Part shown: positions 1-64,000 of the stretch, piece after piece
Layout of the letters: each line of letters starts with the position of its first letter
Numbering within the stretch: the first letter of the stretch is position 1
Assembly (NCBI RefSeq): GCF_009914755.1
Contig: NC_060935.1
Source: the human T2T-CHM13v2.0 reference genome, Homo sapiens
Strand: one strand, 5' to 3'
DNA length: 64,000 nt
Notes under the pieces: model-generated
What the model saw: only the letters and a program-made list of their open reading frames with translations
Databases searched by the model: none
What the model was told of the DNA's origin: nothing
Translations under genes and position numbers: made by a program

Positions 1-157
1 AGTTTGTTTAACTTCCTTTTGGAATCCATAACGTTTTAATAAAACTCACTTTGAAAAAAATCTCAAATACACTAACAAGGGAAATACATTTTGTTATTTA
101 CAAATATGGGCCAGGGAGAAATGTGAGACAGTGTAACTTGGGGCCAGGCACAGAGTT

Positions 158-420
158 ATTCATTTATTCAATAAATATTTACTGAATGCCTACTATGTGC
201 CAGGCATTATGCTAAGATGCTGGGGATATACCTAGTAATGAAGAAGGAAGAAATTGTCTCTGCCTACATGTAACTAAAAGTCCTTGGGAGAAGAAAGATA
301 GTGAAAAATAAATCCAAATGCGATGTGTTATGAAAGAGGAAGTATAAAGTGCCATGAGTATGAGTGGAAAGAGCAGTTAAAGGTGAGCAGAGGAGCAGCT
401 CTCAGTGGAAAGAAATCAAA
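158..420 (-). mobile_element. L2 LINE 3' fragment
   Basis: attcatttattcaataaatatttactgaatgcctactatgtgccaggc is the reverse of the typical L2 3' end; boundaries approximate. Confidence 0.7.
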
Positions 421-2498
421 AGCTAAGATAAAAACCAGTAACACTCTGGATGGGTGGGAATAGATTGAAATCCATAAAGCCAAAGAGATTTGAATTACTT
501 GACTTCAAATAGGTTGAATATTTCAGTAAGGTAAGGACTCTATTCTTTTTCTTTCTCGGCCTTTGTCCAGAGAGTGGGAAAAGTTTGAAAGATTTGGTCT
601 GAATCCAGGTTTTAAAAATTATTTTTATGGATTGATTAATATTGTTATACACAACAGGACTACAGAATGTAGGAGATGGGGTAACTGTCCCCAAAAGAGG
701 TCATAGCCTTGTTGGAGAGACAACATATAAACATAGAAAAAAATAAAAGAGGTCTCTTAGGAGACTATAAATGATTAAAGCCTTAATGAAGGCAGAGGAA
801 GAAGTTTCTATGGGCACAAATAATAAGTAATGATGTCTTGCTAGAGATGTCCTATTTTAGAACTTATTGGTGAATTATGACATTCTAAGATAGGCCTAAG
901 TGTACAAGACTTAGGTCTAAAATTAGGCATTAGAAACTGCCTCCCTGTTTGGCCTGGCTGATGGCAGAGGGAGGGTCAGAAATACAGGGGAGATTCAGTA
1001 GCCAAAGATGGGTTCATCTATAGCTATGATGAGATAAACAGTTGACACCAAGATTATACATTCTGGTGTCTAGAAGGGGGATCTTCGTGTATTCATCCAT
1101 TCTCACACTGCTATAAAGATACTACCTGAGACTAAGTAATTTATAAAGAAAAGAGGTTAATTGACTCACAGTTCTACATGGCTGGCGAGTCTTCAGGAGA
1201 CTTACAATCATGGTGGAAGGTGAAGAAAAAACAAGGACCTTCTTCACATGGCAATAAGAGAGAGAAGGGTGAGCAGGGGAAATGCCAGATGCTTATAGAA
1301 CCATCAGATCTTGTGAGAACTCATTCACTATCACAAGAACAGCATCGGGGGAACGACCCCTATGATCCACTCACCTCCCACCAGGTCCCTCCCTTGACAC
1401 ATGGGGATTATGGGGATTACAATTCAAGATGAGATTTGGGTGGGAACACAAAGCCTCCATATCATTCCACCCCTGGCCCCTCCCAAGTCTTTTTCTCTCA
1501 TTTCAAAACATAATCATGCCTTCCCAACAGTACCTCAAAGTCTTAACTCATTCCAGCATTAAACCAAAAGTCCAAGTTCAAAGTCCCATCTGAGACAAGG
1601 CATGCCACTTCTGTCTAGTAGCCTATAAAATCAAAAGCAAGTTAATTACTTCCAAGATACTATGGGGGTATAGGCATTGGATAAATACTCCCATTCCAAA
1701 TGGAAGAAATTGGCCAAAACAAAGGGGATACAGGCCCCACGCAAGTCTGAAATCCAGCAGGGCAGTCATTAAATCTTTAAGCTCCAAAAGGATCTCCTGT
1801 GACTCCATGTCTCATATCCAGGTCATGCTGATGAAAAAGGTGGGCTCCCATGGCCTTGGGCAGCCCTGCCCCTGTGGCTTTGCAGGGTATAGCCCCCGCC
1901 CTGGCTGCTTTCATGGCTGGCATTGAGTATCTGCGGCTTTTCCAGGCTAATGATGCAACCTGTTTGGAGGATGGTGGCCCTCTTCTCATAGCTCCAATTA
2001 GGCAGTGCCCCAGTGGGGACTCTGCATGAGAAATCCAACTTCACATTTCCCTTCCACACTGCACTAGCAGAGGTTCTCTGTGAGAGCTCTGCCCCTGCAG
2101 AAGACTTCTGCCTGGACACCTGGGCATTTCCATGTATCCTCTGAAATCTAGGCAGAGGTGCCCAAACCTCACTTCTTGTTTTTCTGTGCACCCGCAGGCC
2201 CAACACCACATGGAAGCTGCCAAGACTTGGGGCTTGCACCCTCTGAAGCCATGACCCAAGCTGTACCTTGGACCCTTTCAGCCACAGCTAGGATGAAGGG
2301 TGCCAAGTCCCAAGGCTACAAACAGAGCAGCAGCGGGGCCTGGCCCACAAAACCATTTTTTCCTACTAGGCCTCCAGGTCTGTGATGGGAGGGGCTGCCA
2401 TGAAGGTCTCTGACATGCCCTGGAGACATTTGCCCCATCGTCCTGGCTATTAACGTTTGGCTTCTGGTTACTCATGCAAATTTCTGCAGCTGGCTTAA

Positions 2499-2888
<390 letters not shown>

Positions 2889-3404
2889 TAAAAATAAGTT
2901 CCAATTTCAAATTATCTCTTTGTGAATGTATAAGACTGAACACTTTCAAAATCAACCAGGTCACCTCTTGAATGCTTTGCTACTTAGAAATTTCTTCTGC
3001 CAGATGCCTTAAATCATCTCTCTCAAGTTCAAAGTTTCACAGATCTCTAGGGCAGTGGCAAAATGCCAGCAGTCTCTTTGCTAAAGCATAGCAAGAGTGA
3101 CCCTTTGCTCCAGTTCCCAAGAAGTTCCTCATCTCCATTTGAGACCACCTCAGCCTGGACTACATTGTCCACATCATTATCAGCATTTTGGTCAAAACCA
3201 TTCAACAAGTCTCTAGGAAGGTTCAAACTTTCCCACATCTTCCTGTCTTCTTCTGAGCCCTCCAAACTGTTCCAACATCTGCCTGTCACCCAGTCCCAAA
3301 GTCGCTTCCAAATTTTCAAGTATCTTTATAGCAGTGCCCCAAACTCTTGGCGCCAATTTACTGTATTAGTCCATTCTCTCACACTGCTATTAAGAATATT
3401 ACCC

Positions 3405-3711
<307 letters not shown>

Positions 3712-4811
3712 TTACCCAAGACTGGGTAATTTATAAAGGAAAAAGTTTAATTGACTCACAGTTCCACATGGCTGGGGAGGCCTCAGGATTTACAATCACA
3801 GCGGAAGGTGAAGAGAAAACAAGGACCTTCTTCGCATGGCAGCAGGAGAGAGAAGAGTGAGCAGGGGAAAGGCCAGATGTTTACAAAACCATCAGATCTC
3901 TTGAGAACTTCCTCACTATCACAAGAACAGCATGGGGAAAATTGCCCTCATGATCCAATCACCTCCCATTGGGTTCCTCCCTTGACATGTGGGGATTATG
4001 GAGATTACAGTTCAAGATGAGATTTAGGTGGGAACACAAAGCCTAACCATATCACTTGGATTCCAGAATGTTGGGATGAAAACTTCCCTTTCAGCAGAAG
4101 GCATATAGGAATGACTTGTCCTTGAGACAATGATCAAGACAAGAAAGCTATTCTGGGCCAGTGGAACAGGAAAGATACACATTTAGTCTCATGCAAGGGA
4201 AGATAAGAAAATCTCAAATAAGCTTCTATCAGGGATCTGAGGTGCAACTGCGTCAATATATAGGACATAGTGTATCAACATGTATAGGAGATGAGCCAGA
4301 TAAGCTGGAGTAGGTAGAAACAGGAGACGTGAAGCTTCACCTCCTTTGGCTTTCAGCTTATTAGTATTATGCAGCTGGACTAGATAAACTCTTATGTTCT
4401 TTACAATTCCAAAATTATATTTATGAGGTGGAGGAAGACATTTTAATAATCGCATAAAGTGTCTACTATGTGCCAGGTACTTTCATACACTATCTCACAT
4501 TATCCTCACAACTTTGTGAGGTTAATTATTACTATCCTAATAGTATAGCTAAGGTTTAGAGGCATTAATAACTTACTCATGATTATATAGCTAGCAAGTA
4601 GATAAGCCAAAATTCAAACACAAATTTGTCTGATACCCAAATCCTTAATCTTTCCAATCACCATGGTATTTTCTAAGATGTGATAAGAAATGATGTGGAG
4701 GAAATTTCAGTTTCAGCCAGGGGTTGAGTGAAGGCAACGAGTTGCATCTGGCAGAAAAAGGGAATCATGCAAGGATGAGTCTTTACTTACATACATAAAG
4801 GTTCTTAGTAA

Positions 4812-5257
<446 letters not shown>

Positions 5258-5639
5258 TCAATTCTACTAACCAATTCTATAGTACAATATTTGATCTGAA
5301 CAAAATGTTTTGAGAGCTATGGACTGATGCTCAATCCATTTCTAATCTGCAAAAGCTGGAAAGCTAACAAGTGACATTTACCAGAATCCCTTTCAGTGAG
5401 CATTCCTGCCATGATTTGGTTCAGTACATCTTGTGAGAAATGAATTCAGAACCGAGTCATGTCAGGAGAGAGGAAAGATGCATGGACTCTAATTTGCCAT
5501 GTGGATTGGCAGAGGTGATTTGTATGATTCTGGAGCAAGTAGTTTCCTATAATAGCAGCAGCAGAAGAGGTAATAAGTTGTGTGGTGAGCAAAAATGGCA
5601 GCAGATTCCTACAGCAATGGTGGCATGAGCTATTCTTTT

Positions 5640-5930
5640 CTCTCTCTTTCTTTCAAGACAGGGTCTCACTCTGTGGCTCAGGCTGGAGTGCAGTAGCACA
5701 ATCACAGTGCACTGTAACTTCAACCACCCAGGCTCAAGTGGTCCTTACCCCTCAGCCACTGGAGTAGCTGGGACAACAGGTGTGCCCCAACACTCCTGGC
5801 TTTTTTTTTTTTTTTAGAGATGGGATTTCACTATGTTGCCCAGGCTGGTCTCAAACTCCTGGGCCCAAGCGGTCCTCCTGCCTCAGCCTCCCAAAGTTTT
5901 GGGATTACAGGTATAAGCCACCGTGCTAGT
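5640..5930 (-). mobile_element. AluJ-like
   Basis: gacagggtctcactctgtggctcaggctggagtgcag...gattacagg. Confidence 0.85.
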
Positions 5931-6228
5931 CCAGTGGGAGCTTTTCTAATCATGGTAGAAAGAGTTGTGAGTGGTGGAAGTTGTGAGTAGTTGTAAGTGG
6001 TGGAAGGTGTTCCAAGGAGTTGGACCTACAGCTTTGCTCCTCTAGTCCTTTCAGTAGTTTTGTACACATTCAATTCCTTGCTTTAAATCCCTTTATGCTT
6101 AAACTTGACCAGATTCTCTGTTATGCAACTGAACACGGATTGATGCAGAAATATGAAAAGTTGTAAGCAATAAACTTTCCACTTGTATCTGAAGGCAGTG
6201 AGGAGCTTGTTACTATTAGAGAAAACTT

Positions 6229-6522
6229 GGCTGGGTATGGTGGCTCACACCTGTAATCCCAGCACTTTGGGAGGCCAAGGCAGATGGATTGTATGAGGTC
6301 AGGAGTTTAAGACCAGCCTGGCCAACATGGCAAAACCCCATCTCTACTAAAAATACAAAAATTAGCTGGGCATGGTGGCATGCGCCTGTAATCCCAGCTG
6401 AGGCAGGAGAATAGCTTGAAACCGGGATATGGAGGTTGCAGTGAGCCGGGATTGCACCATTGCACTCCGGCCTGGGCGACAAGAGCGAAACTCCATCTCA
6501 AAATAAATAAATAAATAAATAA
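6229..6522 (+). mobile_element. AluS with (AAAT)n tail
   Basis: Alu dimer with a small deletion in the right arm. Confidence 0.85.
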
Positions 6523-6589
6523 ATATTTTTTAAAGAAAGGATCATCTCTGGTCATCTGGAATGAAGTGTCTATTAAAGTCAAGGCTTTG

Positions 6590-7196
<607 letters not shown>

Positions 7197-7663
7197 TTTT
7201 TTTTAATTTGAAAAGGAAAAGGCAAGGTTTTGGTGGACCAGCTGGCTGCTGGGAGGGACTATTATGGAAGGTACAAGGAATATAAGGGCAGGGGTTGTGC
7301 TGGTTGCTTCTAACTATGCTAGAAACGTTAAAGAAAATTATAGGCCCAAGATTTCAAATTTTTAACTCAGCACTTCAGAAAACCAGGGATTTTCCATGAT
7401 TGCCCTAAAAAATCCCGTAAAGCCACAAGTCTAACACATCAAAAATTAGAAGCAGAATCTGATTCAGTAGAATGCTGAATTATGACCAAAGTAGAATTAA
7501 TGATTTTACTTGATCTCTGATTGTGGAAGTTAGGGCAGCGACTGAAAAAGAGTAGGGCTATAAAAATGGTATCCTGTGCTCCCGAAATCTACTGAATGTC
7601 CCATGCCTACAGAAGCAGCCTGTTTACTCCTCTGATGAGGCTGGTCTTGCCTTTGCTGAAAAC

Positions 7664-8016
7664 TGTATTAGTCCATTCTCATGCTGCTATAAAGACATAC
7701 CCGAGACTAGGTAATTTATTAAAAAAAAAAAGAGGTTTAATTGACTCACAGTTCTGCAGGGCTGGGGACACCTCAGGAAACTTACAATCATGGTGGAAGT
7801 GGAAGCAAACATGTCCTTCTTCACAGGCAGCAGGAGAGAGAAGAATGAGAGCCAAGCGAAGGGGGAAGCCCCTTATAAAACCATCATGATCTCGTGACAA
7901 TTTACTTACCATCACAAGAACAGCATGTAGGAAACTGCCCCCATGATTCAATTATCTCCACCTGGTCCCTACAATTCAAGATGAGATATGGGTGGGGACA
8001 CAGAAAAGCCATATCA
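7664..8016 (+). mobile_element. MaLR (MST/THE1-type) solo LTR
   Basis: tgtattagtccattctcatgctgc...ccatatca with 5-bp TSD aaaac. Confidence 0.88.
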
Positions 8017-8026
8017 AAAACCATAT

Positions 8027-8525
8027 TGTGATCCTTCAGTAACCAGTCTCCAAGAAGGCCCCAGTGATCTCCACTTTCTAGTATTAAATGACCTTATGTA
8101 GCCTCCTCCCATACTCATTAGGGTTGACCTGTGTAACCTATAGAATATTGCAGACATGATGGTGTGTGACTTCTGAGGCTATAGATATCATAATAGGTAT
8201 TGTCATTTCTGCCTTACATCTGGAGAAAGCCAGATGCCATATTGTAAAGACACTACAGAGAAGTTCAAATGGCATGGAACTGAGGCCTGCTACAAAGACC
8301 CAGCACAAACTTGCCAAGTATGTGAGTGAACCATATTGAAAGCAGATCCGCCAGCCCCAGTCAAGCCCCAAATGACATCTTGACACCAACGTTATGAGAT
8401 AACCTGAGCCAGAATCACCCCCCTAAGCCAATTCTAGATTCCTGACCTAAAGAAACTGTGTGAGATAATGCTTGTTATTTTCAGTTGCTAAATTTTGGGT
8501 AATGTGTCACACAATACAGATAATA
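8027..8525 (+). mobile_element. MLT1-type LTR
   Basis: ends cctgacctaaagaaactgtgtgagataatgcttgttattttcagttgctaaattttggg...gataa, typical of MLT1. Confidence 0.7.
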
Positions 8526-8630
8526 AAGGTCTCATCTTGCACAGGGATGGCAATTTTCCTCTTCTCTATCCTATCTCCTATAACTAACTCCAGATTCATA
8601 TATTGAGTCAGATCCTCACATGCTGTAAGG

Positions 8631-9127
8631 CAGAGGTCCCCAGCCTGTTAGGATCAGGCTGCACAGCAGGAGGTGAGGGGCAGGTGAGTGAGTGAAGCTT
8701 CATCTGTATTTATAGCCATTCCCCATTGCTTGCATGACCGCCTGAACTCTGCCTTCTGTCAGAACAGCAGCAGCATTAGATTCTCATAGGAGCACAAACC
8801 CTATTGTGGACTGCACATGTGAGGGATCTAGGTTGCATGCTCCTTATGAGAATCTAATGCCTGATGATCTTCACTGTCTCCCATTACTCCCAGATGAGAC
8901 CATCTAGTTGCAAGAAAACAAGCTCAGGGCTTCCACTGATTCTACATTATGGTGAGTTGCATAATTATTTCATTACATATTACAATGTAATAATAATATA
9001 AAGTGTACAAAAAATGTAATGAGCTTGAATCATCCTACCCCTACCCCTCCCCACCAATCCCCCATACTGGTCCATGGAAAAACTGTCTTCCATGAAACCA
9101 GTCCCTGGAAAATGTTGGGGACCGCTG
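8631..9127. mobile_element. MER1A-like hAT-Charlie non-autonomous element
   Basis: TIRs cagaggtcccca... / ...tggggaccgctg; 8-bp TSD-like ctgtaagg / ctctaaag. Confidence 0.85.
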
Positions 9128-9434
9128 CTCTAAAGGACCAACAATAAAGTAAGTTTGGGAAGAGAAAGATTACATGTCAGAAGAATGGTAAGATTTTGCT
9201 AAACTGCATTGGCAAAAAGCTGGAGAATATATGTAGAAATAGACTCTTGAAGATGCAAGATCAAGGAAAAAGGAACATAATTTTGGATTGGGCTGAATGT
9301 ATTGATATGAGAACATTTGTCTAAGATTCTGGTACTAGTTCAGGTAGCTTTGAGTGTTCTAGTTATGCTCGGTTGATTAATTAAAAACTAGACTCAACTG
9401 GTGACTGAAACCAAATAGGATTGGGTTGGCAATA

Positions 9435-9730
9435 ATTTTTTTTTTTTTTTTCTTGAGACAGTCTCACTTTGTCACCCAGGCTGGCGTGCAGGGGCTGGTC
9501 TCAGCTTACTGCAACCTCTGCCTCTTGGGTTTGAGTGATTCTCCTGCCTCGCCTCCCAAGCAGCTGGGATTATAGGCATGCACCACTAAACTCAGCTAAT
9601 TTCTGTATTTTTAGTAGAGATGGGGTTTCTCCATGTTGGCCAGACTGGTCTCAAACTCCCAACCTCAGGTGATCTGCCCACCTCGACCTCCCAAAATGCT
9701 GGGATTACAGGCATGAGCCACTGCGCCTGG
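9435..9730 (-). mobile_element. AluS
   Basis: polyT plus reverse Alu dimer. Confidence 0.88.
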
Positions 9731-9744
9731 CATGCCCCAAAATT

Positions 9745-10272
9745 TTGCTTAACTTTTATTTTAGATCCAGGGGTACATGTGAGGTTTGTTATATAGGTAC
9801 ATTCATGTCACGGGTTTGTTGTGCAGATTATTTTGTCACCCAGGTACTAAGCCAATAGTTATTTTTTCTGCTCATCTCCCTCCTCCCACCTTCCATCCTC
9901 AAGTAGGCCCCAGTGTCTGTTGTTCCTCTGTGTGTCCATGTGTTCTCATCATTTAGCTCTCACCTGTAAGTGGGAACGTGCAGTATTTGGTTTTCTGTTC
10001 CTGCATGAGTTTACTAAGAATAATGGCCACCAGCTCCATCTACGTTCCTGCAAAAGACATGATCTCGTTCTTTTTCATGGCCACATAGTATTCCATGGTG
10101 TATATGTACCACATTTTCTTTATCCAGTCTGTCACTGATGGGCATTTAGGTTGATTCCGTGTCTTTGCTATTGTGAACAGTGTTGCAGTGAACATTTGTG
10201 TGTATGTATCTTTATGGTAGAATGATTTATATTCTTCTGGGTATCTACCCAGTAATGGGATTGCTGGGTTGA
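9745..10272 (-). mobile_element. L1PA 3' end (5'-truncated)
   Basis: L1 3'UTR and ORF2 C-terminal peptide (PKCPSVTDWIKKMWYIYTMEYY) on - strand. Confidence 0.9.
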
Positions 10273-11335
10273 ATAAATGTCTTGATATAATGCTGAAGAT
10301 AAGCTCCAAAGGCTTAGGAAGAAAGAAGAAAGCAAACTCAAAGTGGGTTTTTTGTTTTTTACGACAGAGCCTTGCTCTGTTGCTCAGGCCGAAGTGCAGT
10401 GGCACAATCATAGCTCACTGCAACCTTGAACTCTTAGGCTCAAGCAATCCTCCTGCCTAGGCCTCCCCAAAGCTCTTGGATTACAGGTGTGAGCCACTGT
10501 GCCCAGCCTGAAATGGGTTGTTATTTGCATTGGATCATCAACCCCCGTGTCCCCCAAAGGACCTAGAGCACATTATCTTCACACCATAGCATAAATAAAT
10601 AGACTGGTGAGTATAGTGCAAGTGCCCCTGAACATTACTATAATGGCTGTCCTCTGGGGATAAAGGTTGCATATGTTGGCACTGAAATGGGCTTCCCCCC
10701 TCCCCCTTTCTTGTTCTTTTTTCTTTTCTTTGAAATGGGCTTTCCACTTTCAGTGATGGTGAGGGATCCTGAGGTGGTAGAGGCCAGACAGGAGAACATA
10801 ACTGCCATAGTAACATTATGCACAATTACCAAGAGTGGTAATTGAAAGGTTTGACCTACAGAGATCTTTGATGGTTGCTAATTGATCATAGTTTTTAATA
10901 CTGAAACAGATGTGTAGCTCACTAAGGACTTAAAGATTTGTGCAAATGAACAAACTCTAGATTAGGAAAACACAGGCCTGACTACAGACACCACTAAAAG
11001 TCAGAGCCCACATCTATTTCTATTCCTGGGAAGTTCAGAGACTCAGAATACAGAGTATACTATGTACCTTTGAGAAAGAACTGTGTGATTACATCAAAAG
11101 TATCTTTCTCTCAGCCTTCAATCAAAAGGACATATAGCTATTTGCTAGGGTAAAATTGTGCACAGGAGGAAATATCTTGACCTTTAAGGGATTATCAGAC
11201 ACAAGTGTTAATCCTTGGTGACCCAGAATACTATGCTCACAGACTCACTGGTCTTACTGTACATTCCATCATCCAGAAGCAGCTGGTCTTCAGAACTCTT
11301 GAACAGCTTTTTGAAGACTCAGTTCCAGCTGTTCC

Positions 11336-11719
11336 ATTTTGTGACTCAGGTACTAAGCCAACAGTTATTTTTTCTGCTCATCTCCCTCCTTCCACCTTCC
11401 ATCCTCAAGTAGGCACCAGTGTCTGTTGTTCCTCTCTGTGTGTCCATGTGTTCTCAACATTTAGCTCTCACCTGTAAGTGGGAACATGCAGTATCTGGTT
11501 TTGTTCCTGCATGAGTTTACTAAGAATAATGGCCACCAGCTCCATCCACGTTCCTGCAAAAGACATGATCTCGTTCTTTTTTATGGCCATTTAGTATTCC
11601 ATGGTGTATATGTACCACATTTTCTTTACCCAGTCTGTCATTGATGGGCATTTAAGTTGATTCCATGTCTTTGCTATTGTGAACAGTGCTGCAATGAACA
11701 TTTGTGTGTATGTGTCTTT
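11336..11719 (-). repeat. Local duplicate of the L1PA segment at ~9830-10213
   Basis: near-identical to 9830-10213 including private variants; no polyA tail. Confidence 0.85.
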
Positions 11720-12477
11720 TGTTTCCCAGCAGGGAAGGAATGCTTTGCAAAGTTAGGATGTCGCCCTATAGCAGAGATTAGCAAATTATAGTCTGAGGGC
11801 AAATATGCCCTAAATCCTATTTTTGGACAGATTTTAAGAATTTTTTTTTTACACTTTTTAAGGGTTGTAACAGTAACAACAAAAAAGAATACATGACAGA
11901 TATCAATCATGTGTGGTCTTTAAAGCTTGGAATATTTATTATCTGGTCCTTTACAGAAAAAAGCATGCCAACTCCTGTGCTACAGCAATGTGCTGTGAAC
12001 CAGCAACCAACATAAAGCGCGGTTTTTCCCTTATCTATATCTGCTGGGAAACCCAGGCTTGAGATAAACACTTCCCACTATGATACCCACTGATGCACTC
12101 AAAATGTTTTGCTTTCTATTTTCACAACTTTGAGCTTTGCCTATGTAGAACTCTTTATCTAAGGGAGACATGCTCTAACCCAGAAAATCCAAGAATGGTT
12201 CCTCTTAACTGGAAGTTTATTAACCAGCTGCAGATGCTGGCAGTATGAAGATGGAATAGATAATGAAGGAAGGATATTCTAGTTTACGAGACCAGTTGTA
12301 GAAATAAAGATGTAGTAGCTACCCATCTACTTTATTCTATTTTGTATGTATCTATATAGGTTAATCATTCCCATTGACTTGTTTTCTCTCCTCATTTATA
12401 TAAGGTGTATTTGTAATTTAGCTAATGGTATTGTACTTATGTTTATTAATTTTGATAATTATGCTATAATTATATAA

Positions 12478-13026
<549 letters not shown>

Positions 13027-13597
13027 AAGTTTAAAAATGAGCACAATTATGCAAACATAAATATATGATTTAGAAACACATGAAGTGATGAAATTTTTGA
13101 TGCAATGTGGAATAAAAAATAAGATGCACTAAAATAATGTTTGCTCCTTTTTTAGATGCAAATGACATTAAATAAATCTTATAAATTACACTAAAGTAAT
13201 GCCAGGAATTTTTCTTTATAACATTTTAAAAATACATATATATTTAAAAATAGAGACAGGGTCTCACTGTGTTGCCCAAGCTAGTCTTAAACTCCTGGGC
13301 TCAAGCGATCCTGCTGCCTCAGCTTCCCAAAGTGCTGGGATTACAGGTGTAAACCGCTGCACCCAGACATGGACTTTTCTTCTATCACTTCTTTAATATT
13401 TCCTCCGTAAAATTATTTCATGTGTCTCTCTTTGGAACTATGAGTTACTGGAATCCCTGCATTTATTTTACATGTCTCTGAAATCACCCTCCACCATTAT
13501 CTTTGTTCTTTTGGAGTAACTCTTTAGCTTACTGTTCCAGTTTTGCTAGTTTGCTCTTCATTGAAGAAGTCCATTCACTGTTTAGTCCACCTTTTAA

Positions 13598-13918
<321 letters not shown>

Positions 13919-14731
13919 TAATTTTTTAAAATGGTAACAATCTATTTAACTGGTTCTTTTTCATCATTACAATATTCTCTCCTATTCCTCTGGGGATATT
14001 CTGTATACAAACTAAATTTAAAAAAAACATGTGAGGTGCTTAGAAGAATGCCTGACACCACACCAGGATGCACTAATTATTAATAATTATCATTTCACAG
14101 ATCCTCTTCTGTTTACTCTGAAAACTACTTGCTTTTTGTTTGTTGACTGCTGTCATGCTTTCATGGTACTGGTCTTCCTCCGGCATTTGGTTGTTCCTAA
14201 TTTTGTTCTCATCTTGTTATTTCCTGTTCTCTGTGTATGAGGCCATTTCTGTTTATCATAGTTTGCTCTAGTGATTGTGAGGGGATAAAATGTAATCCTG
14301 GACAGGGTATGCCAGTAGCTAACATTCTGAGTGTGAAATGAGGCTTCCTTTCCTGGACACAGTGTAGCCACTGGGGTACTGCCTGGCTTATTGGCCCCAA
14401 GTTTCCAAAGTCACTGTGCTAGCTAGGGGCAAATACCATTCTGAGGTACCCTTGGCTTTGAAGAATGAATGAGGGAAGGAGCCAACCCAACCAGAGGTTT
14501 CAAATTCCATTCCCCAAAAGTTATCCTTTATAGTTGCTCTAGGACGCTATGCCATCCCCACCCCTGCCTTCTACTCCCCTACTCCATCTATCTCTTTTCT
14601 TTAATCTATCACTTCTGAGCCTGAATTATTACACTGCCAATTTGATCCCATCTCCCTTCTTTCAGAGACTTCTCAAAATTCCAAGTCTGCTGGTAATTTG
14701 GACTCTGATAATCTTTAATAATCTTGAACAG

Positions 14732-15033
14732 ACTGGGCGTGGTGGCTCAAGTCTATAATCCCAGCATTCTAGGAGGCCGAGGCAGAATTCCTTGAGGCCA
14801 GGAATTTGAGACTAGCCTGGGCAAAATAGCAAGACCCTATCTCTACAAAAAGTTGATAATTAGCTGAGCATCGTGATGCACACCTATAGTCCTAGTTACT
14901 CAGGGGGCTGAGGTGGGAGGATTACTTGAGGCCAAGAGTTTGAGGTGGCAGTGAGCTATGAAGGCATCACTGCACTCCAGCCTGGAGTGAGATCCTGTCT
15001 CTTAAAAAAAAGGGAGGGCTTTAAAAAAAAAAA
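14732..15033 (+). mobile_element. AluJ
   Basis: diverged Alu dimer with A tail. Confidence 0.8.
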
Positions 15034-15485
15034 AACACAGTGCCTTGGCCACCTGATAAATTCAGATTCATGGTTCAAGACTCAAATACAGCATTTATCT
15101 CTATGAATTTGTCTTTGACTCATACTTCATCATATTTTTCTCTGAACTTACATAGATCCTTGTATAAATCTTTATTGTTATTTATAAATGTCTGTCCCTG
15201 TACCCCATTAAACTGTGAATAAATTAACAAATGAAAAAAATGCTCTCCACAGGTCTATTAGTAATACTAGCATATCCACCAGATTATTTTCCTTAGATGG
15301 TCTTGCTGACAGGTAACTTCTACTTTGTGTGTTTTTAAAAATATGAACTAAAACTTGGAATTTATTATCACAGACCAAGAATGAAAAAGATTTAACTGTC
15401 CCTATCTATTAAGAAAATTGATTAGGATGAACAATCCTAAAAAACATTAGAATGAAGGTAACTTATTCTATGACACAAAACAAAC

Positions 15486-15771
<286 letters not shown>

Positions 15772-15989
15772 AAACATTTTTAATGCTTTAGAAAAATTCA
15801 TCTCTAGTCAAGTTTATGCTAACCATAAACATAATATAAAAATTACATACAATTCTATGTATTCACTGAGAGAAGAGCAACAAATGGAAATACTGTGTGC
15901 TTTGAAGTCAGACAGATGTAACCTGGAATCTCAGGTTTGTTACTCATTAGCTTTGTAAAACTGGATAAACAACTTGAGCACCCTGATCC

Positions 15990-16805
<816 letters not shown>

Positions 16806-19800
16806 ATAGCCTTTGTTTCTTCATCTCTAAAATGGGATTGATAGCTTACCTCACAGAGTTGTTATCATGATTAAATGAAATACATATATAAAGCATCTGG
16901 CATCCAATATGTGATCAAAAAGAACAAAACAAAAAAGGTAACTATTATTAACTCAAGTCTACTAAAAATCTCTACCAGGTAATATTGTGTTATAACATTG
17001 TTAGTATTAAAATAATGATATTTGATAATGCTATAACATTTTACATAGGGATTTTACATGTATTACATTATTTGATTCTCAGAGCAGGGCTGTAAAACAC
17101 AGAATAAAATATTATTCCTCTTAAAAGAGAGGAAGAAACTGAGGGTGAGAGAACTTAAGTGACTTGAACAACGGTCCAGACTAGAAAGTGTCAAAGAGTT
17201 CAGAGTCAAACCTAGTCCTTTTCCCACCACTAACATATCGATACTAAACACCCATTTAATGAACTATTAGGCATCAGGCATTATTTTAGGCCCTGAGAAT
17301 ACAGAGGTAGATAAGAAAGTCAAGGTTCCTGCCCTCATAGATCTTACATTCCCTGTTCTACTCTATAGAATTGGAAATAACAATTTAAACTTTTCATTAA
17401 ACATTTCTTTAGTCTGAATTAGCATGTTTTAAAATATTTTATGACTTGGAAATGCTACACTAACTTTGTCCAGATTCCTAAGTCCATTTCACTAGCAGTG
17501 ATGTAATACAAGGCAGAGGCATGGTTGTATGTTTCAGTGTTTGACTGGCTAAATACCAAGTAAATGCTCCATACATACACCAAACAATTGTTCATTGATT
17601 TTCACAATAGAGTTTGTGTCTTGAACTTCAAGCCTTAACAAAGGTTTGATAAGCACTATTCATCTCTCATCTTCTTGCATAAAGTTTAGTTGGTGAAATT
17701 CTGCCTTTTTTCCTAGAGTACAAAATTAAGCAGAAATAGAATAGGTAGAGTTTAGGGTGCTGCACTATTTAGGAATTGCTGGAATTACTTGATGCATGCA
17801 GGAAAAATGTGAGAACTTCATAACTGGTAGTCTATTGTGAAAATATTATTGTAGTAGGACTCAAAACAGACTAGAGTTCTATATTATATTTGACTGGATA
17901 CTGAAGCCTGAGAGCAGCTTATTTTCTAAAATAAGTACACAGTATGACTGTCAGAAGTGTTTCCCCCTCTCCAAAGTCTTTTTCTGAAAAGGAATGTTGG
18001 CTTAGTTCCTGATGACAGCTGAGTGGCCAAATTATGGTGCTTTAATAGACCATAAATATTTTAAAAAGCTGAGATGGGTATTTGCAAAGTGAGTTTCTGT
18101 TAAGGTACATGTATTCTACAGCCATCTTCACTCCTGCCTTTCAAAACAGGCAGTTGGTTGAGGAAAAAAAAAGATGCATAAATGTTGCTGAATGAACCTG
18201 GGAAAATCTGTCAAGAATTCCAAAAACTTTGAGACTGACAATACACCATTTTTTACATCTTAGAGTATAAGAAGTGATGTCTAACCTTTGCATTTATACA
18301 TCTAAGAATAGCAAAAACACTTTGCACTTTAAAGGCCTCCTATAAAGTCCCAAAGTGCTTCCGGACGGTTAGGTGATTCTTCCATAGCTATAAAATGGTT
18401 GTTAATTGCCTAACAACTAGCAAGTGCTCTGGAAATGGACATCCAGAGTGATCCTTAAAATATTATTTTAGTAGCATTGAGAAAAGCCTTGAAAAATAAA
18501 ATCTTATTCTGTTATTCCAAGCTTACTCAGTGCTATATTATTCAGATCAGGGTTCCCCTTACACACTTTGGGCAGGATGATAGGGGCTACTTCTCTATAT
18601 GAAGTCTTGAAATCATATGATTCAAGGTGATTCAAGGTGGAGGGAATTTAAAAATTAAAAAAATAATTCCAACAGTGAAATTCCTAAGGGTGAGTCTTTG
18701 CTCTTCTACCCACTAAGAATTCCGGCTTCCTCTTCCCAAAAGAACAGAAGAGTGGGGAAAGATTTGTGACAGCCAAAAGGACATGGTGTAGCAAGCCAAC
18801 TTGGAAGAGTTACTGGAGATGGCTTAGCAAATATTCATGCCTTTACTCAACTAAAACAAAAACAAAACAAGTCAAATTTGGGCATTTTTTATAGATCACA
18901 GGCTTTTGTTTGATCAATGCACTACATTTCTTTATGACAAAAGGTAACGACAATGATTTTGCATATTCCCAAATTTGGATAGTTGTCCAATTTAACAGTC
19001 TCAAGGAGCCTAACATGGTGCTGTGTGGGATGAAAAGAGGTTCAAAGTATGATCCCTGTCTTAAAATTAAGATACAGAATCTTCCAATTAATATGTATAT
19101 TTTCTAAAGTGGAGTCCTTAAACTGCTGGATCTCCTCAGAAGTCTTTTGAGGGTCCCAATATCATCCAAGCTTTGAGTTTCTCAAAAGAAAGAGTATATG
19201 ATACTAATAGGTCTACAATACTCATTACAATAGCTCTTCCCTCAATTCCCTTATACATTTGTAAATACTCCCTAAAGGAGGTAACCTAACCCTCACCCCT
19301 TCCCCGTGTTTAAGAACCACAGTGGCTTCCCAACACAGTTGAAATAAAATCCAAACCCCTTACACTGGCCTGTAAGACCCTCAGTGCCCTGCCTCCTTCC
19401 TACCTACTGACAATTTCTATGATGCATTCCTCAGACACACCTCACTCTTTCCTGCATCAGGGTATTTGTACTTGCTTTCTTTCCCTCTGGAATATTCTTT
19501 CCCCAATCTTCATTTGATTGGCTCCTTCTTATTACTGAGGTCTCAGCTCAAATGTCATTTCCTTGGAAATACCTTCTTAGATCACTCGCAGTAAGGACCC
19601 TCCTTCATTTACTCTCTTTTGAAAAAATTTCCTTGTAGCACTTATTATTGTCTGTCTCTCCCACTAGAATGTAAATTCTTTGAGAGCAAACATAACTTTT
19701 TTGCTTCTTGGTGTTGCTATAGATTTAGTCTAAGTTTGATATTTCTTTCAGCATGCCTGAAATTTTAGCAAGTTAGAGACAAATGTAGGCACTCAGGTTA

Positions 19801-20720
19801 CCATATAAGGCCTCTGCCCTCTTTGTTGTGTTGTGGCTTTAACCACTAGCTGGGTAGCTAGAGTGGCATTATTCTTGCTCTCACATACACAGGACACTTA
19901 TCTCTTCCTTAAGAGTGAGGAAGCATCTTTTTTTAAAGCCCCCATACTATTGCCCTTGCTTTTCTCTGGTTTGTATTGAGTCACATAGTATTCCTGGACC
20001 AATTCTGTGGTCAGAGTAATACCATACCTCCAGTAGGCTTTTATCCAGGTTTCTCAACAATTTTTCTAAGGGAAATTGCATTACACTCATCAGTGTCTTT
20101 CAAACAGTGGTCCATAACCTGAGAATGAATTAGGAAATTAACTCTTGGGTTATAACCATTACTTAAAAAATTAGACTATTAAATTTGAAACTGCATAACA
20201 TATATGACGAGTTAATACTGTTTTATGAAACTTTGGTGTATACACACAAACACACCTGGATCACCATATAAAATCTACTTGTGGATTGGAGTCAAAAAAA
20301 GCTTGAAAGCTACCATCTTGGACAAAACAGGTTGACTCCTAAAGCTGGAGTAGGGTCAGCTTCAGATTATGTAGGGAAAGAATGGACACCTGAAATAAAA
20401 TCAGGGTATGATTTAGAAGAGGAAAATACATGCTGAGGAGATAGCTAACAATTTCCGCTACAGCCTGCTTGATACTTTAGTTACTGTATTCCAATACAGT
20501 CATAACCAAACATTTTCATTTCCCCTCCAATGTCTTCTAAATTTCAAAGTATTTATCCATTCCAAAAAAGCACTTCATTCTTTCCATCCAACAAGTATCC
20601 ATGATGGGGCAACTCATAAATTTTATCATTTGGTTGGTGGAAAGTGTACATCTTATCACCCTAATCTTTACTTATGTTTAAATTTTGATCTTATGTGATA
20701 GGAACTTTAGAACTCAGCCC

Positions 20721-21291
20721 ATTTATTTATTTATTTTTTTGAGACAGGGTCTCATTCGGTCACCCAGGCTGGAGTGCAGTGATGCAATCACAGCTCACTG
20801 CATTCTCTATCTCTTGGGCTCAAGTGACTCTCCCGCCTCAACTCCTGAGTTGCTAGAACCACAGGCATGCACCACCACTCCTGGCTAATTTTTTTATTTT
20901 TGTAGAGACAAGGTCTCGCCATGTTGCCCAGGCTGGTCTTGAACTCCTGGGCTCAAGCAATCTTCCTACCTCAGCCACCTGAATAGCTAGGAATACAGGT
21001 GCAAGCCACCATGCTCAGCTAATTATCAATTTTTTTTTTAGAGATGGGGTCTTGCTATGTTGCCCAGGCTGGTCTTGAATTTCTGGCCTCAAGGAATCCT
21101 CCCACCTCAGCCTCCTGAATAGCTAGGACTACAGGTGCAAGCCACCATGCTCAACTAATGATCATTTTTTTTGTAGAGATGGGATCTTGCTATGTTGCCC
21201 AGGCTGGTCTTGAATTATTTTTGGCCTCAAAGAATCCTCCTTTGGCCTCTCAAAGTGTTGGGATTACAGGTGTGAACAACCACGCCAAGCC
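20721..21291 (-). mobile_element. AluJ with internal tandem duplication (four monomer-like units)
   Basis: three copies of tgttgcccaggctggtcttgaa at about 135-bp spacing. Confidence 0.85.
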
Positions 21292-21599
21292 GAGAGCTCA
21301 TTCTAGTTCAACATCTTTCACTTAAGAAACTAAGGCCTAGAAAGGGGAGTGAACTTACCTAAGGCAGTTAATTAGTAGCAGAACACGTCTCTTGACACCC
21401 ACTTAAGAATTCTTTCCATTGTACTAATTAACAGTATACTTATGCCAACTTTTAAAAATAAAGGTAAACAAACATGTAAGTTCCAGAGGCAGCTAGGTTT
21501 ACATAGCTAACAAATTCTTTCAAGAATTGTAGGTGACTTATATTTGGGGCAGCAAAGCTGCATTTTTAAGGCAACAGGGGAATTTATTAAAGAAATGCT

Positions 21600-21883
21600 G
21601 CTGGCTGGTGGCTCATGCCTGTAATCCCAACACTTTGAAAGGCTGAGGCAGGAGAATGGCTTGAGGCTAGGAGTTCCAGGCCAGTCCAGGTAACATACCA
21701 AGACCCAGTCTCTGCAAAAATAATAATAAAAAAGCTAGGCATGGTGGTCCATACCTGCAGTCCTAGCTGCTCAGGAGGTTGAGGTGGGAGGACACCTTGA
21801 GCCCAGGAGTGAGGTTACAGTGAGCTATGATTGTGCCACTGCACTGCAGCTGGGATAAGAGATCCTGTCTCTAAAAAAAGAAA
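21600..21883 (+). mobile_element. AluJ
   Basis: diverged Alu dimer. Confidence 0.8.
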
Positions 21884-23644
21884 TATTGCTTTTGAAGTGT
21901 TTGAAGGGCAAAGACTAGTTACTGCCTTATCTGTTTAAGTGAGGTTAAGGCAACCAGCATGCATCACCACACACAGCTAATTTTTGTATTTTTTTGTAGA
22001 GATAGGACTTCGCCATGTTGCGCAGGCTGGTCTCGAACCCGTGAGCTCAAGTGATCTGCCCATGTTGGCTTCCCAAAATGCTGAGATTAGAGGCGTGAGC
22101 CACTGCACTGGGCCAAAGTTAATTTTCGTAATGTTACATATAGTAGGAATTGTGTTTTACCTTAATACTTCACTTTTTAAGCTAGGAAACTCAATTCGCT
22201 GTTTACTTTTTATATTATTAGAAATTTACCAAGATTTATGAATGACACATCATACCCACAAAAAGCTTATGGTGTATTTTTGTATGTGGGGTGGTAGGGC
22301 AAGTCTAACTTATGAAATAATCATAATTAAGAAATCAAGGCAATTTCAATTATTGTAAATATAGGGATTAAAAGTGGGAAAGTCCTTTTGCGTTGGACAC
22401 AAGAGGGGCATTTTACTGTTTTATGCATGAGTTGGAAGAGTAGCTATCATTTGAGGGTGCCATGAGAATGTAATTTAGTCCCCAAATAGCTCTTCCATTT
22501 ATTAAATGGAATGCCATTCATTTCTTCCTCTAAGAGTTGTTCTCTCTTTTATGTGAAAGGGTTTGTCAGAGGTTTCCCTCCAGCTCCAGAGAGTGCTTCA
22601 TTATTACAGTCTCAGGGACATTACAGTGGCAGAAGGGTAACCAAAGGGCTTTGGAAGTATGGAAGAAAGGGAGGCTGGCAGTGCTTGTTACTTGGTTTCC
22701 TTTGGTTTTATTTAGAGAAAAAAAAGCCAATTCTGAAGGGTAGGTAGGGTTTAAATACAAAGGAAAAGAATCTTCTCTTTGGGATTCAGTCACGGTAACT
22801 ACATTTAGGTTAGGGTAATCTAGAACTAGTTGCTATCTGGAACTCGACTTGTCTGTTGTCCACCAGACCCACCTTCACGTACTAAAAGTCCATTCTCACT
22901 AGCTGTGCATGGTATCCATAATTTAGTCCTGATACGTTACAGATGAGGTGAACAGCTGGCATCAAGAACCAAAATGGGTAGGGTCAGCATTAAAAAGGTC
23001 TAGTAGCAGACAGCAGGGTCTCAGATAATGGACTTGGACTTAAGAGCAGGAATCTAGTCTCCAAGGAGGTTAGGGGAAAAGGACTGGAAAACAAGAATGG
23101 TTTTATATTTTAAGAGGCTGACATCTTGGACAAATAATCTAATGAAGGGCTCGAACTCAGCAATCACAGGAGTCTAGTTACCAGGCTTGAGGTATATGCT
23201 GGACACAGATATTAAGGAACTGCACATCCTTCTCAAACTAGGGTATAATTCTGGGACTAGTAAATAAAAAGCATTGCATATATAAGAAATTATGATACAT
23301 CTTCTAAGGAATTAGTAGTTGACAGCAATTTACTCTATATTTTACATGAAAATTAGTCATATTTTAAATTAGCCAATTTCGGTGAATTTAGAAGTAAACA
23401 CAAGACTTCAAAGAAATGTCCAGATTCTAGTAGGCAGTTTCAGGCTGTACTTCCAAGTCACTGTTTGTCTTAGAAAAGTTCAGAAGGCAATGATGGGAAA
23501 AAGCTCTGTATTTGGGAAAGACTTACTTTAAACTAAATCCTGCTAATTACCTATGACCTAGGTCAAGTCCAAAAATGACTGAATCCCATAAGATTGTTGT
23601 AAAGATTATAGATAAATACAAAGCAACTATTAAAGTGCCTGACA

Positions 23645-24472
<828 letters not shown>

Positions 24473-25149
24473 TTAGGAGCTTTATATTTATACATTCACA
24501 TTTAATCTTGATAACAACCCTTCAAAGGAGGCGTAATTGTAATTTTATAGATGAAACAACTGAGGTTCAAGTTCAGATTACCGTACATTACAAAGTAAAG
24601 TAGGTACTTGAACCTAGTCATTTTACCACATTCTGCCTTAATGGTGGGGGGTGGTACCTTTACTCCCTAAAATGGAAGTTTCAATAAATGAGATTAAATA
24701 ATGGTTATCTACAGTAGTTCTTGACTACAGGAGTAACAAATATTTAACACTGAGTTGGTGAACTGTGTTGCATGACGTGATGTAGGAAAAGTAGCCCAGA
24801 GACAGGAAATTCAGTCAGGAAATTTTTACAGTATTATAAGAACAAACTGATTTCTGGTCTAAGCATCTCTGACTACAGTAAAGTCTCATTAATTTATACT
24901 GCATGTGGAATTTACAATAATCTATATAGGAACTGAGAAAAAAACAAAGTATCTGAAAATACTCTTCACACTTCATCCCCTCTCCCTCAATAGTTCAGCC
25001 TGAATCATAAAACTATGACATTCCTCGATGACCTCTGCATAATGGCCACACTGAACTCTAGTTAATAGAGTAAGTGAGCCAAAAAACCCAAAGGGTAGCA
25101 GTGTGTACACCTGCTACCATACCAATCAATGAATGTAGGAAATCCCCCA

Positions 25150-25612
25150 TTCCATTTTTTGTTGGTTCACTTTCACCAACATGTTTTTCCTTTACTGAGC
25201 ATCTAATTTAGTAAAGCCTTTTTCCAGATTATGGAGACACAGATTTGGATAAGACTCAATAAGACTCTCTAAGAGCTTAGTCTGAAAACATTGGGAACCG
25301 TGAGACCATCAAGGAGTTCACAGTTGAGACAGACACAAACATTAAATACAAGTGTGAAACAGCATCAGAATAGGAAGATACAGAGAATGAAAGTACCTAC
25401 AAGTCAAAGTGTTGAAGCAAATAGGAGCCTACCAGAAAGTAAGATGGGGACAGAATCGCTTTTTGAGACCTGAAACGATAAAACAGTGTGATATGTTTAG
25501 GGAATGGCAAGAAGTTCCATGGGATTGGAGAGCTGCAGAGTAGACACGGAAAGATTGGTAGGGATTAGATCCTGAAGAGATATGTTAAGGGACTGGGACT
25601 TTATCTTGGGGA
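25150..25612 (-). mobile_element. Diverged L2 fragment immediately downstream of ZBED5
   Basis: L2-like motifs (caacatgtttttcctttactgagcatct; gggaatggcaagaagttcc; ggactttatct). Confidence 0.5.
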
Positions 25613-25748
25613 TCATTATTTCCCAGTTATGATCATGGAACTCTTTAAAATTACAATGTAAAGAAATACCAATAATAACACAATATGTTTAAAACGTTTG
25701 ATTCTTTAGCCTTCTTAAAATCTAAATAGTATAAAAAAATGGAATCAT

Positions 25749-25797
25749 TTTATTTAAATCCCCCAAATACCAGAGATGAAGTAAATCATCTTTTATT
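25749..25797 (-). terminator. ZBED5: ZBED5 polyadenylation signals
   Basis: two AATAAA on - strand (tttatt at 25749-25754 and 25792-25797), 47-90 nt after the stop codon. Confidence 0.7.
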
Positions 25798-25843
25798 TTC
25801 ATCTTACATTTGGTTATCATGAGACATGCAAACTCCTCCAATT

Positions 25844-28066
<2,223 letters not shown>

Positions 28067-28324
28067 CTTAAAGGTAGATTATCACATAAAAATAAAAGCT
28101 ATAGAAATGAGTTTAGCAGTCTTAATCTCATATTTAAATAAACATATTAAAATCAACCATAAAGAAAAACCAATATTAGCATCAATCATTTTCTCAAAAC
28201 ATTTATTAACTTAGAGAATATTAATATTCTATAAAACATAATTTGGGAATCACTGAGCCAATAAATTATTAAGAGTTGTTATACATATTTTTAAGAAAGG
28301 GACCCTGAAGAATATGTCCCATGG

Positions 28325-28502
28325 CAGGGGTTGGCAGGCTTTTTTTGGTCAAGGGCCATATAGTCTCTGTTGCAACTACTCAACTCTGTAGTTGTAACAT
28401 GACAGCAGCCATAGACAATACATGAAAGAATGGACACAGGTGTGTTCCAATAAAACTTTACGTACAAAACCAGACAGCATGGGCCATAATTTATCAGCCC
28501 TG
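28325..28502. mobile_element. MER58A-like hAT-Charlie MITE in ZBED5 intron 2
   Basis: caggggttggca...cagccctg; 8-bp TSD tcccatgg / tctcatgg. Confidence 0.85.
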
Positions 28503-29123
28503 TCTCATGGTATGTAGTATTGTGAAATCTCTTTTAGCTTTTGATGCCTACTGCCATTAGATGTATTAGTTGTTGATACTATTATATATCTGAAGTCCCT
28601 TCAGGGCTAGCAACAATTCTGAAGAAGTGAATTAAACACACACACAGTTCCAAGTTTTGCGAGATACATAATTCTACTGTATCCTAAATGTTATGCGTTA
28701 ACAATGAAGAATAAATTGTATATCAAAAGTTAGGTACTGTTTCTCTGGACTTAAATTATATAAATGTTTATATTATCCAAATTAAGACTCAATGAAAGTA
28801 ATGTATATTTTTACAGATAACTCTGCATTCTATTTATACAACAGGTGACGACTTAACCAGGACCTAAAAAAAAAAAATAAACTCTCATTTAAGAGGTTTA
28901 TTTCTCATATAATAAAACAAATCAAAATTAAAAGGATAATGCAATCTAAGGATTGCTAAAGAATACTATTAACTCTATAAATCAAGGCATACAAATTATG
29001 TCTGTCCAAATATAGCTACTTTTGATTTAAACTTTATAACCTGGCTATAGAGTAAGTTTTGTATTCTCATGTTAGATCTTGAGTCAAAATGGTTCTCCTA
29101 TTAAGGGGTAGAGGATGAGATAC

Positions 29124-29237
29124 CTGAAATAAGGTGTTCTCCTTTCTGTAATCCCTCTCTCCACCTTGGCAGCTTGAAATGCACTCTTCAAAAGAATAAA
29201 ATTAAGGGATGGGGTGGGAAGGGGAGTAACCAAAAGC
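29124..29237 (-). other. ZBED5: ZBED5 exon 2 (114 nt, 5'UTR), contains a GUG in strong context
   Basis: acceptor ttaatttttctcattctag|gc at 29237; donor ttcag|gtatct at 29124; gccaagGTGG at 29164. Confidence 0.75.
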
Positions 29238-30841
29238 CTAGAATGAGAAAAATTAAAATTAGATACAGTAACAAGCAGAACTAACTATAAACCCGTAAGA
29301 TGGGTTTATTCTTTCTGGATCTAAGCAGTGAAAATGATTCTTTACTGCAATGCAGATCTTGGACTGAAAGAGAAGACGCCTAGCATAGTAAAAATTCTAA
29401 CATTTTCATCCTGTTCAATATCTTGGCAATTTAGATGCTTTGAGATGTTCCCCCACCTACTGACTTCATAGAAACATGTTAAAACAACACCACCACCACA
29501 CTTTCTAGAACTTGAAACTAAGCCTAATTTTTAAAAGTACAACCTCATCAATGTCTCTAAAACTAGGTCTTGAATCTAAAATGGAATTATACATAGAACT
29601 ATTACATGAAGCAGTTCTTTCACTACAATCATTTTTAGCCCCCCAGTGACCAATCTCCTCAGGTAAACAATGTCTAATGACTGATGATTGTTTACTGTAT
29701 GCCAATTACTGCTAAATCCCTCACATAGATTATCTCATCTATGAAGACACAAGGATTATTAATAACCCCACTTTAGAGATAAACAGACACAGGTTAACAC
29801 ATCTCGCTAACACCTCTTGTAAGTGAAAAACCAAGTTCAGAGCCCAAAAAGTTTGACTGCATAGCCCATGTGTCTAGCCATTACTTGGGTGTTCCTGAAT
29901 ACTTTTAATTCCCCAACTACTAAAAAATCTCGTTACTAGGAGTTGGGTTATGCAGCGAAACGGATGAACAATGGATTATAACTGCCAGAAAGTCGAGGGT
30001 CTCATACTAGCAACAGCATAAAGCCCTGCTTCTTATTGGGAGCAAAAAAGCAGATTCTCCTTCCACAGTCTCCTTTTGGATTTTGCAACGGAGAACTCTG
30101 TGGAGCTGCTGGTTCACGTAAAAGATCAGGATCCCTCTCGTTGCCAGAGGACACAGAAGAGTAGGAAGCTTTTGTTTTCAGAAAGAAGGTCCTCAACCCC
30201 ACCTCTTCGAAGGTGTTTCCCCGAATTTCTCGAGGACAAAGAATCTGGACTCCTTTGAGAGTAAAGTTTCCTTTCCACTCCCTGAAGAGCGGGGAAAACT
30301 TCCGTCTTTAGTCTCCTTCCGGTTAAACTGACAAGTATCACAATCCTTTCTCCCCTATCTTCGGGCGGTTCCGGCTGGGAACAATACCCTCAGGGTCAGG
30401 AGGACAGGATCTGAGTGCAGGCCAGCCAAAAAGGTGGGAACAGATGCTCCTTCCAACACCTAAATGCTTTTTTAAACGGTCACCTGGATGTGCAGCCAGG
30501 GCCAACTATCCCTCAGCTCCTCCCTGTCACAGGTGCGCGCTGCCCACAGATTGCCACGACTGGGGGGCTCCCTACCAGTCGCAGCCCACCCTCGCCTCAG
30601 GTCTTCTCTCGCGTCCCCGGGCGGCCGCCTGCGCTAACGACCACATGAAAACGTCTCAGCACCCAACACCATCTCTCTATTTCATCTCCATCAGCGATGG
30701 AGAGAACGGATTTTGCCGCGGCTGGGCTGCACAGCAGCGCCGCGGTCCACAGCAGAGCCCGCGACCGCCATCTTAGGCAGTTCCAGGAAGCGGCCATTTC
30801 AGAGCGCACCGCTTAGCCGCGGCGGCGGCTCTGCTTCTCAC

Positions 30842-31070
30842 CTTCACCGAGGCCTGAACAGGGTCAACAGCCAGTCGTCGTGGACTGGAGGGGGAGGGGA
30901 GAGAGGGAGGGGAATGAAAAACAAAACAGAGAGGAAAGAAGGATTCGGGGACAGGGTGATGCTCTCAGCTCAGGGATATCGCCTAGGCCATCTCCATAGA
31001 GATCCGATTCGCGGCTGGCGCGGTCGCCGGTCTGAAGATAAATTTAGCACTCTAGAGCACCCGAACCCTA
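30842..31070 (-). other. ZBED5: ZBED5 exon 1 (5'UTR); 5' end approximate
   Basis: donor tcggtgaag|gtgaga at 30842, lies in the CpG island just downstream of CCAAT/GC boxes. Confidence 0.7.
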
Positions 31071-31267
31071 CAATCTTCACGAGCGACTCTGCCGCCGCCC
31101 AATCAGCGCCAGATTTGCGTCCCGCCACCAATCCGCGCTGAGCAGCGGGGCGGGACCAAAGGAAAGGACCAAGCTCGGTTGAGGCGCGGCCCAGCCGCAG
31201 CCGCAGTCACAGCCTCAGCCGCAGCGGCCGTGCTACCTAGGTGATAGCGGAGCGGCTGGGTAGGAAG

Positions 31268-31479
31268 CAATTGTTCTCAAACTTCACTAGCCCCGTCGGC
31301 GCGGACGCTTGTCGAGAATGCAGATTCCTGGGTACTGCCAGATACGGTTGGTGATCTTGTAGGGCTGGAGTGGAAGCCATGAATCTGCATTTTCATCATT
31401 TCTGGCCCTCTGCCCGGGCTGGGGTGATTCACGGGGATTCGTAGTGGCCCCAAAGGAGCACGCAGAACCTCGGCTGCTG
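31268..31479. mobile_element. MER5A-like hAT-Charlie MITE within the CpG island
   Basis: caattgttctcaaactt...gcttgtcgagaatgcagattcctggg...gtagggctggagtgg...gaatctgcatttt matches the MER5A layout. Confidence 0.65.
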
Positions 31480-32619
31480 TGCATTTATCACCTCTTTTGT
31501 TCCCGGAGGCCGCACCCCAGGTCCAGTTTACACAGCTGCCAACTCCTTTTCTTGGTTCCCACTGGAATCTAGGAAGAAAACTCGCCCTTTACTTCTCCGC
31601 CCCACACCCGACGACGGAGTGTCTAGAGGTCTGGTCGGCCTTGGCTGTGCGGAGGGCTAGGCCTGACGAGCGGGCGCTGATGCGGCGCAGACCCCGCCGG
31701 ACCTCTTGGTCGGCCCGGGGTAGGCTGGGGAGCCGCGGGAACAGGACTGGATAGGGAAAGCGGCACCGCAGCGTCCACGGGCAAGCTGAAAGTCCGCTTG
31801 ATGTCTTTGCATCACAGTGGCGCCCTCCCCGCAGGAACGCCCGGCCGCCTGCACCGAACGTTTGCCTGCAGGGAACGGCCAACCCGCCCTGAAATACTCT
31901 TTTTGTGGGCTGCAGCTTTCGGGTATTTTAAGCCATGGTTCTGTGCCCTTCCTTGTTTTCAAAAACACCACAGCCAAAGGCTGCGGGTTGTGTGCTTTCA
32001 TTTTGTGTTAAGTTCTGTGGTGGAGACCTGGAGTCTGTTTTTCCAAATAGGCACCTTGAAATAGATACGCTTCTTAAGCGGGGAAAGTACGAGTAGGTCC
32101 TATTATTTGCAATGTTTTAGCCTTTCCAGACTCCGTACAAATGACTAAATGAAGATTGGATCGTATTTTCAGGCACTGCACCAATGATAGAAAATTCTCA
32201 ACTTGGGGTCAAAAGCAAGGGCAGCTTTCGTTTTTCTTAAATATGCTTCTGATCAAATATCTAAAGTGTTGAAAGAAACCTAACCCTTAATAGCACAATT
32301 TACAGGAGTGCATAATTTCCTAGGACTGACATTTAGTTCCAAATGTTTTAAAGTCAATTACAACATCATCTCACCCTATAGTAAGCTGTCCATATATTCT
32401 CATTATTATTTTTAAATTATTTCTATTAAATCAGCTTCATTTGAACTTTAACCATAAATGCATAAATCGTTTTTGGGAAGGGGGTACAGTCGCGCTTGAA
32501 GAGCAAGGGATTTTGTCATTGCGGGAGTTGTCTGGCTTCAGAATAATATTGGAATAATATATTTTCGTGTTTCATATTTTAGAAAAACCTTTTACATATG
32601 TGCTCCCAAACCAATCTTT

Positions 32620-32895
32620 TTTTATTTTTTATTTTTTTTATTATTATACTTTAAGTTCTAGGGTGCACAACTTGCAGGTTTGTTACATATGTATACATGT
32701 GCCATGTTGGTGTGCTGCACTCGTTAACTCGTCATTTACATTAGGTATATCTCCTAGGGCTATCCCTCCCCCCTCCCCCCACCCCACGACAGGCCCTGGT
32801 GTGTGATGTTCCCCACCCTGTGTCCAGGTGTTCTCATTGTTCTATTCCCACCTATGAGTGAGAACATGTGTTTGATTTTCCTGTCCTTGCCATGG
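32620..32895 (-). mobile_element. Young L1PA 3' end (5'-truncated)
   Basis: ttattatactttaagttctagggt...; 18-bp TSD gctcccaaaccaatcttt (32602-32619 / 32896-32913). Confidence 0.93.
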
Positions 32896-33017
32896 GCTCC
32901 CAAACCAATCTTTACACATCTTGTTTACATCTTCATGAAGAGGGAAAACCCAAAATATTAAACTGTTAGGCAGAATAGTGTTTAAATAAGTACATCTAAA
33001 GTTTAGGAATTAGGTCC

Positions 33018-33381
33018 TGATATGATTTGACTCTGTGTCCCTACCCAAATCTTATATCGAATTTTAATCCCCACGTATGGAAGGATTAAAGTGATTGGAT
33101 TATGAGGACGTTTTCTCCCATGCTGTTCTGATAGTTAAGTGAATTCTCACACGATCTGATGGTTTTATAAATGGTAGTTTTTCCTGTGGTCTCACATGCT
33201 CTCTCTCACCTGCCGTCATGTAAGACCTGCCCTGTAAGACGTGCCTGCTTCCCCTTCCTCCATGATTGGAAAATTTTGTGAGGCCGCCCAGGCATGTGCA
33301 GCTGAGTCAATTAAACCTCTTTCCTTTATAAATTACCCAGTCTCGGTATTTCTTTATAGCAGTGTGAGAATGGATTAATAT
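33018..33381 (-). mobile_element. MST/THE1-type solo LTR
   Basis: tgatatgatttgactctgtgtcc...tgagtcaattaaacctcttt...ggattaatata. Confidence 0.85.
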
Positions 33382-33575
33382 AGGGCCCCAAATCTGAAGT
33401 GTCTCATAATTAAAGTTCATGAAACTTAACTTTTTTTGTAATCGTTTTGTCAAATTATTACAGAATGTTGATGGGACAGATAAGAAAAAATACAGACAAT
33501 GTAGAACTCAGACCAGTAATACATAGCTAGCATTTATTGAATACATAATGTAGGCCGGGGAGCTATTGTATACGC

Positions 33576-35055
<1,480 letters not shown>

Positions 35056-35465
35056 ACCCAAAACTGTTTTTGCTTTTAAAATTTGTTTTCAATGTTACAC
35101 AGTGACAGTGCTAGGTGGGAAGTAAGGCAACTATGGACAGGAATGTCTGGAGCTCCCTCTCCTTAGCTAGTGATCTTGTGATGTGTAGTTTACTTGTTCT
35201 GGCTTAAAGGCCCAAGTTTGAGGTATTCTTTTTGTTGTTTTGTTTTGATTTTAATTTTTATCCAAGCAATGCAAGCATAGAGTTTAAAAATTCAAGTAGA
35301 ACTAAAAATATTATAGACAATAACAAAAAAACATTTCTTGGCTCCTTCTTCAGATGCAATCCCTTGTAACATTTTATGCCATTCAGGAGTTCCAGACCAG
35401 CCTGGGAAACATAGCAAGACCCTGTCTCAAACAACAACAAAAACAAATCCAGTAACTCTTAGGTT

Positions 35466-35927
35466 TGTGAAAATTGTCAGAATCAAGATAGAGTCACTAG
35501 TGTGGGGGAAAAAAACAAACAAACAAAAAAACCCAGACAAATAGAACCCAGGAAGGCCATTAAGAGGATTCTCATGCACAGATGCCTGCTAACAAAAACT
35601 GTCACAAAACACTGCAAAACCACAACCTTGCACAAACGCTGTCAAAATCTTAGACAAAAAATAGTTCTTCAAGGACATCTCCCCAGCAACTCCCTGTGCA
35701 GTCTTGGGCTGCTGTCACCCTTGTTACTGATCTTTGTAGCCAAAGATAATTATCTCAAAATAATTATTATAATCCTCCACATTTTTTCCTTTAAAAACCT
35801 TTGTCTTCCCTTACCTCCCTGAATGTGCACATAGTTTACTATGGCACACATATTCCCACTGGAATGCTGTATTCCCAAATAAACATCGTTTTCTTCTAGA
35901 GAGCCTCCCTCTGTTATTTAGATTGAA
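35466..35927 (+). mobile_element. ERV1 (MER4-group) solo LTR
   Basis: tgtgaaaattgtcagaatcaagatagagtcact...aataaacatc...gttatttagattgaaa. Confidence 0.7.
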
Positions 35928-36149
35928 AGATTAATACTACTGTTTTTAGTTTCCACTTCCCTGAAGCAGGAAAAAATTTATATTCCTCTACTTGTGTAAG
36001 AATTTGCCTATGCAAATGTTAATTGGCTCTATAGTTACTGATTATTCCAGTGATATTTCAGTGCCCCTTTCAGATAAATGATTTGGGCAACGCCCCAACT
36101 GCTTACCTTTTAATCCAGATCTGGTTGTGGTTAAAAAAAAGAGCAGGAA

Positions 36150-37268
<1,119 letters not shown>

Positions 37269-38931
37269 CCATTAATAATCATTTGTCTGGAACATACAGA
37301 GTACCTTCACAATCTCTCTCTCATTTGAAACTTGAGACAACTTATTTAATTAAGCAGGGAGGTATTCTTATCCCTATTTACAAGGAATGAGGAATCTCAG
37401 GTTTAGAGAAGTTGATGGGTTTATGCAAAACTATATGCAACATACAGTTTTTGGAATAGACAGTGCTTGGATCAGTTTTCCTGATTCAGATCAGTGTCTT
37501 TTATACTTCCTTTTCTTAAGAAAGTTTTCAGGATTGGGATAATGCAGTTACAAAGTACTTCTGCTAAGTTATTGATCTTGGGCTAAATAATATAGTCAGA
37601 ACTGTCATTTGGAAAAATAGTATGTTCTTCCAGAGTTGCCCTCTTACAGAAGGTGAAAATTAATCTTACTCCCTTAACTTTCTCGGGAAGGTTGATGTTA
37701 AACTTTTAAAAGCCATCCCTTTAAAAAGAATGCTAGATATAGACAATTTTTAAAGCCAAAGTGAAGGTTTACAGGTCATTTAAACACTCAATTACTTGGG
37801 GAGAAACTGAAATGCCAGCAGATGGGGTTATTTATAGCACTGTGCTGAGAGCCAGTATATATATTTATTTGTACGAGAGTGGAATCCTGGCTCTGGATCA
37901 TTTCCTGACTTGTTTGAGACTCTAAGCAAGTCATTTATTATGTCTGTATTTTGGAATTATAGCCTTGCCTCAAAGGTGTGCTCTGTGATTAAATGAACTT
38001 CTATTTGTAAATCTTGTTTAAATTTCTCTGATGAAAGGCATATCAGTGTTGATAGCTGTGGAGGATAAGAACGCTGACAATAATAATGAGTACGATAATA
38101 TCAGTGCCTTGGATTTATGCAGTATCATTACTTCGGGGCTTTGCGTGCCTCCTATGTAGTATGTAGTCTATAACAAAAAACTGTAATTACAAACATTTCA
38201 CAAGAAATCATTCTTATTGTGATATTTTTATTACTTGCAGAATTGAGCATACCACAAAAAAGTTCTCATTTTGTGTCCTCCCATCCCATTCTCCTCACTA
38301 ACCAAAGGTAACCACAGTTAATTGTTTTTTATATATCCAGATGTATATGTATATATATTAGTGTATATGACTGATATATTTTATAAATTATTCCACAATT
38401 TATAAAATATTTATAATATTTTGGCCTTATCAATATGCCTTGAAGAAATTTTCATGTCAGCATGTAAATCTTTCTTTTTAATAGGTGCATAGTTTCCCAG
38501 TTGATTTATTTAATCATTCCCTTATGAAAAGATTCTTGAGTTGTTTCTAATTTTTCAACATTAGAAACAATGCTACAATGAATGTCCTGTATATACATCA
38601 TCTTTGCACATCTATGTGTGTACTTCTGTAGGTTAGATTTCTAACATGGCTTAAACTTTCAGGCTGAAAGGATATGTATTAAATTGTACCCCAGAAAGCC
38701 TTACCAATGTACACTTCCATAAATAGTACACAACAGTATCTTTCTCCTATGGTCAACGTTGCTTTGTATAGTATCAGTCTTTCTAAATTTTGCCATGAAG
38801 ATTAAAAACTCATTTTAATTTTCTTAACTACTAATGAGGTTGAGCATCTTTTTGTAAGTTTATCAACCATTTACATTTATTCTTCTGTGAACTGCCTGTT
38901 CAGAGGCTTTCCCATTTTCCCTGTGGGGTGA

Positions 38932-39220
38932 GTTTCTGTTTCTGTTTCTCTTTCATTCTTTCTTTCTCTCCCTTTTCTCTCTTTCTTTCTTTCCTTCTTT
39001 TTTGTTTCTTTCCTTCTCTCTTTTTCTCTTTCCTTTCCTTTCCTTTCCTTTTCCTTTCCTTTCCTTTCCTTTTCCTTTCCTTTCCTTTCCTTTCCTTTCC
39101 TTTCCTTTCCTTTCCTTTCTTTCTCCTTTCTTTCCCTCCCCACTTCCTTCCTTCCTTCCTTCCTTCCTTCCTTCCTTCCTTCCTTCCTTCCTTCCTTCCT
39201 TCCTTCTTTCTTTCTTTCTT
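38932..39220. repeat. Compound polypyrimidine microsatellite (TTTC)n/(TTTCC)n/(TTCC)n, expanded tail of the Alu(-) at 39221-39435
   Basis: about 290 bp of almost pure pyrimidine directly abutting an Alu 3' end. Confidence 0.95.
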
Positions 39221-39801
39221 GACAGGGTCTCACTCTGTCACCCAGGCTGGAGTGCAGTGGTGCAGTCATGACTAACTACAACCTCAATCTCCTGGGCTCC
39301 AGTGATCCTCTTGCCTCAGCCTCCCAAGTAGCTGGGATTACAGGCGCATGCCACCATGTCTGGTGATTTTTATTTATTTATTACTTCCATTTTTCTGTAG
39401 AAACGAGGTCTCACTAAGTTGCCCAGGCTGGTCTGTGTCTTATTGATTGTAAAATCTCTTAAAATATTTTGATTATGAATACTGGGTTAGGTATGTTTCC
39501 CACCTTGCTGTTACATTGTTATCTTTTTTCTTGCTGAAGAAAAAGTTTTTAATATTTATGAAATCAAGTCTGGTGTGGTGGTGCACACCCATAGTCTCAG
39601 CTGCTTGGGAGGCTGAGGGGGGAGGGTTGCTTGAGCCCAGGAAGTTGAGACTGCTGTGAGCCATGATGGCACCACTGCACTCCAGCTTGGGTGACAGAGC
39701 AAGACCCTGTCTCAAAAAAAATAAATAAAATTATGAAATCAGTCTTTTCATTTGTCAGGCTTTTAAATAATTTTTAAAAAGTCAGGCTTTTAAAGAATTA
39801 A

Positions 39802-40327
39802 CGTTAGTTAATTCTCAGAAGTTACAATGTTAGTTTTATTCAGAGTCTTACTGAGCATTGCAACCCGGGAGAGTCTTTCAGAGAGTCTCTGTTAGACTGC
39901 TTCAAAGCAGCGTTTCAGCCCTCGCTTCTATACAGGCGGTGGAGGTTCTGCATGTGCTCGGAAGTTACCTAAAGGTGCTCAGAGGTTACATTAGAGCAAA
40001 ATCTCATCAAAGTCCAGGAGCGAGAGTACGTCTGGTTATAGATTACAGAGGTATATTCATTAATCCTGTCAGATGTTATCTTATGGATAGGAAAAGGCAA
40101 CGGCTCATTGAACTTATCTTTTCCAAAAATGCAGTGATTCAGACATGGGAAACTGTGCTCTATCCTGCTTATGGTCTTCAAGCATTTTTACAGAGAGCTG
40201 AGCTCAGTCACTGAGTCAGGGGTTTGGGAGGTTTATGCTGACAAGCAGAATGAGCAAACGTGGTTCTTCACAGCAAGGGCAGACGGTGTGGCTAGCCAGA
40301 GGCAGATGTTTGCTACTTTGCCTCACA
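39802..40327 (-). mobile_element. ERV1-type solo LTR inserted in an old L1
   Basis: - strand begins tgtgagg, has AATAAA near its 3' end (tttatt ~39835-39840); flanked by L1M-like sequence. Confidence 0.5.
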
Positions 40328-41528
40328 CATTTATGACTTTTGGGATTTGTGTCTTCTTAAGAAGGACACTCTTCAACTACCCCTACCCTAAGATTATAAA
40401 ATAGTGTCCTTATATTTCTGCTATTTTTAAAAGCATCAGGTGCTCTTTAATCCTTGTGAGGTGCATTCTGAATAGCTGTGAGAAAGGAACCTATTTTATT
40501 ATTTTACCAAATGTTTAGCCAGTTGCTTCAAATGTGCTAATTAGTTCATTTTAATCCCAGTAATTTGAAATGCCATCTTTCAAAAATATCAAACATTTGT
40601 AATTCTTGATTCTGTTTCTAGACAGAGCCATTTGCCTAATTCAGTATTAATATTGCATTATTTAATTTTTACTATTTTCTGCAACTGCATAATCTATCTT
40701 GATATCTGATATACAATGTTTTCCCTCATTCTTTTTTTCCCCCCAGAATTGCAGGGCAAAATCTTGTACATTTTTTCTTCAGTAGTAACATTAGAATGAG
40801 CTTTTTAGACTCTATAAATAATAACACTGGGATTTTGGTTAGGAATTATAGATTAAATGTAGGAGAGTTGGCATTTTTATAGTAGTGAGTCTTTTCAGTC
40901 TGGATCATCATGTGTTTTTCCATTTATTTAGGCCACCATTTAGGTCTGCTTTTGTCTTTTTTTTTTTTTTTTAGGATTTTCAGTATATTTGTGTAATTTT
41001 CTTTATCTGAGTTTATTACAAAGTTAATTCTCTGTTATTTTATAGTTATGGTTTTTATCATGAATACAGTTGTAAAATTCTATTTTCTAATAGTTAATTA
41101 TTGATGAGAGAAGTTATTTATTATTAATATTTTTTCTGTATCCTACCTGATAATTTAATTTTTCTTTTATTATGGAAGATTTCAAATATATACAAAGTAA
41201 ACAGAATAGTTATGAACTGCCACGTACCCACCCCAAAGTTTCAACAATGATCAACATTCTGCCATTCTTGTTTTGACTCCCTTCCTACTTTCCACTCCCA
41301 AAATTGCTCTTACTTTTTACAGTTCTTTTTTACCTCTTAGATTAAAAAAATTTAAAGTTTATTTTGAGATAACTGTGGATTCACATGCAGTTGGGAGAAA
41401 TAATACAGAGAGATCTCATGTACCCTTTACTCACTTTTCCCCAGTAGTAAAGTCTTACACAACTCCAGTACAATATCACAACAAGGATGTTGACATTGAT
41501 ACAATCAAGATAAAGAGAATTTCCATCA

Positions 41529-41948
<420 letters not shown>

Positions 41949-42719
41949 TTATGAGATTGAAGTTTTTTCACTTAGCATAATTCTTTGGAGATTCACCCAG
42001 ATAGTATAACAATAGTTCATTCCTTTTTATTGCTGATCAGTATTCCATGGTATGGGTATACCACAATTTGTTTAACCCGTTACATGTTGAAGGACATCTT
42101 GGTTATTTCCAATTTTTGGCTATTATGAATAAAGGTGCTATAAACTTTTGGGTACAGGTTTTGTGTGAACATGAGTTTTCATTTTCCAGGATATAGGCCT
42201 AAGAGTGCAATTATATGCATGGTATAATGGATGGTAATTGCATGTCTAACTTTTTAAAAAATTGAAAAACTATTTTCCAGTTTGGCTGTACCATTTTACA
42301 TTTCCATTAGCTATGTATGAATGATCAGGTGTTTCCACATTCTTGCCAATATTTGGCATTGTTACGATTTATGTTTTAGCCATCCTAATAGGTGCATAGT
42401 GATATCTCACTGTAGTATTAATTTGCGTTTTTCCCATGGCTAATATGTTTGAACATCTCTTAATGTGTTATTTGCCATCTGTATATCTTAATTGATAAAA
42501 TGTCTCTTCATGTCTTTTTGTTTATTTTCTGATTGGATTTTTTTTTTTTTTTACTGTTGTGTTTTAGGATTTTTTTTTGTTTTGGTGGGGGCACAGGATC
42601 GTGCTCTGCCACCCAGGCCGGTGTACAGTGGTGCAATAATAGCTTACTGGAACCTTAAACTCCTGGGATCAAATGATCCTGTGGCTTCGGCCTCCCAAGT
42701 AGCTAGGATGCCTGGCTAA

Positions 42720-42809
<90 letters not shown>

Positions 42810-43135
42810 TAAAGTGCCGGGATTATAGGCGTGAGAATTCTTTACATATTCTAGATGCTAGTCCTTTGTTGAAGTTTAATATTTTCTATTTGTCTATTTT
42901 GGTTTTTGTTGCCTGTGTTTTTGAAGTTTTAGCCATAAATCTTTGCCTGGACTAATGTTCCTGAAGCATTTCCTCTATATTATCTTCTAGTATTTTTTAT
43001 AATTTTGGGTCTTAAGTTTATGTTTTTAATTCATTTTGAATTGATTTTTGTATGTATGATGCCTCCAGCTTTGTTCTTCTTGCTTAGGATTGCTTTGTCT
43101 ATTCAGGATCTCTTTTGGTTCCATACGCATTTTAG

Positions 43136-43264
<129 letters not shown>

Positions 43265-43854
43265 TGAGTAGCTGGGACTACAGGCACCTGCCATCACGCC
43301 CGGCTAATTTTTGTATTTTTAGTAGAAATGGGGTTTTACCATGTTGCCCAGGATGGTCTCTATCTCTTGACCTTGTGATCCACCTGCCTCAGCCTCTCAA
43401 AGTGCTGGGATTATAGGCATGAGCCACCGCGCCCAGCCCAGGATTTTTTTTTTCTATTTCTGTAAAGAATGTAATTGGTATTTTTGTAGGGCTTGCATTG
43501 AATCTGTAAATTGCTTTGAGTAGTATGGCCATTTTAACAATATTAATCCTTCCAATTCATAAGGATGAGATGTCTTTCCATTTTTTTGTGTCCTTTTCAA
43601 TTTCTTTCATTGGTGATTTATAGATTCCCTTGTAGAGGTCTTTCACTTCCTTGGCTAAATTTATTCCTAGGCATTTTGTTTGTAGCTATTGTAAATGGGA
43701 TTATTTTATTGATTTGTTTTTCAGCTAGTTTGTTATTGGTATATAAAAATGCTACTGATGTTTGTATGTTGATTTTGTATTCTGCAACTTTACTGATTTC
43801 ATTTATTGGTCCTAAAAGTTTTTTGGTGGCATCTTTAGGTTTTTCTATATATAA

Positions 43855-44028
<174 letters not shown>

Positions 44029-44727
44029 TAGCTGGGATTACAGGCACATGCCACCACACCTGGCTAATTTTTTTATTTTTAGTAGAGACGGGGTTTTGCC
44101 ATGTTGGCCAGGCTGGTCTCGAACTCCTGACTTCGGCTGATCTGCCCACCTTGGCCTCCCAAAGTGTTGGGATTATAGGTGTGAGCCATGGTCCTGGCCA
44201 CACTTCCTCTTTTTCAATTTGGATGCCTTTTATTTCTCTCTTTTGCATGATTGCTTGGGTAGGACTTCCGGTACTATGTTGAATAAGTGTGGTGAAAGTG
44301 AGAATTTTTGTCTTCTAGTTCCTAGAGGAAAGGCTTTCAGCTTTTCTCATTGAGTAGATTAGCTGTGGGTTTGTCATATATGGCCTTTAGTATGTTTTGG
44401 TATGTTCCTCCTGTGCCTAATTTGTTGAGAGTTTTTATTGTGAGGGGATCAAATACTTATCTACATCTGTTGAGATAATCATATAGTTTTTTTGATGTAA
44501 TGCAACTGTTAATGTAATATATTAATTCAACTGGTACCATAACAATCAATGAGTGGTAGGAAACTCCCTATTCCATTTTATTTGTTCACTTTCATCAACA
44601 TTTCTTTTTTTAATTGGGCATCCAATTTAGTAATGCCTTTTGCCAGATAATGGAGATAACATTATTCTTTATCTGAGGTGGGAAGATTGCTTGAGTCCAC
44701 GAGTTTGAGACCAGCCTGGATGTCTTA

Positions 44728-44943
<216 letters not shown>

Positions 44944-46146
44944 TTATTATTGATATGTGAGAACTTATTTCTGTCATTTTGTTGTTTTCTGCTTGTCTGT
45001 ATATCCTTGGTCCCTTTCTTCCTCTTTTACTGTTTACCATTGAGGTTTAGTGGATTTCTGTAGCAGTAATGTTTGACTTCTTTCTCTTTCTTATTTATAT
45101 ATCTACTGTACCAGTTTTACATTTGCATGTGTTTGCTTGTTGGCAAATATTGTCCTTTTGCTTTCAGATATAGGACTGACTTAAGCCTGTCTTGTAGGAC
45201 CAGTCTAGTGGTGATGAATTCCCTCAGTTTTTGCTTGTCTGGCATTTTATTTCTCTTCATTTTCGAAGGATATCTTTGCTAGGTTTAGTATTTTTGGCTG
45301 GTAGTGTTTTTCTCTCAGCACTTTAAACATACCATTGTATTTTCTTCTGGCCTGTAAAGTTTCTGCTGAGAAATCTGCTGTTTGTCTGATGGGGATTCCC
45401 GTATACATGACTTGATGCTTTTATCTTGCTCTTTTTAGAATTCTCTTTGTCTTTGACTTTTGATAGTTTGACTATAATATGTCTTGAAGAAGACCTTTTT
45501 GGGTTGAATCTATTTGAGGATCTCTGAGCTGTATCTGGGATGTCTAAATCTCTTGCCAGACTTGGGAAGTTGTCAGCTATTATTTTGTTAAATAGATTTC
45601 CTATGCCTTTGCTCGTTTCTCTTCCTTCTGAAACTCCCAGAATTTGAACATTTGGTCACTTTGTGGTGTTCTATATGTTATGTAGGCTTTCTTCATTTTT
45701 TTTTTCCGAGTTGTCTTCAAGTTCAGAAATTCCCTCCCCTTCCCCTTCCCCTTACCCCTCCCCTTCCTCTTTCTTTCGTTCTTTCTTTCTTTCTCTCTCT
45801 TTCTCTCTTTCCTTCCTTCCTTCCTTTCTTTTTTTCTGAGATGGAGTCTTACTTTATCACCCAGGCTAGAGTGCAGTGGTGCAATCTCAGCTCACTGCAA
45901 CCCCCGCCTCCTGGGTTCAAGTGATTCTCCTGCCTCAGCCTCCTGAGTAGCTGGGACTACAGGTGTGTGCCACCACGCCCAGCTAATTTTTGTATTTTTA
46001 GTAGAGACATGGTTTCACCATGTTGGCCCAGCTGGTCTCGAATTCCTTACCTCAAGTGATCTGCTCACCTCGGTCTCCCAAAGTGTTAGGACTACAGGCA
46101 TGAGCCAATGTGCCCAGCCAGAAATTATTTCTTACGCCTAATCTAG

Positions 46147-46430
<284 letters not shown>

Positions 46431-46965
46431 TAGCCAGGGTGGTCTTGATCTCCTGACCTCGTGATCCGTCCGCCTCGGCCTGCCAAAGTGCTGGGATTAC
46501 TTTGGCGTGAGCCACCGCACCCGGCCACCTGTTTGTTTTTTATTAAATGATATCTATTGCATTGTTGAATTTTTCATTCAGATCATAAATTGTTTCTTTG
46601 ATTTCTATTTTTTACCTGTGTTCTTTTGTAACTCACTGAGTTTCTCTGTTCTTTTCAAGCATTTCATAAATTTCCTTTTCTTTCAGATCTGTTATCAGAG
46701 AATTATTGTGTTCCTTTGGAGGTGTCATGTTTTGTGTTTGTGTGTGTGGTTTGAGACAGGGTCTATCTTTATCACCCAGGCTAGAGTGCATAGTTCGCTG
46801 CAGCCTCAAAGTCTTGGGCTCAAGGGATCCATCTGCCTCAGTCCCCCAAGTAGCTAGGACTATGGGCATACACTACCAGGCCTGGCTACGTTTTTATTTT
46901 TCATAGTGATAGGGTCTTGCTATGTTGCCCAGGCTGGTCTCCAACTCCTGGCCGTAAGCAATTCC

Positions 46966-47317
46966 CCTTGTTGCCTTATTAAGCACTTATTTATCTGTCA
47001 GGCACTTTATTTTATTTTATTATTAATTTTTGAGATGAAGTCTCGCTCCGTCGCCTAGTTTGGAGTATAGTGGCATGATCTTGGCTCACTGTAACCCTGC
47101 CTTCTGGGTTCAAGCAATTCTCATGCCTCAGTCTCCCGAGTAGCTGGGATTACAGGCATGCATCACCATGCTCGGCTAATTTTTTGTGTTTTTAGTAGAG
47201 ACAGTGTTTCACCATGTTGATCTTGAACTCCTGACCTCAGGTGATCTGCCCCCCTCAGACTCCCAAAGTGCTGGGATTACAGGTGTGAGCCACCACACCC
47301 AGCCTCCAGTGCCTTTA
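46966..47317 (-). repeat. Inverted copy of the Alu and flanks at 23630-24274
   Basis: ccttgttgccttattaagcacttatttatctgtcaggcacttta is the reverse complement of the unique 3' flank at 24231-24274. Confidence 0.85.
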
Positions 47318-47441
47318 AGTAATTTTAATTTTTTTTCCAGATTTTATTATTGTTATCTAAATGAGGGTTAGTATAACCAAGGTACTCTGCCAGTATGGGC
47401 AGATGAAAGTCCCTAGTTACTGAATTTTGTGTGTTGATCTT

Positions 47442-50430
47442 TTTTTAAAAGTTTTAATTTTAAAACATTTAAATAGTTTTTGGAGTACAGGACAAGTTCT
47501 TTAGTGGTGATTTCTGGGATTTGGTGCATCTGCCACCTGAGCAGTGTACATTGTAACAAATATGTAGTCTTTTATCTCCCTCCCACCCTTCCCCCACCCC
47601 AAGTCTCAAAATTCTGTTAATTCATTCTTATGCCTTTGTATCCTCCTAGCTTAGCTCCTCCCCACTTATAAGTGAGAACATGTGATATTTAGTTTTCCAT
47701 TCCTGAGTTACCTACCTTAGAATAATGGCCTCCAGCTTCATCTGAGTTGCTACAAAAGACATTATTTCATTTTTTTTTTATGGTTGAGTAGTATTCCATG
47801 GTGTATATATACACCATATTTCTTTATCCACTGGTTGGTTGATGGGTACTTAGGTTGGTTCCACATTTTTGCAGTTGCGAGTTGTGCTGCTATAAATGTG
47901 TGTACATGTGTCTTTTTCATATAATGACTTGTTTTCCTTTGGGTAGATACCCAGTAGTGGGATTGCTGGATTGAATGGTAGTTCTATTTTTAGTTCTTTA
48001 AGGAATCTCCATACTGTTTTCCTTAATGGTTGTACGAGTTTACATTACCACCAGCAGTGTAAAAGTGTTCCCTTTTGACCATACCCACACCAACATCTAT
48101 TGATTTTTAACTTTTAAATTATGCCCATTCTTGCAGGATTAAAGTGGTATCTCATTGTGGTTTTAATTTGTGTTTTCCTGATAATTAGTGATGTTGAACA
48201 TTTTCTCATATGTTTATTGCCTCCTTTTTTTTTTTTTTTGAGACAGGGTTTTGCTCTGTTACTCAAGCTGGAGTGCAGTGGTGTGATCTCAGCTCAGTGC
48301 AACCTCTGCTTTCTGGGCTCAAGTGATCCTCTAGCCTCAGCCTCCTGAGTAGTTGGGACTACACGTATGAGCCACCATACCTGGCTAATTTTTGTACAGA
48401 TAGGTTTTCACCTTGTTGCCCAGGCTGGTCTTGAACTCCTGAGCTCAAAGTGACTCACCTACCTCAGCCTCCAAAAGTGCTGGGATTACAGGCTACCACG
48501 CCCAGCCTGTATATCCTCTTTTGAGAATTTTCTATTCGTGTTCCTTGCCCATTTTTCAATAGGCTTATTTTTTTTTCTTTGTTTGAGTTCCTTATAGATT
48601 CTGGTTATTAGTCCTTTGTTGGATGCATAGTTTGCAAATATTTTCTCCCACTCTGTGAGTTGTCTGCTTACTATGTTGATTATTTCTTTTGCTATGCAGA
48701 AGCTCTTTGTTTAATTAGGTCCCATTTATTTATTCTTGTTTTGTTGCATTTGCTTTTGGGTTCTTAGTCATGAATTCCTTGCCTAAGCCAATGTCTAGAA
48801 GGGTTTTTCTGATGTTATCCTCTAGAATTTTTATGGTTTCAGATCTTAGATTTAAGTCTTTGATCCATCTTGAATTGATTTTTGTGTAAGCTGAGAGATG
48901 AGGATCCAGTTTCATTCTCTATAGGTGGCTTGCCAGTTTCCCCAGCTCCATTTATTGAATAGAGTATCCTTTCCCCAGTTTGTGTTTTTGTATGCTTTGT
49001 CAAAGATCAGTTGGCTGTAAGCATTTGGTCTTATTTTTGGATTCTCTGTTCTGTTCCATTGGTCTACATGCCTATTTTTATACCAGTAACATGCTGTTTT
49101 GGTAACTGTAGTCTCATAGTATAATTTGAAGTCAGGCAGTGTGATGCCTCCAGATTTGTTCTTTTTGCTTAGTATTGCTTTGCCTGTATGGGCTCTTTTT
49201 TGGTGCCATATGAATTTAAGAATTGTTTTTTCTAGTTTTGTGAAGAATGATGATGGCATTTTGGTGGGAATTGCATTGAATCTGTAAATTGCCTTAGGCA
49301 GTATGGTCATTTTCACAATATTGATTCTACTCATTCATGAGTATGGCATGTGTTTCCATTTGTTTGTGTTATCTATGACTTCCTTCAGCAATGTTTTATA
49401 GTTTTCCTTGTACAGATCTTTCACCTCCTTGGTTAAGTATATTCCTGAGTATTGTATTGTATTTTGCAGCTGTTGTAACAGGGATTGAGTTCTTGATTTG
49501 ATTCTCAGCTTGGTTGTTGGTGTATAGCAGTGCTACTGATTTGTGTACATTGATTTTGTATCCAAAGAGTGTACTGAATTCGTTTATCAGATCTAGGAGA
49601 TTTTTGGATGAGTCTTTAGGGTTTTCTAGTTATATGATCATACTGTCAGTGAACAGCAACAGTTTGATTTCCTGTATTTCTATTTGGATGCCCTTTATTT
49701 CTTTCTCTTGTCTGATTTCTTTAGCCAGGCCTTCCAGTAGTATGTTGAATAGAAGCAGTGAAAATGGCATCTTTGTCTTGTTCCAGTTCTCGGGGGAATG
49801 CTTTCAACTTTTCCCCATTCAGTATTATGTTCAGTGTGAGTTTGTCGTCTATGGCTTTTATTGCTTTGAGTTATGTCCCTTCTATGTTGAGAGTTTTTAT
49901 CATAAAGTGATACTGGATTTTCTAAAATGCTTTTTCTGCTTTTTTGTTTTTAATTCTGTTTCTGTAGTATATCACATTTACTGACTTGTATACATTAAAT
50001 CATTCCTGCATCTCTGGTATGAAACCCACTTGATCATGATGTATTATCTTTTGATATGTGATTGGATTTAGTTAGCTAGTTTTTTGTTTTTGTTTTTTAG
50101 GATTTTTGCATCTATGTCTATCAGGGATACTGGTCTGTAGTTTTCTTTTGTTAAGTCGTCTCCTGGTTTTGGTATTTGGATGATACTGGCTTCACAGAAT
50201 GACTTAGGGAGGATTCCCTTTTTCTCCACTTTTGGAATAGTTTCAGTAGGATTGGTACCAATTCTTCTTTGAATGTCTGATAGAATTCAATTGTGAATCC
50301 ATCTGGTCCTGGACTTATTTTTGTTGCAATTTTTAAAAATTACTGATTCATTGTTACTGCTTGTTATTGGTCTGTTCCAGGTTTCTATTTCTTCCTGATT
50401 GAATCTAGGAGGGTTGTATATTTCCACAAA
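47442..50430 (-). mobile_element. L1PA/PB 3' ~3 kb (with Alu at ~48225-48508)
   Basis: ORF2 peptides ([21 protein letters not shown]; [21 protein letters not shown]); 16-bp TSD tttgtgtgttgatctt at 47426-47441 / 50431-50446. Confidence 0.92.
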
Positions 50431-51639
50431 TTTGTGTGTTGATCTTGTATTTGCCCATTCTTTACTAAATATCTTATTAGTTCTAAAATTTCAGCTGTAA
50501 ATAATATTTCCCTTTCTCATGTTGGTACCTCTTAATTACTTTTCTTATCAAATCTCATTGTCTACAACTTATAGTCTAAACTTGGAGATGACACAGCAGG
50601 TATCCTTGTCTTGTTCCTGACTTTAGTAAGAATACTTCCAGTGTTTCATCATGAAAGCATGATATTTTAGGTAGGCTTCTAATAATTCTTCGTTAAGGAG
50701 TTTCTCTTTTTAAATTTAGAAATAAGTATTTAATCTTTACAATGCTGTTTTTAGCATTTACCAAGATGAACACATGATTTTCTCCTTCAATCTGAGTTTA
50801 TGTAATTAATTACATTATACATTTCCCAATGTTGAGGCATCCTGACATTCTTAGAATAAATCCTACTGGGTCATGATGAATTGATTTTTAAAAATATTAT
50901 AATGTTAGATTTAATTAGGTAATACATATTTATAATTTTAAAATTCATATTTGTAATTGAGACTTGCCAGAGATTTCTTCTTTTGTTTTCATGGTCTATT
51001 GTCCTCCAGCTTTGACATCAGGTTTATGCTAATCTTTAACAGACACTTAGCCTGCCAACTTGATGTAATCCACAGTAATGTCTCCCTGTAAGATTTCTGA
51101 AGAGATTGGTGTGAGGTAGATATTATTATCATCATTTTTTTTCAGATGTGGTAACTGAGGCACATTGAGAATTATAGTGTCTAACGTTTATGATATAAGT
51201 CAGTGACTAGCAAACTACTTCTTATTTATGAAAATACTACAATTATTCTTTTAATTTCTGGGGTTGAGAGGAGGGCAAAGAATTATTACTCCTGTGATCC
51301 TCTCCAGCTACTCAAACTAATATTGTTGTTTATTTCTGTTTCTCTCTGTTTTTACTAGGCTAGGAATTATCTGTGAATGTAGGACCACTGGATTTGCAGT
51401 CTTCATCTGACACTGTGGAGAGTTTCTAGGAATGAAACAGATATATGGCCTTGGGTCCCCTTTTTTTTTCTTTTTTTTTTTTTAATAGAGACGAGCATCT
51501 CACTATGTTGCCTAGGGTAGTCTTGAACTCCTGGCCTCAAGCAATCCCCACCCGACTCCGCCTCTCGAAGTGATGGGATTACAGGCGTAAACCACCACGC
51601 CTGGCCAGAAGGTGCTTTAACACCAAATCTGAAAATTGT

Positions 51640-54130
<2,491 letters not shown>

Positions 54131-56677
54131 CCGTTTATTCACCTTAATAATATTTCTCTGCCCGCTTTTCTTTCATAAACACACGTGAAGTCCTATTCTT
54201 CTGGAGCAAGAGGAATTGCTAGAGGAAGTGAAAAGTGTTTGCATTTCAGATCTCTCTTATTTTTGCCATTGACTGCTGAAAAATTTTGTCTAGCTACTCT
54301 AGGGAGAGGTGGGAATTTCAAAGATTGCTGAAGATAATAGCAGACCTGGCCCAAGTGTTCTCAAATCCTAACTCTTAGTTACTAAAATGAAGATGAAAAA
54401 TGAGGGCAGTTATACAAGAAACTAAGATAATGTGTTATCAGTTAGGACTGCCATTTTTCCAATTCTCCTAGGACCTGTAACTCTACCAATGACACCCTTT
54501 TAAAAATTTCAAATTAAGTCACCAGAATTGAGATAGAGAAAGTAATTTTATCACTCTTCAAAGAAACTACATTGGATTTTTCTGGAGAGCCAAGCCATTT
54601 CACTGATAATTTTAGTAGAATGATTTGCATGTTCTCAGAATTTTATTGAAACATTATTGATTTACTGAAGGGCCTTATCACTGACATAGTAATAATTTGT
54701 TTCCTTCACTGAAAATAAGAAGTCACTTTTAAAAGGAAAAGAAAATTTGTGATAGTCTGAAGGAGAATGTATCTTGTAGCAGATTCATATATATCTAAAT
54801 TTAAAAAATTCAATACCAACTTGTCCATAAATGCACCAAACCTTGGTTAATACATAGAACTCTTGGTGATTAAATGCTTAACCATCATCATCTGTAAGAA
54901 TCCAAATGCTTGTCCTGAGGCTTTGCCTGTGCCTTAAAATCCTGCATATTAGTACTTTACCATCTTTACAGCTCAGGTCTTGTAAATCCTAGGGCGCTAG
55001 GGGAAGAAAGTACCTGCCAGGGTATACAAACTCATGGTATGTTTGCCTAAGGGTAGGGAGCCATAAAACTGGCAGCAGGCGATTTTCTTTTCTTTTTATT
55101 ATAGGTCATGCATTTGATCTCCCTACTTTTCTCAAATTTGTATGGGGCCGGGCCAGCAGCTCTGCATTTGAGTGGGTTGTATGGGAATGCTTTCATTTTC
55201 TCCGCTAAACCTGCTCTCAAATTATCACTTTCTAGCATCTACTGATGGATCTTAGGGATGTTCATGTTTCCTAAGAAATTTAGCCCCATAAAAGGTATGA
55301 AGAGATTTACCCAAGTAGCAGATAAAGTTAAGGGATGTCACTTCCATGATGTGCAACTCTCCCACTAGGGTTGCAGCTGGGACACTATCAATATTCACTT
55401 TTCCACCCCTCCCATCTCCTTTTTACCCCTAGCCATGGCAAACATGGAATAAATACAGCACCGATTCTCCACATTTTTTATCTCAAGACCACTTTGCACA
55501 CTTAAAAATTGAAGATTCAAAGGGCTTTTGTTTGTGAGTTGCTGTATTAGAAATTGAAATGAGAGAAATTTTTAAGAATTGATACATCCTAAAACACAAT
55601 AATAAACCTACTACATGTAAATATAAATAACATATTTTATGAAAAAGTACTGTTTTTCAACACAAGAAAATTAAAGAGTAGCACTGTTTTACATTTTTAC
55701 AAATTTCCCTAATGACTGCTTAACAGAAAACAGTTGGATTCTCAGATCTGCTTCTGCAATGGGTCTATTGCAATATATGGCTTTGGTTGAAGTATATGAA
55801 TAAAATCCAGCATTACACAGATATGTACTTGAAAAAAGGAGGAGTATTATAATAACTTTTTCAGATAAGTGGGGATAATCTTCTTTGATACTACACCAAA
55901 ACTGGACAAGTCCTAGCTAGTTTCTTAAAGGATGGTTCCAATGTGGAATCTGAAACCACAGCAGTGAAAGTTATGTAGTCTATTATGTTAAAATCTAGTG
56001 CCCTATTTTGTACCTTGAAAATTTCTATTACCCATGCATGATTTTGTACCATGATGCACTGGCCATTTGGAAAATATTGGTTCATTGAATTATGCATATC
56101 TTTCAAATGTTGACACATTTCTTTGTACAGCATCAAAAACCACATTCATTAATATTACCACTGATTTCATTAAAAAAAGTCATAGTATTGTGATGATGTC
56201 AAGCTTATAGTGGCATATACAAGTTTCCCAAAATTCCAATTTTTGCTTGAAAGCTAGAATGTTATCATTGGATACAAATACTGCCAGTTGTTTTTCTTGC
56301 AGACTCACTTCATTCATTTTTGAGAAAATGTCTGACAGATAACCAAGTCTGAATTACTGTAGTTTGATGTCTGTTGTTCTTTCAAGAAAAAAATGGTGTT
56401 CCGTAAAAAAAGCAGCTAATTCAGCTTGCAGCTCAAACAATTAATTGTACAAGTGCTTTTTCTTGAGATAATCATTAGATTTTGGTATTCAATAGAAGTG
56501 CCTTATACATCCCATTTGGTCACACAGAATGTTAAAAGACCCAAAGGTTGAGATTTTGATGACATTAATAATTTTTACTGCTTCACCAGGGCATTCTTAT
56601 GTGAAACAGTTTTTTTCCCCCTCCTGTGAGTACCTGGCGATAAAGAATATAATGACTATTAGTATCAGTTAAGTGTC

Positions 56678-56997
56678 TGCTTTGGTTTAAATGTTATTGT
56701 TTCCTCTAAAATTCATGTGTTGAAAACTTAATCCCTATGGCAACAGTATTGGGAGGTGTATGGATTAATGATGTTATAAAAGGGCTCACAGGAATGAGAG
56801 TGGCCTTCTCTCATTTCTGCTCTTCTGCCATGTGGGGACCTGGCCTTCCTCCCCTTCAAAGGACACAGCATTCACGTGCCATTTTGGAAGCAGAGAAACT
56901 GGGCCTTCACCTGCCAATGCCTTGATCAACTTTCAGAATTGTGAGATAATTAATTTCTGTTCCTTATAAATCATGTAGTCTCAGTTATTCTGTTATA
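56678..56997 (-). mobile_element. MaLR (MST-type) LTR nested in Charlie1
   Basis: tgctttggtttaaatg...gaattgtgagataattaatttctgttccttataaa...ctcagttattctgttata. Confidence 0.7.
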
Positions 56998-57045
56998 TTA
57001 GGTTGGTGCAATTACTTTTGCACCACAATTTTTTTTTGCATTATC

Positions 57046-58111
57046 TGCTGGGGGAACCAGCCCCCCAGTATTTCAACGTAGATTCTATTTTCCCTAAGTG
57101 TCGGCCGGTCTGAGAAATAAAGAGGAGTACAAAGAGAGAAGTTTTACAGCTGGGCCTCTGGGGGTGCCATCACATATTGGTAGGACCGTGATGGCGACCC
57201 TGAGCTGCAAAACCAGCAAGTTTTTATTAGGATTTTAGAAGGAGAGTAGATGTACGAACAGGGAGTAGGTCACAAGGATCACATGCTTCAAAGGGCAATA
57301 AAAGATCACAAGGCAAGGGCAAAATTAGAATTACTGATGAGGGTCCATGTCCTCCTGTGCATGCATTGTCTTGATAAACATCTTAACAGGAAAGAGAGTT
57401 TGAGAGCAGACAACCGGTCTGACTAGAATTCACCAGGCTGGAATTTCCCAATCCTAGCAAGCCTGAGGGCACTGCGGGAGACCAGGGTGTATTTCAGTCC
57501 TTATCTCAACCACATAAGACAGACAATCCCAGAGCAGGCGTTCATAGACCTCCCCCCAGGAATGCATTCCTTCCCCAGGGCTATCAATTATTAATATTCC
57601 TTGCTGGGAAAAGAATTCAGCAATATTTCTCCTACTCACACATCCATCTATAGGCTTTCTGCGAGAAGAAAAATATGGCTGTGTTCTGCCCAACCCCGCA
57701 GGCAGTCAGGCCTTATGATTATCTCTTTTGTTCCCTGAAAATCACTGTTATTCTGTCCTTTTTCAGGGTGCACTGGTTTCATATTGTTCAAACACACGTT
57801 TTACAATCTGTACAGTTAATGCAATCATCACAGGGTCCTGAGGTGACATACATCCTCAGCTTACAAAGATGACGGGATTAAGAGATTAAAGACAAACATA
57901 AGAAATTATAAGAGTATTGATTGGGGAAGTGATAAATATCCATGAAATCTTCACAATTTATGTTCAGAGATTGCAGTAAAGACAGGCGTAAGAAATTATA
58001 AAAATATTAATTTTGGGAACTGATAAATGTCCATTAAATCTTCACAATTTTTGTTCTTCTGCCGCGGCTTCAGCTGGTCTCTCCATTCGGGGTGCCTGGC
58101 TTCCTGCAACA
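57046..58111 (-). mobile_element. MER11 (ERVK, HML-8) solo LTR nested in Charlie1
   Basis: - strand starts tgttgcaggaagccagg...gaagccgcggcagaagaac; internal repeats taagaaattataa; perfect 6-bp TSD attatc. Confidence 0.9.
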
Positions 58112-59799
58112 ATTATCAAAACAAATGTCAATACAGTGAAAAAGGCAAATAACAGCTTAGTATTATTTTGAAAATAGTTTTTATCTCACAGGCCTCACAC
58201 ATTTAGAAGTACTGGTCTGTAGGTCTAGCATATGAGACAGTGACACAATTCTAAAATGTAAGTCTTTTAGTGTAATTCTCTTGAGCTTCCCCCAGCCTAC
58301 TTTTTATGTTGTTGCTGTGCTAAGTCTGATTTTTTTTTTTATATAGGTCTTTTGGGGAAACCTATCTACTTACTTCCCTATTCTCTTCTGCCTGTGTTGA
58401 GTGCTCACCCTTGGCACTAACTGTCTTTTTGTCAGTTTGCTCCATTAATCAAATATTTATATTTAGACATATGTTAAAAATATACATCAAGAATTATATT
58501 TGTCCTGTCTGCTTCATATCTTCCAGAAATTCAACATTTATTTGGGGGTCATAGAATTCTTCCTGATTTTTTTAGTGTTGGTATTTTTTTTTCTTTTTAT
58601 ATCTTTATTATTTCAATGGCATTTTTGGAAAAAGTGGAAAAACTTTGATTCCATTTGTCATTTTTTTAAATCCAAAAGTATTTCTTCTATTTGGAAATAA
58701 TGGGAATTTGGACTTTGCACTAGTTTGGATGGATCTTTCTCCCAACTAGTTGACTTGAATAGTGAGGTTTTAGGTACTTTATGACTTGGAGGTGCACTCT
58801 TCACCTCACTGTCAACTTTGGTTGTGCTGCTTCCTTCCAGAGTTCACATCAAGGGCAGGGAGGTTATACAAGCCAGAGACGTCATGGTGTATCAGTCTTT
58901 CTAGTTGGCTCAATCCCAGAGCAATGCTCTGTTTTTACTCTAAACAATCCCTCACTGAATTTGGCAGCAGGGATTGAGTCTGGTTTTTAAGGTCCTGTTT
59001 AAAAACTATCTATCCTTTTCAGCATGTTTTCATTACTTCTTTCATGTTTTCTGGTATGAAATTAAGATAAAAATTTCTTTTCACCAAGTTTGAAATCAAA
59101 CAAATAAATGGAAATCTTTGTGGGAGAGCTATTGGAAGGATGGTTGTAGCATCAAAGGAGGCTATGTATCATTAACTGACTGACTAATGCAGAATTCAAG
59201 ATAAGGTTATCATTCACAATGAGTTTTTTTTTTTATTGCAATTATTAGCAACATATCGAGGTCTTCAAGGCCAGGAAAGATTAGACTCTGTATTGTATTT
59301 ATATTGGATACTTTTTACTTTAGTAGTGATAAAATTCACAAAGATTCTTTCGAAGGATTGAAATTTTCTACAATAAGTCTAAAATTCAGATGTCAGAGAG
59401 ATTTTTCTTTTAGGAAGATTTTCAGAAAAGGCATATTAATTCAGTCCCTATTGATGGTGTCAGATCCACTTCTGGTGCTTTGATATAGTCTACAGACATT
59501 TTAAAAAGTTCTTATCCAGTACTAGAAACTAAATTACATTGAAGCAAAAGTTTTTCTTGAGCTGATAATGCTGTTCAGCTAAGAAAAAATTGGTGAGTTG
59601 AATACTTGTTGATTGAATCGGGTAAAATAGCTTTGAAGAATCTGACATTTCTAAATGGTTCTTAGTAGTTACAAATACAGTAAGAAGACGAGTCTTACTC
59701 ACTTATAACCAACATGGTTGATAACAAGATATTATTGTTTGGCATCCGTAGCAGTAACCATAGCACCATTTCTCAAAGCTTTTCTCTAAGAGGGCTGTG

Positions 59800-60200
59800 A
59801 AGTAGTAGATTGTTGTTCAGCAAATATTCATTCCTTCCGCTCTAACTCCTATAGTAGGGTTGTATTCTTCCTTTTCCTACTGATGTTGGACTTGGTTGTG
59901 TGACTTGCTTTGGCCAGTGGAATGTGGGTAGAAGTGATATCATATAAGATCTGAGCCTAGGCCTTAAGAGGAATTATGTACCTTCCCTCATTGCTCTATG
60001 AGCTTTTGTCCTCTGCCATGAGAAGAAAATGCCCCGGGGGCTGTGGCTCTTTCAGCCTGGCTATCCATAGTTTCTTCACAGAGCTGCAGCCTGAAGCAGC
60101 CTATTATTCTATCTGAAGACTTGTGAACATGAGAATAAATGCTTATTGCTGCATGACAGAGTTTTAGAATGGTTTGTTATTCAGCACAATCTGACTTGTA
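59800..60200 (+). mobile_element. MLT1-type LTR
   Basis: tgtgacttgctttggccagtggaatgtggg...aataaatgcttattgctg...ggtttgttattcagca. Confidence 0.75.
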
Positions 60201-60451
60201 TAGGGACACAGATCATTTCCTAGAACATCATCCAATAGTGGCTTTTAGGATATTAAGGTCGTAGGTACTATAATTACTAGATTGCTCAAAGAGGCAGAAT
60301 TTTCAAAATTTTGCCAATCACTTCTTTGACACATTGATTGTTAAAGAGTGTGTTGTTTAATTTCCATATAGTTGTGCATTTTCAGATTTCCTTATGTCAT
60401 TTATTTCTAGTTTCATTGCATTATTGTTGGGGAAGATTCTTTATATGATTT

Positions 60452-61156
60452 TGTAGAGGCAGAAGCAACTCCATTTTGGATGCTAATCTGCTATGTTGAC
60501 TTCTGATTAACTCCAGTTCTGGGAATGCCTCTGAGATTTCTAGTTTATCTACTGTGAAGAGCACATACTTACCATAAACCCTGCCCTTAGGTCAAAACAA
60601 CCTTGATGATGCATTTTTTAAATAGATATATGAAGCACATATACCCTTTCCCTGTGGTATATAAGCCCTGAGTCTGGGGGTTAATGGTGCAGGGATCTAC
60701 TGTTTTGTGGCTGCCTGAGTCAGAGCTTCTGTTTGTAAGTCCCTTTTTAATGTTTCTTTCTGGCTAGGAGCAGTGGCTTATGCCTGTAATCCCAGCACTT
60801 TGGAAGCCAAGGCTGAAGGATTGCTTGAGGCCAGGAGTTTGAGACCAGCCTGGGCAACATAGCAAGACCCTGTTTCTACAAAAAATAACAAAAAATAGCT
60901 GGGTGTGGTGGTACGTGCCTGTAGTCCCAGCTACTCAGGAGTCTGAGGTGGGGGGATTGCTTGAGCCTAGGAGTTAGAGACTGAAATGAGCTATGTTCAT
61001 GCCACGGCACTCTTGACTGGACAACAGAGCGAGACCTTGTGTTTATAAAACAAACAAACAAACAGTTTCTTTCTGAGAAACTGGATTTGCTAGACTCTTT
61101 CTTTGGCCTCTTGGCCTTTAGGGGTAGGTTTACATAGACCTGCTCAGGGTGGAACA
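60452..61156 (+). mobile_element. ERV1 solo LTR (with AluJ ~60762-61062) inserted in L1(-)
   Basis: tgtagaggcagaagcaactccattttgg...ggaaca with gattt-like TSD; L1 sequence resumes on both sides. Confidence 0.75.
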
Positions 61157-62159
61157 GATTTTAATCTTTTAAAATTTATTGAGACTTGTTTTGTGGCCTA
61201 GCACATAGTCTATACTAGAGAATGTTCCATGTGTACTTGAGAGAATGTGTACTCTGTTGTGGTTGGGTGGAGTGTTCTGTATATGTCTGTTAGGTCTAGT
61301 TGGCTTATAGTTTTGTTGGCAAGTCCTTCATTTGTTTCCCTGTTGATCTCTTAATAATTGTTCTATCCTTTATCAAAAGTGGGAGTATTGAAGTCTCTAA
61401 CTGTTACTGTAGAACTGTCATTTCTGCCTTCAATTCTGTCAGTTTTGCTTTACATATTTTAGGGCTCTGTTATTACATATATATGTGTTTATAATTGTTA
61501 TACCATCTTGATGGACTGATCCTTTTACCAATATATATAATAACTTTCTTTGTCTTTCTGTTCATATGTGCTTTCTAATATAAAGTGGTACATTGTGGAT
61601 ATTCAATCCATCTAATTGCCCACTAACATCTACTTTAAGCTTATCTTTTATGCAATAAATTCCTTAACATTTGCTGCACAAAAAGGTACGAATGAGATTG
61701 GTATTTAAAGGATGGAAAGAAGACTAGTATGGCTAACAGTGGTATCAAGGGGAGTCAGAGAAGTGGGCAAGGGCTTTGTAAAATAAGGTAAGAATGTGGA
61801 TTTTATTGCCAATGATATAAATATTTAGTGGAGGATTTTAAGCATGAGATTTACAATTTAAGAAGATCACTCTGGGGACTGTTTTAAGAATGGGTCATAG
61901 ACAGGTAGGGAAAGGGGTAAGGCTTTCTCTATAGTGCAGGCAAGAGATGTTGATGGCTTAGACCAGGGGGGCAAAAATGAAGATTAGGGAAGTGTAGGCT
62001 TTTAAGATATATTTTGTATATAGAGTGGATAGAACTTACTGATGAGTTTCTGTAGGGAATGGAACAGAGGACTCAGGGATGACTCTTGGTTTTTTTTGTT
62101 TGTTTGTTTTGTTTAGTTTTTTGGTTTTACCTTTGTAGTATTTCCTCAGACAAGAAGAG

Positions 62160-62868
62160 CATAACCGACAGTGGGTTCACCTTGTCTGCTGCCTAGACAG
62201 AGCCCATTTATCAAGACAGGGGAATTTCAATCGAGAAAGAGTAATTCATGCAGAGCTGACTGTGCAGGAGACCGGAGTTTTATTATTACTCAAATCGGTC
62301 TCCCCAAGGATCAGAGTTTTTAAGGACAGAGTTTTTAAGGATCAGAATTTTTAAGGACAACTTGGTGGGTGGGGGGAAACCAGTGAGCCAAGTGTGCTGA
62401 TTGTTCAGGTCAGAAATCACAGGGAGTCAAAGCTGTCTTCTTGCACTGAGTCAGTTCCTGGGTAGGGACTACAAGATTAGATGAGCCAATTTATTGATCT
62501 GGGTGGTGCCAGCTGATCCATCATGTGCAGGGTCTGCAAAATATCTCAAGCAATGATCTTAGGAGCAGTTTAGGGAGGGTCAGAATCTTGTAGTCTCCAG
62601 CTGCGTGACTCCTAAACCATAATTTCGAATCTTGTGGCTAATTTGTTAGTCCTACAAAGGCAGTCTAGTCCTCAGGGAAGAAGGAGGTTTGTTTTGGGAA
62701 AGGGCTGTTATCATCTCTGTTTTAAACTATAAACTAAGTTTCTCCCAAAGTTAGTTCAGCCTATGCCCAGAAATGAACAAGGACAGCTTAAAGGTTAGTA
62801 ACAAGATGGAGTCAGCTAGGTTAGATCTCTTTCACTGTCTCAGTCATAATTTTGCAAAGATGGGTTCA
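62160..62868 (-). mobile_element. LTR8-like ERV1 solo LTR within L2
   Basis: - strand starts tgaacccatctttgcaaaattatgactgagacagtgaaagagatctaacc. Confidence 0.8.
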
Positions 62869-63109
62869 AGAGGAGGAGTAGCAGGTCTGTTTGTTTGTTT
62901 GTTTGTTTGGCTAGTTCCTTGGTGGAGGAAAATAAATCAAGTGTTCTTTTTGTTTGTTTGTTTTTTAAGCCTGAGATACCTATTTTAGTTTAGACAACCT
63001 TTCAAGAAGGAAGGATTAGTTAGTTGGGTCAAATGTTATGAGACGTCAAGTAGGATGGAGACCAAGAAGTGACCACCACTTTGTCAATATTTGAAAAGAT
63101 CAGTCTCTG

Positions 63110-64000
63110 GTATAAACAGACAGCCACAGAATGAGAGAAAATTTTTGCAAACTATGCATCTGGCAAAGATCTAATATCCAGCATCTATAAGGAACTTAAA
63201 TTTACAAGAAAAAAATAACCTCATTAAAAAGTGGGCAAAAGACATGAACAGACACTTTTCAAAAGAAGACATACATGTGGCCAACAAGCATATGGAAAAA
63301 AGCTCAACATCACTGATCATTAGAGAAATGCAAATTGAAACAACAATGAGATACCATCTCACACCAGTCAGAATGGCTATTATTAAAAAGTCAAAAAATA
63401 ACAGATGCTGGAGAGGTTGCAGAGAAAAAGGAACACCTATATGCTGTTGGTGGGAATGTAAATTAGTTCAACCATTGTGGAAGACAGTGTGGTAATTCCT
63501 CAAAGACCTAAAAACAGAAATACCATTTGACCCAGCAATCCCATTACTGGTATATATCCAAAGGAATATAAGTACATGCATGTGTACATAAAAATACATG
63601 CATGTTTATGTTCATTGCAGCACTATTCACAATAGCAAAGACATAGAATCAACCTAAATGCCCACCAATGATAGACTGGATAAAGAAAATGTGGTACATA
63701 TACACTGTGGAATACTATGTAGCCATAAAAAAGAATGAGATCGTGTCCTTTGCAGGAATATGGATGAAGCTGGAGGCTGTTATCCTTGGCAAACTAACGG
63801 GAACAGAAAACCAAATACTGCATGTTCTCACTTATAAGTGGGAGCTAAATGATGAGAACTCATAAACATATAGAAGGGAACAACAGACTTTAGGCCTACT
63901 TGAGGGTGGAGAGTGGGAGGAGGGAGAGGATCAGGAAGAATAACTATTGGGTACTAGGCTTAATACCTGGGTGATGAAATAATTTGTACAACAAACCCCT
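63110..64000 (+). mobile_element. L1PA ORF2 3' end and 3'UTR (runs off the window)
   Basis: [17 protein letters not shown]...; DWIKKMWYIYTVEYY. Confidence 0.93.

What the first reader, a model, noticed from the sequence alone, without database searches (positions are those of the whole stretch)
29124..31160. ZBED5 promoter and exons 1-2 appear to be a duplicated 5' end of the neighbouring EIF4G2 (DAP5/NAT1) gene
Seen: the - strand exon 2 ends ttattcttttgaagagtgcatttcaagctgccaag-GTGGAGAGAGGGATTACAGAAAGGAGAACACCTTATTTCAG|gt. Exon 1 reads gccagccgcgaatcggatctctATGGAG...ctgagctgag...gtccccgaatccttc...ttttgttttt...cgacgac...ctcggtgaag|gt. From memory, EIF4G2 exon 2 ends ttattcttttgaaga...tcaagccgccaaa-GTGGAGAGTGCGATTGCAGAAGGGGGTGCTTCTCGTTTCAG|, which is 30/41 identical and ungapped from GUG to donor. 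Its exon 1 has tcggagctctATGGAG...ctgagctgag...gtccccgactccttc...cgacgac...ctcggtgaag|. EIF4G2 lies just outside the left edge of this window on the same strand. Inference: a partial tandem duplication of a housekeeping gene's promoter and leader exons was spliced onto a Buster transposon, creating ZBED5. I do not know of this being described, but cannot exclude it.
Basis: partly seen in the sequence, partly recalled or inferred. Interest (0 to 1): 0.9.

Follow-up and report, generated by a model that had tools for sequence, protein, structure and literature searches.

The report
ZBED5 borrowed EIF4G2's duplicated front end
The promoter and first two exons of the transposon-derived gene ZBED5 are an old, diverged DNA copy of the front end of the neighbouring translation-factor gene EIF4G2, which shows how a domesticated transposase obtained a housekeeping promoter and leader.

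Summary
On the minus strand, window 31200-30783 covers the core promoter, exon 1 and the start of intron 1. It aligns colinearly with the EIF4G2 5' end 49 kb away (E 6e-46). Window 29283-29121 covers the end of intron 1 and exon 2 and aligns with E 1e-22. In whole-genome searches the only other match is a chr8 retrocopy of ZBED5 itself.

Both copies share two inverted CCAAT boxes 29 nt apart, the TSS region, an upstream AUG, a CU-rich tract, both splice sites of intron 1, the exon-2 donor and the GUG start context. From GUG to donor, 30 of 41 bases match.

Weaker colinear homology reaches about 1.5 kb upstream (0 of 200 shuffles reach it). It ends at the exon-2 donor. No other EIF4G2 exon has a copy in the window.

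Because promoter and intron are included, this was a DNA-level partial duplication. The orphaned donor splices into a low-copy repeat at the head of the Buster exon.

In the RefSeq transcript the inherited GUG opens a 44-codon upstream ORF. A 2026 ribosome-profiling table lists this site as translated.

I found no paper describing the duplication. The 1999-2001 transposon literature could not be checked.

The parts
31201..32565 (-). Distal upstream region with weak colinear homology to the region upstream of EIF4G2 (chr11:10894085-10895508). It overlaps ZBED5-AS1 exon 1 and RefSeq 'enhancer' features.
   Evidence: Colinear HSPs: 32451-32342 (E 2e-6), 31599-31472 (E 4e-5), 32072-31987 (E 0.006). 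Colinear-band bit sum was 123 against a shuffled mean of 1.9 and maximum of 58; 0 of 200 shuffles reach it. It is not a high-copy repeat.
31034..31200 (-). Core promoter in a CpG island, duplicated from the EIF4G2 core promoter. It has two inverted CCAAT boxes (GATTGG at 31133-31128 and 31104-31099), the second overlapping a GGGCGG box.
   Evidence: 71% of alignment columns are identical, against 28% (sd 9.5%) for shuffles. The 15- and 16-nt words around the two GATTGG boxes are among the longest exact words shared with EIF4G2. Box spacing is 29 nt in both genes. GC is 0.59-0.64.
30842..31033 (-). ZBED5 exon 1 (non-coding), homologous to EIF4G2 exon 1. It holds a uATG at 30997-30995 (4-codon uORF), a CU-rich tract at 30959-30882 and the donor CTCGGTGAAG|GTGAG.
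   Evidence: Alignment; 70.5% identity at ungapped sites. The uATG motif CTCTATGGAG is shared. The CU tract is 68 of 78 pyrimidines, against 72 of 78 in EIF4G2.
30782..30841 (-). First 60 nt of intron 1. This is the best-preserved block and includes the shared word AAATGGCCGC.
   Evidence: 74% of columns identical (81% at ungapped sites), against 36% for shuffles; motif position.
29238..30781 (-). The rest of intron 1. The body is almost fully decayed relative to EIF4G2 intron 1. The last 60 nt, with the acceptor, are preserved.
   Evidence: Middle part: 34% against 27.7% (sd 3.0%) for shuffles. Colinear bit sum is reached by 2 of 200 shuffles. Last 60 nt: 62% against 34%.
29124..29237 (-). 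ZBED5 exon 2, homologous to EIF4G2 exon 2. It holds the NAT1-type start context GCTGCCAAGGTGG (29173-29161), the GUG at 29164-29162 and the donor TTTCAG|GTA.
   Evidence: From GUG to donor, 30 of 41 bases are identical. Table S3 of PMC13754004 lists the ZBED5 site GCUGCCAAGGUGGAG.
27973..28066 (-). Exon-3 part of the GUG-initiated upstream ORF. The ORF has 44 codons in all and runs from 29164 across the exon 2-3 junction to the TAG at 27975-27973. It ends 47 nt before the annotated AUG (27925) and is in another frame.
   Evidence: Translation of the RefSeq-spliced mRNA; sequence; acceptor scan.
27841..28160 (-). Low-copy interspersed repeat. It covers both annotated exon-3 acceptors (28066, 28098), the exon-3 leader and the first 28 codons of the annotated ORF. 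It is probably the 5' part of the Buster element.
   Evidence: Three other genomic copies at 68-75% identity (chr11:127.36 Mb, chr2:108.84 Mb, chr12:4.94 Mb). That this repeat is the transposon's own 5' end is an inference.
25686..28066 (-). ZBED5 exon 3 with the Buster (hAT) transposase-derived ORF, coding 25844-27925.
   Evidence: RefSeq table supplied with the finding. The frame is open 25844..27976. Pfam zf-BED matches residues 127-157, E 8.8e-5. Buster-family placement comes from Hayward 2013, PMC3606216 (passages).
19090..19177 (-). Unannotated segment that an old transcript joined directly to the ZBED5 exon-2 donor, skipping the Buster exon.
   Evidence: 88.6% identity over 88 nt to the chr8 chimeric retrocopy, immediately after exon 2. 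It is unique in the genome apart from that copy.

Best explanation
ZBED5 is a mosaic gene. Its CpG-island promoter, exon 1, intron 1 and exon 2 (at least 3.3 kb, window about 32565-29121) are an ancient, diverged DNA-level duplicate of the 5' end of EIF4G2, which lies 49 kb downstream on the same strand.

The duplicate ends at or just after the exon-2 donor. That donor lost its EIF4G2 exon 3. It now splices to an acceptor inside a low-copy repeat at the head of a Buster (hAT) transposase ORF.

The transposase thereby acquired a ready-made housekeeping promoter with twin CCAAT boxes and a GC box. It also acquired a 5' leader that still carries the regulatory landmarks of the EIF4G2 leader:
- a short uATG ORF;
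- the CU-rich tract, which in EIF4G2 is the PCBP2 repression site;
- the GUG start codon in a near-perfect 'NAT1 motif'.

In EIF4G2 that GUG starts the protein. In the RefSeq ZBED5 mRNA it opens a 44-codon upstream ORF that ends 47 nt before the annotated AUG, so it should act as a translational gate.

Shown here: the homology, its extent, its colinearity, splice-site correspondence, exon 1-2 splicing and the reading frames. Taken from annotation or papers: the exon 2-3 junction, ribosome footprints at the GUG, and PCBP2 binding in EIF4G2. Inferred: that duplication came before the Buster insertion, that it predates the eutherian radiation, and that the inherited leader elements still function in ZBED5.
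For: - **Whole-genome search.** EIF4G2 is the only non-self, non-retrocopy match to ZBED5 exon 2 (E 1.9e-15) and to promoter plus exon 1 (E 2.8e-24 and 1.1e-5). The reciprocal search with EIF4G2 exon 2 returns only itself, ZBED5 and the chr8 copy (3 of 3 matches).
- **Colinear chain.** Eight same-strand HSPs span window 32565-29121 against chr11:10895508-10892231; residue-level alignments are.
- **Identity by feature, real against shuffled.** Core promoter 0.71 vs 0.28; exon 1 0.56 vs 0.27; first 60 nt of intron 1 0.74 vs 0.36; last 60 nt 0.62 vs 0.34; exon 2 0.68 vs 0.27. The first 60 nt of intron 2 (0.39 vs 0.30, sd 0.09) and the next 600 nt (0.32 vs 0.34) are at noise level.
- **Upstream 1.4 kb.** 0 of 200 local shuffles reach the colinear score.
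- **Longest shared exact words.** These are the two CCAAT-box blocks (15 and 16 nt, 29-nt spacing in both genes), the exon-1 donor (15 nt) and TTATTCTTTTGAAGA in exon 2.
- **TSS correspondence.** The RefSeq TSSs are 14 nt apart in the alignment. The 5' end of the chr8 retrocopy falls on GCCAGC (window 31019), the position homologous to the EIF4G2 RefSeq TSS.
- **No further EIF4G2 exons in the window.** See (17 low-copy HSPs kept of 1795). No Buster-exon homology lies within chr11:10880001-10912000 (visible part of a cut output).
- **Exon 1-2 splicing.** The chr8 copy carries the exact junction.
- **Acceptor inside a repeat.**
- **Leader elements.** CU tract 68 of 78 pyrimidines against 72 of 78. 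The latter figure matches the PCBP2 element of PMC6573783 section 7. The NAT1 motif is GCCGCCRNNXXXG (PMC13754004 passages), and ZBED5 differs only at position -7. Table S3 lists the ZBED5 GUG among sites with measurable footprints.
Against: - **No detected constraint on the leader.** A relative-rate test used the chr8 retrocopy as a neutral sister and EIF4G2 as outgroup. It gave 12 ZBED5-specific against 20 retrocopy-specific changes (chi-square 2.0, p 0.16). For non-CpG sites it was 11 against 15 (p 0.56). The exon/promoter identity pattern could therefore arise from constraint on the EIF4G2 side alone. It does not prove that the CU tract or the GUG still function in ZBED5.
- **Weakened start motif.** The C-to-U change at position -7 hits one of the two bases that PMC13754004 calls most critical.
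- **Conflict with Table S3.** The table labels the ZBED5 site 'Extended', meaning an in-frame N-terminal extension. With both RefSeq acceptors the GUG ORF stops after 44 or 23 codons. Only 1 of 14 AG dinucleotides scanned (exon start 27968, not annotated in the table I was given) would make it in-frame.
- **EIF4G2 exon junctions are inferred.** No annotation table for them was available, and no EIF4G2 processed pseudogene carrying exon 2 exists to confirm them.
- **Open points.** 'Tandem' and the order of events are not shown. No orthologous locus from another species could be examined.
Confidence: 0.85

Rival explanations
1. Capture first, duplication second. A Buster element inserted into intron 2 of the single ancestral EIF4G2 and was alternatively spliced to exons 1-2, as in the 'transposase capture' route. 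A later duplication of promoter-to-transposon then separated the two transcripts. The parental copy lost the element by excision or deletion.
For: This is the general route proposed for host-transposase fusions: insertion into a host intron, then use of a transposon-borne acceptor (Cosby et al. preprint 10.1101/2020.05.07.082677, passages). The ZBED5 acceptors do lie in repeat-derived sequence. EIF4G2 is a gene whose normal transcript could not easily be sacrificed, so resolution by duplication is plausible (inference).
Against: EIF4G2 and its flanks (chr11:10880001-10912000) hold no low-copy match to the Buster exon. This route therefore needs an extra loss step. The GUG frame is not in frame with the transposase ORF in either RefSeq splice form, so no fusion protein is evident today.
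Confidence: 0.1
2. The two 5' ends are not a single old duplication. They resemble each other through later gene conversion between neighbouring CpG-island promoters, through convergence of housekeeping promoter architecture, or by chance.
For: CCAAT boxes, GC boxes and pyrimidine tracts are common in housekeeping promoters and leaders (general knowledge). The copies lie on the same strand 49 kb apart, which permits conversion.
Against: Similarity is not limited to motifs. It runs colinearly through promoter, exon 1, both intron-1 ends and exon 2, and weakly for 1.4 kb upstream, with matching splice sites and phase. E-values reach 6e-46. Identity is 66-79% with no long identical tracts (longest shared word 16 nt), so there is no recent conversion. 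Conversion would in any case need pre-existing homology.
Confidence: 0.03
3. RNA-mediated origin: ZBED5 exons 1-2 are a retrocopy of the EIF4G2 mRNA 5' end.
For: Partial 5' retrocopies do exist. The chr8 locus is one, derived from ZBED5 itself.
Against: An intron sits at the homologous position, with homologous ends. Non-transcribed promoter and upstream DNA are included. No poly(A) tract or target-site duplication was seen or expected.
Confidence: 0.01

Closest known systems
Host-transposase fusion genes formed by 'transposase capture' (KRABINER, SETMAR, PGBD3-CSB; Cosby et al. preprint 10.1101/2020.05.07.082677, passages seen)
   Same: A transposase ORF is expressed as the 3' exon of a transcript. 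The 5' exons and promoter are of host origin. The junction uses a host donor and an acceptor lying in transposon or repeat sequence.
   Different: The host exons here come from a duplicated, truncated copy of the neighbouring gene, not from the functioning host gene itself. They contribute no protein domain. In the RefSeq transcript they are leader only, and the former host start codon opens an out-of-frame uORF. The words ZBED5, Buster and EIF4G2 do not occur in that preprint's main text; its supplements are closed.
The EIF4G2 (NAT1/DAP5/p97) 5' leader: GUG start in the NAT1 motif, and a PCBP2-binding CU tract (PMC13754004; PMC6573783; review PMC9945437)
   Same: The ZBED5 leader is its paralog. 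It has the uATG motif, a 78-nt CU tract (68 against 72 pyrimidines), and GUG with A at -3 and G at +4 and 12 of 13 motif positions. The splice sites and the exon-2 donor phase are the same.
   Different: In ZBED5 the GUG does not start the main protein. The 13 codons after it are 5 of 13 identical at the amino-acid level, so the peptide is not conserved. Position C-7 of the motif is U. Exon 1 lacks two EIF4G2 segments (gaps of 23 and 18 nt). PCBP2 binding to ZBED5 is untested.
GTF2IRD2, a TFII-I-family duplicate fused to a Charlie8 hAT transposase (details recalled from memory; only its listing under hAT-derived genes was seen, Table 1 of PMC3257199)
   Same: A duplicated copy of a host gene joined to a hAT transposase-derived exon.
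   Different: As I recall it, the host part there is a long coding region and the transposase forms the C-terminus of a fusion protein. In ZBED5 only the promoter and leader are host-derived.
[quoted passage not shown]
   Same: It concerns the same two ZBED5 introns.
   Different: The present data give another origin. Intron 1 was inherited ready-made from EIF4G2 intron 1, with both ends homologous. Intron 2 arose by juxtaposing an EIF4G2-derived donor with a repeat-borne acceptor.

Membership tests
Partial (5') DNA-level gene duplication giving a chimeric gene | Paralogous similarity that includes non-transcribed and intronic DNA, not only exons | tested here: met
   Core promoter 0.71, intron-1 first 60 nt 0.74 and last 60 nt 0.62 identity per column, against 0.28-0.36 for shuffles. 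For the upstream 1.4 kb, 0 of 200 shuffles reach the observed score.
Partial (5') DNA-level gene duplication giving a chimeric gene | Colinear blocks in the same orientation, with corresponding splice sites | tested here: met
   Eight colinear same-strand HSPs. Donor 1, acceptor 2 and donor 2 align base for base. The EIF4G2 junctions themselves are inferred.
Partial (5') DNA-level gene duplication giving a chimeric gene | The copy is truncated and the rest of the parent gene is absent from it | tested here: met
   No low-copy blastn hit to other EIF4G2 parts in the 64-kb window. In tblastn of 128 EIF4G2-strand ORFs, 19 queries had 10-56 window hits each and lie where one search found multi-copy repeats; the other three had 1-2 weak hits each (E 0.001-0.007, 14-42 aa).
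Partial (5') DNA-level gene duplication giving a chimeric gene | Tandem arrangement at origin | not testable with these tools
   The copies are on the same strand, 49,128 nt TSS to TSS (annotation). The original junction is not recognisable and no outgroup genome is available.
Host-transposase fusion (transposase capture) | 3' exon derived from a DNA-transposon transposase | tested here: met
   zf-BED match, E 8.8e-5. The hAT dimerisation domain was not detected at E 0.01 or better. Buster placement comes from PMC3606216.
Host-transposase fusion (transposase capture) | Host exons spliced to the transposase exon through an acceptor supplied by the transposon | tested here: inconclusive
   The junction is taken from the RefSeq table. 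The acceptors at 28066 and 28098 lie in a low-copy repeat, 28160-27841. That this repeat is the Buster 5' end is an inference.
Host-transposase fusion (transposase capture) | Host exons encode a protein part fused in frame to the transposase | tested here: not met
   The GUG ORF stops after 44 codons (acceptor 28066) or 23 codons (acceptor 28098) and is out of frame with AUG 27925. Table S3 of PMC13754004 nevertheless says 'Extended'. This is unresolved.
NAT1-motif non-AUG initiation site (GCCGCCRNNXXXG) | Sequence match at -9 to +4 around a near-cognate codon | tested here: inconclusive
   ZBED5 has GCTGCCAAGGTGG, 12 of 13 positions, with the mismatch at the critical -7 position. It is listed as single-base variant class GCNGCCA in Table S3.
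NAT1-motif non-AUG initiation site (GCCGCCRNNXXXG) | Measurable ribosome footprints from the site | not tested
   Reported by PMC13754004: Table S3 together with main-text and methods passages. I did not re-analyse the data.
PCBP2-repressed CU-rich 5'-UTR element | 78-nt polypyrimidine stretch in the leader that binds PCBP2 | not testable with these tools
   The composition is retained, 68 of 78 C+U against 72 of 78 in EIF4G2. Binding was shown only for EIF4G2 (PMC6573783 section 7).
Processed retrocopy of EIF4G2 | Intronless, no promoter homology | tested here: not met
   A 1.6-kb intron is present at the homologous site, and the promoter is homologous.

The most novel reading that the evidence does not exclude
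ZBED5 and EIF4G2 may form a coupled pair through the inherited module. The same NF-Y/Sp1-type promoter would give co-transcription. The same CU tract would put both mRNAs under PCBP2. The same NAT1-type GUG would read start-codon stringency (eIF1, eIF5, 5MP) with opposite sign: more GUG use makes more eIF4G2 protein, but in ZBED5 it diverts ribosomes into a uORF. The annotated ZBED5 AUG sits behind this GUG and 8 uAUGs in a poor context. ZBED5 may therefore itself depend on the leaky scanning and reinitiation that the abstracts listed (PMC9945437, PMC10742948) attribute to eIF4G2. On this reading the domesticated transposase would be a built-in reporter of the activity of the gene it was copied from.
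Probability: 0.15. Interest if true: 0.75.

Novelty: new member of a known kind. Interest (0 to 1): 0.55.

Why it matters
This gives a concrete, sequence-level answer to how one domesticated transposase obtained its promoter, introns and leader. They came by duplication of the 5' module of an essential neighbouring gene, not by de novo intron gain (as tabulated in PMC3257199) and not by fusion to a working host gene.

It also makes testable predictions:
- ZBED5 should share transcriptional inputs with EIF4G2. Co-expression of ZBED5-AS1 with an EIF4G2 isoform has been reported without this explanation (PMC9607547).
- ZBED5 should share translational inputs with EIF4G2, namely PCBP2 and start-codon stringency factors.

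For the non-AUG initiation field, the ZBED5 GUG is a natural diverged paralog of the founding NAT1 site. It carries a C-7U change and has been recast as a uORF, which makes it a ready-made evolutionary experiment.

The weight of the finding is moderate. The kind of event (partial duplication plus exon capture) is known, ZBED5's function is unknown, and I found no evidence of constraint on the leader.

Tried and rejected
- **EIF4G2 processed pseudogenes.** I looked for these to prove the EIF4G2 exon 1-2-3 junctions. None carry exon 2.
- **Rfam.** There were 0 matches at gathering score on chr11:10890001-10900000. On window 25000-33000 at E up to 1, there were only two sub-threshold mir-1289-like hits on opposite strands of 31308-31404 (26.7 and 22.3 bits against a gathering score of 66). 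I treat these as chance.
- **Relative-rate test for constraint on the ZBED5 leader.** Not significant.
- **Further EIF4G2 exons in the window.** None found at DNA level or protein level.
- **Buster-exon remnants in or around EIF4G2.** None found.
- **In-frame GUG extension.** Not supported with the RefSeq acceptors.
- **Dating by other vertebrate genomes.** No such genomes are held.
- **The 2001 human genome paper.** From memory it lists Buster1, possibly flagged as a fusion gene. It is not held. Smit's 1999 review and the original Buster1 GenBank record could not be consulted.
- **Literature searches for a prior description.**
  - ZBED5+EIF4G2: 6 papers.
  - Buster1: 22 papers, listing only.
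  - EIF4G2+Buster: 7 papers.
  - ZBED5+'transposase capture': 1 paper.
  - ZBED5+UTR+duplicated: 2 papers.
  - ZBED5+DAP5: 1 paper.
  - ZBED5+domesticated+mammals: 8 papers.
  - None of the passages I read describes the homology. Hayward 2013 only places ZBED5 'intergenic (downstream of EIF4G2)'.
- **TSD search.** The first attempt, by poly(A) runs, failed. A word search then found the duplication.
Full report
**What is there.** The window is T2T-CHM13 chr11:10912001-10976000. They sit in and just below a CpG island, with GC 0.59-0.68 between about 30400 and 31900. EIF4G2 lies outside the window. The assembly can be searched, so I fetched chr11:10880001-10912000.

**The homology is real and specific.**
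- A whole-genome search with the ZBED5 exon-2 region returned three places: itself, a chr8 locus (89% identity) and chr11:10892231-10892339 inside EIF4G2 (79%, E 1.9e-15).
- The promoter/exon-1 region returned itself, the same chr8 locus (82%) and two EIF4G2 pieces: 10893873-10894084 (73%, E 2.8e-24) and 10893635-10893693 (81%, E 1.1e-5).
- The reciprocal search with EIF4G2 exon 2 found only itself, the chr8 locus (81%) and ZBED5 (79%).
- A sensitive local blastn gave two strong same-strand blocks. Window 31200-30783 matches 10894084-10893626 (312 of 470 columns, E 6e-46). Window 29283-29121 matches 10892410-10892231 (128 of 180 columns, E 1e-22).
- Six weaker HSPs are all colinear with these blocks: 32565-32531, 32451-32342, 32072-31987, 31599-31472, 30707-30567 and 29431-29344.
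- I compared the whole 64-kb window with the 32-kb EIF4G2 region and removed multi-copy hits. This left 17 of 1795 HSPs. The only colinear same-strand series among them is these blocks.

**What is shared.** The alignments and the word search show the following features in both genes.
- Two inverted CCAAT boxes (GATTGG) lie in identical 15- and 16-nt words. The second overlaps a GGGCGG box. The spacing is 29 nt in both genes, at 100 and 71 nt (ZBED5) and 117 and 88 nt (EIF4G2) upstream of the RefSeq TSS.
- The TTCAGAC/GCCAGC start region is shared. The two RefSeq TSSs are 14 nt apart in the alignment.
- A uATG lies in CTCTATGGAG. It opens a 4-codon uORF in ZBED5 and a 16-codon uORF in EIF4G2.
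- Both have a long CU-rich tract.
- The exon-1 donor CTCGGTGAAG|GTGAG is shared, as are about 50 nt of intron 1 after it, including AAATGGCCGC.
- The intron-1 acceptor region is shared.
- So is a pyrimidine-rich start of exon 2, followed by TTATTCTTTTGAAGA.
- The GUG context and the donor TTTCAG|GTA are shared.
- The 13 codons are 5 of 13 identical as amino acids. What is kept is the initiation context and the splice site, not the peptide.

**Extent and nature of the duplicate.** The table gives identity per alignment column from MAFFT, with mononucleotide shuffles as control.

| Feature | Real | Shuffled |
|---|---|---|
| Distal upstream | 0.38 | 0.275 (sd 0.036) |
| Core promoter | 0.71 | 0.28 |
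| Exon 1 | 0.56 | 0.27 |
| Intron 1, first 60 nt | 0.74 | 0.36 |
| Intron 1, body | 0.34 | 0.277 (sd 0.030) |
| Intron 1, last 60 nt | 0.62 | 0.34 |
| Exon 2 | 0.68 | 0.27 |
| Intron 2, first 60 nt | 0.39 | 0.30 (sd 0.09) |
| Intron 2, next 600 nt | 0.32 | 0.34 |

- With shuffles that keep local composition, the colinear score of the upstream 1.4 kb was reached by 0 of 200 shuffles. That of the intron-1 body was reached by 2 of 200.
- The upstream region is not a common repeat.
- The unit is therefore at least 3.3 kb (about 32565-29121). It contains promoter and intron DNA, which rules out an RNA intermediate. It ends at or very near the exon-2 donor.
- No further EIF4G2 exon has a counterpart in the window at DNA level.
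- None has one at protein level either. I ran tblastn with 128 stop-to-stop ORFs of the EIF4G2 strand. Nineteen queries had 10-56 window hits each and lie where one search found multi-copy repeats. The other three had 1-2 weak hits each (E 0.001-0.007).
- Both genes are on the minus strand, with ZBED5 upstream. The TSS-to-TSS distance is 49,128 nt from the annotation. This fits a direct, possibly tandem, partial duplication whose upstream copy is the truncated one. The original junction is no longer visible.

**The join to the transposon.**
- The RefSeq table joins exon 2 to exon 3 at 28066, or 28098 in the other transcript.
- The long frame is open from 27976 to 25844. It carries a BED zinc finger (Pfam E 8.8e-5). 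Hayward et al. place it in the Buster family of hAT elements (PMC3606216, passages).
- Window 28160-27841 holds both acceptors, the exon-3 leader and the first 28 codons. It has three other diverged copies in the genome at 68-75% identity. It is thus a low-copy interspersed repeat, most simply the 5' part of the element.
- If so, the acceptor came with the transposon. Cosby et al. describe this for other captured transposases (preprint passages). This step is an inference.
- The roughly 960 nt between the exon-2 donor and this repeat match neither EIF4G2 intron 2 nor the repeat.
- EIF4G2 and its flanks contain no low-copy match to the Buster exon. 'Duplication first, insertion second' therefore needs one step fewer than 'capture in EIF4G2, then duplication, then loss'.

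**Independent proof of exon 1-2 splicing, and a bonus.**
- The chr8 locus carries ZBED5 mRNA positions 15-306, that is exon 1 joined exactly to exon 2, at 85% identity.
- It does not continue into the Buster exon. Directly after the exon-2 end come 88 nt that match window 19177-19090 on the same strand (88.6%, E about 1e-26). This segment lies 6.5 kb beyond the ZBED5 poly(A) end and is otherwise unique in the genome.
- An L1 5' end follows directly.
- The whole unit of about 7 kb is flanked by a 12-nt target-site duplication. It was therefore inserted in one L1-mediated event.
- It records an old transcript that started at GCCAGC (window 31019). That is the position homologous to the EIF4G2 RefSeq TSS. 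The transcript was spliced exon 1-exon 2 and then ran to a site downstream of the Buster exon.
- The dinucleotide before 19177 is AA in the present sequence. Whether that last join was a splice is therefore open.

**The inherited leader.**
- In EIF4G2 the best 78-nt pyrimidine window (exon 1, nt 87-164 from the RefSeq TSS) has 72 C+U. This is exactly the figure Smirnova et al. give for the element that is necessary and sufficient for PCBP2-mediated repression (PMC6573783 section 7). The homologous ZBED5 stretch (30959-30882) has 68 of 78.
- The EIF4G2 start is the founding example of the 'NAT1 motif' GCCGCCRNNXXXG (PMC13754004 passages). ZBED5 has GCTGCCAAGGTGG, which differs only at -7.
- Table S3 of that paper lists ZBED5 (class GCNGCCA, GCUGCCAAGGUGGAG, GUG, no +5G). 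By the main text and methods, this table holds 120 sites with measurable ribosome footprints.
- In the RefSeq mRNA the GUG (29164-29162) opens a 44-codon ORF. It ends at the TAG at 27975-27973, 47 nt before the annotated AUG and in another frame.
- With the other RefSeq acceptor the ORF is 23 codons. Of 14 AG dinucleotides between 28200 and 27926, only an unannotated exon start at 27968 would fuse the frames. The table's label 'Extended' therefore does not fit the transcripts I was given. I could not resolve this.
- The annotated AUG is preceded by 8 AUGs. It has T at -3 and A at +4.

**Is the ZBED5 leader still constrained?** I used EIF4G2 to polarise changes between ZBED5 and its chr8 retrocopy.
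- 192 sites are identical in all three sequences. 12 changes are unique to ZBED5, 20 are unique to the retrocopy, 55 are unique to EIF4G2 or fall on the stem, and 7 sites differ in all three.
- Tajima's test gives chi-square 2.0, p 0.16. Without ancestral CpG sites the counts are 11 against 15, p 0.56.
- Since the retrocopy was made, the ZBED5 leader has therefore not evolved detectably more slowly than a pseudogene. The power of the test is low.
- This suggests a sober reading of the identity pattern. Blocks that EIF4G2 keeps frozen have diverged on one lineage only and remain alignable. Neutral DNA has diverged on both lineages and is gone. Splice sites and CCAAT boxes are intact and in use. 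Function of the CU tract and the GUG in ZBED5 is plausible but unproven.

**Age (inference).**
- Jukes-Cantor distances are 0.317 for ZBED5-EIF4G2 (290 sites) and 0.167 for ZBED5-chr8 (301 sites).
- Suppose most ZBED5-EIF4G2 change lies on the ZBED5 branch and accrues near the pseudogene rate. The duplication is then several times older than the retrocopy.
- Using mammalian neutral rates recalled from memory, that puts it at or before the eutherian radiation.
- This fits a syntenic dog orthologue (PMC3606216 Table 1). It cannot be tested here because no other vertebrate genome is held.

**Known or new?**
- None of the passages and listings I saw describes the relationship. The searches and their paper counts are itemised under Tried and rejected.
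- Hayward 2013 only notes the neighbourhood.
- The 2023 eIF4G2 review contains none of the words paralog, duplication, pseudogene or promoter.
- The 2026 NAT1-motif paper lists the ZBED5 site only in a supplementary table and never names ZBED5 in its main text.
- The Cosby preprint does not mention ZBED5, Buster or EIF4G2 in its main text, and its supplements are closed.
- PMC9607547 reports co-expression of ZBED5-AS1-207 with an EIF4G2 isoform and explains it by cis-regulation.
- From memory, the 2001 genome paper's table of transposon-derived genes may flag Buster1 as a possible fusion gene. That paper is not held, and neither Smit's 1999 review nor the GenBank record could be read. I therefore leave roughly one chance in three that the relationship was noted before.

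**Verdict.** The kind of event is known: a partial duplication supplies a promoter and leader to a captured transposase. The case is instructive and appears to be undescribed in the accessible literature. It also gives the non-AUG initiation field a natural paralog of its model site. Interest is moderate, at 0.55.

Noticed in passing
L012 5990-5600 with L022 (chr8:106382001-106396000, minus strand); source segments are window 31019-30842, 29237-29124 and 19177-19090: A chimeric retrocopy. It contains spliced ZBED5 exon 1 and exon 2, then 88 nt from window 19177-19090, then a full-length-looking L1. All of it lies inside one 12-nt target-site duplication about 7 kb apart. It arose either by 5' transduction from a lost L1 at about 19090 or by reverse-transcriptase template switching. 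It is about 15% diverged from ZBED5.
   Followed up: yes
window 19090-19177 (minus strand): An unannotated segment that was once joined directly to the ZBED5 exon-2 donor, bypassing the Buster exon. It is unique in the genome apart from chr8. A pyrimidine tract precedes it, but the dinucleotide before 19177 is now AA, not AG.
   Followed up: partly
window 27841-28160: A low-copy ancient repeat with three other genomic copies at 68-75% identity (L024, L025, L026). It spans both ZBED5 exon-3 acceptors and the first 28 annotated codons. The odd N-terminus of the annotated protein may therefore be transposon leader sequence.
   Followed up: partly
window 29164-27973 and 27968: Table S3 of PMC13754004 calls the ZBED5 GUG ORF 'Extended'. 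Both RefSeq splice forms give short out-of-frame uORFs of 44 or 23 codons. Only an unannotated acceptor giving an exon start at 27968 would yield a 721-codon GUG-initiated protein.
   Followed up: partly
window 27925 and mRNA leader (exon 1, exon 2, 28066-27926): The annotated ZBED5 AUG has a weak context (T at -3, A at +4). It lies behind 8 upstream AUGs plus the NAT1-type GUG. Plain scanning should reach it poorly.
   Followed up: no
window 31197-31346 (+) and chr11:10894276 (+): Both copies of the duplicated CpG island are bidirectional, giving ZBED5-AS1 and LOC101928053. The two lncRNA starts are not at homologous positions. LOC101928053 starts inside the block homologous to about 31540, while ZBED5-AS1 starts at 31197 (annotation). 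PMC9607547 reports ZBED5-AS1-207 co-expressed with an EIF4G2 isoform.
   Followed up: no
window 31308-31404, both strands: Sub-threshold Rfam hits to mir-1289 (26.7 and 22.3 bits against a gathering score of 66) on both strands of the same stretch, which suggests a palindromic GC-rich segment in ZBED5-AS1 exon 1/intron 1. Probably chance.
   Followed up: no
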